Made by a program: the position numbers and the translations under genes. This document shows, piece by piece, positions 1 through 64,000 of a DNA stretch of 64,000 nt (within the stretch, counting starts at the first letter, position 1; every line of letters begins with the position of its first letter). Source of the stretch: an uncultured Lachnospiraceae bacterium (GTDB lineage Bacteria; Bacillota; Clostridia; TANB77; CAG-508); assembly GCA_945917765.1 (NCBI GenBank), contig CAMEHU010000004.1, positions 14,925-78,924 on the forward strand, read 5' to 3'. Under the pieces are notes generated by a model. The model had not been told where the DNA came from. It made no database searches and was given only the letters and a program-made list of their open reading frames with translations.

Positions 1-308
1 ATTATGATGTAAAAATTGAAATAGGTAATTCTTATTTTCCTACTAAGCACTACGGAGACATTTCTTTACCAGCAGGCTATTATGATGCCTTAAAGGTAGA
101 AATAGGTGAAAGTGCTGGACAGAACTGGTGGTGTGTTATGTTTCCACCTTTATGCTTTGTAGATATGTCTACCGGAATTGTTCCTGATGAATCAAAAGAA
201 AAAATAAAAGAAAATTTGCCTGAAGAAGAATATGCTTTAATTAGCAGAACAGATAATAATAACTTAAATTTTAAGTTTAAATTAATTGAATTATTTTCTA
301 AGAATTAA
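1..308 (+). CDS. spoIIR: Stage II sporulation protein R, C-terminal part (5' end outside window)
   Basis: Frame open from window edge (codons phased from nt 3) to TAA 306-308. Translation ...GESAGQNWWCVMFPPLCFVD... carries the conserved SpoIIR core. Not in ORF track because no start codon lies in the window. Confidence 0.7.
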   Translation, partial: YDVKIEIGNSYFPTKHYGDISLPAGYYDALKVEIGESAGQNWWCVMFPPLCFVDMSTGIVPDESKEKIKENLPEEEYALISRTDNNNLNFKFKLIELFSKN

Positions 309-441
309 TTAATAGATTAAAAATATTATTTAGTTGAGAATAGCATAACTATCCTTATAGATTATTTATGAAAATACTAGATTGTTTATTTACTTTTTGA
401 AATATTTCTCAGGATAAATATCTATTCAAATATTCCATCAC

Positions 442-505
442 AAAAATATAAACATTTAATATTTAATTTTACATTACTATATTAAATGTTTATATTTTTA
501 TAATA
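442..505 (+). terminator. Hairpin terminator downstream of spoIIR
   Basis: Perfect 19-bp arms 442-460 / 481-499 (aaaaatataaacatttaat / attaaatgtttatattttt) ending in a T-run. Confidence 0.55.
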
Positions 506-687
506 TTGATTTTAGGCTAAAATTACGTATTTTTAAATGTTTTTAACCGTAATTATTATAATATTTTATTAATATAAGAAGGATTTTTTCTTTTTTTATA
601 ATAAAATTCAAATTTTTGTTGTAAAATTTTATATTTTATGTTATAACCTATAATGATTGTTTATACATATTTTTAGGGGGTAATCTT

Positions 688-1947
688 TTGGAAAAATTAG
701 TAATTAATGGTGGAACTCCTCTTAAAGGGGAAGTTACCATCAGTGGAGCAAAAAATGCCGCAGTTGCCATTTTGCCAGCTGCTTTACTTATAAATGGTAA
801 ATGTACTATAGAAAATTTACCTAACATTAGTGATGTTAAAATTTCTTGCGAAATTTTGACAAAACTAGGTGCAAAAATTGAATGGATTAATAAAAATACA
901 ATTACAATTGATACAACAGATATATGTGAACATAAAGCACCAATTGATATGACTAGTAAATTTAGAGCATCTTATTATTTAATTGGTTCGCTTTTAAGTA
1001 GATGCAAAGATGTAGAAGTTGGACTTCCAGGAGGATGTAATTTAGGTTCTCGTCCTATTGACCAACATATTAAAGGTTTTGAAGCACTAGGTGCAACAGT
1101 TACTGTATCAAATGGTAAAATCCAAGCATCTGCTGATAAATTAGTTGGAACATCAATTTATTTAGATATGGTTTCTGTAGGTGCTACAATAAATGTAATG
1201 CTTGCAAGTGTTTTAGCCGAAGGTACTACAATTATTGATAATGCTGCAAAAGAGCCACATATTGTAGATGTTGCAAACTTCTTAAATACAATGGGAGCAG
1301 ATATTCGTGGTGCTGGAACAGATGTCATCAAAATTAATGGTGTTAAAGAATTAAAAGGTGGTGCTACATATTCTGTAGTTCCAGATCAAATTGAAGCTGG
1401 AACATTTATGTTGGCTGCTGTTGCATCAAAAGGAGATATTTTAATAAAAAATTGTATTTCAAAGCATTTGGAATGTTTAACAGCAAAAATAATTGAAATA
1501 GGTGGACATGTTGAAGAAAACGGAGATGAAATAAGAGTATGGTGTAATAAAAGACCTAAAAAAGCAAATATAAAAACTCTACCATATCCAGGATTCCCAA
1601 CAGACTTACAGCCTCAAATGGGTGTTACTCTTGCAATTGCAAAAGGTACAAGTATTATTAATGAAAGTATTTGGGAATCTAGATTTCAATATACTAATGA
1701 ACTTAATAAAATGGGAGCAAATATTTCTCCACAAGGTAAAACAGCTATTTTTGAAGGTGTTGAAAAACTATCAGGAGCACCTGTTTATGCAACAGATTTA
1801 AGAGCTGGTGCAGCATTAATAATAGCAGGTATTATAGCAGAAGGTACAACTGAATTATATAATTTATCTCATATTGATAGAGGATATGAAAATATTGAAG
1901 AAAAATTCAGAAAACTTGGTGCAGATATTACTCGTGTTGAAGAATAA
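688..1947 (+). CDS. murA: UDP-N-acetylglucosamine 1-carboxyvinyltransferase
   Basis: 419 aa, TTG start after AGGGGG RBS. Active-site region GLPGGCNLGSRPIDQH and overall MurA/EPSP-synthase-fold sequence. Confidence 0.9.
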   Translation: MEKLVINGGTPLKGEVTISGAKNAAVAILPAALLINGKCTIENLPNISDVKISCEILTKLGAKIEWINKNTITIDTTDICEHKAPIDMTSKFRASYYLIGSLLSRCKDVEVGLPGGCNLGSRPIDQHIKGFEALGATVTVSNGKIQASADKLVGTSIYLDMVSVGATINVMLASVLAEGTTIIDNAAKEPHIVDVANFLNTMGADIRGAGTDVIKINGVKELKGGATYSVVPDQIEAGTFMLAAVASKGDILIKNCISKHLECLTAKIIEIGGHVEENGDEIRVWCNKRPKKANIKTLPYPGFPTDLQPQMGVTLAIAKGTSIINESIWESRFQYTNELNKMGANISPQGKTAIFEGVEKLSGAPVYATDLRAGAALIIAGIIAEGTTELYNLSHIDRGYENIEEKFRKLGADITRVEE

Positions 1948-2015
1948 ATTTATTTAATTAAGATTTTAAAAATCTAATTATTATACAACTGAAAACAGAA
2001 AAGGATGAATATAAA

Positions 2016-2807
2016 ATGTTTAAATTTTGTAGCTTATATAGTGGTAGTTCAGGGAATAGTTTATTTGTTGAAAATGATAAAACAAAAATTTTGATTGATT
2101 GTGGTGAAAGTGCAAAAAAAATTGTTAACTCTTTATCAGATATTGATGTTAATATAGAAGATATAGATGCAATTCTAGTAACTCATGAGCATATAGACCA
2201 TGTTAAATCACTTGGTACTTTATCAAGGAAATACGATATTCCTATTTATACAAATTTAGAAACTATTACTGCAATGCCTGAACAAGCTAATAAAATCAAA
2301 CAGGAAAATATTCATCTTTTTGATTTTACTAAGGATTTTTGCATAGGTGATTTGAAAATTCACCCTTTTTCAATACCACATGATGCTGCAAATCCTTGTG
2401 CATTTAATATTTATAATAATGATAAGAAAATTAGTGTAGCAACAGATATTGGACATATAACACCAGAAATTATTCAAAATTTAGAAAAAAGTATTTTTCT
2501 ATTACTAGAGGCAAATTATGATCCAAATATTTTAAAATGCTCACCATATCCATATCACTTAAAGGAACGTATTTCAGGTCCATTGGGGCATCTTTCAAAC
2601 AATTCAGCTGGTCAAACAATTTCTCATTTAATTGATTCTGGATTAAAAAATGTTATGCTTGGCCATTTAAGCAAAGAAAATAATTTTCCTGAATTAGCAT
2701 ACAAAACCGTAATGGAAGAAATAATTGAAAATAATTATCCTGAAAAATCTATACAATTAAGTGTAGCAACAAGGTTTAATCATACGCCTTTAATAGATGT
2801 TGGATAA
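2016..2807 (+). CDS. MBL-fold metallo-hydrolase (YycJ/WalJ-like)
   Basis: 263 aa. HEHIDH metal-binding motif near N-terminus. Typical length and position upstream of rlmH. Confidence 0.8.
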   Translation: MFKFCSLYSGSSGNSLFVENDKTKILIDCGESAKKIVNSLSDIDVNIEDIDAILVTHEHIDHVKSLGTLSRKYDIPIYTNLETITAMPEQANKIKQENIHLFDFTKDFCIGDLKIHPFSIPHDAANPCAFNIYNNDKKISVATDIGHITPEIIQNLEKSIFLLLEANYDPNILKCSPYPYHLKERISGPLGHLSNNSAGQTISHLIDSGLKNVMLGHLSKENNFPELAYKTVMEEIIENNYPEKSIQLSVATRFNHTPLIDVG

Positions 2808-2873
2808 TATTACTTATTGGTTTATAGGTTAAGCCTGATAAAAAACCTAAATTATATTATACGAGGAGTTTTG

Positions 2874-3356
2874 ATGTTACATATAAATATAGTTTGTGTT
2901 GGAAAAATAAAAGAAAATTTTCTTAAAAGTGCTATTGATGAATATTCAAAAAGACTAGGTAAATATTGTAATCTTAATATTATAGAATTAGTCGATGAAA
3001 AAATACCAAATAATGCAAGTGAAAAAGAGCAACTTATTGTTAAAGAAAAAGAAGGACAAAATATTTTAAATAATATAAAGAAAGATTCATATATTATTTG
3101 TTTAGATTTAAAGGGGAAACAATATACATCAGAAGAATTTTCAGAAAAATTAGAAAATATTTCTCTAAATTATAATAGCTCAATTACCTTTGTAATTGGC
3201 GGTTCCTTAGGGATTTCTACTAGTGTTCTATCTGTAGCAAATGAATTAATATCTTTTTCAAAAATGACATTTCCACATCAATTATTTAGAGTATTTTTAT
3301 TAGAGCAGATTTATCGAGGCTTTAAAATTATTAATAACGAAACATATCATAAATAA
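2874..3356 (+). CDS. rlmH: 23S rRNA (pseudouridine1915-N3)-methyltransferase RlmH
   Basis: SPOUT-type sequence MLHINIVCVGKIKE...FVIGGSLG. ATG 2874 preferred (GAGGAG RBS 2863-2868) over the ORF-track start at 2817. Confidence 0.85.
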   Translation: MLHINIVCVGKIKENFLKSAIDEYSKRLGKYCNLNIIELVDEKIPNNASEKEQLIVKEKEGQNILNNIKKDSYIICLDLKGKQYTSEEFSEKLENISLNYNSSITFVIGGSLGISTSVLSVANELISFSKMTFPHQLFRVFLLEQIYRGFKIINNETYHK

Positions 3357-3801
3357 GATTTCTTATTTATGATTTTTTATTTATTATTTATTACTTATTT
3401 TTTATTATTTTTTATTTAACTGCAAAGAAAAATAGTTAAATATTCTCATTTAAGAATAGGGGGACTTTATATAAGAACAAAACAGATAGAAGATTACAAA
3501 ATCAAAAAAAAATTTACAACTAATATATTTGGGACTTTTTTATTATTTTTTTATTTCTTTTTTTGCTTTTTTCTATATTTCTATTTTTCTTTGCAAAATT
3601 AAAAACTAAATTAATTATTTATTTATTTTTATCTTTATATATTTTATTAATATTTTTTCTAGGAATATTTTTACAAGAATAAAAATAATTATGAATAAAA
3701 AAATTCTAAAGATCATTTTAACCTCCAAAAAGGATTGATTATTACGCTATAATAATACAACCCTTTATCACAGATGTCAAGAAAAATCGTTCGACATAAT
3801 T

Positions 3802-4326
3802 CTACATAAAACTACATACAAATATTGAAACTATTATTCCAATAAAATCACCTATTAACGCCGCAATTAATATTCCACGAGTATTTTTTATTTTTACACA
3901 ACTTGAATATACTGCAATAGTATATAATGTTGTTTCTGTGGAACCCATTATAACTGATGCAATTCTTCCGATATTTGAATCAACACCATAATTGTTCATA
4001 ATATCAGTCGCAACAGCTATTGCAGAACTTCCAGAGATTGGTCTTAAAATAGCAAGTGGCATTATTTCTTTTGGTATATTTATTGTCTGTATTATTGGTG
4101 ATAGACAATTTATAATTAAGTCAAGCAAGCCAGAATTTCTTAGGGCTCCAACTGCTACGAACAATCCTATAAGTGTTGGAAAAATATTATAAACAATTTC
4201 AATTCCCTCTTTTGCACCATCAATAAAAATGTCAAAAACAGATTTTTTTTCTATATAACTATATGAAATTATTAAAAATATAATTGCAGGCATAGCAATT
4301 ATAGAAATATAATTAATTATTTTCAT
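3802..4326 (-). CDS. spmB: Spore maturation protein B (nucleoside-recognition/Gate-domain membrane protein)
   Basis: 174-aa polytopic membrane protein directly downstream of an spmA-like gene; family resemblance. Confidence 0.7.
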   Translation of the reverse strand: MKIINYISIIAMPAIIFLIISYSYIEKKSVFDIFIDGAKEGIEIVYNIFPTLIGLFVAVGALRNSGLLDLIINCLSPIIQTINIPKEIMPLAILRPISGSSAIAVATDIMNNYGVDSNIGRIASVIMGSTETTLYTIAVYSSCVKIKNTRGILIAALIGDFIGIIVSIFVCSFM

Positions 4327-4471
4327 CTATACTTCCTTATAATTTTTTTTATAATATTTTATTATTTATTTTAATTTAATTAATATTTTATTTATTTAAT
4401 TTTTATTTAATTTATTTATATTTTATTTTACTTATTTTTTATTTTATATACTTTATTTTTTGTTTTTTAAT

Positions 4472-5062
4472 TTATTTATTTTTTAAGTTTGTCTTTTTAA
4501 TTAATCCTTTAGTAACAATTATTGCCACGATAATTGAGCATATCGAAGCACACCAAACCGGAAACACAATAGAGGTAGGATTATTAGACCCCAACGAACT
4601 TCTAATCGCAATTACCGTTGTAGGAATTAATTGTAATGACGCTGTATTCAATACTATAAAAATCATCATTGAATTTGATAATCTTTCTTTATTTATATTT
4701 TCTTCCTGCATGCTCATCATTGCCTTAACCCCTAATGGTGTTGCTGCATTTCCCAATCCAAAAATATTTGCAATAATATTCATAGATATTTCTTTTTTTA
4801 TTTTTTCTTTATTTTTTATTTCTGGAAATAATAATCTAATTATAGGATTTAATATTTTTACTATAATATTTATTAAATTACTTTTATAAGCAATTTTCAT
4901 TATTCCATTCCATAAACACATTGTTCCTAAAAAAGTTAAGCTTAATTCAACAGCATTTTTTGTGGATTCAAAAATCCCATTATTTACTTTTTCAATATTA
5001 CCAGATATACATGCATACATAATAGATACTATTAAAAAAATTGGCCATATTTTATTTAACAT
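4472..5062 (-). CDS. spmA: Spore maturation protein A
   Basis: 196-aa membrane protein with Gate-domain-like sequence (GLGNAATPLGVKAM), paired with spmB. Confidence 0.7.
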   Translation of the reverse strand: MLNKIWPIFLIVSIMYACISGNIEKVNNGIFESTKNAVELSLTFLGTMCLWNGIMKIAYKSNLINIIVKILNPIIRLLFPEIKNKEKIKKEISMNIIANIFGLGNAATPLGVKAMMSMQEENINKERLSNSMMIFIVLNTASLQLIPTTVIAIRSSLGSNNPTSIVFPVWCASICSIIVAIIVTKGLIKKTNLKNK

Positions 5063-5367
5063 TAAATACTCGTCTCCTTTTACATTTAATATTATTCTTT
5101 TTGGTGATTTTTAGACCTTTAATTTTTATTATTTTTAAATTAATTTATAAAATAATTAATAAATATACTAATTAAAATATTTTTTTATTATTATTTTTAA
5201 TTATTATTTTTATTATATTTTTTAAATTATTAAATTTACTTTTAATGCTTTTTATATTAATTAAATAAAGATATTAAACATTAAATGGAAATATTTTACA
5301 TTTATTATTGTTTTTTTTATTTTTATATGCTAAAATAAATTAAATTTGAAACTCGGAGGTATAAATT

Positions 5368-5646
5368 ATGAAATCAACAGGTATAATTCGAAAATTAGAT
5401 GAACTAGGACGAGTTGTAATTCCAATAGAATTACGAAATAAATTCAATATTTCTGAAAAAGATCCAATAGAAATATATGTAGACGGTTCAAATATAATAC
5501 TAAAAAAATATGAAATAAGTTGTATTTTTTGTGGAAAATCAGAAAATCTTAAAGAGTTTAAAGATAAACAAATTTGTTCTGCTTGTTTAAGCAAACTTAA
5601 TTCATTATCAGAAAAAAAGAAAAGAATTAATAAAAAAGAAAAATAA
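5368..5646 (+). CDS. abrB: AbrB/SpoVT-family transition-state regulator
   Basis: N-terminal swapped-hairpin domain MKSTGIIRKLDELGRVVIPIELR; GGAGG RBS. Confidence 0.8.
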   Translation: MKSTGIIRKLDELGRVVIPIELRNKFNISEKDPIEIYVDGSNIILKKYEISCIFCGKSENLKEFKDKQICSACLSKLNSLSEKKKRINKKEK

Positions 5647-5654
5647 ATAAAAAA

Positions 5655-5712
5655 GAAATAATTGAAGTAAAGCCCCTACGGTTCACTTCAATTATTTCCT
5701 TTTTTATTTTTT
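5655..5712 (+). terminator. Rho-independent terminator of abrB
   Basis: 14-bp stem 5655-5668 / 5685-5698 (gaaataattgaagt / acttcaattatttc) followed by a T-rich run. Confidence 0.7.
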
Positions 5713-5779
5713 TACTAATTAATAAAATATTCATATTTTATTATTAATTTTAAATTATTTTTTTTACTAACATTTATTT

Positions 5780-6622
5780 TTATTTATCAATTAATTTCAT
5801 ATAAATATCATTTTTGCTTACATTTCTATCTTTGGCTATTTTTTTTATTATTTCCTTTTTATCATAATTCTGTTTTTTATAATAATCATAATGTTCATCA
5901 AGTGTCAAATTATTTAATATTAATTTAACATCGTTTTCATCATTAATATTAGAATTTCCCTCAATTATAATTATCATTTCCCCCTTTAATTCTTGATATT
6001 TTTCTATAATTTCACTTACTTTTCCTCTAATAAATTCTTCATGTATTTTAGTTAACTCACGAGCTAATACAATATTTCTATCTCCAATTTCGCTTAAAAT
6101 ATCTTTTAGAGTTTGATTAATTTTATGTGGTGCCTCATATATAATTATAGTCTTATCTTCTTTTTTTAATTTTTCAAATTGATTTTTTCTTATTTTTTTA
6201 TTTAAAGATAAAAATCCATAAAAACAAAATTCTTTTGTGTTCATTCCAGAACATATTAACGCATTTATTAATGCACATGCTCCAGGAATTGGAATTATTT
6301 CTATATTTTTTTCTATTGCTTGTTTTACAACTTCTTCCCCAGGGTCAGAAATTGCCGGAGTTCCTGCATCTGTTATTATTGCAATATTTTCCCCATTTAA
6401 TATTTTATTAATTAATACTTCAGTTTTATTATCTTCATTATGCCTATGATAGCTTATTAATGGCTTAGAAATATTTAAATGATTTAATAATTTTAAACTA
6501 TGTCTTGTGTCCTCTGCGGCAATAAGATCAACTTCATTCAACACTTTTACAGCTCTATATGTTATATCATCTAAATTTCCTATAGGAGTAGCTACCAAAT
6601 ATAATTTACCAATATTTCCCAT
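5780..6622 (-). CDS. rsmI: 16S rRNA (cytidine1402-2'-O)-methyltransferase RsmI
   Basis: LYLVATPIGNLDDIT and AEDTRHS motifs. ATG at 6622 with upstream purine-rich RBS preferred; the ORF track extends to GTG 6649. Confidence 0.85.
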   Translation of the reverse strand: MGNIGKLYLVATPIGNLDDITYRAVKVLNEVDLIAAEDTRHSLKLLNHLNISKPLISYHRHNEDNKTEVLINKILNGENIAIITDAGTPAISDPGEEVVKQAIEKNIEIIPIPGACALINALICSGMNTKEFCFYGFLSLNKKIRKNQFEKLKKEDKTIIIYEAPHKINQTLKDILSEIGDRNIVLARELTKIHEEFIRGKVSEIIEKYQELKGEMIIIIEGNSNINDENDVKLILNNLTLDEHYDYYKKQNYDKKEIIKKIAKDRNVSKNDIYMKLIDK

Positions 6623-6795
6623 TTTTTCTTTCCCTTCTTTATTTTTCACTCTTTTACTAATACTTAATTATTTTTTTGTTATTTAATTTTTAAAATTTAT
6701 TTTATAGTGTTTTTATTTTATTTAATTATAATTACTTTAAATATTCTTAATATTAATTATTAAATTTAAAAAACTAAATATATTTTTTTATTTAT

Positions 6796-7557
6796 TTAAT
6801 TGTTATTATTATAAATGTTTATAATCTCATCAGAATATTCCCCATTTTCGCGATAGATATACAATGGATTTTCAATTTCAAGAAAATCACCACCATTTTT
6901 TACTGCTTTTATTAAAACAAGTTTTGCATTTTTACTATCATTTTTCGAATATACAAATCTTATTTTTTTAGGCTCTATTTTATTTTCTCTTAAGCTATAG
7001 ATTATATCTGATAATCTTTCTGGTCTGTGGACCATATATAATGTGCCTTTATCTTTTAATACTATTTTCGCTGTTTTTATAAAATCATTTATATCTGCTA
7101 AAATTTCATGTCTTGAAATTAGTTTTTTTTCATTTTCATTTTTCCCACCAGTATTATTTTTTTTGTATGGTGGGTTAGTAACTACTACGTCAAATGACTC
7201 TCTTTCAACATTATCTAAAATGTTTTTTATATTGCAATTAATAATATTAAATTTATTTTCTAAATTATTTAACATTATACTTCTATTTGCCATATCAGCA
7301 ACTTCTGCCTGTACCTCTATTCCAGTAATATTTGCCAAATTAGTTTTTGCTATTAATAAAAAACCAATAATTCCTGTTCCCGTTCCTAAATCAATTACCT
7401 TGCTATTTTTTTTTATATCTTTTGCAAAATCAGAAAGTATTACACTATCTATTCCAAAGCAGAATCCATCTGTGTTTTGTATTATTTTTAAATTCTTAAT
7501 TTGTAAATCATCTATTCTTTCATTATCTTTTAAAATAACTATCACCTTTTCTTTCAC
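6796..7557 (-). CDS. Class I SAM-dependent methyltransferase, tRNA(adenine-N6)-MTase-like (YabB/TrmN6-like)
   Basis: Motif I DLGTGTGIIG and motif IV VVTNPPY. Confidence 0.7.
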   Translation of the reverse strand: MKEKVIVILKDNERIDDLQIKNLKIIQNTDGFCFGIDSVILSDFAKDIKKNSKVIDLGTGTGIIGFLLIAKTNLANITGIEVQAEVADMANRSIMLNNLENKFNIINCNIKNILDNVERESFDVVVTNPPYKKNNTGGKNENEKKLISRHEILADINDFIKTAKIVLKDKGTLYMVHRPERLSDIIYSLRENKIEPKKIRFVYSKNDSKNAKLVLIKAVKNGGDFLEIENPLYIYRENGEYSDEIINIYNNNN

Positions 7558-8293
7558 ATATTTTTTTATTTTTAATATTATATAATAAATTTTATTTTTT
7601 TTAAAGTGTTTTATTTTATTTATATTTTATTTATATTTTTTGTTATATTTTTTGTTATATTTTTTTGCTATTTTTTAATAATTATTATTTAATTATTATT
7701 TATTTATTATTTTTTTTATTTTTTATTTATTATTTTTTATTTATTTTTTATCTAATATTAATTTTAATAATTATTTTTTATTAACTATATTTTTAATATT
7801 TATAATTATCATTTTAATTAATTATAATTTTAAAATTATTTTTTTATAATTATTATATATTGCTTACAATTAATTATTATTATTTATTAATTATTTAATT
7901 ACTTTTTAGGAGGGTTTGAAATGAAAGTTTCTGATTATTATAAATAGCATGGAATTTTATAATAATAAAAAAAACAATAAAAAGAAAAAAATAAATTTTA
8001 AGGAAAAAAAAGATAATGCATTTAAATCATTAGCCGAAATAGAAGGCTTTTTACAAAGCTTTTCAAAAATATCTAAATTTGCCAAAATTTCTAAGTTTCT
8101 AAAAAAATAGAATAAAAATATTTTTTATTCTATTTTTTAGAAATATTAAATTATTAATTATCTTCTAAATATTTATTTAATTATTTATTTTTTATTAAAT
8201 TATTTATTAATTATTCTATTTATTATTTTACTAATTATTTTATTTATTATTTATTTTATCTATTATCTATTTATTAATTAATATTCACTATTT

Positions 8294-8851
8294 TTAATTA
8301 TCCACCCTTAAATATTTTTCAGACAAATTAAAATTGCCTAAATATTTATTTTCTTCACCATCTATTAATATTTTTACAGAATTAACCTCATTTAATTCTG
8401 TTAATGTTTTAACTAAACAATTAATTGTTTTTATTTCTTCGTTTTCTTTTCCACTATATTCTTCTATAAAACTTTTATTAAAGTCTATGATTACGCAATC
8501 ACCCATTAGTTTTGTGCTATTTATTTTCACATTTTTTGAACAATTATTTTTTAATTTATTATTTTTTGGTCCTTCTAACCATAAGTTTACTAACTCTTTA
8601 TATGGTTCTGTCATTATTTTTTTTACATCAATTAATTTATTTTCAACTTCTATTTCTCCTGTTTCGTCATTGATATAATATAATGAAATAATAGTATTTC
8701 TTAATTGTTCATCTGAAATTTCCTGTTCTGGAACTATTTCATTTGATTCATTTATTACTTCTTCATCCCTATTAAAATATGACCATAATATTATTGATAA
8801 AATTATTAATAATATTGCAATCGTTAAAAAATAAATTTTTTTTGCTTTCAT
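8294..8851 (-). CDS. GerMN-domain-like sporulation/germination protein with N-terminal membrane anchor
   Basis: 185 aa; N-terminal TM (IYFLTIAILLIILSIILW) followed by a domain resembling GerM repeats. Assignment from weak family resemblance only. Confidence 0.5.
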   Translation of the reverse strand: MKAKKIYFLTIAILLIILSIILWSYFNRDEEVINESNEIVPEQEISDEQLRNTIISLYYINDETGEIEVENKLIDVKKIMTEPYKELVNLWLEGPKNNKLKNNCSKNVKINSTKLMGDCVIIDFNKSFIEEYSGKENEEIKTINCLVKTLTELNEVNSVKILIDGEENKYLGNFNLSEKYLRVDN

Positions 8852-9059
8852 AATATCCGTCCTTTCAATTTTTGATTAGTTTATATTATTATAGCCAAGC
8901 TTATTTTAGAACAACTATATTGTTTTTTCTATAATTTCATAGCTTTTTTTCGACAACTTTATTTCCATTTTTTCCCTAGTTTTTATTGTTTGACAAATTT
9001 CGCATTTCAATATAAAATAAGGTTTGAAAATATTTATTTTTGAGAGGAGTTTTACCAAT

Positions 9060-12000
9060 ATGAATAACGTTTTACATGTTGGAGTTGACGTAGGGTCAAC
9101 AACTGTAAAAATAGTTGTTTTAAATTCTGATTTACAAGTCCTTTTTGAAAATTATCAAAGGCACTATTCAGATACAAAAAATACTATTTGTACAGTATTA
9201 GAAGATTTAATAAAAAAATATCCTGAATATTATTATACAATTGCTTTAACAGGGTCTGGTGCAATGTCTGCTGCTAAATTTTTAGACTTGCCTTTTATCC
9301 AAGAAGTTGTTTCTTGTAAACGCTCTGTTGAAAAATATATTCCACAGACAGATGTTGTTATTGAATTAGGTGGGGAAGATGCAAAAATTATTTATTTTGA
9401 TAAATTTATTGAGCAAAGAATGAATGGTACATGCGCAGGTGGAACAGGAGCTTTCATTGACCAAATGGCTGCTTTACTTCACACTGATAGTGCTGGATTA
9501 AATGAACTTGCTAAGAATTATAAAACAATTTATCCAATTGCATCTAGATGTGGGGTTTTTGCTAAAACTGATATTCAACCACTTTTAAATGAAGGAGCTG
9601 CAAAAGAAGATATTGCAGTATCAATTTTTCAAGCTGTTGTTAATCAAACAATTAGCGGATTAGCTTGCGGAAGACCAATTAGAGGTAACGTTGCTTTTTT
9701 AGGTGGACCTTTAAATTATTTGTCAGAATTAAGAAATAGATTTATTGAAACATTAAATTTACAACCTGAACAAATAATTGTTCCAGATGAAGCACATCTT
9801 TTTGTTGCAAAAGGCGCAGCTCTTGATTCCCTAAGTGCTTCAGCTGTAAGTGCTCAAAATTTAAGCAGTAAAATTGAGGTTTTACGAAATTCTGTTGATA
9901 AATCATCTACATCACTTGCACCTTTATTTTCAATTGATGCTGATTATGAAGATTTTAAAGTTAGACATAGCAAAGATACTGTAAAAAAAGAAGATTTATC
10001 TTCATATGAAGGTGACTGCTTTATAGGTATTGACGCGGGTTCTACAACAACTAAATTAGTTTTAATTGATGGAGAAGGTAACTTATTATATTCTTTATAT
10101 GGAAGTAATGAAGGAAATCCTTTAAATAGTGTAATTAAAATGCTTAAGGATTTATATAACAAACTTCCTAGTAACGCTAAAATTAGATATAGTGGAGTTA
10201 CAGGTTATGGCGAAAAATTAATTCAAACTGCTTTAAAAGTTGATTTAAATGAAATTGAAACAATAGCTCATTATACTGCAGCTAAAGAATTTATGCCAGA
10301 AGTAACAAGTATTGTTGATATTGGTGGCCAAGATATGAAATATATTAAAATTAAAAATGGCACAATTGACAATATAATGCTAAATGAAGCGTGCTCATCT
10401 GGATGTGGCTCATTTATAGAAACATTTGCTAAAAGCTTAAATTTAAGTATTTCTGAGTTTGTAAATTCTGCTTTAGAAGCAAGAAATCCTGTTGACCTTG
10501 GTTCAAGATGTACTGTTTTTATGAATTCAAAGATTAAACAAGCTCAAAAAGAAGGATTTACTGTTGGTGATATTTCAGCAGGTCTTTCATATTCAGTTAT
10601 AAAAAATGCGATTCAAAAAGTTATGAAAATCAGAGATATGAAAACATTGGGAGATAACATAGTAGTTCAAGGTGGTACCTTTTATAATGATGCTGTTTTA
10701 AGAGCTTTTGAATTAATTGTTGGAAAAAATGTTGTTCGTCCTGATATAGCTGGTTTAATGGGAGCTTATGGTGTTGCATTACTTGCCAAACAACAATATG
10801 AAGCTAATTTAGATATGGAATACCATTCAAATATTTTAGGTATTAATGAACTAGATAACTTAGAAATTCAAACATCACATGTTCGTTGTAATAGATGCGA
10901 AAATCATTGTTTATTAACAATTAATAAATTTAATGATGGTAGCAGATGTATTACAGGAAACAGATGTGAAAAAGGCGAAGGAATTGTAAGTTCTTCAGAA
11001 CAATTGCCAAATTTAGTTAAATATAAATATGAAAGAACATTTAATTATACACCTTTAGATGCAACTGAAGCAAAACGTGGAACCATTGGTATCCCTAGGG
11101 TTCTTAATATGTATGAGGACTACCCTTTCTGGTTTACGTTCCTTACAAATTTAGGATTTAGAGTAATTATCTCAGAAAAGAGTAATAGGAAAACATATGA
11201 AAAAGGTATAGAATCTATGCCTTCAGAATCAGTTTGTTTTCCAGCAAAATTATCACATGGACATATTATTAGTTTAATAAATTCTGGAATTACAACTATT
11301 TTTTATCCTTGTATTCCTTATTCAAGAAAAGAATTTAAAGAATCTAATAATAGATACAATTGTCCAATTGTAACTTCTTATCCAGAAGTTTTAAAAAATA
11401 ATGTGGAAGAACTAAAATCAAAAAATATTAATTTTTTAAATCCATTTCTTCCTTTTGAAGCTAAAAAACTAGCACAAACAATTATGGATTTACCTGAATT
11501 TGCAAGTTACAATTTTACTAAAAAAGAATTATTAAATGCTGCTAAAAAAGCTGAAGAAGAATATCAAAACTATAAAAATGATATTCATAAAAAAGGTGAA
11601 GAAACCGTAAAATATTTAAATGATAACAATTTAAAAGGAATCGTTTTAGCTGGTCGTCCATATCATATGGACCCAGAAGTAAACCATGGTATTGATACTT
11701 TAATTACAAGTTTAGGTTTATCAGTTTTAACTGAAGATAGTGTATGTCATTTAACTACTGACAGAAAACCTCTTCGTGCTGTTGACCAATGGACATATCA
11801 TTCAAGATTATATAATGCTGCAGATTTTGTTGGAAGAACAGACAATTTGGAATTAGTACAACTAAATTCTTTTGGATGTGGCGTTGATGCTGTCACAACA
11901 GATCAAGTTGAAGAAATTCTAACAAGTTATGGAAAAATGTACACATTAATAAAAATAGATGAAATCAATAACTTGGGTGCTGTTAGAATTCGTATTCGTT

Positions 12001-13361
12001 CACTTTTAGCAAGTATGAATAAGAGATTAAATTCAAAAATTGAAAAAGGTGATGGAGATTATAGTGTTCATAGAAAAATTTTCACTAAAGAAATGAAAAA
12101 TAATTATACTATTTTATGTCCTCAAATGGCACCTATTCACTTTGAATTTCTAGAATCTGCTGTTAGATCTTCTGGATACAATTTAGTTTTATTAAGAGAT
12201 TGTAGCAGTCATACAGTTGAAACAGGTTTAAAATATGTAAATAATGATGCATGTTACCCTTCAATTTTAGTTACTGGACAAATGATTGAAGCTTTAGAAT
12301 CAGGAAAATATGATTTAAATAAAACAGCTTTAATTATTTCTCAAACTGGTGGAGGTTGTAGAGCAACAAATTATATCGGATTTATTAGAAAAGCCTTGAA
12401 AGATGCCGGATTTGCTGATATTCCTGTTATTTCATTTAATGTTGTTGGAATGGAAAAAATGCCAGGATTTAAAATAACTTTACCTTTAATTGAAAGATTA
12501 TTAAAAATGTGTGTTTATGCAGATTTACTTCAAAAATTAGTAACAAAAAACAGAGCATATGAAGTTAACAAAGGTGAATCTAATAAATTGTTTGACGATT
12601 GGATGGAAAAATGTAAAAAATTAATTGAAAAATCTACAATGAAACAATTCAAGAAAAGCATTTATGAAATTGTTGAGGATTTCGAAAAAATTGAGCTTGA
12701 TAAAACTGTTGAGAAACCTAAAGTTGGAATCGTTGGAGAAGTTTTAATTAAATATCATCCTTTTGGTAATAATTTTATTGTTGATAAACTTGAAGCAGAT
12801 GGTGCAGAGGTTATTTTACCTGATTTTATGGGATTTATTAAATTTATTTGTACACATAAAATAACATTTAATCAATTAATTAAATCTGGAAATCTTAAGG
12901 CTAGTATATTTAAAGCTGTTATAAAATTAATTGATGTTGTTGAAAAAGATGTTGTTAATGCATTAAAAAAATCCGAAAAAGGTTATTTACTACCTTGCAA
13001 CATTTGGGAGCTTGAAAGTAAAGTTGAAGATATATTATCTATTGGAAATCAAACTGGTGAAGGTTGGTTTTTAACTGCTGAAATGATTGAATATATTGAA
13101 CATGGGATTCCAAATATTGTTTGTGTTCAACCTTTTGCATGTTTACCAAATCATGTTGTTGGTAAAGGTGTTATAAAAACAATTCGTTCTAAGTTCCCTG
13201 ATGCAAATATTGCTCCTATTGATTATGACCCTGGTGCAAGCGAAACAAATCAAACTAACAGGTTGAAGTTATTTATGACTGTTGCAAAAGATAACTTAGA
13301 AATGAAAAATAAAGAAAAACACTCTACAGATTCTGAAAATGATTCATTAATTCATACATAA
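9060..13361 (+). CDS. Fused 2-hydroxyacyl-CoA dehydratase activase-like protein (two BcrAD/BadFG ATPase modules plus HgdB/DUF2229-like C-terminal region)
   Basis: Two acetate/sugar-kinase-fold starts (GVDVGSTTVKIV, GIDAGSTTTKLV), a Cys cluster CNRCENHC, and a long C-terminal dehydratase-like part. ATG 9060 after GAGAGGAG RBS. Confidence 0.85.
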   Translation: MNNVLHVGVDVGSTTVKIVVLNSDLQVLFENYQRHYSDTKNTICTVLEDLIKKYPEYYYTIALTGSGAMSAAKFLDLPFIQEVVSCKRSVEKYIPQTDVVIELGGEDAKIIYFDKFIEQRMNGTCAGGTGAFIDQMAALLHTDSAGLNELAKNYKTIYPIASRCGVFAKTDIQPLLNEGAAKEDIAVSIFQAVVNQTISGLACGRPIRGNVAFLGGPLNYLSELRNRFIETLNLQPEQIIVPDEAHLFVAKGAALDSLSASAVSAQNLSSKIEVLRNSVDKSSTSLAPLFSIDADYEDFKVRHSKDTVKKEDLSSYEGDCFIGIDAGSTTTKLVLIDGEGNLLYSLYGSNEGNPLNSVIKMLKDLYNKLPSNAKIRYSGVTGYGEKLIQTALKVDLNEIETIAHYTAAKEFMPEVTSIVDIGGQDMKYIKIKNGTIDNIMLNEACSSGCGSFIETFAKSLNLSISEFVNSALEARNPVDLGSRCTVFMNSKIKQAQKEGFTVGDISAGLSYSVIKNAIQKVMKIRDMKTLGDNIVVQGGTFYNDAVLRAFELIVGKNVVRPDIAGLMGAYGVALLAKQQYEANLDMEYHSNILGINELDNLEIQTSHVRCNRCENHCLLTINKFNDGSRCITGNRCEKGEGIVSSSEQLPNLVKYKYERTFNYTPLDATEAKRGTIGIPRVLNMYEDYPFWFTFLTNLGFRVIISEKSNRKTYEKGIESMPSESVCFPAKLSHGHIISLINSGITTIFYPCIPYSRKEFKESNNRYNCPIVTSYPEVLKNNVEELKSKNINFLNPFLPFEAKKLAQTIMDLPEFASYNFTKKELLNAAKKAEEEYQNYKNDIHKKGEETVKYLNDNNLKGIVLAGRPYHMDPEVNHGIDTLITSLGLSVLTEDSVCHLTTDRKPLRAVDQWTYHSRLYNAADFVGRTDNLELVQLNSFGCGVDAVTTDQVEEILTSYGKMYTLIKIDEINNLGAVRIRIRSLLASMNKRLNSKIEKGDGDYSVHRKIFTKEMKNNYTILCPQMAPIHFEFLESAVRSSGYNLVLLRDCSSHTVETGLKYVNNDACYPSILVTGQMIEALESGKYDLNKTALIISQTGGGCRATNYIGFIRKALKDAGFADIPVISFNVVGMEKMPGFKITLPLIERLLKMCVYADLLQKLVTKNRAYEVNKGESNKLFDDWMEKCKKLIEKSTMKQFKKSIYEIVEDFEKIELDKTVEKPKVGIVGEVLIKYHPFGNNFIVDKLEADGAEVILPDFMGFIKFICTHKITFNQLIKSGNLKASIFKAVIKLIDVVEKDVVNALKKSEKGYLLPCNIWELESKVEDILSIGNQTGEGWFLTAEMIEYIEHGIPNIVCVQPFACLPNHVVGKGVIKTIRSKFPDANIAPIDYDPGASETNQTNRLKLFMTVAKDNLEMKNKEKHSTDSENDSLIHT

Positions 13362-13367
13362 AATAAA

Positions 13368-13415
13368 ATAGCTTAATGTTTTGATAAAATTCAAATCATT
13401 AAGCTATTTTTTTAT
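13368..13415 (+). terminator. Rho-independent terminator
   Basis: Stem atagcttaatg / cattaagctat (13368-13378 / 13397-13407) followed by T7. Confidence 0.75.
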
Positions 13416-13540
13416 TTTAATTTTCACCATTATTTTGTAATTTTCTATTTGTTTTATACAAATCATTATCACTCGATATTAAAATATCCACATTTTCTAT
13501 AATAGATGTATATAATATAATGTCATTCCTCTCTAATATC

Positions 13541-13577
13541 AAAAAAAACATTGCAATTATAAAAATTGCAATGTTTT
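13541..13577 (-). terminator. Terminator downstream of the tRNA-Ser pair
   Basis: Stem aacattgcaatt / aattgcaatgtt; on the minus strand it is followed by a T8 run. Confidence 0.7.
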
Positions 13578-13580
13578 CTT

Positions 13581-13672
13581 TGGCGGAGGCGAGAAGATTC
13601 GAACTTCCGCGGCCCTTAACGAACCCTAATTGTTTAGCAAACAATCCCCTTCAGCCTCTTGGGTACGCCTCC
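13581..13672 (-). tRNA. tRNA-Ser (anticodon GCU), encoded CCA
   Basis: The reverse complement folds as a class II tRNA: GGAGGCG acceptor, anticodon loop TTGCTAA, long variable arm, GTTCGAATC T-loop, CCA end. Confidence 0.9.
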
Positions 13673-13737
13673 ATATAAAAAAAGAAAAGATAATGTACAA
13701 ACTTGCTTGCCGTACATTATCTTTTCTTTAGCAAGTT

Positions 13738-13829
<92 letters not shown>

Positions 13830-14074
13830 GTTTGTTTTAACAACAAATATATATTAGCACATTTATAGCTCCTTTGTCAATACCTAAAATAAAAAAAATA
13901 GTGGTTTGTTTTAATTTTAAGTTACAATTATATTTTTCACTGATTTTTCGTTTATATACAGCAAAATTATATGTACTAGAATTAAATCAAACCGCCATTT
14001 TATAATTTTTTTATTAAATAAAAAAACTATCTATTTAGTAATTAGCATCTTTTTACACTTATATATTTTTATAT

Positions 14075-14941
14075 TTATTTATTTTTTACTAATTCCATAA
14101 TTCTCTCTAAATCTTCATTAGATGAATATCTTATAATAATTTTACCACTTTTTTTACCAGCCTCTAAGCTTACTTTTGTTCCAAAATATCCTTGGAAAGT
14201 TTCTTCAATATCTTGAATTATTGCATCATATCTAGGTGCTCTTTTTAATCGCTTATTACTTTTTACTTTTCTTTCAATATCTCTAACATTATCACCTTTT
14301 TCAATTATTTGTAATGCAGCTTCATATTGTTTGTCCAAATCATCATATCTAAGTAAAGTACGAGCATGTGACTCAGATAATTTACCTTGAATTACTAAAT
14401 CTGAAACTCTTGGGTCAAGATTTAAAAGTCTTACTGTATTTGCCAATGCACTTCTACTAATTCCCATTGTATCAGCTAATTCTTGTTGTGTTAATCCATA
14501 TTGGTCAATTAATTCCTTAAAACCTTTTGCTTTTTCAATTGGATTTAGGTCTTCTCTTTGAATATTTTCAATTAATGCTATTTCTTTATTTTTTCTTTCA
14601 GTATCTTCTCTTACAATGCAAGGCATTTCCTCTAATCCTGCTTTTTTAGCAGCTCTCCAGCGTCTTTCACCTGCAATAATTTCATAATAATCTTCTTTTT
14701 TTGTAACAATTATTGGTTGAATTACACCATATGTTTTAATAGATTCTGCTAATTCATCTATACTTTCTTCATTAAAAGTTCTTCTAGGTTGATTTTTATT
14801 TGGTTCAATTTCTCTAATTTTGATTTTGTGAACTATTTCTTCACCATCTTTTATCTCAATTTTATTTTCATCATTATCTTCAATCATATTATCATTAAAT
14901 AAAGCCCCTAAACCTTTCCCTAAGCCTGTTTTCTTAGCCAT
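14075..14941 (-). CDS. parB: Chromosome partitioning protein ParB/Spo0J
   Basis: IIAGERRWRAAKKAG ParB box and an HTH region; downstream of soj. Confidence 0.9.
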   Translation of the reverse strand: MAKKTGLGKGLGALFNDNMIEDNDENKIEIKDGEEIVHKIKIREIEPNKNQPRRTFNEESIDELAESIKTYGVIQPIIVTKKEDYYEIIAGERRWRAAKKAGLEEMPCIVREDTERKNKEIALIENIQREDLNPIEKAKGFKELIDQYGLTQQELADTMGISRSALANTVRLLNLDPRVSDLVIQGKLSESHARTLLRYDDLDKQYEAALQIIEKGDNVRDIERKVKSNKRLKRAPRYDAIIQDIEETFQGYFGTKVSLEAGKKSGKIIIRYSSNEDLERIMELVKNK

Positions 14942-14990
14942 TATAATACCCCCTATTCAATTTTGTGTCAGTTTTATGTCGACATAATTT

Positions 14991-15773
14991 TTATTTCATA
15001 TGTCTTCCTTTAGCTTCATTATTTTTTATTAGTTCTTTTGTGAATTTTTCGTAGCATTTTGCACCTTTTGAACGTGCATCATACATACATATTGGCATTC
15101 CATAGCTTGGTGCTTCACTTAGTTTAACATTTCTTGGAATAACTGTTTTATAAACTTTGTCATCAAAATAATTCTTTACTTCTTTAACAACTTGATTTGA
15201 TAAATTTGTTCTTGCATCATACATTGTTAATAAAGCACCCTCAATTGATAAACTCTTATTCATTCTTTTCTTAACCAAATTAATAGTATTAATAAGTTGT
15301 CCTAAACCTTCTAACGCATAGTATTCACATTGTATAGGAATCAATACACTATCTGATGCTGTAAATGCATTTAATGTTACTAATCCTAATGAAGGTGGAC
15401 AATCAATAATAATATAATCGTAATTGTCTTTATATTTATCTAATTTATCTTTTAATTTATACTCTCTCTCTTTTGCTGATACAAGCTGAACTTCAGCTCC
15501 TGCAAGGTTTATGTTTGATGGACATACTTCTAAATTTTTAACTTCTGTTTTTTGAATAGTATTTTCTATATCAACTCCATCAACTAATACATCGTAAACT
15601 GAGAATTGTACAGATTTATCAACACCTACACCACTTGTGGCATTACCTTGTGGATCTGTATCTATTAATAAAACTCTTTTACCTTTTTTGGCAAGTGAAG
15701 CGCTCAAATTAACTGCAGTTGTTGTTTTTCCTACTCCACCTTTTTGGTTTGCTACTGAAATAATTTTTCCCAC
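14991..15773 (-). CDS. soj: Chromosome partitioning ATPase ParA/Soj
   Basis: Deviant Walker A NQKGGVGKTTT; GTG start after GGAGG. Confidence 0.9.
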   Translation of the reverse strand: MGKIISVANQKGGVGKTTTAVNLSASLAKKGKRVLLIDTDPQGNATSGVGVDKSVQFSVYDVLVDGVDIENTIQKTEVKNLEVCPSNINLAGAEVQLVSAKEREYKLKDKLDKYKDNYDYIIIDCPPSLGLVTLNAFTASDSVLIPIQCEYYALEGLGQLINTINLVKKRMNKSLSIEGALLTMYDARTNLSNQVVKEVKNYFDDKVYKTVIPRNVKLSEAPSYGMPICMYDARSKGAKCYEKFTKELIKNNEAKGRHMK

Positions 15774-16057
15774 GACTATACCTCCATATTAATTTCTTTC
15801 CTTTCTATGATATAAAAAGTTTTATTATATGTCAATATGATTTTTTACATTTTCACTATTTTTTATCTTATATTTTTAATAAAAAACATGTTTCACAACA
15901 AACGATTTTTTGGAATTAGCTATTGACAATTGTTTTCGAATATGCATGTCGTTTTGAAAGCGACCTAAAAAAATTCCTACTTATAAAATATATATAAGTA
16001 GGAATTTTTTTAATATACTCTATATGTTTTTCAACTTGTGTAGTCACATGTTTCAAC

Positions 16058-16085
16058 AAAAAGCAGAATTAATTTCTGCTTTTTT
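16058..16085 (-). terminator. Terminator after rsmG
   Basis: agcagaa-ttaa-ttctgct stem flanked by A and T runs, immediately downstream of the rsmG stop. Confidence 0.7.
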
Positions 16086-16086
16086 A

Positions 16087-16818
16087 TTATCTAATCGGTT
16101 CTTTAGACGGAGTTCCTGGTTTTCTTGGATATCTACCAGGTGTGCTCGCTGTTTTTTTAACAACAATTATGTTTCTACCATAATCACTCTCAGGTAATTC
16201 AAATTTGATAATATTCTCTATTTTGCCATTTAGCAATGTTAAAGCTTTTTTAGAGTTTTCTAATTCTTCATCAATGTTAGAACCTTTCATACAAATGCAA
16301 TATCCTCCAACTTTAACAAATGGAAGCATATACTCTAGAAGAACATCTAAAGAAGCTACAGCTCTTGATGTAGCAACATCAAATTGTTCTCTATAATCTT
16401 TATTTCTTCCTAACTCTTCAGCTCTACTATGAATAGTATCAACATTATTCAAGCAATTTTCCTTAATTACTTCATCTAAAAAATTAATTCTTTTGTTTAA
16501 TGAATCCATTAAAGTGATTTTTAAATCATTTCGAATAATACTTAATGGAATTCCAGGAAATCCTGCTCCTGTGCCTACATCTATTACTTTTGAGTCATTT
16601 TTTATACTGTTTTCAATTGTAATTGAGTCTATAAAATGTTTTAAAATTATATCATTTGGTTCTGTAATTGCAGTTAGATTCATTTTATTATTCCAATCTA
16701 CTAATAATTCCATATATTTATAGAATTTAGAAATTTGTTCATCTGTAATTTCAACATCAATTTTTTGGCAAAAATCTTTCATTTTAGCCCCAAATTCATT
16801 GATTTCCATTTGACGCAT
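16087..16818 (-). CDS. rsmG: 16S rRNA (guanine527-N7)-methyltransferase
   Basis: GidB-family sequence with DVGTGAGFPGIPL SAM motif; synteny with mnmG. Confidence 0.9.
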   Translation of the reverse strand: MRQMEINEFGAKMKDFCQKIDVEITDEQISKFYKYMELLVDWNNKMNLTAITEPNDIILKHFIDSITIENSIKNDSKVIDVGTGAGFPGIPLSIIRNDLKITLMDSLNKRINFLDEVIKENCLNNVDTIHSRAEELGRNKDYREQFDVATSRAVASLDVLLEYMLPFVKVGGYCICMKGSNIDEELENSKKALTLLNGKIENIIKFELPESDYGRNIIVVKKTASTPGRYPRKPGTPSKEPIR

Positions 16819-16835
16819 CTCCTTTCAATTATATA

Positions 16836-18716
16836 TTATTTATTACCTTTTTCTTGTTCAATATAAATATGTAACACATTAACATCTGCTGGTGAAACCC
16901 CTGATATTCTTGAGGCTTGACCTATTGATAATGGTCTAATTTTATCTAGTTTTTGTCTTGCTTCTAATCGTAATCCTTTAATTTCAGAATAAATAATATC
17001 ATCTGGAATTTTCTTTTTCTCTAATTTTTTGAATTTATCAACTTGAGCCTCTTGTAATTTAATATATCCCTCATATTTTACTTGAATTTCAACTTCTTCA
17101 GCCTCTACTGCTGATAATTCTGGTCTATTTATATCTATTTCTTTTAATTTTTCGTAATTTAATTCACTTCTCTTTAATAAGTCAACTAATTTAATTCCCC
17201 CAGATAAAACAGATGAATTATTTTTTTCTAAAAATGCGTTAACTTCGCTTGTAGGCTTGATTGTAGTAGTTCTTAGTCTTTCAATTTCTTCATTAATTCT
17301 TGCTCTTTTTTCGCAGAATTTTTTATATCTTTCTTCAGAAATTAACCCCACTTTATATCCGATATCAGTCAATCTCAAATCAGTATTATCTTGTCTTAAA
17401 AGTAGTCTATATTCAGCTCTTGAAGTCATCATTCTATATGGTTCGTTTGTTCCTTTTGTTACTATATCATCAATTAAAACTCCAATATACGCCTGTGATC
17501 TGTCTAATATAACAGGTTCATCACCTCTTAATTTTAAAACAGCATTAATTCCAGCAATAATGCCTTGTGAAGCTGCTTCTTCATAACCTGATGTACCGTT
17601 GATTTGTCCAGCAAAAAATAAGTTTTCTATTTTTTTATGCTCTAAACTTAATTTTAATTCAGATGGATCAATACAATCATATTCAATTGCATATGCAGGT
17701 CTTGTAAATTCAACATTTTCTAGCCCTGCAATTGATCTGTACATCTCTATTTGAACATCTTCAGGCAATGATGAACTCATTCCTTGAACATACATTTCGT
17801 CTGTGTTTCTACCCATTGGTTCAATAAAAATTTGATGTCTCTCTTTATCAGCAAATCTAACAACTTTATCCTCGATTGAAGGGCAATATCTTGGTCCAGT
17901 ACCTTTTATTGTTCCAGAATATAAAGGTGAACGATGTAGATTATTTCTGATTATTTCGTGTGTTTTAGCATTTGTATATGTTAAATAACATGGTAATTGC
18001 TCTAGATTTTCGTCTATCTCATCTTCAAAAGAAAATGCAGTTAATTTTGTGTCACCTTCTTGAATTTCCATTTTAGAAAAATCTACGCTTTTTCTGTTTA
18101 TTCTCGCTGGTGTACCTGTTTTAAATCTTACTAAATCAATTCCTAAATTTTTCAATGCATCTGATAAACGATTAGCTGGAAACACGCCATCAGGGCCACT
18201 TTCAAAAGATGTTTCACCTATATGTATTTTTCCTTTTAAATAAGTTCCAGTAGCTAAAATTAATGCGTCAACATCATAAATAGCACCAATATTTGTTTCT
18301 ATTGATTTTATTTTTCCATTTTCAACTTTTATATCAACAATTTCCGCCTGTTTCATATATAAGTTTTCTTGTTTTTCAATTGTATGCTTCATTTCCATTT
18401 GATACATCTTTCTATCTGCTTGTGCTCTTAAAGAATACACAGCTGGCCCTTTTGATGTATTTAGCATACGCAATTGTATAAGTGTTTTATCAATATTTTT
18501 TCCCATTTCTCCACCTAAACAATCAATTTCTCTTACTAAATGACCTTTTGAACTTCCCCCTATATGAGGATTACATGGCATATTTGCCACTGCCTCTAAG
18601 CTTATTGAAAACATTAAAGTTTTCATTCCCATTCTGGCAGCAGCTAGTGCTGCCTCACATCCTGCATGTCCAGCTCCTACAACTGCAACATCATATTTTC
18701 CTGCATAATAACTCAT
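16836..18716 (-). CDS. mnmG: tRNA uridine 5-carboxymethylaminomethyl modification enzyme MnmG (GidA)
   Basis: 626 aa; FAD N-terminus [15 protein letters not shown]; conserved throughout. Confidence 0.95.
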
Positions 18717-19002
18717 TTTATTCTCCCTCTTTTTCTAAAATATCTTTTTTTATATATTTTTTATTGATTAATCAATACTATATACTGCCTTTTCGATAAT
18801 TAATTATGAATCACTTTTATTGTTTACATAATTCTTGTTGTTCTCTTTTATATTTTTTTCTCCATTAACTAATTTTCTTACACAAGAATTTCTGCTCAGA
18901 ATCAAAAATAAGACATTTTTATTGCTCAAACAACATATTTATCGTTTTTATATTATAAACTTCTTATTTTTGATTTATTTGTATCAAACAAATTAACGTT
19001 TT

Positions 19003-20376
19003 TTATTTTCCTAAACAAAATTTTGAAAATATTTCATTAATAATATCCTCAGAAACATCTTCGCCAGTAATAGCTGATAAATCATTTAAAATTTGCTTAA
19101 TTGGAATGCTTACAATATCTATAGGCATGCCACTATTATTAGACTCTATAGCCTCATTAACACTATTCAAAGCTTTGTCTATTTGATTTTTATGTCTAAT
19201 GTTTGTAATAATAATTCCATCATTCATTTTTATTTCATTTGTTTTAAACATACTAGCAATCTTATCATACAACTCCTCTATTCCGTCACCAGTTTTTGCA
19301 GATATTTTTATTATATTTTTGAAATTATTTTTTATAGATTCATTATTTTCTAAAATTTTATCTCCTATATCTTTTTTGTTTAGCAAAATAATAACCTTTT
19401 TATTTTTTATAATATTTAATATTTCTAAATCTTCGCTTGATAACTCCTTAGAACCATCAAAAATAGCAATAATTAAATCAGCTTCCTCTGATAATTTTAA
19501 CGCTCTTTTTACACCAATTTCTTCTATTTTATCATCTGTTTTTCTAATTCCTGCTGTATCTACAAGCTTTAATGGTACACCTTGAATATTTACAAATTCT
19601 TCTATTGTATCTCTTGTTGTACCTTCAAACTCACTAACTATCGCTCTTTCTTCATTTAAGATTGTATTTAATAATGATGATTTTCCTGCATTTGGTTTTC
19701 CTAAAATAATTGTTTTTACTCCCTCTTTTAGTATTTTCCCATTTTCAAAACTATTTGATAAATTAATTAAATCAGTTTTTATTTCATCTAAAACAGTTTC
19801 TATTTTTTTATTAGTTATTTGTTCAATATCATATTCAGGATAATCAATATTTGCTTCAATGTCAGACATTACATCTAATAATTTGTCTCTAATTACATGT
19901 ATTTTTTGAGATAATTTTCCCTCTAACTGATTTATTGAAGCCTTTGCCTCATTATCAGATTTTGAATTTATTAAATCTATTACAGATTCTGCTTGTGCTA
20001 AATCAATTCTGCCATTTAAAAATGCTCTTTTAGTGAATTCGCCTGGTTCAGCTAATTCCGCACCATTTTGCAAACATAATTGTAATATTTTTTTCTCAAC
20101 AATAATTCCTCCATGTGAATTGATTTCACACATATTTTCTGTAGTGTAGCTTTTAGGGCTTACGAAATATGAAACTAATACTTCATCAATTTTTTCTTGA
20201 TTTTTTGGATTAATTATATAACCAAATTTAATTGTATATCCTTTAATTTCTGTATCATTTTTTTTGATTGGTACAAATATTTTATTTAAAATTTCAAATG
20301 AATTTTTGCCCGTCATTCTAATTATTCCAATTCCGCCATTTCCAGTAGCTGTAGATATAGCAGCGATTGTGCTCAT
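19003..20376 (-). CDS. mnmE: tRNA modification GTPase MnmE (TrmE)
   Basis: G1 GKPNAGKSSLLN, DTAGIR, NKKD, C-terminal FCLGK. Confidence 0.95.
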   Translation of the reverse strand: MSTIAAISTATGNGGIGIIRMTGKNSFEILNKIFVPIKKNDTEIKGYTIKFGYIINPKNQEKIDEVLVSYFVSPKSYTTENMCEINSHGGIIVEKKILQLCLQNGAELAEPGEFTKRAFLNGRIDLAQAESVIDLINSKSDNEAKASINQLEGKLSQKIHVIRDKLLDVMSDIEANIDYPEYDIEQITNKKIETVLDEIKTDLINLSNSFENGKILKEGVKTIILGKPNAGKSSLLNTILNEERAIVSEFEGTTRDTIEEFVNIQGVPLKLVDTAGIRKTDDKIEEIGVKRALKLSEEADLIIAIFDGSKELSSEDLEILNIIKNKKVIILLNKKDIGDKILENNESIKNNFKNIIKISAKTGDGIEELYDKIASMFKTNEIKMNDGIIITNIRHKNQIDKALNSVNEAIESNNSGMPIDIVSIPIKQILNDLSAITGEDVSEDIINEIFSKFCLGK

Positions 20377-20528
20377 TTTTATTCCTCCTTTTTTATTTTT
20401 ATATTTATTTTTATTGCCATAAAATAATAATTAATTTAAATAAAAGTCAAAGTACGAAATCAGTTTAATATACACTATAAAACTAAAATCTGAACTTTGA
20501 CTTCTGATTTTACTTATTAAATTATTTT

Positions 20529-21251
20529 TTATTTTTTTGAAATAACAACTTTTCTGTTAGGTTCTTCGCCTACACTATGTGTTGCTACATATTTATTATC
20601 TTGTAATTTACTGTGAATTACTTTTCTTTCATATGCTCCCATTGGTTCTAAAGTAACTGGTTTTCCAGTTTTTGAAACTGTTTTTGCAACTTTAATTGCT
20701 AATTCTTCCAAAGTTTGTTTTCTTTTATTTCTGTAATTTTCTATATCTAATATTACTTTTATTTTTGAATTATTATTTTTATTTGCAATAGAAGATAAGA
20801 TTGTTTGTAAACTATTTAGTGTTTCTCCTCTATATCCAATTAAACATCCTGAATCTTCCCCAGTAATATTAATTTCAATAACATTATCTTTTATTTCAAC
20901 TGTATAATTAAATTGTTTGTCTGACACAGTTGGTAGGAATTTTTTAATAAATTCATTTAATATGTTTTTTGCGTTTTCTAAATCTTTAATATCAACTATT
21001 CTTTCTTTTCTTTCAGCTTTTACATCATTGTCTGCTTTGTTTTCATTTATTATTTTTGCATTTTCTTTTACTGTAAGTTCAACTTTTACTACTCTTGGAG
21101 CTAATATATTAAAAAAGCTTCTTTTTTCTTCATTTTCAAGTACTTTTATATCTACCATATTTTTTGATACATTTAATTCTTTTAAACCTTTTTCTATTGC
21201 TTCATTGGTTGTTTTTCCCTCGGAAATAATACTTTTAAGCATTTTCCTCAT
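20529..21251 (-). CDS. jag: RNA-binding protein Jag/KhpB (KH + R3H domains)
   Basis: GYRGETLNSLQ (KH) and EPMGAYERKVIH (R3H); position downstream of yidC. Confidence 0.85.
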   Translation of the reverse strand: MRKMLKSIISEGKTTNEAIEKGLKELNVSKNMVDIKVLENEEKRSFFNILAPRVVKVELTVKENAKIINENKADNDVKAERKERIVDIKDLENAKNILNEFIKKFLPTVSDKQFNYTVEIKDNVIEINITGEDSGCLIGYRGETLNSLQTILSSIANKNNNSKIKVILDIENYRNKRKQTLEELAIKVAKTVSKTGKPVTLEPMGAYERKVIHSKLQDNKYVATHSVGEEPNRKVVISKK

Positions 21252-22314
21252 CCTCCTTATTATCCATTATTTTTTCGATAATAAATTTTTCACCAATCAT
21301 CAAAGCATTGCTTACAAACCAATATAAAGCTAAACCTAATGGTGCAATAAATGCAATTGAAACAGTCATAATTGGCATAATATATAACATACTTTTATTC
21401 ATTTGTGCCGCTGCATCAACTTCGTTTTGATCTTTATTTTCTTTAGAATCATTTTTCTTATTCTTCTTGCTTTGTGAAGTCGCATTTAATTTTATTGATG
21501 CAAAAGATGAAATTACATATAAAACAGGAATAATATAAACTTTATAATCTGTTTTATTTTCACTAGGTACTTTACTTAAATCTAGTCCCATGAAATCCAT
21601 ATTAATATTTAATTTTTCTAGTAATTCTTTCTTTCTTACTAATTCATCTTTATTAATATTGTTTTCTTCTATTGTTTCATTATTTTCTGAATTGTTTTCT
21701 GTGTTTGTATTTTCTTCAATTTTTTCTTGTTTATTATTTTCTTCATTATTGTTTTCTACATTTTCATTGTTTTGTTCTATATTATTTTTTTCATCAACAT
21801 TTTCTGAATTAATTTTATCATTAATTTCAACATATGCCTCTTTCATTCTAGAAATTGTAGCAATTTCTAAATATCTTGTTTTGTTATTATTTTCACTTTT
21901 TACTACTTCTTTATATTCATTAACAACATCTCTTAATTCAGGATGTGAATCATTTGCTTTTTTCATATATGTAAGTGGTTGGCTTACCATGTAGAAAACT
22001 GATAATATAATAATAATTTGAACTATTGCACTTAAACATCCGCTAAAAGGTAAAATTTTTTCACTTTTATATAATTCTAGTGTTTCTTTATTCAACATCT
22101 CAGGATTGTTTTTGTATTTAACTTGTAACGCCTTTATTTTTCCTTGAATTTTATTTGTTTTTTTCATTGATTTTTGTTGTTTAATAGTAATTGGCAATAA
22201 TATTATTCTTAATAATACTGAAAATAAAATTATTGCATATCCAAAATTGTTATTTAATAATTCATATAAAAAATTAAGTAAATAACCAAAAATATTTGAA
22301 ATTAATGCTAACAT
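21235..22314 (-). CDS. yidC: Membrane protein insertase YidC/OxaA with large N/E-rich low-complexity insertion
   Basis: YidC core TMs (YAIILFSVLLRIILLPI, C-terminal APLGLALYWFVSN) interrupted by about 90 aa of N/E/K-rich sequence. Confidence 0.85.
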   Translation of the reverse strand: MLALISNIFGYLLNFLYELLNNNFGYAIILFSVLLRIILLPITIKQQKSMKKTNKIQGKIKALQVKYKNNPEMLNKETLELYKSEKILPFSGCLSAIVQIIIILSVFYMVSQPLTYMKKANDSHPELRDVVNEYKEVVKSENNNKTRYLEIATISRMKEAYVEINDKINSENVDEKNNIEQNNENVENNNEENNKQEKIEENTNTENNSENNETIEENNINKDELVRKKELLEKLNINMDFMGLDLSKVPSENKTDYKVYIIPVLYVISSFASIKLNATSQSKKNKKNDSKENKDQNEVDAAAQMNKSMLYIMPIMTVSIAFIAPLGLALYWFVSNALMIGEKFIIEKIMDNKEDEENA

Positions 22315-22328
22315 TTATTTCCTCCTTA

Positions 22329-22547
22329 TTATTTTAAAGGATCATATCCACCTTTTGAAAATGGATTGCACTTTAATATTCTTTTTATGCCTAATAAAAA
22401 CCCTTTTATAACTCCATATTTTTCTATAGCTTGTACCATATATTCTGAACATGTTGGATAATATTTACAATGAATCCCACAAGCTGAAATCATTGGAGAG
22501 ATTGTTTTTTTATAGACTTTTAATAAAAAAATCATTATTTTTTTCAT
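22329..22547 (-). CDS. yidD: Membrane protein insertion efficiency factor YidD
   Basis: 72 aa; conserved CKYYPTCSEY and NPFSKGGYDP motifs. Confidence 0.9.
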   Translation of the reverse strand: MKKIMIFLLKVYKKTISPMISACGIHCKYYPTCSEYMVQAIEKYGVIKGFLLGIKRILKCNPFSKGGYDPLK

Positions 22548-22554
22548 ATATATC

Positions 22555-22899
22555 CTATTTTTTTAAAATTTCTGCCTTATTAAATATTTGCTCCATTTCT
22601 TTTTTTATTTCGTAAAAATTAGCATTTTCTAGTTCTATATTTTTATTCCATAAAAAAACTATGCTATTTCCTGGTTCAATTTTATCCTTTAACAATCTAT
22701 AATTTTCTCTTATCAATCTTTTTACTGCATTTCTTTTTACGGCCTTGCCCATTTTAGTATTTATTGCAATACCAATTATGTTTTTGTTCAATTTATTTTT
22801 TTTGATATAAATTGTTAAACATTTTCCTCGATAATACTGACCTTTTGACAGAACATATCTAAATTCATAATTCTTTTTTAAAGTATTAATTTTTTTCAT
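22555..22899 (-). CDS. rnpA: Ribonuclease P protein component
   Basis: 114-aa basic protein, KAVKRNAVKRLIRE (RNR-like motif), downstream of rpmH. Confidence 0.9.
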   Translation of the reverse strand: MKKINTLKKNYEFRYVLSKGQYYRGKCLTIYIKKNKLNKNIIGIAINTKMGKAVKRNAVKRLIRENYRLLKDKIEPGNSIVFLWNKNIELENANFYEIKKEMEQIFNKAEILKK

Positions 22900-23024
22900 A
22901 TTTCACTCTTTTTATTTTTTTATTTTAAATAATAGGCGGATTATTTACCGCCCTAAGAATTTCTTGTATTTAATAATATTTTGTTTAGACAAAAAAAGCC
23001 ACATAACTATTTAGTGGCTTTTCT

Positions 23025-23159
23025 TTAAGCACATATTTTTTTTCTACCTTTTGCACGTCTAGCTTTTAATACATTTCTTCCAGATCTTGTGCTCATTCTT
23101 TTTAAGAAACCATGTTCTTTCATTCTTTGTCTATTTTTTGGTTGGTATGTTCTTTTCAT
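23025..23159 (-). CDS. rpmH: 50S ribosomal protein L34
   Basis: Not in ORF track (44 aa). The reverse complement encodes [44 protein letters not shown] after an AGGAGG RBS. Confidence 0.95.
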
Positions 23160-23418
23160 CTTATTTTGCACCTCCTATTTACCTTGTATAAATAACCGTA
23201 ACCGGAATATTTCAAAATTTTTATTAGCGTTACAATTATACAACAAAATCATTATTTATGTCAATAGAATTTTTAAAAATAATTACATATGATAATCTTT
23301 ATGAAATTTTTTTTTTCTATTGACTATTATAGTTAGTTTTTGATATGATATAAAAATAATAGGGATATATGGTTTTTCGCCAATATTTGACAAGATTTTT
23401 TATGAATTTTATCAAAAG

Positions 23419-23470
23419 TTATCCACAGGTGTGGACATTTATCAACATATGTGGATAACTCTGTGGATAA
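23419..23470. promoter_or_regulatory. oriC part 1: DnaA-box cluster upstream of dnaA
   Basis: Perfect TTATCCACA at 23419-23427; perfect inverted boxes TGTGGATAA at 23450-23458 and 23462-23470; degenerate TGTGGACAT at 23430-23438. Confidence 0.85.
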
Positions 23471-23515
23471 CTTTTCTATCCCAGTTATTTCAAGTGTTTT
23501 GGAGGACAAAAAAAG

Positions 23516-24856
23516 ATGCAAAATGAAGCAAATGAACTTTTAACAAAAGCAAAAGAACTTTTAAAGGATGAAACAACAAAAATATCTTATGAAACATGGA
23601 TAAAAAACCTTGAAATCCAAAATGCAGATAATGGTAATATAGTTCTAGTTGCTTCTTCTAGTTTTCAGAAAGAAGCAATTTATTCTCGCTATCATGATTT
23701 GCTAACAAATACTTTTAACTATATAACCAATAAAGACTGCAATGTTTCTATTATCTCAAAAGATGAAATGGAATCAGACGATTCTATGTCATCGGATTTT
23801 AGTTCTAATTTGGGTAATTCAAACCCTACACTAAATCCAAAATATACTTTTGATACATTTGTTGTTGGAAATAATAATAGATTTGCCCATGCTGCTGCAT
23901 TAGCCGTTGCCGAAGCACCTGCAACATCATATAATCCATTATTTTTATATGGTGGTGTTGGGTTAGGTAAAACTCACTTAATGCATGCAATTGGTAATTC
24001 TATTTTAAGAAAAAACAAAAACGCAAATATTTTATATGTTACTTCAGAAAAGTTTACAAATCAATTGATTAACTCTATTAAAGATAATACTAATGAACAA
24101 TTCAGAAATAAACATAGAAATATTGATGTTCTACTTATCGATGATATTCAATTCATCGCAGGTAAAGAAAGAGTACAGGAAGAGTTTTTCCACACATTTA
24201 ATGCATTACATGAAAGTGGAAAACAAATTATTCTGTCTAGTGATCGCCCACCAAAGGAAATTCAATTACTAGAGGACAGGCTTAAATCTAGATTTGAATG
24301 GGGACTTATTGCAGATATTCAAAGCCCTGATTATGAAACTCGTTTAGCAATTTTAAGAAAAAAAGCTCAATTAGACAATATTAATATTGATGGCGAAATT
24401 TTATCAAATATTGCCACAAAAATTGATACAAATATCAGAGAATTGGAAGGAACTTTAAATAAATTAATTGCAAAAGCTTCTTTAACTAACAGCCCAATTA
24501 CACCAGAAATGGCAGAAAAGGCTATTAATGATATTATTGCTCAACAAGAAAAAGTATTTTCAGCAGAATTTGTTCAAGAAACTGTTGCAAAATATTTCAA
24601 TATTGATGCAAAAGATATTAGAGGTTCAAAAAGAAATAATGAAGTTGCTTTTCCAAGACAAATTGCTATGTACTTATGTAGAAAAGTGGCTCAAATGTCT
24701 TTACCTCAAATTGGAAAAGATTTTGGAAAAAGAGATCACACTACAGTAATGCATGCTTGTACAAAAATTGAACAAGAAATAAAAGAAAATTTAAACACTA
24801 AATTGATTGTTGAGAGTGTTGAAAGTCTGCTACTTGCAGATAATAAAAAAGATTAA
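23516..24856 (+). CDS. dnaA: Chromosomal replication initiator protein DnaA
   Basis: 446 aa; Walker A GGVGLGKTHLMHAIG; domain IV ...RDHTTVMHA... Confidence 0.97.
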   Translation: MQNEANELLTKAKELLKDETTKISYETWIKNLEIQNADNGNIVLVASSSFQKEAIYSRYHDLLTNTFNYITNKDCNVSIISKDEMESDDSMSSDFSSNLGNSNPTLNPKYTFDTFVVGNNNRFAHAAALAVAEAPATSYNPLFLYGGVGLGKTHLMHAIGNSILRKNKNANILYVTSEKFTNQLINSIKDNTNEQFRNKHRNIDVLLIDDIQFIAGKERVQEEFFHTFNALHESGKQIILSSDRPPKEIQLLEDRLKSRFEWGLIADIQSPDYETRLAILRKKAQLDNINIDGEILSNIATKIDTNIRELEGTLNKLIAKASLTNSPITPEMAEKAINDIIAQQEKVFSAEFVQETVAKYFNIDAKDIRGSKRNNEVAFPRQIAMYLCRKVAQMSLPQIGKDFGKRDHTTVMHACTKIEQEIKENLNTKLIVESVESLLLADNKKD

Positions 24857-25060
24857 TTATTGTTTTATAATTTAAAATAACAATTAATAAAAATACCAGA
24901 AAGAAAAATTTATAAAATAACTACTAAAAATTATTTAAAAAATTTATAAAAAAATGAAATTTTAAAAAATTCCACATTGAAAATTGTAAAAATTTTACTC
25001 AAAACGTTTTGTGCAATGTTCAAAATATTTTGTGCAATGTTTTAAAAGAAATCCACAAAG

Positions 25061-25382
25061 TTATCCACATATTTATGTAAAACTGTGGATAACTCATACC
25101 GAACAGTGAAACTATATTAATTTCAGTAAAAACTACAATTTTCGACAAGAAATGTTTGGCGATTTTGTGTTTGTTTTGAGCATATGTATCCTGCTTGTAT
25201 CAAGGCTTGCAAGAGTTATCCACAGGGGGCTGTGGATAACGTGTGGATAAAATGTGGATAACTGAGTTATCCACAGGTTTACATTCGTAACTGTGGATAA
25301 CTTTCCGAGTTATCCACAGAATTATCCACATCGCAAACCTTACGGTCACAAGGGTTTGACATAGTTATCCACATAATCCACA
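25061..25382. promoter_or_regulatory. oriC part 2: dense DnaA-box array between dnaA and dnaN
   Basis: Eleven perfect 9-mers (TTATCCACA/TGTGGATAA) starting at 25061, 25084, 25216, 25231, 25242, 25253, 25267, 25292, 25310, 25322 and 25365, plus TAATCCACA at 25374-25382. Confidence 0.9.
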
Positions 25383-25386
25383 GCAC

Positions 25387-25436
25387 CTACTACTACTACT
25401 ACTAATATATATTTATATATTATATAATAATATAAA
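25387..25436. promoter_or_regulatory. DnaA-trio repeat (CTA x6) followed by AT-only unwinding element
   Basis: cta cta cta cta cta cta at 25387-25404, 4 nt after the last DnaA box, then pure A/T sequence up to the dnaN RBS. Confidence 0.7.
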
Positions 25437-25450
25437 GGAGACGAGAAAAA

Positions 25451-26566
25451 ATGAAAATAATTTGTGATAAAGAAAAAATCCTTAAAGCTATTAATTCCGT
25501 AACTAAAGCGGTAGCTTCTAAGACAACAATGCCTATATTAGAGGGTATATTAATTCAAACTAATGATAAAGAAGTTAAATTAACTACATATGATTTAGAA
25601 ATTGGTATTGAATATATTATTGAAGCAGAGGTTGAAGAACAAGGAGCAACAGTTGTTAATGCTACAATGTTTAGTGAAATTATTAGAAAGTTACCTGATA
25701 CTGAAATAAAAATTTATTTAAATGATAAAAATTTATTAGTTATTGAATGTGAAGGTTCTTTATATAAATTAGCAACAATGAATCCTGAGGAATTTCCTGA
25801 ACTTCCTCAAATAAATATAGAAAATTCAATTGAATTAGAACAAAATGCTTTAAAAGAAATGATTAGAAAAACAATTTTTGCTGTAAGTACAGAAGAAAAT
25901 AGACCTATTTTTACAGGTTGTTTATTTGAAGTAGTAGATAATAAATTAAATTTGGTAGCTGTTGATGGATTTAGATTAGCTTGGAAAACTAAATATCTTC
26001 AAACAAAAGTTAATAATTTTTCAGCTGTTATTCCAGGAAGAACATTAAATGAAATTAACAAGATTATTTTAGATAATTTTGATACAATTCAAATTGGTAT
26101 TGCAAAAAATCAAGCATTATTTGAAATGGAAAATTGTAAAATTGTTACTAGATTATTAGATGGAGAGTTTTTAAATTATTCAAATGTTATACCAAGTATG
26201 TGGGACACTAGAATTAGAGTTAATAAAAGCAATATGCAAAATTGTTTTGAAAGAGTTAGTTTAATATCTTCTTCTAGTATTGAAAAAGAGAAAAAATATC
26301 CTGTAAAAGTTTCTATTGAAATTGGTAAAGTTACAATTTCTTGTACAAATCAAACAGGTGATGCAAAAGAAGAAATGTATGTTTCAACAGAAGGTAAGAA
26401 TCTTGAAGCAGGATTTAATCCAAAATATTTCTTAGATGCATTTAGAGCAATTGATGATGAAGAAGTATTTATTGATTTTGGTACAAGTATTTCACCATGT
26501 ATTATTAGACCAATTGATAATGGAGATTATATTTACATGATTTTACCTATTAGAATGAAAGATTAG
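25451..26566 (+). CDS. dnaN: DNA polymerase III beta sliding clamp
   Basis: 371 aa; beta-clamp family sequence (LEGILIQT..., VDGFRLA, ...MPIRM C-terminus); synteny. Confidence 0.95.
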   Translation: MKIICDKEKILKAINSVTKAVASKTTMPILEGILIQTNDKEVKLTTYDLEIGIEYIIEAEVEEQGATVVNATMFSEIIRKLPDTEIKIYLNDKNLLVIECEGSLYKLATMNPEEFPELPQINIENSIELEQNALKEMIRKTIFAVSTEENRPIFTGCLFEVVDNKLNLVAVDGFRLAWKTKYLQTKVNNFSAVIPGRTLNEINKIILDNFDTIQIGIAKNQALFEMENCKIVTRLLDGEFLNYSNVIPSMWDTRIRVNKSNMQNCFERVSLISSSSIEKEKKYPVKVSIEIGKVTISCTNQTGDAKEEMYVSTEGKNLEAGFNPKYFLDAFRAIDDEEVFIDFGTSISPCIIRPIDNGDYIYMILPIRMKD

Positions 26567-26583
26567 TGGATAAGTTATCCACA
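26565..26583. promoter_or_regulatory. Convergent DnaA-box pair at the dnaN stop
   Basis: AGTGGATAA (1 mismatch) at 26565-26573 and perfect TTATCCACA at 26575-26583. Confidence 0.5.
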
Positions 26584-26596
26584 GATAAGGAACAAT

Positions 26597-27664
26597 ATGT
26601 TGATAACTAGTTTGAAATTACAGAATTTTAGAAATTATGATGAACTAAAATTAGATTTTAATAAAGATATTAATGTAATTTATGGAGATAATGCACAAGG
26701 AAAGACTAATATTTTAGAGGCAATTTCTGTTGCTTCTATTGGAAAATCTTTTAGAACAAACAAAGATAGGGAATTAATAAAATTAAATGAAGCATTTTCT
26801 AAAATAGAGGTTGAATTTTCAAAATCTGATAGAGATGGTTCAATAAAAATAGAAATTTCTGATAAAAAAAATGTTTTTGTAAATGGGGTAAAAATAAAAA
26901 AATTAAGTGAATTACTTGGTAATATGCATGTTGTTATTTTTACTCCTGATGATATTAATATTTTAAAAGATGGTCCTGCACAAAGGCGAAGATTTTTAGA
27001 TATATTTATTAGTCAATTACGACCAAATTATGTTTATTGTTTAAATATGTATTTAAAAGCTTTAGAGCAAAGAAATAATTATTTAAAACAAATAAAATTT
27101 GAAAATAAATCAGAAGAATTTTTAGATATTTGGGACGAAAAAGTTGCTGATTATGCTGAAAAGGTTTTTAATTATAGAATTGAATTTATTGAAAAAATAA
27201 AAAATAAATTAAAATCTGTTCATAATATTATAACTGAAAATAATGAAGATATTGATATGGAATATGTTACGGATTTTGATAATAAAGAAAATTTTTTGAA
27301 AAAATTAAAAAATGCTAGAAAATTGGATATTATAAAAGGTTTTTCTACAAAAGGGGTTCATAGAGATGATTTTAATATTTATTTAAATAATAAATTAGTA
27401 AATGTTTATGGATCACAAGGTCAGCATAGAACTGTAATTTTATCTTTAAAAATGTCTGAATTAAAAGTTATTTATGATGAGATTGGTGAAAACCCTATTT
27501 TATTATTAGATGATTTTATGTCTGAGTTAGATGAAAAAAGAAGGACAAATTTTCTCGAGTATATTAGGGATACACAGGTTTTAGTTACATGTACTGATAA
27601 ATTTGTACTTGAAAAAAATAATTATAACTTATATAATGTTGTAAGTGGAAAAATTACTTTTTAA
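26597..27664 (+). CDS. recF: DNA replication and repair protein RecF
   Basis: Walker A GDNAQGKTNILEA; SMC-like signature and LLLDDFMSELD Walker B. Confidence 0.95.
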   Translation: MLITSLKLQNFRNYDELKLDFNKDINVIYGDNAQGKTNILEAISVASIGKSFRTNKDRELIKLNEAFSKIEVEFSKSDRDGSIKIEISDKKNVFVNGVKIKKLSELLGNMHVVIFTPDDINILKDGPAQRRRFLDIFISQLRPNYVYCLNMYLKALEQRNNYLKQIKFENKSEEFLDIWDEKVADYAEKVFNYRIEFIEKIKNKLKSVHNIITENNEDIDMEYVTDFDNKENFLKKLKNARKLDIIKGFSTKGVHRDDFNIYLNNKLVNVYGSQGQHRTVILSLKMSELKVIYDEIGENPILLLDDFMSELDEKRRTNFLEYIRDTQVLVTCTDKFVLEKNNYNLYNVVSGKITF

Positions 27665-27679
27665 ATTTTTAGGGTAGCC

Positions 27680-27830
27680 GTCAAAATTAATAATTATGTA
27701 GCGCTTGGAATTATTATATTAAATTCCGTAAGCTTGCTGGTCGACATTGCTAACGCTTGTCTCCCAAACTGCGCGCTTGTACTCCATTTTAATATATAAT
27801 TCCAAGCGCTACATAATTATTAATTTTGAC
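27680..27830. repeat. 151-bp inverted-repeat element (35-bp perfect arms, relatively GC-rich 81-nt centre)
   Basis: Arms 27680-27714 and 27796-27830 are exact reverse complements (gtcaaaattaataattatgtagcgcttggaattat). The pairing extends imperfectly inward. Confidence 0.8.
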
Positions 27831-27878
27831 TACTCTATAAAAATAAAGTAATTTTATAATAGAATTAAATATAATTAA

Positions 27879-29831
<1,953 letters not shown>

Positions 29832-29844
29832 TTTTTATATATTT

Positions 29845-29876
29845 GAAAGAGTATTTTTTAATACTCTTTTTTTATG
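29845..29876 (+). terminator. Rho-independent terminator directly after gyrB
   Basis: aaagagtat-ttttta-atactcttt followed by T-run. Confidence 0.8.
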
Positions 29877-29976
29877 TATAAAGGAAAAAAGAGGTAATAA
29901 AATTAATAAATAAAAAAACAGCTAATAAAAATTAAAGAAATAATTCAGGAAAAATAGTTATAAAAATAATAAAAAA

Positions 29977-30020
29977 ATAATTCAAGAAAAAATAATTATA
30001 ATTATTTTTTCTTGAATTAT
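29977..30020. terminator. Perfect 20-bp-arm hairpin (second terminator-like structure)
   Basis: ataattcaagaaaaaataat / attattttttcttgaattat separated by the 4-nt loop tata. Confidence 0.5.
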
Positions 30021-30429
30021 TCATAAAGCTAATATTAATCTTCAGCTAAAACTAATAATCATAATTTATAACCTAATATATATTGCTATATAAATAAGCT
30101 AATCACCACGAATATTAATCAGTTGCTTGACTATAAATACACAATTAATAGCTAAATTCATCCAAACGAGGGACTATTATTAACCATTAGGATATATAAG
30201 AATAATCGTAACTCAAGCATATTACCTATAATTTAACCATATAATTTATTAGGTTACACAGCTTACATACAAATAATATACTCTTCATCTCTGCAAAATA
30301 ATAACCTAATTTTATTAAGCTACTATTTCACTTTGACCGAACAATAAAAATCTTTCAACTTTTATTGCTCTTGGTTAAACTAATATTAACCTTATATCAT
30401 TATTATATCTAATTTTTTATAAAATATAC

Positions 30430-30700
30430 AAAAAAATAATAAAAAATAAAAACTAAAAACTAAAAAATAAATAATAAAAAAATAAATAATGAAAAAATAA
30501 ATAATAAAAAAATTAATAATAAAAAAATTAATAATAAAAAAATAAATAATAAAAAAATTAATAATAAAAAATTAATAATAAAAAATAAAAAATAAATAAT
30601 AAAAAAATAAATAATGAAAAAATAAATAATAAAAATAAATAAAAAAAATAAATAATAAAAAAATAATAATAAAATAAATAATTAATACTAAATAAAAAAT
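30430..30700. repeat. A-rich degenerate tandem repeat (about 16-nt unit, AAAAAAATAAATAATA/AAAAAAATTAATAATA)
   Basis: About 16 consecutive near-identical units read directly from the sequence. Confidence 0.8.
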
Positions 30701-30758
30701 ATAATTTTAAAAAATCTAATCGAGAATTATAAATCTAAATTATAATAAAATTATAGAA

Positions 30759-30823
30759 TGTCGAATTTTGTCGAAAAAAGGCGAACGAAAGTTCTTGACA
30801 ATTATAGAAAAATATGCCACAAT
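30759..30823 (+). promoter_or_regulatory. Putative promoter (TTGACA-17-CACAAT) preceded by two direct TGTCGAA (Spo0A-box-like) heptamers
   Basis: TGTCGAA at 30759-30765 and 30769-30775 (10-bp phasing); TTGACA 30795-30800; CACAAT 30818-30823. Confidence 0.4.
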
Positions 30824-30856
30824 ATAGTAAAGAAAAATGAAAATAATGAAAGGTAG

Positions 30857-33244
30857 GTGAAAAAAGTATTTAGAAGCAATAATTCTGTTCAAGAATGGCT
30901 TCCAATTGAAAAGATTTTTGATAACGGAGTGGTAAAGACCAAAAATGATAAATATATAAAAATTATTAAAGTCTTACCAATTAATTATAATTTAAAATCT
31001 AATTTAGAAAAGGAAGCAATTTTAAACTCTTATAAAATTTTTTTAAAAACATGTAATTTTGATTTACAAATTTTAGTTCAAAGCAAAAAAGAAAATTTAT
31101 CCAAACACATCTCTAGTGTTAAAAAATTTGCCCAAAATGATAGTAAAACAATTCAACAAATTTCGGATGAGTATATTAATTATATTAATAACTTAAATAT
31201 TAATAAAAAATCTGCTGTAAAAAATTTTTTTATAATAATAAAAAAAGAAAAAAATAATCTTGAAAAAACTACTTTAAATGACATGGAAAGTATAGTTTTT
31301 GAAGAATTAAATGATGATTTTTTAAGAATTAAAGAAACATTATCAAGATGTGGAAACATTGTTCTTGATATAAACAACAGGGAGCAGTGTAAAGAAATTT
31401 TATTTTCATTTTTCTATCCTAAAAAATCATTAAGTTAAGAGGTGATGTAAATTAACAAAATATTAAATTTTAAAAAAGGAGAATATTCTGAAATAGATTT
31501 TTTGTCACCAGCGTATATTAATTTATCTAATCCTAAATATTTTGAAATGGATGGAATATATTATTCGACATTAATTATTACGGATTATAGTAGAGAAAAT
31601 TTTGATTTATTACTTAAAAGTATAATTGATACAAATATTAATATTAATATATCTTTTTTCTATGAAAAACAAGATAAATATAAAACAATTAAAGATTTAA
31701 CATACCATATTGGAAATGTAGGATCTGATTTAAAAGTATTTAGAGAAAACAGGCAAGATGTTGATATTGCAGCATTTACATATAATGATGCAAAATATAT
31801 TCGAAAAGAAATCCAAGTAAATAACGAAGATTTATATTTTTTATATGTTTATATAAATGTTTTTTCAAATAATAAAAAAGAATTAGAATATGTTCTAAAC
31901 AAAATAGAGGGTATTCTCCAGAGTAAAGGAATGCAAACAAAAAAAGCATATTTTAGACAAGATTTAGGAAATTTAGTGTGTTATCCGATTATGGAAAATC
32001 CGAAAGAAATAAAAGATGTTGCGAGAAGAAATGTATTAACTAGCGGACTTGTCGGAACATATCCATTTATCTCGTCATCAATTTTTGATGAAAATGGTAT
32101 TTTAATTGGTACTAATTTATATAACAATTCTTTGGTTTTCGTAGATAGGTATAGTGAGAAATATAAAAATGCTAACATGTGTATTTTTGGTACAAGTGGT
32201 GCTGGTAAATCGTTCTATACAAAAGCTTTAATTTTAAGGTATAGAATACAAGGAATTCAGCAATATATTATTGACCCCGAAAGAGAATATTTAAAAATGT
32301 GTGAAAAATTAGGAGGTACAATTTTTAAAATTGGGCCTAATTCTGGAACCTATATAAATATTTTTGATATAAGAGAAGATAGCTTAGAAGATACGGAAAA
32401 TGGATATTTAGCAACCAAGATAACTAAATTAATTGGATTTTTTAATCTTATTTTTGGTGAATTAAATGAAGAAGAAAAATCAACTTTAGAAGAAAAAATT
32501 ATAGAAACATATAGTCTGAAAGGAATTACTTTTGATGATAAATCTTTATTAAAATTTGATAATAAAAAAATTAGCATAAAGCCAACATTTAAGGATTCAA
32601 ATGATATGCCAATATTAGAGGATTTATATAATTTATTAAATGATGAAAAAACAAAAAAATTTAAAATTAAATTATTACCATTTGTTAAAGGTTCATTAAA
32701 ATATTTTAATAATTATACAAATATCGAAATTAATAACAAATTAATTTTAGCAGATGTTTATGAATTAGGCGAAGATAATTTAAAATATGCAATTTTTTTA
32801 TTCACGGAATTATTTTGGGATCAAATAAAAAAAGATAGAAGTATTAATAAAGCAATATATTTAGATGAAATTTGGAGATTAATAGGTGTTACATCAAATA
32901 AAGAAGTGGCTTCATTTATTTATAAAATATTTAAAACAATAAGAAAATATGGAGGAAGTGCAGTTGCAATCACTCAAGATATTTCTGATTTATTTAGCTT
33001 AGAAAATGGAATATATGGAAAAAGTATTTTAAATAATTCTAGTATAAAAAATTTCTTTTCTATGGAGGAAGAAAATATAAAAATATTAGAAAAATATTCT
33101 AATATTTCTGAAAAAGAAAAAATAGAAATTAAATCATTAAAAAGAGGAGAATGCTTGATGTTTGCTGGAGACGAACATTTATTAACAAAAGTAGAAGTTT
33201 CTGATTTTGAAAAATCAATTATAAATGGGGGTGAAAATAATTAA
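30857..33244 (+). pseudogene. VirB4/TrsE-like conjugation (T4SS) ATPase interrupted by two in-frame TAA codons
   Basis: ORFs 30857-31438 and 31502-33244 are in the same frame, separated only by TAA 31436-31438, three sense codons and TAA 31448-31450. Together they total about 790 aa, with a VirB4-like N-terminal domain, Walker A FGTSGAGKSF, DPEREY and Walker B IYLDEIW. Confidence 0.7.
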
Positions 33245-34673
33245 AAAATTATTAACTGCCATCGGTAATCCTATATTAAACAATGAATTAAAAAATATTG
33301 AAGAAATAAATGTTGTTAATAATGATATACAATATCAAGAAGGTATTTTTGAAAATTTAGAAAAAGATTCAAATATAGATTTTATTATTTTAAGTCAATT
33401 AATTCCAGGAAATTTAAAATTAAAAGAATTAATTGAAAAAATACAAATAATTAATAAAAAAATAAAAATTATTTTAATATTGGAAAGTTATGATAGTGAA
33501 AACGAGCAAATTCTTATGGAAAAAGGGGTTTATAGAATTATTTATGATAATAAAATAGAAATAAAAGATATTATAAAAATAATAAATGAAGACGAAAAAA
33601 TGGAAAAATATAATGAGGAAATTAGAAGGGAAATTAATGAATTAAAAGAATATATAAAAAATAATAATATTAATAACAAAATAAAAAATAATAAAAAAAT
33701 TATTAATTTAAAAATAAATAATAAAAATAATAAAATCAACAATAAAAAAATATTTATAAAATTAAATAAAAAAATAATAATGATAAAAAATAAATTAATA
33801 AGAAAAATATTAAATAATATTATTATAAATAAATGCAAAAAAAATAAAAATAAATTTTTTAATAATATTTTTAATAACAATAAAAAAAATAATAATATTA
33901 AAATAAATAATAGGTCATATTTAAAAATAATTAATAAAAACAATTTTAAAAATGAGGTATTAATTAATAAAAATAATAGAATTATTTCAATACTTGGAAA
34001 TAATGGCTCAGGAAAAAGTATTGTGTCAATAATGCTTTCAAAAGCATTAAAAAGGAATAATAAAAAAATATTAATTATTGACTTTGATGTTTTAAATAAT
34101 AGTTTACACACATTATTAGGTGTAAAAAAATATTCAGAAAAAATCAAGAATAAATTAAATAATAATTTTAAGGATTTAAAAATCGAAGATTTAATTATAA
34201 AAATTAATAAAAATATTGATCTTGTTTCTAGTATTAATTTGATATTTAAAAATAATAAAAAAATAGAAGAAAATGAATTAAAAAATATTTTTTTAGAATT
34301 CTTAAAAATATATGATTTTATAATTGTTGATACTACATCGGAATGTTTTTTTGAATACACAAAAGAAATAATGAAATTAAGTGATTTATGTTATTTTATT
34401 ACAGAAGCAAATCTATCTGAAATTAGTAAAAGTAAAAGATATTTAGAATTCTATAGTCTATGGAATATTAATAACAAAAAAATAAAAATATTATTTAATA
34501 AATATAATAATAATTGTATAGATTTAAAATTATTAAAAAAATTATATTTAGATTATGAAATTGTTGGATGTCTTAAATACGAAAATATATACAATTTAAT
34601 TATTAATAATAATTTTAAAAATATTTTTATAAATAATAGACTATTAAATAAATATAAAAAAATAAAAATTTAA
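33225..34673 (+). CDS. TadZ/CpaE-like protein: receiver-like N-domain, N/K-rich low-complexity linker, MinD/ParA-type ATPase
   Basis: C-terminal part has deviant Walker A ILGNNGSGKSIVS and LIIDFD. The N-terminal 120 aa has a receiver-like alternating pattern. About 110 aa of N/K/I repeats lie between them. Confidence 0.6.
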   Translation: MGVKIIKKLLTAIGNPILNNELKNIEEINVVNNDIQYQEGIFENLEKDSNIDFIILSQLIPGNLKLKELIEKIQIINKKIKIILILESYDSENEQILMEKGVYRIIYDNKIEIKDIIKIINEDEKMEKYNEEIRREINELKEYIKNNNINNKIKNNKKIINLKINNKNNKINNKKIFIKLNKKIIMIKNKLIRKILNNIIINKCKKNKNKFFNNIFNNNKKNNNIKINNRSYLKIINKNNFKNEVLINKNNRIISILGNNGSGKSIVSIMLSKALKRNNKKILIIDFDVLNNSLHTLLGVKKYSEKIKNKLNNNFKDLKIEDLIIKINKNIDLVSSINLIFKNNKKIEENELKNIFLEFLKIYDFIIVDTTSECFFEYTKEIMKLSDLCYFITEANLSEISKSKRYLEFYSLWNINNKKIKILFNKYNNNCIDLKLLKKLYLDYEIVGCLKYENIYNLIINNNFKNIFINNRLLNKYKKIKI

Positions 34674-34739
34674 CAATAAAATAACAAAAATTATTCATAG
34701 TTTTTAGATAATTTATTTTTAATTATAAAGGAGGACATT

Positions 34740-35462
34740 ATGGAACTTTTAGAAAACATAAATGAATTAGGAAATAAGATCGGAAACGATATTGAATTAA
34801 TTAAAGAACAAGATAATTTTTTGAAATCAAATATTGGAAATGCTATAAATTATGCAGTTGATATTGGATTAAAGGCAATATTGCCAGATTTTGTAGAAAA
34901 TGAAGTAATTGACGTAAAAAATTCTTTAATTACGGGAGGCTTAGAAGAAGGCATAAATTCGGCTTTGGAAAATGCAATTAATTTAGGTAAAAAAGCTTTA
35001 GGGTTGAGTAATACAGCATATCAAACCATAGAACAGGCAGAAAATACCATAAAAAAAGGTGGACTAGCTAGCGGAATTTCCGATGGAATTGATATTGTTT
35101 TAAATAACTTATCAAAGAAAAATATTATATCTGAAAATATTACAACATTAATAAAAAATGGGAAAGATATATTATTAAATAATGTAGATAAAAATATTAA
35201 TAATGAATTTAACAATCAAATAAAAGCATGTGAAAAAATCGAAAAATATATAGAAAATTGGGAAAAATCATATAGAAAAAAAGATGTTGAATCATTAAAT
35301 AAAGAATATAATAAAATAGAAAAACAAATGAAAAAAATATTGCCTTTAGAAAATTTAATAAATAATGTTAATAAAATACGTAATTTAAACAATATGATAA
35401 AAGACAATGAAAATTTTGATTTTAGTAGTGTATATTTGGATTTGGCAAAAAAATTTAATTAA
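34740..35462 (+). CDS. Hypothetical helical protein (240 aa)
   Basis: Clean ORF with AGGAGG RBS. Gly/Asn-rich amphipathic N-half, coiled-coil-like K/E-rich C-half. No family recognised. Confidence 0.55.
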   Translation: MELLENINELGNKIGNDIELIKEQDNFLKSNIGNAINYAVDIGLKAILPDFVENEVIDVKNSLITGGLEEGINSALENAINLGKKALGLSNTAYQTIEQAENTIKKGGLASGISDGIDIVLNNLSKKNIISENITTLIKNGKDILLNNVDKNINNEFNNQIKACEKIEKYIENWEKSYRKKDVESLNKEYNKIEKQMKKILPLENLINNVNKIRNLNNMIKDNENFDFSSVYLDLAKKFN

Positions 35463-35633
35463 TTATCAGTAATTTATTTATTTAAAAAAATAATTATTTC
35501 TTAATAAAATTCACAACAAATTAAATTACAATACAAATAAAAAAAATATAAAAAATAATAAAATAAAAAATAATAATTATAAATAATAAATTATAAATAA
35601 CAAATAGAAAAAAATGAAAAATAATGAAATAGA

Positions 35634-35884
35634 AAAAATACTGCATCTGAAAGTTACTCTATAAAAAATATATTAATAAATAATTGATAATAAAAAACAA
35701 ATAAAAAAGAAAATATTAAAAATATGAAAAATTATTGGTTAATAGTTTGTAATTAAATCTATTTTGAATTAAATTTTTTTGAATTAATTTAGTCTATTAA
35801 AAATCTAATTTCTATCCTGTGTAAATCAATTTTATCAAATGAATTTGTTCTTTTTATAGAGTAACTTTCAGATGCAGTATTTTT
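35634..35884. repeat. Inverted repeat: perfect 34-bp arms separated by 183 bp of AT-rich DNA
   Basis: 35634-35667 (aaaaatactgcatctgaaagttactctataaaaa) is the exact reverse complement of 35851-35884. Confidence 0.85.
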
Positions 35885-35992
35885 ATTAAAAATACCAAAA
35901 AAGTTACGGAAATTTGAGTTTTCTTATTGCATAATTTTTTATGATTTAGTATAATACAAGGAGTGAATTACACTAGAAAAGAGGTAGAAAAT

Positions 35993-38437
35993 ATGGATTC
36001 AAACGATGGAAAGATAATACAAAGAGATATTGAAACAGAGATGAAAACATCATATATCGATTATGCAATGAGTGTTATTGTTTCTCGTGCTTTACCAGAT
36101 GTAAGAGATGGTTTAAAACCTGTTCATAGAAGAATTTTATATGCAATGTATGAAGATGGAATAACATCTGACAAGCCATATAGAAAATGTGCAAATACTG
36201 TTGGATCAGTTTTAGGACGTTATCATCCTCATGGTGATTCTTCTGTTTATGATGCAATGGTAAGAATGGCTCAAGACTTCTCAATGAGATATCCTTTGGT
36301 TGATGGTCATGGTAACTTTGGTTCTATAGATGGAGATGGAGCAGCTGCGATGAGGTATACTGAAGCAAGAATGGCAAAAATCTCAGAATTAATGTTAACA
36401 GATATTGAAAAAAATACTGTTAATTTTATGCCAAACTATGATGAAAGATTACAAGAACCTACAGTTTTACCTTCTAAAATTCCTGCTTTATTAATAAATG
36501 GTTCATCAGGAATTGCTGTTGGTATGGCAACTAATGTACCACCACACAATCTTACAGAAGTTATAAACGGAATAATAAAAATAATAGATGAAGATAATGT
36601 TACAGATGAAGAATTAATGCAAATAATTAAAGGACCAGATTTCCCAACAGGTGGTGTTATTCTTGGGCACGAAGGAATTAAGCAAGCATATACAACAGGT
36701 AGAGGTAAAATTACTGTTAGAGCAGAAGCTGAAATAGAGGAAATGAGTGGAAATAAACAAAGAATTATTGTTACATCACTTCCTTACCAAGTAAATAAGG
36801 CAAAATTAGTAGAGAATATTGCTTCATTAGCTAGGGAAAAAAGAATTGAAGGAATTTCTGATTTAAGAGATGAATCTGACAGAATAGATAAAGTTAGAAT
36901 TGTAATTGAATTAAAAAGAGATGCAAATGCACAAGTTGTTTTAAATCAATTATATAAATTTACACAAATGCAAGATACTTTTGGTGCAATTTTATTAGCA
37001 TTAGTTAATGGTGAACCTAAAATTTTAACTTTAAGGCAATGTTTAGATTATTATATTGATCATAGAAAAGATGTTATTTTACGTAGAACACAATTCGAAT
37101 TAGATAAAGCATTAGCAAGAGCGCATATTTTAGAAGGTTTAAAAATTGCATTAGATAATATTGATGAAGTAATTAATATTATTCGTTCTTCTTATGATGA
37201 TCCAAAAGAAAGATTAATGGAAAGATTTGGATTAACTGATATTCAAGCTCAAGCTATTTTGGACATGAGATTAAAAACTTTATCAGGATTACAAAGAGAA
37301 AAAATCGAAGATGAATACAATGAATTAATGAAATTAATAGCACATTTAAGAGAAATTTTAAATAGTGAAAGATTAGTATTCGATATTATTAAAGAGGAAT
37401 TGACAGAAATTAAACAAAAATATGGTGATGAAAGATTAACAAAAATAGTTGCTGCAGAAGGTGAGTTTAACGTTGATGATCTTATAAAAGATGAGCAAAC
37501 TGTTGTAGCCCTAACACATTTTGGATATATTAAAAGAATGCCAATTGATACATATAAGAGTCAAAGAAGAGGTGGTAAAGGAATTACAGGAATTGCTACT
37601 AGAGAAGAAGATTTTGTTAAACAAATATTTACAGCATCTACACATGATACAATTTTATTCTTTAGCAATAAAGGAAAATTGTATAAATTAAGAGGTTATG
37701 AAATTCCTGAAGCTGGTAGAACCGCAAAGGGAACAGCAATTGTTAATTTATTAAGACTTGACAATGGCGAAAAAATATCTGCTGTTATTCCATTACAAAA
37801 CTTTGCTGAAGGTAAATATTTATTAATGGCTACTAAAAATGGTTTAATTAAGAAAACAGCTTTAAATGAATATAGCTCTAATAAAAAGACAGGTTTACTT
37901 GCTATTACATTAAAAGAAGATGACGAGTTAATAGATGTTAGATTAACTGATGGTGAAGATAATGTTGTTTTAGTAACAAGCAAAGGTATGTGTATTACAT
38001 TTGATGAAAAAGATGTAAGACCTGTTGGAAGATCTGCACAAGGTGTTCTTGGAATAAGATTAGACAAAGACGATTTCGTAATTGGTATGGAATCAATCAT
38101 AGGTGGAAAGAACGCAACACTTTTAGCGATTACAGAACACGGATTTGGAAAAAGAACAGAATTAGAAGAATACAGAGTTCAAAATAGAGGTGGTAAAGGA
38201 GTTATTACATACAAAATTACACCAAAAACAGGTAATATTGTTGGAATTAGAATCGCAAATGGTGATGAAGATGTAATGATGATTACAGACAAGGGAACAA
38301 TAATTAGATTAAATGTTTCTGAAGTTAGTGTTCTTGGTAGATCAACACAAGGTGTTACTCTAATGAGAACAAATGATGGCGGTAAAGTAGTTAGCATTGA
38401 AATTATTGCACCAGAAGTTCAAGCCGAAGATGAATAA
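35993..38437 (+). CDS. gyrA: DNA gyrase subunit A
   Basis: [26 protein letters not shown], catalytic-Tyr region [11 protein letters not shown]-terminal beta-pinwheel repeats. ATG 35993 after AAGAGG RBS. Confidence 0.97.
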
Positions 38438-38480
38438 TTCTTACGGAATTATTATAAAAAGAAATTACAAATATTAATAA

Positions 38481-38518
38481 AAAATACACTAAATAATTTT
38501 TATTTAGTGTATTTTTTT
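38481..38518 (+). terminator. Rho-independent terminator of gyrA
   Basis: aaaatacactaaata / tatttagtgtatttt stem followed by T-run. Confidence 0.8.
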
Positions 38519-38548
38519 ATAATTAATAGAGAATAAAAATTTTATTTT

Positions 38549-39562
38549 TTAATTCATAAATCTGATATCATCTCCAAAAAATCTACAAATATTATAATTT
38601 CCAATTAATCTTGAAGTTATTCTCTCTCCGTAGGTTTTGTTGAGAATCGGAAGACTTAAATTTGTTGAAATTATTGTTTTTAAACATTTATTATTTTGAT
38701 TTAATAATCTAGTGTTTATAATATTAAATAATTCTGTAAATTTAATATTATTTAGAGATTCTGTTCCCAAATCATCAATTATTAATAAATCAACATCTAA
38801 TAAATTTTTATAAGTAATATCTGATGATGTATTTTTATTAAATTTATAATCAATTATTGTGTCAAGCATAATAGGCGCAGTTTGGTATAATACGTTTTTA
38901 TCTTTTTGTATTATTTCTTTTGCAATACAACTAGATAAAAATGTTTTTCCTAGTCCTGTTGTTCCAGTGAACAATAGATTCTTTTCATTAGGGTCATCAA
39001 AATTATTAATAAAATTTAAACATATATTTTTTATTAAATTAATATTTTCCCTAGGAGAAATTTCTGAATTATATTTTTCTTTATTTACTTGATTAGAATA
39101 TTTCTCAAGCGAAAAATTTTCAAAATTTTGTTTTTCCAAATTAGCAATATTTGATTTATTATACTCAATATTAAAAATTTCTTGTTTTAAGCAATTACAC
39201 ATTTCAGAAGAATTATTAATTTGAACATATCCTGTGTCATTACAAGATTTACATGAATAATTAGGTAATAAATAATCCTTTGGCAAATTTAAATTATTTA
39301 TTATTTCATTTTTTTCAGATTTTAGTATTTCTATTTTTTGATTTAAATCTTGCAATAATTGCTTTGAATTTGACATTATTAATGCTTTAGCTGTTGAGAT
39401 GCCTATTTTAGATAATTCATCATCAATTTCTTGTAATCTAGGGTTTTCCATATATAATTTGTTTTTTCTATATTCTAAATCTTTTTCCGCAGTTATTCTT
39501 TTTCTTTCATAATCTTTTAGTAAGTTTGTTAAAATTGTAGAATTCATATATATCACATCCAT
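38549..39562 (-). CDS. DnaC/DnaI-like replicative helicase loader ATPase
   Basis: Walker A FTGTTGLGKTF, Walker B LLIIDDLGTE, N-terminal Zn-like CKSCNDTGY...CNC; follows a DnaD-domain gene. Confidence 0.8.
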   Translation of the reverse strand: MDVIYMNSTILTNLLKDYERKRITAEKDLEYRKNKLYMENPRLQEIDDELSKIGISTAKALIMSNSKQLLQDLNQKIEILKSEKNEIINNLNLPKDYLLPNYSCKSCNDTGYVQINNSSEMCNCLKQEIFNIEYNKSNIANLEKQNFENFSLEKYSNQVNKEKYNSEISPRENINLIKNICLNFINNFDDPNEKNLLFTGTTGLGKTFLSSCIAKEIIQKDKNVLYQTAPIMLDTIIDYKFNKNTSSDITYKNLLDVDLLIIDDLGTESLNNIKFTELFNIINTRLLNQNNKCLKTIISTNLSLPILNKTYGERITSRLIGNYNICRFFGDDIRFMN

Positions 39563-39629
39563 TCTTTTATTAAAGCATTATAAATATTATTATTTATAAT
39601 GCTTTAGAAATATTTATTAAATTTTACCA

Positions 39630-40781
39630 TTATTGATTATTATTTGTAAAATTACTTAAGGGATTTAAACCATCAATATTTTTATTTTTTAAGTTTGAAT
39701 TATTATTACTAGTATTATTAAAATTGTTAATATTTATAATATTACTATCAGCATTTATAGCGTTGTTGATTTCAAGATTATTAGCAATTTTGTTGTCTTT
39801 AATATTATTTAAATTAATATTATTATTTGCATAAAAATTATCCCAATTAGAGAAATCCCTTTGTTCGTAATTATTATAGCCAGTTTGCTTTTCTAATTTT
39901 TTTATGCTTTGATTTTTATTTTTTGTTTCTAACAAATAAGAATTAACTTCTGCAGGAGTTTTTAGTTTTCTTTCATGCCAATCTGTTAATATCTTATCAA
40001 GATAATCAAAATTAAAATTAGATTTTGCTGTTGTTTTTTTCAAAGCAATTTCTATAATATCAAAATTAAATCCATACTCTAAATTCCATCTAGAAACATA
40101 GCCTTCTTCATATTGAGATAATTGTCTGTTTAAATTTAATTTTTTAGAAATAGTATTAGCAATATTTTTTAATTTTTCTTGCTTTTCAAAATATATTTCC
40201 AAATCATTAAAGGTTTTAATATTACTATGTGACCAGGCTTCTGCTACTGTTTGAATATAGTTTCTATGTAAAGCTGAACGATTAAAGCAATATCTAAATA
40301 ATGCAATCATAACTTCTTCATCAAATTTGTATTTTTTAAACCACAAATCAATATCACTATACCATGAAGGAGACATGATTCCTTGGAAAAATTCATTATT
40401 AATATTATCAATTGCCTTTGATCGATATTGATTTTTAGCAGTTTTTTCCAATTCTTCAGGTGATGAAGTGATTTTAGGATTATATAATTTATGTAATTCT
40501 ATTTCTTGTAAATTATTTAATATATACTCTGTATTTTTCTTAGTAATTACATGTTGTTCTTCCCAAAATTTAATTCCATCTTGAATAGTTTTTAATGGAA
40601 GTTGTAATTTTTTTGCTAAATCATTAACTTTTATGTCTTTTCCGTATTTTGCTAGAAATACCATATATAGATATATTTTTACATAATTACCATCTGCATA
40701 TGATAAATACTCAGTAAAAAATATATCTGGCAATGTTGTTGTTGAAAATATAAATGGTATATCATTTTGTTCTAATTTCAT
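39630..40781 (-). CDS. DnaD-domain replication initiation protein with N-rich C-terminal tail
   Basis: Winged-helix N-terminus and DnaD/DnaB_2-like repeats (...NYIQTVAEAWSHSNIKT..., ...YLDKILTDWHERKLKT...). The last 70 aa or so are Asn-rich low complexity. Confidence 0.65.
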   Translation of the reverse strand: MKLEQNDIPFIFSTTTLPDIFFTEYLSYADGNYVKIYLYMVFLAKYGKDIKVNDLAKKLQLPLKTIQDGIKFWEEQHVITKKNTEYILNNLQEIELHKLYNPKITSSPEELEKTAKNQYRSKAIDNINNEFFQGIMSPSWYSDIDLWFKKYKFDEEVMIALFRYCFNRSALHRNYIQTVAEAWSHSNIKTFNDLEIYFEKQEKLKNIANTISKKLNLNRQLSQYEEGYVSRWNLEYGFNFDIIEIALKKTTAKSNFNFDYLDKILTDWHERKLKTPAEVNSYLLETKNKNQSIKKLEKQTGYNNYEQRDFSNWDNFYANNNINLNNIKDNKIANNLEINNAINADSNIININNFNNTSNNNSNLKNKNIDGLNPLSNFTNNNQ

Positions 40782-40941
40782 ATTACTCCCCCCATTACAA
40801 ATTTGGTCAAATTATATCATTAAAAATCGAATTCTACAATACTAAAACAGAAATTTGGGATTTAATTTGTTACAGAATTGTAATGCAAAGTATAGAATTA
40901 GATGATTTTGGAAAAAATTAAGTTAAGGGAGGATATAAAAA

Positions 40942-42099
40942 ATGTATATTTATTCTCAAAAAAGTAAAAAAATTAAACGTGTGTTATTAATCATATCAAT
41001 TGTGATAATAATGCTCTTATTCTTTTTTAGACTATATCAAATTTATGCAAAAATTGAGATAGTGGATTATAGTAAAGAAAATGTAAAAAGTGAGCAAAGT
41101 ATCAGAGAAAAGAATATAGAAGATTTAACAATTACAGAAATGCTTGAAAACACTACGGAAACTGTTGTTGGAGTATCAAAATTAAAAGATAATGGCAATA
41201 CAGTTTTTACACAAGATGGTGTTGCAAAAATGGGAATAGGAAGTGGAGTAATAGTTTCTGAAAAAGGATATATTCTTACAAACGAACATGTTTCAGGACC
41301 TGCAAAAAGCACTTGCTATATCACAATGTCAGATGGGAAAAATTATAAAGCAAATGTTGAATGGGCAGACTCAAATTTAGATTTAGCAATAGTAAAAGTA
41401 AATTTAAAATGTTTAAACTATGCAAAACTAGGAGATTCGGAACAAATAAAAGTTGGTCAAACCGTATATGCAATAGGAAATCCAATAGGATTTGAATTTC
41501 AAAAAACAGTTACATCAGGAATTGTGAGCGCATTAAATAGAACGATTATTTTTAAAGAAAATGAACAAGTAATAGAATATTCAAAAGATGATAAAAATGA
41601 AAATACCATATTCATGTCGAATTTAATTCAAACAGATGCAACAATCAACCCAGGAAATAGTGGAGGTCCATTAATTAATAATAATGGCGAAATAGTTGGA
41701 ATCAATAGTGTAAAAATTACATCAGCTGAGGGAATAGGATTTGCAGTTCCAATAAATGTTATAAAACCGATTATTAATAAATTTGAAAATGATGGGAAAT
41801 TTGAAGAAGCTAGCATTGGAATTTTTGCATATGATAAAAATGTAATTCCGTATTTAGATTCCAAAATAAATTTCGAATCAGGAATTTATGTTGCACAAAT
41901 TTCAATGGATTCACCAGCATTTACTAGTGGACTTCAAATTGGTGATGTAATTACAAAAATTGATGATATAGAACTAGAAAAAATGAGTGATTTAAGAGAA
42001 TATATATATTCGAAGAATGTGGGAGATACAGTAAAATTATCAATTTACAGGAATAATAGGGAACAGTTAATCGATTTGAAGTTATCTAAGAAGAGATAA
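40942..42099 (+). CDS. htrA: HtrA/DegP-family serine protease with PDZ domain
   Basis: N-terminal TM; catalytic triad contexts TNEHV, DLAIVK, GNSGGPL; C-terminal PDZ. Confidence 0.9.
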   Translation: MYIYSQKSKKIKRVLLIISIVIIMLLFFFRLYQIYAKIEIVDYSKENVKSEQSIREKNIEDLTITEMLENTTETVVGVSKLKDNGNTVFTQDGVAKMGIGSGVIVSEKGYILTNEHVSGPAKSTCYITMSDGKNYKANVEWADSNLDLAIVKVNLKCLNYAKLGDSEQIKVGQTVYAIGNPIGFEFQKTVTSGIVSALNRTIIFKENEQVIEYSKDDKNENTIFMSNLIQTDATINPGNSGGPLINNNGEIVGINSVKITSAEGIGFAVPINVIKPIINKFENDGKFEEASIGIFAYDKNVIPYLDSKINFESGIYVAQISMDSPAFTSGLQIGDVITKIDDIELEKMSDLREYIYSKNVGDTVKLSIYRNNREQLIDLKLSKKR

Positions 42100-42185
42100 A
42101 AAATCTTAAAAAATGAAAAACTTTTTTGAGATATATGTTATAAAAATTAATTATAAAAATTAATTATAAGAATTTGGGAGGAATT

Positions 42186-43694
42186 ATGGATTCTTTATGG
42201 ATTACGGATAGTCGTAAAACGAACTATCCAAAATTAAGCGAAGATATAAGTGCAGATGTGTGTATAATAGGAGGAGGTATTGTTGGGGCAATTACAGCGT
42301 ATTTATTAACCCAGAAAGGTATTAATACTGTAGTTCTAGAAAAAGATAAAATATGTATGGGCGTAACTGCAAACTCAACTGCAAAACTGACAAGCCAACA
42401 TGGATTGTTTTATAATTATTTAGAAAATGAAAAAGGATTAGAATATGCAAAAAAATATTTAGAATCAAATGAAAATGGAATTAAGCTAGCAGAAAAAATT
42501 ATTAATGAAGAAAAAATAGAATGCGATTTTGAAAAACAAGATGCATACGTTTTTGCTACAAACGAAAGTGAAATAAATAAAATAAAAAAAGAAATAGATA
42601 CATTAAATAAAATTAGATTTTCAGCAGAGTTTGAAGAAAACGTTGATATTCCAATAGAAAAAGTTTTGGGAGCAATAAAATTTAAGAATCAAGCTCAATT
42701 TAATTCGAGAAAATATACATTAGGGGTTTTTGAAAAAGCAGTAAATAAAGGATTAAAAATATTTGAAGATAGTAAAGTGGAAAAAATAGAAAAAAAGGAC
42801 GATATATATGTGATAAGCACAAATAATTATTGCGTAAAAGCCAAGAATGTAGTAATAGCAACTCATTATCCAATAAAAAACTTTCCTGGAATGTATTTTA
42901 GTAAAATGTATCAAGATAAATCTTATATAATTGCAGTAGATGTAAATGATGAAAAAATAAAAGATTTTAATGGTATGTATATACAATCATGTGACCCAAT
43001 AATATCGTTTAGAACAGCAAATTATCAAGGGAAAAAATTATTATTAATAGCAGGTTCAGGGCATAAAACTGGAAAGCCTGATGGGAAAATAGAGGATTAT
43101 TATTTAAATTTAGAAAACTATATAAAAGAGTATTATCCGAATGCAGAAGTTGTATTCAAATGGTCAACAGAGGATTGTGTATCTTTAGATAAAATACCAT
43201 ATATAGGCAAATTTTCAAATTTAATGCCTAATATTTATGTGGCAACAGGCTTCAAAAAATGGGGGATGAGTACATCACATGTTGCAGGAAAATTAATAAG
43301 TGATTTAATTACAGGGGAGAAAAACCAATATGAAGATATTTATAGAGCAACCAGATTAGAACCATTGAAAAACATCAAAGAGTTCGGGAATATGATTAAA
43401 GAAAGCACGTATTCATTGTTAATTAATAAAATAAAACCAGCAAGGGAAATATATGATAATATAAAATTAGGTGAGGGTGGAATTGTTGAGATTGATGGCA
43501 AAAAAGTAGGAATATATAAAAGAGAAGATGGGGAAATATTTGCAGTTGAACCATATTGTGGACATTTAGGATGTTTGGTTTCATGGAATAATTTAGAAAA
43601 AACTTGGGATTGTCCATGCCACGGTTCTAGATACGATTATAAAGGGAATATTATTACAGAACCTACGGTTAATGAGCTTAAGAGGATTGAGTAA
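42186..43694 (+). CDS. FAD-dependent oxidoreductase with C-terminal Rieske [2Fe-2S] domain
   Basis: CIIGGGIVGA dinucleotide fold; CGHLGC...CPCHGS Rieske motif; ATG 42186 after GGGAGG. Confidence 0.85.
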   Translation: MDSLWITDSRKTNYPKLSEDISADVCIIGGGIVGAITAYLLTQKGINTVVLEKDKICMGVTANSTAKLTSQHGLFYNYLENEKGLEYAKKYLESNENGIKLAEKIINEEKIECDFEKQDAYVFATNESEINKIKKEIDTLNKIRFSAEFEENVDIPIEKVLGAIKFKNQAQFNSRKYTLGVFEKAVNKGLKIFEDSKVEKIEKKDDIYVISTNNYCVKAKNVVIATHYPIKNFPGMYFSKMYQDKSYIIAVDVNDEKIKDFNGMYIQSCDPIISFRTANYQGKKLLLIAGSGHKTGKPDGKIEDYYLNLENYIKEYYPNAEVVFKWSTEDCVSLDKIPYIGKFSNLMPNIYVATGFKKWGMSTSHVAGKLISDLITGEKNQYEDIYRATRLEPLKNIKEFGNMIKESTYSLLINKIKPAREIYDNIKLGEGGIVEIDGKKVGIYKREDGEIFAVEPYCGHLGCLVSWNNLEKTWDCPCHGSRYDYKGNIITEPTVNELKRIE

Positions 43695-43708
43695 TAAATA
43701 TAAAATTA

Positions 43709-43737
43709 AAATAAAAATAAAATATAAAACATAATGT
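43709..43737. terminator. Bidirectional terminator hairpin
   Basis: aaaatataaaaca / tgttttatatttt palindrome between convergent genes. Confidence 0.6.
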
Positions 43738-43760
43738 TTTATATTTTATTTTTTATTAAT

Positions 43761-44036
43761 TTATAAATTAGTCAAATCGAAAGATGTACTTGATAAAGAT
43801 ATTCCTAAAATTGCAACTAATGCAATCATAATAATTGCAAAAATCAAAGCAAGTAACAATCCGCAGAAAAAAGAGCGTGCATAGTTTCTTCTGTTTATAT
43901 TAGAAGAATCAAATGAAAATATAATTAATAAAATAAAACCAATCAAAGGTATTGAAAATAATAAATTATAACCAAAATAAGCCCATGCTGATAGTGGTCT
44001 ATATTCATTTGGTAATCCTTCTGGATAATTTTGCAT
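43761..44036 (-). CDS. Small membrane protein (two TM)
   Basis: 91 aa with two long hydrophobic segments; GGAGGAAT RBS. Confidence 0.55.
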   Translation of the reverse strand: MQNYPEGLPNEYRPLSAWAYFGYNLLFSIPLIGFILLIIFSFDSSNINRRNYARSFFCGLLLALIFAIIMIALVAILGISLSSTSFDLTNL

Positions 44037-44167
44037 ATCTATTCCTCCTTTTTTTTATTCAAGATGATTTTATCATTTAAATAAAAAAAATACAACAAAA
44101 ATATAAAAATGTCGAAAAAAGTTGTAGAAAAGAAAAAAGAAGACAACTTAAAAATTGTCTCCTTTTT

Positions 44168-44244
<77 letters not shown>

Positions 44245-44385
44245 GAAACTATATAGTATTATAAACTTTTTTTTATAGTATTTCAAGAGAAAATTAAAAT
44301 TTTTATAAATTTTTTTAAAAAACTATTGAAAAATGAAATAGAATATGTTATATTATATTAGTCTAAACAATGTTTAGCCAATAAT

Positions 44386-44461
44386 CGAGGCGTAGCGCAG
44401 TTGGTAGCGCGCGTGGTTTGGGACCATGAGGTCGCAGGTTCGATCCCTGTCGCCTCGACCA
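44386..44461 (+). tRNA. tRNA-Pro (anticodon UGG), encoded CCA
   Basis: CGAGGCG acceptor, anticodon loop TTTGGGA, GGTTCGATCC T-arm, CGCCTCGACCA 3' end. Confidence 0.9.
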
Positions 44462-44468
44462 TTTTTAA
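44451..44468 (+). repeat. attL core (overlaps tRNA-Pro 3' end)
   Basis: cgcctcgaccatttttaa; 17/18 identical to 57281-57298. Confidence 0.65.
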
Positions 44469-44596
44469 AGATTTTTCAAGAAATTCTATAAAACTTCAGA
44501 AAAGTCTAAAATGAGAAAAGGCACATGTTTGTAGCAATACAGCATGTGTCTTTAATTTTATCAAATTCTGTGAAATTCTAAAAAATGCTGAAAAAA

Positions 44597-44660
44597 TTTC
44601 CAAAATAAATTTCAAGAATTAATTTTTATCTATAAAAAGTTTCCAAAAAATTTCAAGAAT
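44597..44660. repeat. Iteron-like direct repeats upstream of the RepA_N gene
   Basis: tttccaaaataaatttcaagaat (44597-44619) and tttccaaaaaatttcaagaat (44640-44660); partial tttcaagaa at 44474. Confidence 0.5.
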
Positions 44661-44697
44661 AGCTATCTCTTATCCAGACTGGATTAGGAGGAATTAG

Positions 44698-45285
44698 ATG
44701 TTAACTTTTGTACCACATAAAATTAATGAGGACTATAAGAAAGTAGAATTTTATCGCGTTAATAAGGAGTTGTTGAATTGCGAAGAATACAGAGGTTTGT
44801 CGCCTACTGCAATTTTATTATATTCGCTTTTATGTGATAGGCTTTCGCTTTGTTATAGTAATGAATTAAATAATAATGTTTCTAAAAATAAAAATCATTA
44901 CTATGATGAGAATAAAAATATGTATGTAATTTTCACGAGGATGAATTTAGAAGAAAAATTACATGTTGGAAAGACAGCTATCAATTCTGCATTTGAACAG
45001 CTTAAAAAAGCTAACTTAATTCAAGAGAAAAGACAGGGGAGAAATAAGCCTAATAGAATCTATGTTGGAAAGACAAAATCTGAAATTAGTGAAAATTTTG
45101 TAAATTGGAAGTCTGAAAATCGTACTTCCGGAAATCCGATTTTCGGATATCCGGAGGTGCGAAAATCGGATGCAAATAATAATAATATATTTAAATCTAA
45201 GAATAAAGATTGTAAATATTTGGATTATGAAGAACGTGATTATTCTAATTATGATTGGTTGGATTTGTATGCTAATAAAAAATGA
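44698..45285 (+). CDS. RepA_N-family replication initiator-like protein
   Basis: N-terminal pattern ...FYRVNKELL...LSPTAILLYSLLCDRLSL...YVIFTR..., winged-helix ...AINSAFEQLKKANLI...NRIYVGK. Homologous to 57566-58117. Confidence 0.6.
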   Translation: MLTFVPHKINEDYKKVEFYRVNKELLNCEEYRGLSPTAILLYSLLCDRLSLCYSNELNNNVSKNKNHYYDENKNMYVIFTRMNLEEKLHVGKTAINSAFEQLKKANLIQEKRQGRNKPNRIYVGKTKSEISENFVNWKSENRTSGNPIFGYPEVRKSDANNNNIFKSKNKDCKYLDYEERDYSNYDWLDLYANKK

Positions 45286-45304
45286 AATAGAGAGGGTTGG
45301 AATT

Positions 45305-45676
45305 ATGGAAAATATAAGAGAAAGAATAACTTATCGAAGAGAGGGAGATTATTTATTACCAGATTTAACTGTTGATGAAGGTGTAGGAGATAATTATAGA
45401 ATTGGTAAATATGGATATTTAAGGCTTGATTGGTTACAACAAAATAAAAAGGGATTATATACGGAATTAATGCTTGAGGGAAAATTGCCAGAGCATTTAG
45501 TAGAAATTGATAAACAAGCAAACGTAAGAGTAAAACAAATAGTTGAAGAACTTGCAAAGTCAGAAAATGCAGATGAAACTTTAAAACAAAATAATCAGCT
45601 GGAGTGGGTTAGATTGATGAATAATTTTAAGAATCAAGCTGAAGAGATAGTGTTTGATGAGTTAATTTATAATTAA
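45305..45676 (+). CDS. tnpV: TnpV-like protein
   Basis: MENIRERITYRREGDYLLPDLTV...IGKYGYLRLDWLQQNKKGLYTELMLEGKLPEHLVEID matches the TnpV family pattern. The ORF-track N-terminal extension (45170) overlaps the upstream gene and is rejected. Confidence 0.7.
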   Translation: MENIRERITYRREGDYLLPDLTVDEGVGDNYRIGKYGYLRLDWLQQNKKGLYTELMLEGKLPEHLVEIDKQANVRVKQIVEELAKSENADETLKQNNQLEWVRLMNNFKNQAEEIVFDELIYN

Positions 45677-45696
45677 GTATTGGAGGATTGGTTGAG

Positions 45697-45990
45697 ATGA
45701 GTAATTTAAGAAAAGTAAATGATGATATTTTTAGGGAATGGTTTAAATTTAGAGAGGAAACTTGTTTTTGTATTACAGATGATGAAGATAAAAAACATAA
45801 AATTAATCTTGAAGAAATAGGAAATAGGATTTTAAAAAATGTACCTAGTCAAAATCAGAAATATGTTAAAAGTCAGTTGGAATTATTGGATAATAATCTG
45901 TTTGATTATATTTCATACTGGAATGAGAAATATTATAGGAATGGATTTTGCGATTTAGTAAAAATGGTAATGGAAGGTTTAGATAAATAG
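45697..45990 (+). CDS. Hypothetical small protein conserved in both tandem elements
   Basis: 97 aa; clear homologue (nonsense-interrupted) at 58136-58420. Confidence 0.55.
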   Translation: MSNLRKVNDDIFREWFKFREETCFCITDDEDKKHKINLEEIGNRILKNVPSQNQKYVKSQLELLDNNLFDYISYWNEKYYRNGFCDLVKMVMEGLDK

Positions 45991-45999
45991 ATATTATTT

Positions 46000-46023
46000 A
46001 TGGAGCAGTTAACACTGCTCCAT
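46000..46023. terminator. Bidirectional terminator
   Basis: tggagcag-ttaaca-ctgctcca between convergent genes. Confidence 0.7.
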
Positions 46024-46024
46024 T

Positions 46025-46654
46025 TTAATAAAAAGTTTTTCTTCTGTTCTCTAATTCGTCAAAATATAGATCCAATGAATAATCTCTAAATATATATGGA
46101 TTAAATAAGCTTATGATGATATCGTCATATTCAGTCACTATCTTTTCATTATCTATTACCTTAGATAGAGTATTAATGCAATTTTCACTAGCTTCTTTAG
46201 AAATTTTAAATTTTGAAGAAAGATAATTAGATGTTACTTTTGCCCCGTTTTTTATAAGTTGCTTTAGTACACATTGCGGAGCTAATATTTGAGAAGCAAA
46301 AAAGTTTGCTTCTTGCTCATTTTTTTCACATTGTGTTGTATGCTCTAATACAATATGTCCAATCTCGTGAGAAATTGTCCACATTTTTCTTCCTTCTGTC
46401 TCTATATCATTATTATAAAAGATATAAGCTGTATTATTGTTAAAATAGGTATATCCATCATTAAATGAACCATTAGATGTAAGTTTTTCTAATGGTATAT
46501 TTGTTATTTGTGAATACTCTTGCAAACTGATTATTACAAAATTATAAGAATCTAATTTTAATTTTCTAGGATCAATTGGAAAGGAAAATGATTGCTGTTT
46601 TATTAAAATTTCATAAGCTTTTAATTTAGCTCTGTAGAAATTAGGTTTATCCAT
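46025..46654 (-). CDS. immA: ImmA/IrrE-family metallopeptidase
   Basis: HEIGHIVLEH (HEXXH) motif; overlaps and follows an XRE repressor gene. Confidence 0.8.
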   Translation of the reverse strand: MDKPNFYRAKLKAYEILIKQQSFSFPIDPRKLKLDSYNFVIISLQEYSQITNIPLEKLTSNGSFNDGYTYFNNNTAYIFYNNDIETEGRKMWTISHEIGHIVLEHTTQCEKNEQEANFFASQILAPQCVLKQLIKNGAKVTSNYLSSKFKISKEASENCINTLSKVIDNEKIVTEYDDIIISLFNPYIFRDYSLDLYFDELENRRKTFY

Positions 46655-46994
46655 TATTATTTTTTCCTAAAAAAATATCAATCGTACTATCTAATATATC
46701 AAGTAATTTTTCTTTTTCTTTAGGATCTACTTGTTCAGCCTTTCTAAAAAGTATAGCTGTTCTAGAATTATCTTCATCTTCAATCTTATCCTTAACTCCT
46801 AACAAGTAATTAACAGTAACACCAAAATAGTTAGCTAATTTATTTAAAGTTTCTGTATTAGGAACTGCATTTCCTGATTCCCAGTAAGAAACTCCAGTTG
46901 CAGTTATACCAACAATATCAGCCACCTCTTGTTGAGTTAATCCTTTTTCCTTCCTTAACTTTTTTATTATTTGTGAAAATTTATTATTGTTCAT
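46647..46994 (-). CDS. immR: XRE-family HTH repressor (ImmR-like)
   Basis: KGLTQQEVADIVGITATGVSYWESG HTH; 8-nt overlap with immA. Confidence 0.8.
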   Translation of the reverse strand: MNNNKFSQIIKKLRKEKGLTQQEVADIVGITATGVSYWESGNAVPNTETLNKLANYFGVTVNYLLGVKDKIEDEDNSRTAILFRKAEQVDPKEKEKLLDILDSTIDIFLGKNNNG

Positions 46995-47082
46995 TTTGGC
47001 CCCCTTCTATAACTTATTATAGTATAGAATAAATAGAATGTAAATATTTTTTAAATAAAATGTAATTTTTGCTTATAGCGTA

Positions 47083-47111
47083 TTGACAAAATAAAAAAAA
47101 CGTCTTATAAT
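47083..47111 (+). promoter_or_regulatory. Consensus sigma-A-type promoter (TTGACA-17-TATAAT) for the rightward operon
   Basis: TTGACA 47083-47088, TATAAT 47106-47111. AATGTAA heptamers at 47037, 47059 and 47115 are candidate operators. Confidence 0.65.
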
Positions 47112-47193
47112 CAAAATGTAAAAAAAATATAAATCTCACTTAAATATTTATAGAGCATTTATATATAGTATTATATCACACAAGGAGGTAAAA

Positions 47194-48087
47194 ATGGAAG
47201 CTTTAATGTTAAGTTCGAAAAAATATAAAGAATCTGAAGAACATGATTATGGAGATTGCTTTATATGTGATACAGGGACTGATGTAATTGTATTTGATTG
47301 TGGTTCTGAAGAACATGCTAATGTAGTTATAAAATACTTAGTAGAACATTACGGAGAACATAAAAAAGCAATAGTCGTACTATCACATAATGATTCTGAT
47401 CATTTTGATGGTATACCAAAATTAATTGAAGAGAATAAAGTAGAAAAAGTATATACCATATTGCTATTAAAGTATTATGAAGAACTCTTAGAAAAAATAG
47501 ATGATGATAGAAAAACAAAAGATTCTATAAAGAGACAAATATTAGAAATGTACTCTAATATTGCAGAATTAGGGAAACAAGGATTATTAAATAATATTTA
47601 TAATTCAGATGATTCCTTTGTTCAAATTTGTAATGGAATTAATGTTGTTGGACCAACAAAAGACTATGTTATAGAAGCTGCGGGTAAAGCTCTTGACTCA
47701 AGACAAGGAGATACAATTAATAAAGAAACTACAGTAAATGCTGCTAGCGTTCAGTTAAGTATTGAGTTAGAAACCTGTAAAATGTTATTGGTAGGAGATG
47801 CTAGTACAGAAGCAATTGAAAACAATGTTAAGAACCATCAAATAATTCAAATTCCTCATCACGGAAGGCTAGACCATGCAGAAGAACTATTTGATATAAA
47901 AAAAGGTGACAGAGATACGGTTTTTTTAATATCCGATAATAAAGGAAAATCTTCTGGAGGCTCAGAAGAACTAATAAAGTCTGGTAAAGACAAAGGACAT
48001 GTAGTCTATAACACGAGGACAGAAGATACCAAAAAAATAACGGGCTCTCTATACCAAAAATCATATAGAGTGGGGTCATATATATGA
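47194..48087 (+). CDS. Stand-alone ComEC-like MBL-fold (metallo-beta-lactamase superfamily) protein
   Basis: 297 aa; VFDCG, VLSHNDSDHFDG (HxDxDH variant of HxHxDH), LLVGDAS, IQIPHHG motifs in MBL order; AGGAGG RBS. Confidence 0.7.
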   Translation: MEALMLSSKKYKESEEHDYGDCFICDTGTDVIVFDCGSEEHANVVIKYLVEHYGEHKKAIVVLSHNDSDHFDGIPKLIEENKVEKVYTILLLKYYEELLEKIDDDRKTKDSIKRQILEMYSNIAELGKQGLLNNIYNSDDSFVQICNGINVVGPTKDYVIEAAGKALDSRQGDTINKETTVNAASVQLSIELETCKMLLVGDASTEAIENNVKNHQIIQIPHHGRLDHAEELFDIKKGDRDTVFLISDNKGKSSGGSEELIKSGKDKGHVVYNTRTEDTKKITGSLYQKSYRVGSYI

Positions 48088-48590
48088 TATATGTATTACA
48101 GCATTCGTATAAAAAAGAATATAATAATTTTAATGATGAAATTCAGGGAAGAAGGGAGTATCTTTATAATATTTTTAAGATGTACTTTATTGTAAAATAT
48201 ACAAATTACAGTAAGAACAGCTTTCTTCATCCTAATTATTATATGTTAGAAAGCTTTCCTGCAAACATATTGGATAATTATTATTTTATAGTCGGAGATA
48301 CAAACTTTGTGATTAGATATATAAAAAATAATATAGAAAAGTTTAACAACAAGATATTAATTATCATAACTTGTAAAAAAAATAACAATGGCTTTTTTGA
48401 GCATTATTTGCCTTCCATAAAATGCTCTTCAATATTTATAGCCAAATTAAATAATGATGAAGCAGACTATTACGATGGAAAAAAGTGGGGACTCAATTTT
48501 AAAATAACGCTATCAGAATTAGATTTGTATAATTCTAATAAAAAAGATCTCGCAGATAAATTAAAAGAATGTTTTGAAAGGATAAAATAA
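48084..48590 (+). CDS. Hypothetical protein (168 aa), translationally coupled to the upstream gene
   Basis: ATGA overlap with 47194-48087; no recognisable family. Confidence 0.6.
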   Translation: MIYVLQHSYKKEYNNFNDEIQGRREYLYNIFKMYFIVKYTNYSKNSFLHPNYYMLESFPANILDNYYFIVGDTNFVIRYIKNNIEKFNNKILIIITCKKNNNGFFEHYLPSIKCSSIFIAKLNNDEADYYDGKKWGLNFKITLSELDLYNSNKKDLADKLKECFERIK

Positions 48591-48592
48591 AA

Positions 48593-49090
48593 ATGGAAAA
48601 TTTTTTTAATAAATTAGAAAATTACAATATTTTCAATTACATATTGCCAGCCATTATATTTGACCTTGGCTGTAGAGTTTATATTAATTTAACAATTATT
48701 CCAACTGATAATTTAGTTATAGCAACTTTTGTATATTATTTTTTAGGATTAGTTATTAGTCGAGTTGGTTCGTTAATTATAAAACCTTTATTATGGAAAT
48801 TGAGAATTTTAGATAAAGAGTATGTTTCGAAAGAGTGTGATTATTATAGAGCAGAAGAAAAAGATCCTAAAATTAAAATCTTATTTACAAATTATAATAT
48901 GTATAGGAATTTTATATCAGCTTTTTCACTTCTTATTATTTTAAAAATAGCTACTAAAATACAGGAACACTTTCCTTTAAATTTTACTTTTATTTTTACT
49001 TCAACAATATTACTGTTATTAGTATTATTTATTATGTCATATAAAAAACAATTGCAGTATATCTATAATAGAGTAGATAATACTAAGTAA
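48593..49090 (+). CDS. Hypothetical membrane protein (about 4 TM)
   Basis: Starts 2 nt after the previous stop; hydrophobic segments IFNYILPAIIFDLG, VIATFVYYFLGLVISRVG, FISAFSLLIILKI, FIFTSTILLLLVLFIM. Confidence 0.6.
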   Translation: MENFFNKLENYNIFNYILPAIIFDLGCRVYINLTIIPTDNLVIATFVYYFLGLVISRVGSLIIKPLLWKLRILDKEYVSKECDYYRAEEKDPKIKILFTNYNMYRNFISAFSLLIILKIATKIQEHFPLNFTFIFTSTILLLLVLFIMSYKKQLQYIYNRVDNTK

Positions 49091-49119
49091 AAAACTCGTG
49101 AATGTATCACGAGTTTTTT
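49090..49119. terminator. Bidirectional terminator
   Basis: aaaaactcgtg-aatgtat-cacgagtttttt between convergent operons. Confidence 0.8.
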
Positions 49120-49981
49120 ACTTAAATATTGCTTTCATTATTTCATTTTTCATATCTGCAATATTATAAATATTATCCATCCTATCAAAAGTCTCTTTCA
49201 AATTGTTCTTTGCAGAAATCCAACCCATACCATCAGTGAACCAAACAAACTCAAAGCCAACAATCTTCTCAGACTCTTCAGCAATCATTTTATAACTTCT
49301 AGCAGTTTCATTAAGTTTAGATCCACCAGCAGCATAGAAATTTGTTTCAATTCCATAAATGCAATTATCAGTTTTTACAACAAAATCAAATCTTTTAGTA
49401 GCTTGATTTTGATTACTAATGAATGACATATCCAACTTCCACTTTTCTTCTATATCTTGCAAATACATTTCTTTGAAATAAGTTTCATTCTTCTTAAATC
49501 CAGCCTTTTGAATATATCTTTCAACAATGTCTTCCATAAGATGTCCACCACGATTTTTTCTGGCATTTGAATTTAATCCAGATTCGATACCTAGCACATA
49601 ATCATATAAATTGTTTACTAAATGATTTTGAATTAAATCAAATAATCCAGTCTCTCTCATAAACACCTTATATTGTTCAATGCCATAATTCATATTCTTG
49701 AAATTATATTCAAATTTATTTCCATCACTATCTAAAACAATTATTTCATATTGTCTTACAGCCAACAAAATTGGAATACATTTTAAAACTTCAGGATATT
49801 TCTTCAATAATTCTTCAAAATCCTTTTCAACATTTTTGCTTCCAATAAGTGAATTCATCATATTTAATTCAATTTTATGTTCTTCAGCATTTCTGTAAAT
49901 TGTTTCAAAATCAATATAATATTTATAATCGGCTATACTATCTGTAAAAGTTAATAGCCATTCGGCAAAATCTCTTTTCAT
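49118..49981 (-). CDS. dpnB: Type II restriction endonuclease, DpnII/MboI family (GATC)
   Basis: Strong resemblance to DpnII (…MNSLIGSKN…, …KLNETARSYKMIAEE…); third gene of an M-M-R cassette. Confidence 0.8.
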   Translation of the reverse strand: MKRDFAEWLLTFTDSIADYKYYIDFETIYRNAEEHKIELNMMNSLIGSKNVEKDFEELLKKYPEVLKCIPILLAVRQYEIIVLDSDGNKFEYNFKNMNYGIEQYKVFMRETGLFDLIQNHLVNNLYDYVLGIESGLNSNARKNRGGHLMEDIVERYIQKAGFKKNETYFKEMYLQDIEEKWKLDMSFISNQNQATKRFDFVVKTDNCIYGIETNFYAAGGSKLNETARSYKMIAEESEKIVGFEFVWFTDGMGWISAKNNLKETFDRMDNIYNIADMKNEIMKAIFK

Positions 49982-50760
49982 AGCTTGTCCTCCTTTAATT
50001 CTTTGTATCTTCTTATAGATAGTTCCAAATATTCTTTTTCATTATCTATTCCTACGTATCTTCTGTTTAATTTAGTTGCTGCAACACCTGTAGTACTGCT
50101 ACCACAGAATGGATCTAAAACCAAATCATTTTCTTTAGTAGATGCTAAAATAATTCTTTCTAATATTTCCACAGGCTTTTGAGTTGGATGCTTACCTTGT
50201 TTCTTTTCAGATGGTTTAGTTAAAGAGGTAGTCCATACATCTTTCATTTGCTTATTACCATTTATTTCTTTCATTAGTTCATAATTAAAAGTATACTTAT
50301 TTTTCTTTAAATCTTTTTTAGCCCATAATATTGTTTCTGTTGAATGAGTAAAAGTTTTACAGGCTAAATTAGGTGGGGGATTAGTCTTTTGCCATGTTAT
50401 ATTATTTATTATTTTAAAGCCTTCTTCCTCTAATGCCATACCTATTGAATAAATATTATGCAATGTTCCACTAATCCAAATTGTACCAGTATCTTTTAGA
50501 GTTCTATAACATTCTTTAATCCATTTTTTATTAAATTCATGTTTTTCTTTAACTGATAAAGCTGTATCCCATAAACCTTTATTAACACTTACCATTTTAC
50601 CGCCACTACAGGTTATTCCGTCATTAGATAAGAAGTAAGGTGGATCAGCAAATATCATATCAAAAGTTTTGTTTTCAAATTGTTTTAAAGCATTAAAAGT
50701 ATCATCATATATTAAGCAAAAGCTTCCATTGTTATAGTAGAAGTTATTTGAGAGTTCCAT
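49978..50760 (-). CDS. dpnA: N6-adenine DNA methyltransferase, DpnA-like (beta class)
   Basis: IFADPPYF catalytic motif near N-terminus, C-terminal FCGSSTTGVAA SAM motif; ATGA overlap with the REase gene. Confidence 0.8.
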   Translation of the reverse strand: MELSNNFYYNNGSFCLIYDDTFNALKQFENKTFDMIFADPPYFLSNDGITCSGGKMVSVNKGLWDTALSVKEKHEFNKKWIKECYRTLKDTGTIWISGTLHNIYSIGMALEEEGFKIINNITWQKTNPPPNLACKTFTHSTETILWAKKDLKKNKYTFNYELMKEINGNKQMKDVWTTSLTKPSEKKQGKHPTQKPVEILERIILASTKENDLVLDPFCGSSTTGVAATKLNRRYVGIDNEKEYLELSIRRYKELKEDKL

Positions 50761-51662
50761 TTTGATTGCTCCTCATAATTGGTTATTAATAATTCTGAAA
50801 TTTCTCCACGTCCTTTAGCATTTGAGTTTATCATTCTTTTGGCAGAAACCTCGTTAATAATAAAGCCATCGTATATAGTGTCAAAGAAATTATCTTCCTC
50901 ATTAACGTTCTTAGGATTTGAATTACTTAGCATTAATTTAGCATTTTTCAAATTTAATTGATTGTAATACTGTGCTAATTCTTTTTGGTTTTCATCATTA
51001 AAATCTTCTTTTGTGTAAGATGTAAATCCTGATGTTACTGAAAGGGGTCTATATGGTGGGTCAAAGTATACAAAAGTATTTTCGGTTATAAGATCTTCAC
51101 TTTTTCTGTAATCTCCATATTCGAAAGTAACATTTTGTATTAATTTTGATAAATTTCTTAAATTGTTTGAATCACATATAGTAGGATTTTTATATTTGCC
51201 ACAAGGAACATTGAATTTTCCATCTTTGTTTACTCTATATAATCCATTGAAACAAGTTCTGTTTAGAAAAATAAATTCAGAAGCTCGTTTGATGTTTAAT
51301 TCATCGTTTAAAACATAAGAGTTGTATTCAGTTCTAATGTTGTAAAAATATTTCTGTCTATTATCACTATCTAAAATTAGAAAATCTTTTTCTTTTTTGT
51401 CTAATTCTTGAATTAATGCTTCAACATTATTTTTTATTACATTATAGCAATTAATTAAATCTTTATTTATATCAAAAGCATATGCTTCTTTTACTTCATA
51501 TTTTTGTAGTATATCTAGTAGAACAGCTCCACCACCAACAAATGGTTCCACATATCTTTCGATATTGCCATTTATTAATTCTACAGGATAATATTTTGTT
51601 AATTGTGGTATTAAGCTATTTTTACCGCCAGCCCACTTTACAAAAGGTTTTACTATTTCCAT
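50712..51662 (-). CDS. dpnM: Dam-family (D12 class) N6-adenine DNA methyltransferase, DpnM-like
   Basis: PFVKWAGGKNSL, EPFVGGGAV and YFDPPY motifs. ATG 51662 after GGAGG preferred over the ORF-track start at 51728. Confidence 0.85.
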   Translation of the reverse strand: MEIVKPFVKWAGGKNSLIPQLTKYYPVELINGNIERYVEPFVGGGAVLLDILQKYEVKEAYAFDINKDLINCYNVIKNNVEALIQELDKKEKDFLILDSDNRQKYFYNIRTEYNSYVLNDELNIKRASEFIFLNRTCFNGLYRVNKDGKFNVPCGKYKNPTICDSNNLRNLSKLIQNVTFEYGDYRKSEDLITENTFVYFDPPYRPLSVTSGFTSYTKEDFNDENQKELAQYYNQLNLKNAKLMLSNSNPKNVNEEDNFFDTIYDGFIINEVSAKRMINSNAKGRGEISELLITNYEEQSKWNSQITSTITMEAFA

Positions 51663-51765
51663 TTTTACCTCCATTATTTCTGAAATAACTATATAATATT
51701 TTATAAGGTTTTTCAAGCGAACAAACAAAGATTCTTAAATAAATATTATATTTAGGGTAAAAAGA

Positions 51766-51793
51766 CAAAGGAGCTAGAATTCTAGCTCCTTTG
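51766..51793. terminator. Perfect 28-bp palindrome (bidirectional terminator)
   Basis: caaaggagctagaattctagctcctttg. Confidence 0.7.
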
Positions 51794-51797
51794 CATG

Positions 51798-52007
51798 TTA
51801 ATAGTCAAGCCTGAAAATAAGAGATTGAGAGCATTCTGAGAAGAAGGGGCAACAATCACAATTTCCTATTTCAGTTATGATATTGCATTCAATGCAATCA
51901 TTGCAAAAGCAACTTGGAATAGGAGGGTGTAATTCTGTGCTGTAAGCATCAGTCTTGACCGTTGCTGACTTCTTGGAAGTCTCATCCTTATTTTTCCGTT
52001 TAAACAT
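51798..52007 (-). CDS. Small Cys-rich protein/peptide (69 aa; alternative start 52031)
   Basis: MFKRKNKDETSKKSATVKTDAYSTELHPPIPSCFCNDCIECNIITEIGNCDCCPFFSECSQSLIFRLDY; own TTGAAA-17-TACAAT promoter; followed by the palindromic terminator. Confidence 0.5.
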   Translation of the reverse strand: MFKRKNKDETSKKSATVKTDAYSTELHPPIPSCFCNDCIECNIITEIGNCDCCPFFSECSQSLIFRLDY

Positions 52008-52078
52008 AAAATCAAATCCTTTCGTATGCATTATAAAAGTGTGTGAAATGTACTTGACGGACAATTTTTTATGTAAAT

Positions 52079-52107
52079 ATTGTAACATAAAATACAATAT
52101 ATTTCAA
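52079..52107 (-). promoter_or_regulatory. Minus-strand promoter TTGAAA-17-TACAAT
   Basis: -35 at 52102-52107 and -10 at 52079-52084 (read on the minus strand). Confidence 0.55.
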
Positions 52108-52145
52108 TACTATTGGTAAAAATTTACAAATATGTATAAAAATGC

Positions 52146-52174
52146 TTGACAAATTATGTAAAACATGATATTAT
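52146..52174 (+). promoter_or_regulatory. Plus-strand promoter TTGACA-17-TATTAT for the peptide-rSAM operon
   Basis: TTGACA 52146-52151, TATTAT 52169-52174. Confidence 0.65.
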
Positions 52175-52261
52175 GTAACCGTACTACAAATCGTATTACC
52201 TAAGGCAGAAATCTGCTTTAGCCGCCAATTCGTTCTTCGATTATTGAAAGGAGCACTCACA

Positions 52262-52474
52262 ATGAAAACATTGAAGAAGACGAATTTCTGGAATCCTGGT
52301 GTGAAATACAACAGGAAGAATTCCGCACAGAGCTATATGTCTTCCATGAAGGCAAAAAAGGTCAGTGGCGGAGTTAAGGCTGCTGCAACGGACTGTTCCT
52401 GCAACTGCTACGGTGGTTGTTCTTCGTGTACTAGCTCTTGCTCGTGCACATCCTGCAGCATGGAAAACAGCTAA
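52262..52474 (+). CDS. Cys/Ser-rich RiPP precursor-like peptide (70 aa)
   Basis: MKTLKKTNFWNPGVKYNRKNSAQSYMSSMKAKKVSGGVKAAATDCSCNCYGGCSSCTSSCSCTSCSMENS. AAAGGAG RBS 52247-52253. Lies immediately upstream of an rSAM/SPASM gene. Confidence 0.7.
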   Translation: MKTLKKTNFWNPGVKYNRKNSAQSYMSSMKAKKVSGGVKAAATDCSCNCYGGCSSCTSSCSCTSCSMENS

Positions 52475-52503
52475 GGAACATAAGTTCATAGGCAACTGAA
52501 CGA

Positions 52504-52543
52504 AGTGGGGCAGCTAAGATTGTATAATCAAAGTTGCCCCATT
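52504..52543 (+). promoter_or_regulatory. Intercistronic hairpin between precursor and maturase genes (possible attenuator or processing site)
   Basis: tggggcagc / gttgcccca stem (52506-52514 / 52533-52541) with 18-nt loop; no strong U-tract. Confidence 0.4.
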
Positions 52544-52565
52544 TCCACACAAAGGAGGAAATATT

Positions 52566-61568: not shown

Positions 61569-61751
61569 ATGAAAAAGAATTTTAGTTTTATAGCATCAAT
61601 ATTTGAAATAGTTGTTGGAATATTTGCTATAGTAGCTTTCATTACATTAGCAATTAATGGTGAATCATTATTAAAATGGGCTATAGCATTAATTTTGGCA
61701 ATATTATTAATTGGAATTGGAATTAATGGAATAATAAAATTTTGTAAATAA
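61569..61751 (+). CDS. Small 2-TM membrane protein (60 aa)
   Basis: ATG 61569 after AGGAGGAG RBS; MKKNFSFIASIFEIVVGIFAIVAFI... Confidence 0.5.
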   Translation: MKKNFSFIASIFEIVVGIFAIVAFITLAINGESLLKWAIALILAILLIGIGINGIIKFCK

Positions 61752-62150
61752 TAAATTATATACAAAATTTTGATGTTACACGCAAATTTAAATAAAATTT
61801 CAAAATTTATTCAAAAATCGTTCATTGACACATATAAAAAAGCAATATAAAATCTTATTATAAAAAATTGTGAGCAAAAGTCAGTTTAGAAAACTGGCTT
61901 TTTTCTTGCTCTAAAAAAATCCATAGATAAATAAAAATACCAACGCAGATTTTGCTTAAAAGGTAGTTATATTCAATTTTAATATAAAAAGAATATAACT
62001 ACCCTATTCACTTCATCAACTTGTTTATTTTCAAATTTAAAATGATGTGAATTAGAAAAAGCAGGTTTGCTTTTTCTATGTAGAGGAAAAATTTATTTTT
62101 ACCTCTACATGCAAAAATTGTGAAAGCAAATTTTGCAAAAACATAAATTG

Positions 62151-62248
62151 AGTGGCAAACGAAATTTGTGTTTGGGGGTTGTAGGGTTCACCCTGCCACA
62201 CTAACACTTTTTACTTTAGGTTAAAAGTGTTGTAGTGTGTTACAACAC
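62151..62248. promoter_or_regulatory. Candidate oriT: nested inverted repeats upstream of mobV
   Basis: gtggca/tgccac (62152/62194), agggt/accct (62183/62190), aacactttt/aaaagtgtt (62203/62223), gtgttgta/tacaacac (62227/62241). Confidence 0.45.
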
Positions 62249-62321
62249 ATACAAAGAAAAACTAAAATTTCTTGCAAAGTGTGTCTAAAAAAGATTCAAA
62301 ATCAAAGGAGGAAGATAAAAA

Positions 62322-63494
62322 ATGAGTTATGCTATTATTAGAAATGTGAAATATAAAAGAGAAAATCTAAAAGGAATTTATCGTCATAATGAAAGAAAAA
62401 ATTACAACTATTCAAATAAAAATATTGACAAAGAAAAGTCATATTTAAACTATGCTATAAAAGAGCCTATGTATAGTTATGAAAAAGAATTTGACAGATT
62501 AAAGGAAAAGTACGATTTAAAAGGTCAAATAAAAACAGTTAGTAATATAGCTTGTGAATATATAATTACATCAGATAAAGAATTTTTTGAGGAAATTGGT
62601 GAAGAAGAAACAAAACGATATTTTGAAACAGCATACAAGTTTGTATCAAAATACAAAAATTTAGGTGAAAATTATATAGTGTCTGCACAGGTGCATATGG
62701 ACGAGGAAACTCCACATATGCACCTTGTTTTTTTACCAGTAGTTCATACAACTGATAAAAAAGGAAATAAAATTGATAAACTTGCTTGTAGTGAATTTTG
62801 GAAAGGCAAAGATAGTTATAGAGAATTACAAAATGCTTTTTATGCTTATATGGTATCTCATAATTTTAATTTATTAAGAGGTTTACCAAAAGAAGAAACT
62901 AACAGACAACATCTTAATATAAAAGAATATAAAGAATTAACGAATTTTAATATTACCAAAGACTTAGTTGAAAGCATTACTTTAGATATTCCAGAAGAAA
63001 CCAATATAAATGATTTGAAAAAAATAATATTTAACAAAAATGAAAAAATTTTAAATGAAATTATAAAACCTAAAGAAGAACTGATAAAACAATTATACAA
63101 AGAAAATAAAGAACTACATAAAGAACTTTATAGGCAAACTAATATTGTTGATGATGCTGAAAAATATCAAATAGAAAGAAATTTTATTATTGCTGATAAT
63201 AAAGCTCTGCATGATAAAGTTAATAAATTAGAATGTGAATATAAAAATAAATCTATTGAGTTAGAATTTAAGTATAATGATAAATATGAACAATTAGAAA
63301 ATGAAAATAATAAACTTCGAGATATAATTGATAGATTTTATACTACGATTGTTTTATTTATAAAATGGGTATGTAATAAATTCGCTCTTGGAGATTCAAG
63401 AGAAGTTTTAAGAAATTTTGAAAGAGAAAATGATATTTGCATTGATCCAGTAAAGCAAATTACTAACGAACAAGAAGATGAAGAAGAAATGTAA
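62322..63494 (+). CDS. mob: MobV-family (Mob_Pre) relaxase
   Basis: N-terminal MSYAIIRNVKYKR..., HxDE...PHxH motif HMDEETPHMH, coiled-coil C-terminus. Confidence 0.85.
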   Translation: MSYAIIRNVKYKRENLKGIYRHNERKNYNYSNKNIDKEKSYLNYAIKEPMYSYEKEFDRLKEKYDLKGQIKTVSNIACEYIITSDKEFFEEIGEEETKRYFETAYKFVSKYKNLGENYIVSAQVHMDEETPHMHLVFLPVVHTTDKKGNKIDKLACSEFWKGKDSYRELQNAFYAYMVSHNFNLLRGLPKEETNRQHLNIKEYKELTNFNITKDLVESITLDIPEETNINDLKKIIFNKNEKILNEIIKPKEELIKQLYKENKELHKELYRQTNIVDDAEKYQIERNFIIADNKALHDKVNKLECEYKNKSIELEFKYNDKYEQLENENNKLRDIIDRFYTTIVLFIKWVCNKFALGDSREVLRNFERENDICIDPVKQITNEQEDEEEM

Positions 63495-63500
63495 AAAAAT

Positions 63501-63551
63501 AAGTTATCGACTATTTTTAGATAACACATACCTAAAAGTGGTCGATAACTT
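63501..63551. terminator. Bidirectional terminator hairpin
   Basis: aagttatcgac / gtcgataactt arms between convergent genes. Confidence 0.55.
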
Positions 63552-63585
63552 GATATTTTATAATGAATTGCCATAAAAACTATTA

Positions 63586-64000
63586 TTATAATTCTTTATT
63601 ATTATATATAAAATCAGCAATATTTACATTTATTACACCATCTCTATCTTGCAAAAGAACATCAGATGTAAACAAATATTTAGGATACATATTCTTTATT
63701 TCATAAAATGGTTTATATTCTCTTTCTTCAACTTTTTCATCTGCTATTGTTTTAGAAACTTGAATGTAGAAATATTTATCAAAATCTTTTCTTGCAATAA
63801 AATCACACTCTAACTTTCCTATTTTTCCAACACTTAAATTATAATTTTTACTTTTTAAATAATTATATACTATATTTTCAAGCATTGGTCCATAGCTTAT
63901 TCTATTATCAGTATTTAGAGTATAATATATACTAAAATCTGCTAAATAATATTTCTTCTCACCTTTTAAAACCATTTTTGATTTTATATCAAATAAATCA
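63586..64000 (-). CDS. C-terminal part of a DUF4143-type AAA+ ATPase family protein (5' end beyond window)
   Basis: The frame stays open upstream of the ORF-track Met up to the window edge. ...KKYYLADFSIYY... and ...ECDFIARK... resemble the DUF4143 C-terminal nuclease-like fold. Confidence 0.55.
   Translation of the reverse strand, partial: DLFDIKSKMVLKGEKKYYLADFSIYYTLNTDNRISYGPMLENIVYNYLKSKNYNLSVGKIGKLECDFIARKDFDKYFYIQVSKTIADEKVEEREYKPFYEIKNMYPKYLFTSDVLLQDRDGVINVNIADFIYNNKEL

Follow-up and report, generated by a model that had tools for sequence, protein, structure and literature searches.

We analysed a 64-kb window (the whole stretch of DNA under study, 64,000 nucleotides) in which gyrB and gyrA are about 6 kb apart: gyrB ended at position 29831 and the ATG of gyrA lay at 35993. 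Since dnaA and dnaN were found 5-6 kb upstream of the interval, the site is origin-proximal. Past gyrA came dnaI-like, dnaB/D-like, HtrA and oxidoreductase genes, and no additional T4SS genes surrounded gyrA. Four ORFs occupied the interval (30857-31438, 31502-33244, 33225-34673 and 34740-35462). All the features that an earlier reading, made from the sequence alone, had listed here were present where it placed them, and are given below with those found since.

29846-29874, plus strand: intrinsic terminator of gyrB, read from the sequence, a 10-bp stem AAAGAGTATT/AATACTCTTT (hairpin 29846-29869) followed by a T-run
29960-30021, minus strand: predicted RNA terminator, a perfect hairpin of about 22 bp (29976-30021) with a U-run (29975-29960)
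30022-30394, minus strand: predicted core of a structured non-coding RNA of about 375 nt, from conservation, folding and covariation
30402-30431, minus strand: predicted RNA promoter, -35 TTGTAT (30431-30426), 18-nt spacer, -10 TATAAT (30407-30402)
30421-30701, no strand: A-rich tandem array with periods of 15, 30 and 125 (TRF), between two divergent promoters
30759-30823, plus strand: predicted operon promoter, TGTCGAA boxes at 30759-30765 and 30769-30775, -35 TTGACA at 30795-30800
30818-30823, plus strand: -10 of the same promoter, CACAAT, TG-extended, 17 nt from the -35
30857-31438, plus strand: virB4N, detached N-terminal domain of a Gram-positive VirB4, 193 aa, start codon uncertain
31439-31501, plus strand: virB4N/virB4C junction, with a TAA, the Shine-Dalgarno sequence AGAGGTGA and an ATG-TAA mini-frame
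31502-33244, plus strand: virB4C, VirB4-type ATPase, 580 aa from TTG, with Walker A GTSGAGKS and Walker B DE
33225-34673, plus strand: TadZ/CpaE-like protein, with an atypical receiver domain, a helical linker and a MinD/ParA ATPase domain
34740-35462, plus strand: hel240, conserved all-helical protein of 240 aa, always the last gene before gyrA
35528-35636: further A-rich repeats, after hel240
35634-35884, plus strand: predicted long-range stem, perfect 34-bp arms 35634-35667 and 35851-35884 around a variable 183-nt loop
35927-35995, plus strand: predicted gyrA promoter and leader, TTGCAT 35927-35932, 17 nt, TATAAT 35950-35955
35980-35985, plus strand: gyrA ribosome-binding site AGAGGT, ahead of the ATG at 35993

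The strong terminator reported behind gyrB was indeed there, and a consensus scanner missed it because its stem has fewer than three G-C pairs. The scan for consensus promoters and terminators returned 61 sites against 70 expected, and was uninformative in DNA of 20% GC. The A-rich tandem repeat, reported as 270 bp long, corresponded to the array at 30421-30701, with a TRF score of up to 415, the strongest in the 64-kb window. This array is an expansion specific to the lineage; among members of the genus the spacer between gyrB and virB4N measured from 155 to 1316 bp. The second block of A-rich repeats and the perfect 34-bp inverted repeat upstream of gyrA were likewise recovered and, as had been stated, Pfam found neither integrase nor transposase in the interval.

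The sequence-only reading had taken the interval for an insertion separating gyrB from gyrA, which are normally contiguous. We compared synteny in the genus, the family and the sister families of the TANB77-like order, using a genome contig collection in which 208 stretches matched and 135 were confirmed as relatives. The order dnaN-recF-gyrB-virB4N-virB4C-tadZ-hel-gyrA was found in all nine loci of the genus with full flanks, and two other genera of the family had the same gene order between gyrB and gyrA. Genus members that seemed to miss the locus turned out to have contig breaks, and in them hel or tadZ still preceded gyrA. In family f4 the module again lay between gyrB and gyrA, in f5 it lay directly upstream of gyrA, and in f3 it adjoined yabG. 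Wherever a relative offered enough sequence, the same genes lay either between gyrB and gyrA or immediately ahead of gyrA. These comparisons show that the interval, close to the origin, is an old locus that this uncultured gut Clostridia order has inherited vertically. A recent insertion is the wrong reading for this lineage, because every relative with enough flank keeps these genes in this position. The sequence-only reading had also named the case that would speak against it, intact genes of known housekeeping function shared by all relatives: the genes are intact and shared, but they have no known housekeeping function.

Among the three genes recognised in the interval, the VirB4-like, the TadZ/CpaE-like and the 240-aa helical one all stood, except that the first consists of two ORFs. 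The product of virB4N matched positions 1-144 of NCBIfam NF045971 (CD1110 VirB4) at E 2e-10 and the TrsD/TraD family NF041427 at E 1.5e-4. That of virB4C is clearly VirB4-like, with Pfam matches to TraG P-loop (5e-23) and AAA_10, and a match to the VirB4 of PDB entry 4ag5 at E 4e-46. Both ORFs are in the same frame with two TAA codons between them; the virB4C frame is open from 31454 (ATT), and the TTG stands at 31502. An altered genetic code that reads through the two TAA codons was considered and is unnecessary, as the relatives all have stops and a Shine-Dalgarno sequence at the junction: in 12 out of 12 examined, the stop came with a strong Shine-Dalgarno sequence, often followed by ATA or ATT. 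Orthologues of virB4N adjoined virB4C in all families. Open virB4C frames of about 600 aa occurred in every relative, and in a few (G004, G017 and G209) virB4C was in pieces. The Walker motifs were invariant in 108 virB4C orthologues, and dN/dS was 0.11-0.19 for virB4C versus 0.16-0.27 for recF. By these sequence measures the two-piece VirB4, a 193-aa N-terminal part and an ATPase of about 580 aa, is a conserved form under purifying selection; with a split kept in all relatives, the gene cannot be called broken, as it had been.

The TadZ/CpaE-like assignment also held. The protein matched AAA_31, CbiA and ParA in Pfam, and its AlphaFold model (pLDDT 82) had a (beta-alpha)5 N-domain and a ParA fold. 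Foldseek returned ParA/MinD structures at E 1e-10, and the only match over both domains was 3fkq from E. rectale (E 1.4e-7). The receiver domain has no acceptor Asp, and the linker, at about aa 113-250, is rich in Asn and Lys. Relatives are only 350-430 aa long; the linker is therefore expanded in this genome. As for hel240, described earlier as helical, AlphaFold predicted an all-helical protein (pLDDT 89, pTM 0.82), and a fold search of PDB and BFVD gave no match (best E 0.25, TM about 0.2). The fetched loci held 78 orthologues and the databases at least 288 relatives, none named and none with a Pfam match; Pfam, NCBIfam and PHROG held no family for it. Both tadZ and hel240 evolve fast, with dN/dS up to 0.65 and dS near saturation.

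Sister families carried a longer module of six genes: the split VirB4, the TadZ-like gene, a VirB11/TadA-like gene, a TadB-like gene and the gene for the helical protein. The added genes were supported by matches to T2SSE (8e-26), VirB11 (147 bits) and T2SSF (8e-8), and the T2SSE ATPase and T2SSF platform were both present in families f3, f4 and f5, while no T2SSE match above cut-off was found anywhere in the genome under study (G000). This shows that the operon of this genus is a cut-down form of the six-gene module that has lost the VirB11/TadA-like and TadB-like genes. The tadZ gene was also lost in some relatives; the split VirB4 and the helical protein are therefore the persistent core. 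In family f2 the split VirB4 was left with at most a small upstream ORF, which lies before virB4N, is hydrophobic and has no Pfam match.

The sequence-only reading had offered two accounts of these genes, a relic of a conjugative or secretion module or a domesticated ATPase pair. Decay into non-functional leftovers of an integrated conjugative element would agree with the stepwise loss of genes between lineages, with the virB4C pieces in the three relatives named above and with the survival of a single T4SS signature gene. Indeed, no relaxase or coupling protein (VirD4/TcpA) was detected in the ORFs from gyrB to 8 kb past gyrA, nor were their domains in the sister-family loci examined, and the interval contained no VirB6-like protein, VirB8/TcpC-like protein or peptidoglycan hydrolase. 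Against decay stand frames intact in more than 100 species at 32-85% identity with invariant catalytic motifs, the low dN/dS of virB4C, a position fixed across the order and a promoter conserved in three families; relics are not that long-lived in genomes of 1.2-1.8 Mb. We therefore regard a decaying relic as extremely unlikely, whereas the domesticated alternative fits. We infer that the operon encodes a domesticated, relaxase-less motor derived from T4SS and Tad parts, no longer used for conjugation.

With the VirB4 of Gram-positive conjugation (CD1110/Tn916-type, NF045971; 4ag5 of Thermoanaerobacter) the split protein shares the sequence family, the Walker motifs and the order of N-domain then ATPase, and a separate small N-piece adjoining the ATPase is also seen in the TrsD+TrsE pair of staphylococcal plasmids (NF041427). 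Unlike these, it scored under the curated cut-offs (virB4C 265 versus 325 bits for NF045971; virB4N 21.7 versus 200 bits for NF041427), lies off any mobile element with no partners for conjugation, and has passed vertically through the order. The Tad (type IVc) pilus has the same TadZ architecture, an atypical receiver followed by a MinD/ParA ATPase as in 3fkq, and the T2SSE ATPase and T2SSF-like membrane protein of the sister families stand in Tad gene order. In contrast to a Tad locus, VirB4 precedes the set, there is no pilin, prepilin peptidase or CpaB, and the genome has no T2SSE ATPase. No small ORF in the interval or in the sister-family modules was a candidate Flp-type pilin or prepilin peptidase, and none of the four proteins of the interval had hydrophobic segments, which leaves the operon without a membrane component. 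A Tad pilus cluster published for TANB77 comprises CpaB, TadZ, CpaE, a 640-aa TadA, a fused TadBC and pilins (PMC11680825); its gene set differs from that of this locus.

The motor might still serve DNA transfer, either as a helper for the T4SS channels of ICE-like elements or in DNA uptake or export of the ComB/Ced type. The genome indeed has four further VirB4 paralogues on other contigs; the closest VirB4 proteins outside the order (35-37% identity) are distributed sporadically, like a mobile-element gene, with the same N-piece arrangement; and the TGTCGAA promoter module described below also occurs near mobile-type genes. However, the paralogues are just 25-28% identical and bring a full-length VirB4 of their own, the operon is constant while ICE content differs from species to species, and no DNA-processing gene is linked to the operon. 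We consider a role in DNA transfer quite unlikely.

Upstream of the operon, TTGACA is preceded at a distance of 20 bp by two perfect TGTCGAA boxes, which are spaced 10 bp apart. One or more boxes together with TTGAC preceded virB4N in 10 out of 10 species of the genus, and also in families f4 and f5. The boxes are candidate 0A boxes, and the genome has spo0A, spoIVA and spoIIGA. A device for the cell cycle or sporulation was accordingly weighed, in which the MinD-like positioner and a VirB4 pump beside oriC, switched on by Spo0A, would act on the chromosome or on transport between forespore and mother cell. VirB4 is a member of the FtsK/HerA superfamily. The tandem perfect boxes just upstream of the -35, conserved in three families, the origin-proximal position and the neighbouring yabG in family f3 all speak for it. 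Yet 24 tandem TGTCGAA sites precede mixed genes (HicAB-like, Rpn-like and others), non-sporulation genes among them, no tandem boxes were found upstream of spoIIGA, spo0A or spoIVA, four Spo0A_C paralogues could bind the boxes instead, and nothing ties the proteins to DNA. Such a device is unlikely in our view, and since the module precedes mixed genes and misses spoIIGA, Spo0A is no more than a candidate regulator of the operon.

The stretch between gyrB and the array had been described as about 400 bp of ORF-free DNA preceded by a second perfect 20-bp hairpin. Both descriptions are accurate as far as they go, but a structured RNA encoded on the minus strand had been missed, and the hairpin, at about 29976-30021, would be its terminator. 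The predicted RNA core had 66-90% nucleotide identity across the family, with flanks that do not align. Its minimum free energy was -140 kcal/mol versus -85 in shuffled sequences (z = -10.8), while the plus strand folded with z = -3.6. In the fold, the two ends of the RNA (5' and 3') come together as a closing helix, which surrounds a multi-helix junction; a GNRA loop is also present. Compensatory changes were present in 78 of 107 base pairs, and 96.7% of alignment cells were paired versus 36-44% in slid controls. In 40 relatives, TTG(A/T)AT and an ATAAT-type hexamer formed conserved columns immediately before the 5' end UAAGGUU, which is itself conserved, and at the terminator site the alignment showed hairpins of quite different sequence followed by a U-run. 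The RNA also occurred in other Clostridia families, in one or, rarely, two copies per genome. A decayed minus-strand gene was rejected, as no stop-to-stop frame reaches 40 aa and conservation follows the paired helices. Housekeeping RNAs were set aside too, with RNase P, tmRNA, 6S and SRP RNAs all elsewhere in the genome. Rfam 15 gave no gathering-score match in the window and only a chance snoRNA at E<=10; for five homologues from other families, it gave none at E<=0.1. The RNA resembles OLE, ROOL, GOLLD and raiA RNAs in its length of several hundred nt, multi-helix junction, GNRA loop, strong covariation, own promoter and terminator and copy number, but differs from them in that the spacer RNA had no match to an Rfam 15 model at E<=10. 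The comparative evidence thus shows the spacer to hold a predicted independent gene, with its own promoter and terminator, for a structured RNA of about 375 nt from an uncatalogued family.

At the other end of the interval, the stem formed by the 34-bp arms folded with z = -8.2 and was kept in the four closest species via changes on both arms. More distant species had an ordinary terminator hairpin in its place. The U-run after the stem was not conserved, so the stem does not qualify as a canonical terminator in every species. Perfect arms around about 180 bp resemble invertible promoters and sit at the edge of the interval, so the repeat might instead act as DNA, as an invertible switch, a MITE or an insertion scar. 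Several observations argue otherwise: the arm sequence is unique in the genome, which excludes a MITE or repeat family; position is conserved in four species with compensatory changes; the mismatches inside the stem read as G:U on the plus strand (a small count, 8 G:U versus 2-3 A:C, the A:C lying at helix ends); the loop lacks conservation; and there is no recombinase in the neighbourhood. A DNA-level element is very unlikely, and the compensated changes show the inverted repeat to be a conserved, predicted long-range RNA stem. Downstream, the block with the gyrA promoter and leader was nearly invariant in five species, in contrast to the spacer upstream of it, which shows that gyrA keeps its own conserved predicted promoter.

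Taken together, the best explanation is probably an old locus made of three parts, an RNA gene, a domesticated motor operon, and the stem with the gyrA promoter. In this model a hexameric ATPase would be built from VirB4N and VirB4C, with the TadZ-like protein placing it at the membrane or gating it there and the helical protein acting as the adaptor or the substrate of the motor. The operon would be switched on by a regulator that binds TGTCGAA, either Spo0A itself or one of the four paralogues in this genome. Transcripts of the operon would be terminated or processed at the stem, leaving gyrA to independent transcription. The RNA, a separate predicted gene, shares its site with the VirB4 operon. 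A bolder version of this is possible, although we hold it only tentatively. The split VirB4 and its helical partner, with TadZ, VirB11 and TadB where these are kept, may constitute a new non-conjugative translocation motor, a core part of the life cycle of these gut Clostridia with small genomes and switched by a regulator, for instance in spore formation or cell-cell contact, while the RNA may be a new large functional RNA, a ribozyme or the scaffold of an RNP, rather than a regulatory leader.

For annotation, labels such as "pseudogene" and "intergenic" at the gyrB-gyrA locus would be wrong. The RNA would represent a large, strongly covarying, uncatalogued family that reaches beyond the TANB77-like order. 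The series of gene loss, from six genes to four, to three and then to the split VirB4, provides a natural dissection of the indispensable parts. TANB77-like Clostridia, which are uncultured and have reduced genomes, are common in the gut, and a recent link ties them to the response to cancer immunotherapy (PMC11680825). In Patescibacteria, a chromosomal relaxase-less T4SS with a monoderm (MPF-FATA) VirB4 often lies close to the origin of replication and is proposed to have been co-opted for a non-conjugative role in these small-genome uncultured bacteria (Quinonero-Coronel et al. 2025, PMC12102498). The locus described here appears similar in its features, with a chromosomal, relaxase-less, origin-proximal VirB4 kept across a lineage. 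It differs in its Clostridia host, in a VirB4 split in two, in the joining to Tad-type parts (TadZ, and VirB11/TadA plus TadB in sister families) and in lacking any linked T4SS gene, such as VirB6 or a VirB2-like pilin, within the window. A secretion-type ATPase operon beside oriC across the order would thus parallel the essential, co-opted T4SS of Patescibacteria, and this similarity suggests that the biology of TANB77-like bacteria includes a machine that has gone unrecognised.

The window, which is strongly AT-rich, belongs to an assembly (G000) of 1.82 Mb in 77 contigs with 27.6% GC. Its origin region reads dnaN, recF, gyrB (ending at 29831), a 6.1-kb interval and gyrA (ATG at 35993). The interval features listed by a first, sequence-only reading (terminator, hairpin, ORF-free DNA, repeats and inverted repeat) were all present:

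29846-29874, gyrB terminator
about 29976-30021, second perfect hairpin
between gyrB and the operon, about 400 bp of ORF-free DNA
30421-30701, A-rich tandem array, the strongest array of the 64-kb window
between this array and the inverted repeat, four ORFs (virB4N and virB4C, the N-piece and ATPase piece of a VirB4-like gene; tadZ, TadZ/CpaE-like; hel240, a 240-aa helical protein), then further A-rich repeats
35634-35667 / 35851-35884, 34-bp perfect inverted repeat, occurring once in the genome

The absence of an integrase or transposase also held, as Pfam detected no such domain between gyrB and gyrA. About 6 kb downstream of gyrA, RepA_N and TnpV genes (44698-45990), placed after a tRNA-Arg/tRNA-Pro pair, mark the start of a mobile element.

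The interval had been taken for an insertion splitting gyrB from gyrA, and synteny with relatives had been proposed as the check. Among 40 relatives searched, most species of the genus had a virB4C orthologue with 70-85% identity; identity was 45-51% in three sister families of the order and 32-35% in a fourth. We fetched 20 kb around 20 virB4C matches and mapped the proteins of the window onto each. The order dnaN-recF-gyrB-virB4N-virB4C-tadZ-hel240-gyrA-dnaI-like was that of the window in 9/9 genus loci with full flanks, and also in two other genera of the family. A contiguous gyrB-gyrA pair was seen in none of the relatives, and the interval is not a recent insertion. Apparent absences within the genus reflect broken assemblies: G005 and G008 keep the helical gene before gyrA at a contig end (G008 also keeps tadZ), and G012 and G024 have no gyrA at all. 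Over 399 genomes of the class, three families of the order had an orthologue in every genome sampled. Beyond the order, the top matches were 35-37% identical, sporadic and without linked Tad-like genes, the pattern of mobile-element VirB4. A scan with a single genome for each species confirmed encoded relatives in 135 of 208 pattern-matched stretches. The best 80 all came from uncultured gut Clostridia MAGs, with titles including Clostridium sp. CAG:571, CAG:245, Candidatus Merdicola and Candidatus Scatovivens, which belong to the GTDB order TANB77.

The VirB4 gene had been described as broken. Its N-piece, virB4N (193 aa), matches the first ~144 positions of the Gram-positive VirB4 model NF045971 (E 2e-10) and, weakly, the TrsD/TraD family, a stand-alone N-piece in staphylococcal plasmids. 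virB4C (580 aa) matches the remainder of the model (265 bits), with TraG P-loop and AAA_10 domains (Pfam) and a match to the solved VirB4 ATPase domain 4ag5 (E 4e-46). The two share one frame, between them lying a TAA, a Shine-Dalgarno sequence (AGAGGTGA), an ATG-TAA and an open frame from ATT 31454. Within 31439-31501, the virB4C frame apparently starts at ATT or ATA after this strong Shine-Dalgarno, the ATG-TAA mini-frame being just upstream. Because stops and a strong Shine-Dalgarno were kept at the junction in 12/12 relatives examined, often with ATA or ATT next, and because orthologous virB4C frames are open over ~600 aa everywhere, the split is the normal, conserved form of the gene, not a lesion. 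Across 108 distinct virB4C orthologues (32-84% identity), the Walker A (GxSGxGK), Walker B (DE) and TQD motifs did not vary. In a few relatives, G004 (contig C7), G017 (C22) and G209 (C10), the orthologue comes in two or three overlapping pieces.

Computed against four to six close relatives, dN/dS was 0.11-0.19 for virB4C, 0.16-0.37 for virB4N, 0.28-0.66 for tadZ and 0.25-0.65 for hel240; it was 0.16-0.27 for recF and 0.04-0.11 for gyrA and gyrB. As dS was near saturation, the intact frames across the order are a stronger argument than these values. With such frames kept, it is very unlikely that the operon is a decaying relic, as the sequence-only reading had considered.

The array at 30421-30701 sits between two divergent promoters, that of the operon and that of an RNA gene, in a gyrB-virB4N spacer that ranges between 155 and 1316 bp within the genus. 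The helical, Asn/Lys-rich linker of TadZ is a coding repeat array of the same kind, expanded in the window's species and its closest kin (proteins of 459-485 aa versus 350-430 aa in other relatives). The A-rich arrays and this linker are lineage-specific AT-rich expansions and the probable reason why contigs of relatives break here.

The spacer does lack ORFs, as first described, but it is not empty, since it carries a conserved structured RNA gene on the minus strand. Positions 30022-30394 showed 90% identity to the closest species and 66-75% across the family; the intergenic DNA beside them does not align across the family, and their GC skew runs counter to that of the genes around them. The minus strand folds at -140 kcal/mol versus -85 +/- 5 in shuffles (z = -10.8), the plus strand of the spacer giving z = -3.6, mostly from the hairpin. 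In an alignment of 40 relatives, a TTG(A/T)AT-N17/18-TATAAT-like promoter, a 5' UAAGGUU and the 3' end were conserved, with a hairpin of unrelated sequence and a U-run past that end. RNAalifold gave 107 pairs in ten helices, 78 of them with compensatory double changes. A counting test found 96.7% of cells paired versus 84% in shuffles and 36-44% with partners slid by 1-3 columns, and the covariation score was 0.40 versus 0.06-0.08. RNase P, tmRNA, 6S and SRP RNA were rejected as its identity, each being found elsewhere in the genome.

Using a covariance model of the 3' domain, we found one copy in 42/52 family genomes and in 8/33 genomes of sister family f5, and none in f2, f3 and f4. Within f5, the RNA lies divergently upstream of virB4N in G032 and G493, just upstream on the same strand in G499, and away from virB4N in five other genomes. 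Full-length matches (49-54 bits) came from three genomes of two other Clostridia families outside the order. Two such genomes from other families, G059 and G129, hold two copies each, and in two out-of-order genomes one copy occupies the SRP RNA neighbourhood (locus L139, 2798-3207, and L142, 2759-3162, about 800 nt upstream of the SRP RNA gene). A cross-family alignment kept 84 pairs, 71 of them compensated, with a GNRA loop and one more long-range helix. Rfam returned no match for the spacer RNA or for its out-of-order homologues. All this makes it an independent, uncatalogued structured RNA, spread more widely than the VirB4 operon.

At the other end of the interval, the 34-bp arms fold as a single long helix (z = -8.2). 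The four closest species have a 32-34-bp stem at the same place, kept through changes on both arms, and the 94-181 nt that it encloses are not conserved. Every internal mismatch of these stems is a G:U when read on the plus strand; the counts are 8 G:U versus 2-3 A:C, and the A:C ones sit at helix ends. In more distant members of the genus, an ordinary terminator hairpin takes this place. As the U-run after the stem is not conserved, we read the repeat as a putative RNA-level 3' element of the operon, at which the transcript would be processed or terminated, and not as a DNA switch. The recF-gyrB spacer (27680-27830) also contains a long perfect inverted repeat, with arms of about 40 nt and a GC-richer ~60-nt centre, so that each gyrase gene has an unusually long hairpin element in front of it. 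Downstream of the 34-bp repeat, a block of TTGCAT-17-TATAAT, leader and RBS is nearly invariant in five species, and gyrA thus has a promoter of its own, as had been suspected.

Upstream of virB4N, two perfect TGTCGAA heptamers 10 bp apart (30759, 30769) are followed by TTGACA, 17 nt and a TG-extended CACAAT. At least one box and TTGAC at the same distance occur in 10/10 genus species, and the full TGTCGAA-N3-TGTCGAA-CGATTTTT-TTGAC arrangement recurs in f4 and f5. These sites clearly place the operon under the control of a conserved TGTCGAA-binding regulator, which may be Spo0A or one of its paralogues. TGTCGAA is the established Spo0A box, and G000 carries spo0A, spoIVA and spoIIGA, and therefore has sporulation genes. 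Tandem sites number 24 in G000 versus an estimated <1 by chance, single boxes not being enriched (137 versus 164 expected). None of the tandem sites is upstream of spoIIGA, spo0A or spoIVA. Caution on Spo0A control is warranted because the genes behind them are a mixed set, HicAB-like and Rpn-like included, and because four paralogues accompany the true Spo0A (159 bits) among the five Spo0A_C-domain proteins (contigs C28, C20, C6, with two, and C7). Two of the paralogues are located close to an ICE-type VirB4 on C6. A stereotyped module, TGTCGAA-N3-TGTCGAA-CGATTTTTC-TTGAC-N17-TATAAT, has about 24 copies genome-wide, one of them in the window near 3790-3806 (minus strand).

In the tadZ product, Pfam identifies a MinD/ParA ATPase domain, for which Foldseek gives ParA, MinD, FleN and FlhG at E about 1e-10; ahead of it, a predicted model (pLDDT 82) has a receiver-like (beta-alpha)5 N-domain without the acceptor aspartates. 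The only two-domain PDB match of the protein was 3fkq, the Eubacterium rectale protein known as TadZ. hel240 is modelled as a confident all-helical bundle (pLDDT 89, pTM 0.82), which resembles no structure in PDB or BFVD and belongs to no Pfam, NCBIfam or PHROG family; it has at least 288 database relatives, all without a name.

Families f3, f4 and f5 have a longer operon: virB4N, virB4C, tadZ, an ATPase, a membrane protein and, last, the helical protein, in full or in shorter versions. The extra ATPase (410-440 aa) matches T2SSE (8e-26), a VirB11 model (147 bits) and a TadA-type model (118 bits), and the membrane protein (~310 aa) matches T2SSF (8e-8). Since no T2SSE ATPase was found anywhere in G000, its lineage lost the ATPase and T2SSF-like genes. 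Other family members lost tadZ too, as the helical gene directly follows virB4C in eight loci (L046, L052, L057, L065, L087, L098, L099 and L101) and lies about 80 nt past it in L127. In f2, the split VirB4 and one small hydrophobic ORF remain, amid housekeeping genes. Thus, the persistent core is the split VirB4, in most lineages with the helical protein. In locus L125 of f3 (3125-3997), a DUF308 membrane protein and the sporulation protease YabG come after a six-gene VirB4/Tad module.

No relaxase, coupling protein, VirB6/VirB8-like protein, hydrolase, pilin or prepilin peptidase was linked in any examined locus. Less probably, the operon is a helper for T4SSs that ICEs carry in G000, which has four other VirB4 genes, or acts in sporulation or the cell cycle. 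A literature search brought up no paper describing the operon. The Tad pilus cluster of TANB77 (PMC11680825) differs from it in gene set, and the nearest parallel in print is the chromosomal T4SS of Patescibacteria, which lacks a relaxase and often lies near the origin (PMC12102498). The data show that the locus is conserved, what its parts are, how genes were lost between lineages and which regulatory signals are present; beyond this, we infer that the operon is a domesticated T4SS/Tad-type motor, in which the two VirB4 pieces would together form the ATPase, TadZ would be its positioning partner, and the helical protein would act as an adaptor or substrate of the motor.

Follow-up and report, generated by a model that had tools for sequence, protein, structure and literature searches.

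What does a compact operon for an MBL-fold protein, a small protein and a membrane protein do when it lies beside an R-M system in the genome of an uncultured Lachnospiraceae bacterium? An earlier note on this DNA offered two readings: an unnamed defense system that combines a nuclease with a membrane effector or, alternatively, a DNA uptake or processing function encoded by a mobile element. Here, we ask what each of the three proteins is, where the system begins and ends, how it may be controlled and how it relates to defense systems that have already been catalogued. The stretch of DNA that was analyzed, 64,000 nucleotides in its entirety, is referred to as the window, and related loci in other genomes carry numbers that begin with L. 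The features of the window that concern us are the following.

46025-46654, minus strand: M78 gene, encoding a 209-aa ImmA/IrrE-type Zn metallopeptidase with a HEIGH motif; putative anti-repressor that would cleave the HTH protein.
46647-46994, minus strand: HTH gene, encoding a 115-aa XRE/Cro-C1 HTH repressor, ImmR/RstR-like.
47016-47044, minus strand: promoter of the HTH/M78 pair, TTTACA-17-TATAAT, 11/12; its -35 hexamer overlaps AATGTAA copy 1.
47037-47065, plus strand: putative operator copies 1 and 2, AATGTAA at 47037 and 47059, 22 nt apart, in the almost invariant block AAATGTAAATATTTTTTAAATAAAATGTAA.
47083-47111, plus strand: A-B-C promoter, TTGACA (47083-47088), 17-nt spacer, TATAAT (47106-47111); 12/12.
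47115-47121, plus strand: putative operator copy 3, AATGTAA, 4 nt past the -10 hexamer and over the expected transcription start.
47194-48087, plus strand: gene A, encoding a 297-aa stand-alone MBL-fold metallo-hydrolase; putative metal-dependent nuclease or phosphodiesterase effector.
48084-48590, plus strand: gene B, encoding a 168-aa, small alpha/beta protein of an undescribed family; obligate partner of A.
48593-49090, plus strand: gene C, encoding a 165-aa protein of the PDC-M48A family with ~4 TM segments; putative membrane effector, anchor or sensor.
49084-49124, bidirectional: intrinsic terminator, which ends the A-B-C operon and is located where the conserved cassette stops on its right side.

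The three genes are coupled as the earlier note had read them, A and B overlapping by an ATGA (48084-48087) and B and C separated by a gap of 2 nt (48591-48592). The promoter reported before them is likewise present: a perfect consensus site, divergent from the HTH/M78 pair and the highest scoring of its region. Copies of AATGTAA had been said to flank and overlap this promoter. All three are there, and copy 1 does overlap the divergent -35 hexamer, but copy 3 does not overlap the -10 hexamer. Across the whole window the heptamer is not enriched (22 copies versus 37 expected); the three copies, on one strand and within 85 nt, form a local cluster (Poisson estimate, lambda of ~0.015). The three copies, like both promoters, are unchanged in 10 homologous cassettes, of which the overall identity is only 70 to 86%.

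The limits of the system are set by DNA homology. The block found by blastn spans 46026-49086 between unrelated flanks, with a left edge at 46026-46029 and a right edge at 49086-49107. Since homology runs precisely from the stop codon of immA to the end of C, and since operators and promoters are invariant in the 10 cassettes, the HTH/M78 pair is, by sequence comparison, part of a discrete five-gene cassette of 3.06 kb. The view of immR-immA as the regulator of a mobile element gives way to this one, as the flanks differ between genomes: GNAT, PNPOx and SDR genes in L012, NUDIX and AbiEii genes in L013, an RNase_T-BRCT gene in L019 and a Schlafen-AlbA gene in L007. The position of the pair, divergent and upstream of A, is limited to a close clade and is constant there.

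Both members of the pair have recognizable relatives. The HTH protein matches Pfam HTH_3 (2.2e-17) and NCBIfam RstR (79.4 bits) and, in the PDB, the N-terminal domain of ImmR of ICEBs1 (7t8i, 8.5e-7). The M78 protein has the HEIGH motif and matches Pfam Peptidase_M78 (7.3e-14) over residues 65-156 of 209, and there is no GAF domain among its Pfam matches. In CapP, ssDNA is bound by a GAF domain at the C terminus; the peptidase encoded in the window is in this respect ImmA-like, and it may therefore respond to another activating signal than CapP does. The layout nevertheless corresponds to those of ImmR/ImmA and CapH/CapP, in which an XRE HTH protein and an M78 HExxH peptidase are encoded divergently and immediately upstream of an operon, and the three conserved repeats overlap or flank both promoters as in those systems. 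CapH/CapP pairs lie divergently upstream of immune operons (10.1101/2022.04.27.489752; 10.64898/2026.05.16.725639). CapH/CapP pairs accompany CBASS and other immune operons, and ImmR/ImmA belongs to ICEBs1; the operon of the window is neither CBASS nor one for excision and conjugation.

Gene A carries all four of the motifs that had been likened to those of the ComEC nuclease, in the stated order and in a stand-alone protein: DCG (residues 35-37), SHNDSDHFDG (64-73), LLVGD (198-202) and IPHHG (220-224). A match to Pfam Lactamase_B (PF00753; 3.5e-8, 34.1 bits, cut-off of 22.7) places A in the MBL superfamily. The earlier note had named mutation of the metal ligands in homologs as a possible counterargument; across 44 homologs, however, D35, H65, D67, D69, H70, D202, H222 and H223 do not vary. 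The AF2 model (pLDDT of 91.5) has 131 MBL matches in the PDB at an E value of ≤1e-3, headed by the ComEC MBL domain 9ic4 (E value of 4.3e-11, TM score of 0.61/0.68) and followed by Pce and Cas14. A and the ComEC nuclease domain have MBL motif 2 in the same variant form, H-x-D-x-D-H, and are ~18% identical in sequence. Among PADLOC models A matches PDC-M48B (3.4e-21) and LmuA (8e-14), and also Avs1a and RTasMBL, and the best-matching sequence models are without exception those of defense MBLs. We infer that A is a metal-dependent, ComEC-like MBL nuclease of the defense type that would degrade DNA; fold and ligands are directly evident, and the substrate is extrapolated from two precedents, the ComEC domain and the protease-associated defense MBL, a Zn-dependent dsDNA nuclease.

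The fold neighbors of A also include the phosphorylcholine esterase Pce, the phosphodiesterase tw9814, PhnP, YhfI and small-molecule phosphodiesterases. They would suit an operon outside defense, controlled by stress, in which A is a Pce-like phosphodiesterase or esterase whose substrate is a small molecule or an envelope component, with C as its partner in the membrane. We consider this very unlikely, given that the ComEC and Cas14 nucleases score equally well or better, that the top sequence models point to defense and that the genomic contexts are mobile or defense related rather than metabolic.

How close is A to the MBL effectors of known defense systems? Avs1a, the Lamassu LmuA-MBL and the DRT RTasMBL are, like A, remote kin of ComEC and RNase J, and A matches the PADLOC models of all three. 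It falls far below the NCBIfam cut-off for Avs1a (50.3 bits versus 420). The sensors of these systems (STAND, SMC and RT) are not adjacent in the window, where the partners of A are B and a TM protein, and their trypsin-, caspase- or subtilisin-like protease is found neither in the cassette nor in 64 related loci. Nor is A a 6A-MBL: it scores 21.8 bits against NF058524 (cut-off of 220), and ubiquitin-related genes are absent nearby.

Gene C provides the closest link to a catalogued system. The second and third proteins had been described as belonging to no recognizable family, which holds for B but not for C, as C matches PADLOC PDC-M48A (PDLC04670) at 5.3e-42, with residues 1-164 aligned to positions 1-160 of 164, and phrog_11864 at 3e-21. 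This full-length match gives the system at least a partial name. PDC-M48 is a two-gene candidate of an MBL and a TM protein, in two families (CAS_00157), found through guilt-by-embedding (Payne et al. 2024 preprint, 10.1101/2024.01.29.577857); PDC systems in general are candidates that were detected inside BREX, DISARM or type I R-M systems. Like the system of the window, PDC-M48 has a small multi-TM protein alongside its MBL hydrolase, and both systems occur in defense and mobile contexts. A family comparison by hhalign relates A to the PDC-M48B member of L034 with a probability of 98.8 at 27% identity. True PDC-M48B members are, however, longer (~360 to 380 aa, versus 297 aa for A), and their match to the model is far more extensive: the 382-aa protein of L034 scores 290.6 bits, with positions 4-355 of 357 aligned, whereas A scores 73.5 bits through residues 28-162 only. 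The window also departs from the two-gene layout by its middle gene, B, which has no homologous counterpart anywhere in PDC-M48B, and its side of the family has dedicated regulators (HTH/M78 or, in distant relatives, an ATPase) that go beyond PDC-M48. From these matches the system is most likely a three-gene relative of PDC-M48. The idea of an unnamed nuclease and membrane-effector system is therefore retained in part: the nuclease fold and the conservation of the trio stand, and the novelty of the name does not, with C and part of A matching PDC-M48. In the literature that we searched, no text named PDC-M48 and no paper joined an MBL fold, a membrane protein and abortive infection.

The same membrane gene bears on the second of the two original readings, a ComEC split into parts and carried by a mobile element, in which C would form the channel and A would degrade one strand of the DNA entering or leaving the cell upon induction of the element. 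The ComEC MBL domain as the top structural match of A, weak sequence matches to ComEC, cotranscription with a membrane protein and ImmR/ImmA-like control as in ICEBs1 are all in keeping with it. In ComEC/Rec2, however, the MBL domain is fused to a polytopic Competence channel, with or without an OB fold, and A is a stand-alone, cytoplasmic protein with neither; no signal peptide or TM segment was detected in A, and no Pfam Competence or DUF4131 domain in C. The scores against ComEC/Rec2 models are low (14.5 bits for TIGR00361, cut-off of 190; 12.5 bits for PRK11539). Moreover, the third gene is exchanged across loci among three unrelated multi-TM families and is missing altogether in some relatives (L087/L088), and the cassette moves independently of conjugation genes. 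DNA uptake or processing is thus poorly supported, and we regard it as extremely unlikely.

The earlier note had left open whether the trio would be found together elsewhere, and it is: the trio is conserved over the 64 related loci that were compared. In ~60 loci, from Firmicutes of the gut and the rumen, B comes directly after A without exception, and a 4-TM gene nearly always comes next. In the window the neighbor is the convergent DpnII-type R-M cassette that had been recognized directly downstream, all three genes of which are identified by profile: a DpnII endonuclease (PF04556, 1.8e-107), an N6_N4 methyltransferase (PF01555, 6.6e-66) and a Dam/D12 methyltransferase (PF02086, 4.4e-63; TIGR00571, 289.7 bits). 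It lies outside the system. Relatives adjoin R-M, AbiE, pAgo/SIR2, Schlafen-AlbA and ResIII/PLD genes, and some sit on mobilizable elements; on uncontrolled inspection, their neighbors are rich in defense and mobility genes, namely AbiEii, pAgo/SIR2, methyltransferases, ResIII, NgoPII R-M, serine recombinases and Mob_Pre. Other cassettes lie among ordinary accessory genes (L012), and several loci are chromosomal with mobility genes absent nearby. The cassette of the window is located after RepA_N and TnpV remnants that follow tRNA-Pro, and no att-like direct repeats bounding this tRNA-Pro island were found. Mobility genes accompany a few of the related loci: a relaxase and an integrase in L007, Mob_Pre in L062 and L063 and a resolvase in L084. 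Neither GenBank phages (searched with C by tblastn) nor PLSDB plasmids (searched with A by tblastn) gave a match, and in IMG/VR the A profile recovered nothing beyond motif matches of 40 residues in unrelated proteins; hence, the system is not evidently phage or plasmid borne in those collections.

Distant relatives differ in the gene upstream of A. In ~26 loci the position of the HTH/M78 pair is taken by a divergently encoded AAA_15/AAA_21 ATPase of 430 to 466 aa, which matches AbiLi (3e-65) and AriA (1.6e-24). AbiLi of AbiL, AriA of PARIS, HEC-01 and GajA of Gabija belong to pairs led by an ABC-ATPase, and the ATPase of the relatives adjoins the A-B-TM genes; the cassette of the window has no such ABC-ATPase. 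No gene beyond the ATPase is conserved in these ~26 loci, and neither AbiLii nor a Toprim gene comes after it. We considered that the ATPase might belong to a separate AbiL or PARIS system and rejected this because the gene beyond it differs in almost every locus. Some upstream genes of ~440 aa are not this ATPase: that of L030 is an ISL3 transposase, and L032 and L068 are probably further cases. The occurrence of the A-B(-TM) core with either an ATPase or an HTH/M78 pair suggests an effector module that can be coupled to a posttranslational sensor or to a transcriptional switch. What is new here, so far as sequence comparison can tell, is the HTH/M78 pair as a member of the cassette and the ATPase that replaces it in distant relatives.

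The least familiar of the three proteins is B, for which Pfam, NCBIfam and PADLOC hold no family. It comes after A in every locus whose sequence could be read, and its distant homologs are likewise preceded by an MBL gene; the family comprises 274 stand-alone representatives and zero fusions. Residues R23, G71, C97, F139 and E145 are each at least 97% conserved, and position 72 is H in 89% of the family and Asp or Asn in exactly the clade of the window (where it is typically D). An AF2 model with a pLDDT of 90.5 was obtained from an alignment assembled from database proteins. Fold searches of the PDB and BFVD returned nothing significant (best Foldseek E value of 0.49, TM score of <0.3) and only Rossmann-like fragments of ~57 residues, and a sequence search against the PDB gave no match. 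Three candidate identities were set aside: DUF6120, a subthreshold Pfam match (18.9 bits, cut-off of 27); SixA, a JGI label on a single homolog; and a domain split off from the longer PDC-M48B proteins (hhalign probability of 0.2). The constellation of R, G-H(D), C and E suggests a small catalytic or metal-binding site, and we infer that B licenses, targets or restrains A.

One form that such licensing could take is proteolysis. Protease-associated defense MBLs include a Zn-dependent dsDNA nuclease and are zymogens that a neighboring protease of the trypsin, caspase or subtilisin type cuts (Evans et al. 2025, PMC12642450), and A matches the models of such MBLs (LmuA, Avs1a and RTasMBL). A could accordingly be a zymogen activated by B as a minimal Cys/His hydrolase or, in the clade of the window, by M78. 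Residues of B offer some encouragement, with G-H conserved at 89% and C at 99%, each following a hydrophobic strand, and with a loss of the His that coincides exactly with the replacement of the ATPase by HTH/M78. Yet the confident model of B matches no caspase or other protease, its motif is G-H instead of H-G, and the His is missing from the very clade of the window. The distance of A from Avs1a and the pairing of M78 with an HTH protein and operators, the classic ImmR/ImmA layout, also weigh against this mode of activation, which we judge to be quite unlikely. Considered as a hydrolase of this kind, B would have the clan-CD order, with His and then Cys ending successive strands, and the analogy would be to the protease-MBL modules of Avs, Lamassu and DRT.

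The close coupling of A and B may be read differently, as that of a toxin with its antidote. The cassette would then be a selfish addiction or competition module that mainly stabilizes an element or kills cells or competitors, with protection of the host against phages not its chief role. The location of the cassette on mobile DNA or close to it (both in the window and in L007, L062/L063 and L084), translational coupling, the faster evolution of B (29% identity versus 49% for A) and weak matches of the HTH and M78 proteins to a "repressor/antitoxin" family are consistent with this explanation. We find it unlikely, as the invariant R, C and E of B look enzymatic or ligand binding and unlike those of an inhibitor, as the ATPase-linked version and the switch of repressor and peptidase are both atypical of toxin-antitoxin systems, and as several of the loci are chromosomal and far from mobility genes.

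A bolder proposal starts from A and B alone, which would form a hitherto unrecognized effector core of two components. B, of a new fold and with an active or metal site made up of R, G-H(D), C and E, would be the licensing enzyme or switch for a ComEC-like MBL nuclease at the membrane, and the core would have been wired to two triggers. We regard this proposal as doubtful. The two triggers would be an ABC-ATPase sensor, acting posttranslationally, and a transcriptional switch of repressor and peptidase of the DNA damage type, and the His of B is replaced by Asp in the clade with the latter.

For the cassette as a whole, we think it somewhat probable that the five genes constitute a self-contained inducible system of defense or abortive infection, directed against phages or plasmids. 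At rest, the XRE repressor would bind the three AATGTAA sites and shut both its own promoter and that of A-B-C. The stress of an invasion (DNA damage, ssDNA or RecA) would activate the M78 peptidase, by analogy with ImmA/ImmR and CapP/CapH. Cleavage of the repressor by the activated peptidase would then release the very strong promoter for a burst of A, B and C. A would then degrade DNA in a metal-dependent manner, with B as the obligate partner that licenses, targets or restrains it, and C, the swappable component, would place the module at the membrane or itself harm the membrane.

If validated, the defense cassette would turn a PDC-M48-like catalogue entry into a defined defense family of gut and rumen Firmicutes and would add to it a conserved third component, B, whose fold has no match. 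It would show that immune MBL nucleases can be controlled otherwise than by proteolytic zymogen activation, and it would provide Clostridia with a compact, self-regulated immune operon of the ImmR/ImmA type, 3 kb in size, in which the promoter is perfect and the operators are defined. The exchange between ATPase and HTH/M78 would furthermore be a clean natural experiment in which toxic effector modules are placed under different sensors. Should the two-trigger reading of A and B be true, the result would be a new defense family with a name of its own, a regulatory protein of new fold and a natural exchange of sensor modules between control at the level of protein and control at the level of transcription.

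The operon comprises three genes, A (a metallo-β-lactamase [MBL]-fold protein), B (a small protein of an undescribed family), and C (a protein with about four transmembrane [TM] segments). Together with divergent genes for an XRE-type repressor (HTH) and an ImmA/IrrE-type peptidase (M78), these form a five-gene cassette of 3.06 kb, laid out as follows.

46025-46654, divergent, upstream of A: Peptidase_M78 gene (Pfam)
46647-46994, divergent, upstream of A: HTH_3 gene (Pfam)
47044-47016, - strand: HTH-side promoter, 11/12 match, opposite in direction to the operon promoter
47037, 47059, and 47115, + strand: three AATGTAA repeats (heptamer search)
47083-47111, + strand: A-B-C promoter, TTGACA-17-TATAAT, perfect and the top promoter match of the region
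47194-48087, + strand: gene A, ORF of 297 aa, MBL fold
48084-48590, + strand: gene B, ORF of 168 aa
48593-49090, + strand: gene C, ORF of 165 aa, ~4 TM segments
49084-49124, both strands: bidirectional terminator with a 19-bp stem, end of the operon

The earlier note had described tightly coupled ORFs, and the coordinates agree: the TGA of A is shared with the ATG of B as ATGA, and 2 nt separate B from C. A ribosome-binding site, AAGGAGG, lies upstream of A. The consensus promoter and AATGTAA heptamers of that note were likewise located, and the genes it read as immR-immA and a restriction-modification (R-M) system were identified as HTH_3, Peptidase_M78, and, convergent 3' of C, genes for DpnII endonuclease and a pair of adenine methyltransferases, so that all sequence features of the note were confirmed. 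AATGTAA is not over-represented window-wide (22 found versus ~37 expected); three same-strand copies inside 85 nt are unlikely to have arisen by chance. Copies 1 and 2 are spaced by 22 nt, the -35 of the HTH promoter shares bases with copy 1, and copy 3 lies over the site where transcription from the operon promoter is expected to begin.

One genome per species was scanned, and 64 loci were found, most of them from gut or rumen Clostridia, Lachnospiraceae, Oscillospiraceae, and "Bacilli" MAGs, with isolates that include Anaerocolumna jejuensis, Sellimonas catena, and Blautia species. Co-occurrence of the trio elsewhere, which the earlier note had proposed to check, was borne out: a B homologue starts a few bases past the end of A in every locus with downstream sequence, and a third, multi-TM gene follows B in ~95% of loci. 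Three loci (L034, L061, and L069) look degenerate. The most distant B homologues also have an MBL gene in front; the order is resolvase, MBL, B, and C-type TM gene in L084, and ATPase, A orthologue (hhalign probability 100), and B, with no TM gene, in L087 and L088. Because B always follows A while the TM gene is swapped or missing, the part that never varies is A-B, and a membrane protein is commonly present as a third module but can be exchanged.

The third-gene proteins fall into three unrelated families: the C type (~165 aa), another of ~230 aa that matched nothing in PADLOC or Pfam, and a small group of ~220 aa. C itself, with about four TM segments by hydropathy, matches PDC-M48A, the TM family of a PADLOC phage defence candidate, over its full length (5.3e-42) and also matches phrog_11864. 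It is therefore not family-less, so that the claim that neither B nor C has a recognisable family holds for B, which has none in Pfam, NCBIfam, or PADLOC, and fails for C. DNA uptake, one of two functions previously offered for the operon and taken here as a split ComEC, is the weakest of the alternatives we considered: C lacks a Competence domain, A lacks an export signal, the TM gene is swapped between unrelated families, and some relatives have no TM gene.

Control of the core differs between clades. Every locus whose A shares 71% identity or more with that of the window has a divergent HTH/M78 pair; no such pair was found in the distant clade. Blastn of the window against close loci gave a DNA homology block starting at 46026-46029, the M78 stop, and ending at 49086-49107, the end of C plus the terminator, limits that hold in nine loci with flanks unrelated to the window. 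Flanking genes include GNAT, PNPOx, hydrolase, and SDR genes (L012), NUDIX and AbiEii (L013), an RNase_T-BRCT gene (L019), and a Schlafen-AlbA ATPase and integrase (L007), and the DpnII genes are also present in only four close relatives. The regulators thus belong to the cassette. Comparison of the 200-nt intergenic region across ten cassettes showed no variation in either promoter or in the three AATGTAA repeats, while adjacent positions vary; longer conserved contexts around the repeats are AAATGTAAATATTTTTTAAATAAAATGTAA and CAAAATGTAA.AAAAATATAAAT. The HTH protein resembles the DNA-binding domain of ICEBs1 ImmR and RstR-type repressors, the M78 peptidase carries HEIGH, and their arrangement relative to A-B-C is the ImmR/ImmA layout. 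It likewise matches that of CapH/CapP, a pair encoded in opposite orientation upstream of immune operons, which it derepresses on DNA damage (10.1101/2022.04.27.489752; 10.64898/2026.05.16.725639). No GAF domain was detected in the cassette peptidase, which is therefore ImmA-like rather than CapP-like.

In ~26 loci of the distant clade (among L001 to L006 and L026 to L066), an AAA_15/AAA_21 ATPase of 430 to 466 aa is encoded immediately upstream of A, mostly divergent and co-directional in four loci, with PADLOC matches to AbiLi (3e-65) and AriA (1.6e-24). The gene past the ATPase is different in nearly every locus, with no conserved partner; the ATPase therefore goes with A-B-TM, not with a separate partner. 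In a third group, formed by "Bacilli" MAGs in which the trio is on Mob_Pre elements, both HTH/M78 and the ATPase are missing.

A matches Pfam Lactamase_B (3.5e-8), and its putative ligands (D35, H65-x-D67-x-D69-H70, D202, and H222-H223) are all invariant among 44 aligned homologues (lowest identity, 42%), so that the mutated ligands that would have counted against the earlier note's proposal were not seen. The AlphaFold2 model is confident (pLDDT 91.5) and, in keeping with the ComEC-nuclease likeness first read from sequence, its closest PDB fold is the ComEC beta-lactamase-like nuclease domain (9ic4; E 4.3e-11; TM 0.61/0.68), followed by Pce phosphorylcholine esterase, an uncharacterised MBL protein, and the type VII CRISPR nuclease Cas14. 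Further neighbours are phosphodiesterases, RNase J, and tRNase Z. An unlikely alternative is that the operon encodes a non-defence hydrolase. The top sequence models are all defence-related (PADLOC PDC-M48B, 3.4e-21, partial; LmuA, 8e-14; Avs1a; RTasMBL), and A falls far under the NCBIfam cut-offs of Avs1a, 6A-MBL, Cas14, and ComEC.

Searching 1.84 billion representative proteins with a profile of B turned up just 274 relatives, all stand-alone at 100 to 190 aa and none of them fused. Among 199 relatives, R23, G71, C97, F139, and E145 are 97 to 99% conserved, and position 72 is His (89%) or Asp (11%), the Asp forms coinciding exactly with the window clade. The codon for residue 72 is at 48297-48299 in the window; Asp is encoded there and at the equivalents in L007 to L023, but Asn in L007. 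Loss of His-72 after the conserved Gly is a correlated change, seen only where HTH/M78 replaces the ATPase. The model of B is confident (pLDDT 90.5; pTM 0.87), and neither PDB nor BFVD gave a significant match to it; the only part that aligned is a Rossmann-like beta-alpha-beta stretch of ~57 residues. Catalytic and ligand-binding residues of Rossmann-like folds usually lie at C-terminal strand ends. G71-H/D72 and C97 lie at such ends of successive strands in the model, a position that may mark a ligand-binding or catalytic site. B might alternatively be a protease-style licenser of a zymogen. Profile comparison ruled out B as a detached piece of a longer PDC-M48B-type MBL.

The cassette and the DpnII R-M system share a ~7.5-kb island 3' of tRNA-Pro (44386-44461) with RepA_N and TnpV remnants. 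The left side is as follows.

44168-45990: tRNA-Arg (- strand), tRNA-Pro (+ strand), then mobile-element genes
44698-45285: short RepA_N-domain ORF
~45299-45676: TnpV gene
After the TnpV gene, within 44168-45990: ORF of 100 aa without assignment

The RepA_N and TnpV genes look like remnants of a mobilisable element that mark the left of the island; no integrase or att-like direct repeats were found there. A qualitative survey of 142 immediate neighbours of non-redundant loci gave a spectrum typical of defence islands and mobile elements: AbiEii (4 proteins), pAgo/SIR2 (3), Schlafen-AlbA (4), MADS, type II methyltransferases, DrmMII/DruM-like methylases, ResIII/SWI2-SNF2/PLD, and an NgoPII R-M system, together with serine recombinases (5), integrases, Mob_Pre, and IS66. 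That the cassette is a selfish addiction module is another, less likely reading. Elsewhere in the window, the Dam-type methyltransferase ORF listed at 50712-51728 begins at TTG and shares 49 nt with the next gene; Pfam and TIGR matches start only at residue 25-32, so translation probably begins at the internal Met of MEIVKPFVKWAGGKN. At 52244-53600, in a locally GC-rich stretch, a gene for a 76-aa Cys-rich peptide ending ...DCSCNCYGGCSSCTSSCSCTSCSMENS, with no Pfam or NCBIfam match, precedes a radical SAM/SPASM gene that passes the "ACGX system" maturase model TIGR04340 (468.7 bits versus a cut-off of 400); the two genes resemble those for a RiPP precursor and its maturase.

The closest catalogued entity is PDC-M48, one of 145 phage defence candidates drawn from genes located inside BREX, DISARM, and type I R-M systems; no paper in the literature searched names it in its text. 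The TM family is common to both and the MBL is homologous, but the window MBL is shorter and divergent, and the window system has the universally conserved extra gene B and dedicated control modules. L034 bears, besides A-B, a canonical PDC-M48 pair without a B gene (a 382-aa MBL with 290 bits to PDC-M48B, then a 229-aa TM protein). In this Lachnospiraceae MAG (10295-12136), the two lie 1.4 kb apart, and the TM gene of the A-B locus is apparently split into 99-aa and 95-aa fragments. Membership in ComEC, Avs1a, LmuA, RTasMBL, or 6A-MBL was rejected, the window system being without their defining features.

Tight repression of a consensus promoter, or a dedicated ATPase in relatives, fits products that harm the cell in their active state and so suggests an abortive-infection-type effector module; this version of the nuclease-plus-membrane defence previously suggested is the reading we favour, with moderate confidence. 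The repressor would keep the very strong A-B-C promoter shut until a stress or infection signal led the M78 peptidase to eliminate it, releasing a burst of A, B, and C. A would then break down nucleic acid, as its nearest characterised relatives (ComEC and defence MBL) suggest, one such defence MBL being a Zn-dependent dsDNA nuclease (PMC12642450); B may restrain or license A, and C may permeabilise the membrane or bring the complex to it. On bioinformatic grounds there is a strong case that the system is coherent, mobile, and regulated, although many such candidates exist. An MBL-nuclease-based candidate defence under ImmR/ImmA-type control is of an already known kind; the really new parts are the B family and the exchange of ATPase versus repressor.

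Follow-up and report, generated by a model that had tools for sequence, protein, structure and literature searches.

The closest described counterpart of the locus considered here is the ACGX system, in which a radical SAM/SPASM (rSAM) enzyme of the TIGR04340 family is paired with an ACGX-repeat peptide of the TIGR04341 family. It shows the same architecture as our locus, namely a Cys-rich peptide together with an rSAM enzyme. ACGX rSAM systems are widespread, being found in gut anaerobes, archaea and ultra-small bacteria. Our search of the ACGX and TIGR04340 literature revealed a system defined by comparative genomics and yielded no experimental paper; to our knowledge, neither the product of these systems nor the timing of its synthesis has been shown by anyone. 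The system as defined does not include the small, divergently oriented open reading frame (ORF) that is the subject of the present analysis.

Among characterized enzymes, the closest relative of the rSAM enzyme in our locus is SbtM (TIGR04082). According to the part of the SbtM report considered here (PMC9204691), this enzyme makes thio(seleno)oxazoles from Cys, acting at Gly-Cys, and a small Cys-rich protein is not mentioned there as its partner. Bufferins, in turn, are thiooxazole peptides made by MNIO enzymes that chelate copper and whose operons are metal-regulated (SigF/NrsF) (PMC11626156). Bufferin operons are comparable in that they combine Cys-rich ribosomal peptides, probable metal-binding heterocycles and a dedicated stress or metal regulator. 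They differ, however, in using an MNIO rather than an rSAM enzyme, in exporting the peptide by means of a signal peptide and in having regulators unrelated to the small ORF, and thus provide a working analogy only, for a regulator cassette placed ahead of an operon.

In the 64-kb stretch of DNA that was analyzed (hereafter, the window), the precursor-rSAM operon lies on the plus strand, flanked by a DpnII restriction-modification cassette to the left and an integrase to the right. Its promoter, TTGACA-17-TATTAT (52146–52174), was found by the promoter scan with 11 of 12 consensus positions. Downstream of this, comparison between loci defines a conserved 5'UTR of the precursor gene (52181–52221) with two hairpins, the second of which presents compensatory changes between loci. 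The true precursor peptide of 70 aa (52262–52474) is composed of a leader, TNFWNP.V.Y..KNSAQ, and a low-complexity core of Cys, Ser, Gly and Thr. It is followed by the radical SAM/SPASM enzyme (52566–53600), assigned to the ACGX system with 468.7 bits on TIGR04340 as compared to a cut-off of 400, and by a TehB-like SAM methyltransferase (53740–54319), encoded in two frames that join at the CGG codon 54112–54114. All of these features are on the plus strand. An Rfam search over 51500–54500 returned nothing relevant.

After TIGR04340, the next-best match of the window's rSAM enzyme is the thio(seleno)oxazole maturase SbtM, with the partner enzyme scoring 184–200 bits over the C-terminal 320 residues. 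The SbtM cut-off (350 bits) is not reached, and the partner enzyme presents neither the N-terminal extension nor the selenocysteine peptide of the SbtM system. Nonetheless, the Cys modified by SbtM sits in a context of small residues, as do the Cys residues of the window's 70-aa precursor. The partner enzymes in the other loci that carry the small ORF are also members of TIGR04340 (the L038 enzyme, for example, scores 462.8 bits). As for the peptide family TIGR04341, no match was found for the window's precursor (E≤1), for its relatives in G019 and L038 (E≤10) or for the small-ORF homologues P0008 and P0012 (E≤10), while the canonical ACGX peptide of locus L061 scores 64.7 bits, with a cut-off of 28.

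The small ORF occupies the minus strand at 51798–52007 (69 aa plus stop), with its ATG at 52005–52007. The product, MFKRKNKD...CFCNDCIECNIITEIGNCDCCPFFSEC...LDY, contains 8 Cys and is divided into a basic, variable stretch of 30 N-terminal residues and an acidic, conserved Cys8 core that follows the pattern IP.CF[CH]NDC..C.I..EIG.C.[CS]CPFF..C.QSL...LD. In all variants, the pI of the N-terminal part (29 residues) is ~9.6, while that of the Cys-rich part (40 residues) is 4.1. A ribosome-binding site, AAAGGA (52017–52022, minus strand), is found 9 nt 5' of the ATG and is kept in all variants. This site and the start block, AAGGATTTGATnTTATGTTTAAAC, are retained even in L038, where the homologue is only ~45–50% identical, and this retention fixes the start codon of the small ORF. 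The mechanically called ORF at this place is longer (51798–52097, 99 aa) and begins with TTG. Two other candidates were rejected. An upstream start (MKGFD...) was discarded, as the window has ACG in place of that ATG and the conserved ribosome-binding site falls within the codons of this extension, and an antisense ORF of 107 aa, open in L036 and L077, was discarded as it is broken in the window.

Upstream of the small ORF, the promoter scan detected a promoter-like site, TTGAAA-17-TACAAT with a TG extension (52079–52107, minus strand), matching 10 of 12 consensus positions and kept in position in all versions. It stands back to back with the operon promoter, with 39 bp between the two -35 boxes. 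Such sites are, however, abundant in AT-rich DNA (24 were found in 3 kb here, as compared to 12.8 expected), and the promoter by itself is therefore weak proof. Downstream, the promoter and terminator scan found an intrinsic terminator (51755–51794, minus strand), consisting of a 13-bp stem (51794–51765) centred on GAATTC and then a T-run; CTTTTTACCC comes directly after the stem. The same hairpin is present in L001 and L036, while the L038 copy ends with a different one. These predicted signals support the view that the small ORF is a monocistronic unit with a promoter and terminator of its own. The sequence-only reading had described a 69-aa minus-strand ORF with a basic N-terminus and 8 Cys, a TTGAAA-17-TACAAT promoter at 52079–52107 back to back with that of the operon, and a palindromic terminator. 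All three descriptions, including the coordinates and sequence of the ORF, were borne out by our scans.

Six sequence variants of the small ORF are found on independent gut-metagenome contigs, with the frame intact in each, namely those of the window, L001, L042, L036, L077/L078 and L038–41. Near-identical copies in the same context also occur in L002–L007 and L037, again on gut-metagenome contigs. Identity to the window's protein is 84% for L001, 71% for L042, 75% for L036 and 78% for L077/L078. Beyond these, an exhaustive phmmer search of 1.84 billion representatives revealed one true distant homologue, P0008 (L038–L041), at ~45–50% identity. Of the other protein searches, that with the word index gave 2 clusters and that with the profile gave 4. 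Back-translated pattern scans of representative genomes, JGI metagenomes and IMG/VR detected no relatives of the small ORF, and when 60 relatives and 400 genomes of the class were searched in six frames, only the window's own genome contained it.

When the window was compared with the diverged copies, the core (residues 31–69) presented 11–12.5 synonymous and 3–9 non-synonymous codon differences, corresponding to dN/dS of 0.03–0.11 at dS of 0.9–1.2. The 30 N-terminal codons are far looser, with dN/dS of 0.2–0.4 and up to 1.1, as compared to 0.03–0.37 for the core. These codon substitutions show the Cys-rich core to be under strong purifying selection. As the frame, start, promoter and terminator are all conserved, the small ORF is, judged from the variants compared, a genuine gene, although a very rare one.

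All six variants are the divergent neighbour of an ACGX-type rSAM gene (TIGR04340), as expected from the association with the rSAM operon that had been claimed from the window alone. Two layouts can be distinguished. In the first (window, L001 and L042), the small ORF and the rSAM gene are separated by the precursor gene. In the second (L036, L077 and L038–41), the small ORF directly faces the start of the rSAM gene, and the precursor is found at the far end of the operon, past a methyltransferase and a P-loop kinase-like gene, where it was identified by the same leader (e.g., MKKKKGIKATNFWSQKVSYRAKRTAQ...). No intact copy of the small ORF lacking an ACGX-type rSAM gene within a few kb was found in any of the collections searched. 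The outer flank, on the other hand, is DpnM in the window, unrelated small ORFs in L001/L036, L042 and L038, and an APH gene in L077. As it differs in each version, the conserved block stops at the small-ORF terminator.

This arrangement bears on the view that the small ORF is unrelated to the operon, being, for example, a gene of a mobile element that is adjacent by chance. All of the loci do belong to mobile elements, which carry integrases, a resolvase, RepA_N, a T4SS coupling protein and restriction-modification systems, and the cassette recombines independently of the operon. Still, while the outer flank changes, the rSAM operon invariably begins on the inner side, and this holds across two architectures and down to ~45–50% protein identity. 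We thus consider a chance neighbour to be very improbable. Constant place and orientation despite re-assortment rather argue for a function tied to the start of the operon.

The linkage does not hold in the opposite direction. When the small-ORF profile was searched against six-frame translations of 4 kb on either side of 28 rSAM loci, obtained by scanning representative genomes with the window's rSAM, the best match had E=0.2. Twenty of these loci extend for 700 bp or more upstream of the rSAM gene, and 16 of the 20 are Clostridial, with an rSAM enzyme 81–86% identical to that of the window and a precursor whose leader is of the same type. The small ORF is likewise absent from G051 and L080–82. 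Conservation of the ORF beside rSAM homologues, which the sequence-only reading had considered, is thus strict within one sub-lineage and does not extend to the ~24 other, related ACGX loci from which the ORF is missing. At the DNA level, the ORF-less loci become similar to the window from ~52118–52146 onwards, between the two -35 boxes, and the DNA of 51798–52109 was matched by L038–40 only. The identities of the two proteins are also incongruent. L001 and L077 have small ORFs that are 93% identical and rSAM enzymes that are only 56% identical, whereas L077 and L038 have rSAM enzymes that are 80% identical and small ORFs that are 51% identical. Judged by these comparisons, the predicted promoter, ORF and terminator form a cassette of ~350 bp that is re-assorted between operon types and is not a core component. 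Absence from similar loci, together with incongruent identities, fits a regulator or accessory cassette and not a catalytic subunit or a co-evolving substrate.

The same data weigh on the idea of a redox or assembly partner, that is, a mini Fe-S (ferredoxin- or rubredoxin-like) or Zn protein that serves the three-cluster rSAM/SPASM enzyme as electron donor or as cluster or substrate chaperone. Strict adjacency to the rSAM gene speaks for such a partner, as does the acidic and Cys-rich character of the domain, which is shared with ferredoxins and rubredoxins. The small ORF also contains C-x2-C-x2-C, C-x2-C-x5-C and Cys-Pro motifs, and motifs of this kind bind 4Fe-4S clusters in ferredoxins and SPASM domains. 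However, some 24 ACGX loci with very similar enzymes do without the small ORF, which is therefore dispensable for catalysis, the transcription unit is predicted to be separate and divergent, and nearly the same small protein is paired with enzymes as distant as those of L001 and L077. Moreover, with 8 Cys in 27 residues, the domain is too compact for a classical ferredoxin fold, and P0008 has His in place of the first Cys of C-x2-C-x2-C. Pfam searches at E≤10 with five small-ORF members gave no match, Fer4, Rubredoxin and Whib included, and the GVWGG turn of WhiB-like proteins is absent from the small ORF. A redox or assembly partner is, accordingly, unlikely in our estimate.

The sequence-only reading had also raised the option of a second substrate for the same maturase, in which the rSAM enzyme would modify the Cys core of the small ORF (as thioether or thiooxazole) to yield a second, distinct product. 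The small ORF does encode a short peptide, hydrophilic towards the N-terminus and with its Cys clustered at the C-terminus, and its neighbour is always a peptide-modifying rSAM enzyme. It also contains C-x-C-x2-C-x2-C followed by a hydrophobic stretch, which we take to be reminiscent of sactipeptide cores. Comparison with the true precursors nonetheless argues against this option. In eight aligned precursors (window, G019, L049, L056, L058, L070, L038 and G051), the leader N-x-W-x3-[VI]...Y-x5-A-Q is invariant, while the cores are variable and of low complexity (Cys, Gly, Ser, Ala and Thr). The small ORF has neither such a leader nor an A-Q motif and is devoid of Trp, and a BLASTP comparison with the window's precursor gave E=0.89. 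Conservation is inverted relative to the precursors, with the N-terminus being variable and the core fixed, and the non-Cys residues of the core (F, N, D, E, I, G, PFF and QSL) are invariant, as in a folded domain. The Cys residues themselves are flanked by bulky or charged residues, as opposed to the Gly, Ser, Ala and Thr that surround the precursor Cys and the Gly-Cys used by SbtM, and can be replaced by His or Ser in the homologue. Finally, the small ORF has its own predicted promoter and terminator on the opposite strand, is not predicted to be co-transcribed with the maturase and does not co-vary with the enzyme. The option of a second substrate was thus not upheld, and we regard it as distinctly unlikely.

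The Cys replacements in P0008 are informative in another respect. In this homologue, the second Cys is changed to His and the sixth to Ser, while Ser60 is changed to Cys, and eight potential ligands are therefore present in both forms (Cys8 or Cys7His). Swaps between Cys and His with a compensating gain of a ligand are the behaviour of metal sites and not of cross-link donors. The conserved spacings include C-x2-C-x8-C-x2-C, which corresponds to paired knuckles, then C-x2-C-x5-C and a subsequent Cys-Pro, and the non-Cys residues F34, N36, D37, E46, I47, G48, P54, F55, F56, Q61, S62 and L63 of the core are invariant. From this pattern, the conserved Cys cluster looks like a metal-binding site. 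The small ORF and its homologues gave no match in Pfam, NCBIfam, PHROGs or PADLOC. The best sequence-profile match in the PDB was a PHD finger at a non-significant E=1.5, and AlphaFold2 models of the full-length protein and of the 42-residue core were unusable, both with pLDDT of 44. As far as these searches can tell, the small ORF belongs to no described family.

A metal-binding cluster would also suit a cytoplasmic buffer, chaperone or self-protection protein of the metallothionein or CopZ kind, which would hold the metal, or the thiol-reactive product, that the modified peptide deals with. Eight thiol or imidazole ligands are found within 27 residues, and the CxC and CxCC motifs are like those of Cu(I)-thiolate clusters. 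In addition, a related cassette (L080/L082) is flanked by csoR-copZ-copA and a ZIP transporter, with CsoR downstream, and bufferin-type thiooxazole peptides guard against copper (PMC11626156). On the other hand, the conserved hydrophobic residues and the predicted C-terminal helix are untypical of metallothioneins, no match to the HMA or metallothionein families was obtained, and the small ORF has a very restricted distribution. Moreover, its divergent position, its separate terminator and the palindrome on its own promoter make the gene look more like a control element. Such a buffering role, therefore, strikes us as improbable.

The palindrome in question, TTTTATGT-N10-ACATAAAA (52067–52092), spans the -10 box of the small-ORF promoter and is a candidate operator. 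TTTATGT-N10-ACATAAA is present in a single copy in the 1.82-Mb genome. Four of the five versions compared have the palindrome at the same spacing from the ATG, among them L038, in which the surrounding DNA is only ~70% identical. The exception is L036, where one arm is altered to TTATGCTA. It should be noted that conservation of the palindrome could reflect the promoter sequence alone. On the side of the operon promoter, the sequence scan revealed two ATTATGTAA boxes on the plus strand, one in the spacer (52153–52161) and one over the -10 box (52170–52178), and of the seven TTATGTAA sites that the 64-kb window contains, three lie within 110 bp here. In the window, L001 and L042 (in the last as TTATGTGA), the precursor promoter has the spacer box, whereas all ORF-less loci read TTATTCCA at this place, a correlation based on a single lineage. 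The TTATGTAA box over the partner's -10 was rejected as a specific operator, as the same box is found in loci without the small ORF.

Compared with a second substrate, a metal-sensing control or helper protein is the more likely, and the small Zn or Fe-S regulator that the sequence-only reading had listed as another option, beside an immunity or partner peptide, appears to be the best remaining reading. A divergent, monocistronic, dispensable and swappable gene at the promoter of an operon is typical of regulators. We would, therefore, tentatively take the small ORF to be a metal- or redox-responsive control factor, with a confidence that falls somewhat short of even. Pfam, NCBIfam, PHROGs and PADLOC detected no DNA-binding domain in the small ORF, and as the conserved domain is acidic, it is the basic tail, itself poorly conserved, that would have to contact nucleic acid. 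Any binding of metal or DNA, like any effect on regulation, is inferred for the small ORF from comparative sequence data.

Small Zn-binding regulators without helix-turn-helix are known from bacteria and phages, such as Ogr/Delta, Mu Com, CsfB/Gin and anti-TRAP. These proteins have 50–75 residues and paired CxxC knuckles, contact protein, DNA or RNA, and are often encoded on mobile elements. The small ORF, however, has no detectable sequence similarity to any of them. Small Cys-dependent sensors also adjoin related operons, with the same position or role as the small ORF: an HxlR gene is located directly upstream of the canonical ACGX locus L064 (Prevotella), and CsoR is found at L080/L082. 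HxlR and CsoR have recognised winged-helix and CsoR folds, respectively, whereas no DNA-binding fold can be recognised in the small ORF, which is not similar in sequence to either. These HxlR and csoR-copZ neighbours belong to other loci and not to that of the window.

If the small ORF is indeed a control factor, its action could be pictured as follows. The Cys cluster would serve as a site for Zn, Cu(I) or an Fe-S cluster, and the occupancy or oxidation state of this site would set the activity of the small protein at the shared control region. There, the palindrome on its own -10 box and the related TTATGTAA boxes on the partner promoter would be candidate sites. The outcome would be a tuned output of the Cys-rich, probably metal-binding, modified peptide. 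A further proposal is that the small ORF represents a portable metal or redox switch of ~70 residues without helix-turn-helix, composed of an eight-ligand Cys/His cluster and a basic tail, and hence a class not described before. We consider this rather doubtful, yet worth stating. If true, such switches would move as units of promoter, gene and terminator and plug in ahead of ACGX-type operons, which are probably makers of thiooxazole peptides, and peptide production would answer to the very metal or oxidant that the peptide handles.

The ACGX cassette with the extra Cys8 mini-protein is a rare accessory cassette that is functionally tied to the operon. As the gene is confined to a handful of mobile elements in gut Clostridia, it is of limited importance in general, unless its mechanism turns out to be new. 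A Cys8 mini-protein facing the operon promoter nonetheless offers an experimental handle on when an ACGX system switches on. Taken together, the mini-protein, the csoR-copZ-copA neighbourhood and the chemistry of SbtM and bufferins point to metal or thiol stress as the likely condition. A minor observation concerns gene calling. The small ORFs of L077 and L078, the former in a contig of 42 kb, carry no gene call and were found with the small-ORF profile, indicating that micro-genes are under-called and that their counts in databases are too low.

The precursor gene of the window's rSAM operon (window 52262-52474, plus strand), which encodes a 70-aa peptide, belongs to a separate family of Clostridial precursors in which the leader N-x-W...Y...A-Q is invariant. 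Precursors of this type were found in the same-genus genome G019, in loci L043-L060, in L058 and L070, and at L038 2440-2643, L077 7519-7719 and L018 1208-1471. The family does not match TIGR04341, the ACGX-repeat peptide model, whereas their partner enzymes pass TIGR04340, the radical SAM/SPASM model of the same system. In the canonical ACGX systems, by contrast, ACGTACGAGDK-repeat peptides are paired with enzymes that are about 50% identical, and these pairs occur in Lachnospiraceae, Prevotella and Methanomassiliicoccus.

The precursor promoter, together with a 90-nt 5'UTR (window 52146-52262), is kept upstream of the precursor genes in all Clostridial loci (L043-L060). The 5'UTR forms two adjacent hairpins, the second of which (window 52200-52221) shows compensatory changes at 6 of its 8 pairs. 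A search of Rfam returned no match for this 5'UTR, which we consider, from its sequence, a candidate cis-regulatory leader RNA.

Behind the rSAM gene, a TehB-like methyltransferase (window 53740-54319) is read in two frames, with the shift at the CGG codon 54112-54114. The frame join is found at the same position in the window and at the equivalent site of at least 11 diverged loci among L043-L060, every time at a CGG codon (context ..GAA/GAG/GAT/GGA/AAT CGG A/T..), and the downstream frame is still conserved (GYF[VI]GNFFG.[NK]DSW...). Judged from these sequences, a +1 frameshift that is conserved and takes place at a rare Arg codon seems a better account of the join than decay into a pseudogene. 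In L038, L077, L080 and L058, the methyltransferase gene occupies a single frame.

Operons in which the precursor gene comes last, as in L038 and L077, carry an additional P-loop kinase-like gene between the methyltransferase and the precursor, which is absent from operons of the window type. This gene (L038 2766-3362, L077 6788-7384 and L079 1945-2535) was assigned to AAA_18, with weak similarity to adenylate and shikimate kinases. On the 42.6-kb contig of L077, the divergent Cys-rich small ORF is present without a gene call (4523-4750, minus strand), and protein-database counts of the small-ORF family are thus underestimates.

A related cassette, consisting of rSAM, methyltransferase and precursor genes, with an rSAM 65% identical to that of the window, is directly flanked by a ZIP metal transporter on one side and by a csoR-copZ-copA copper operon on the other. 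This arrangement, observed in L080 (3570-4538 and 316-1092) and L082, hints that the Cys-rich modified peptides of such cassettes may deal with copper or other metals.
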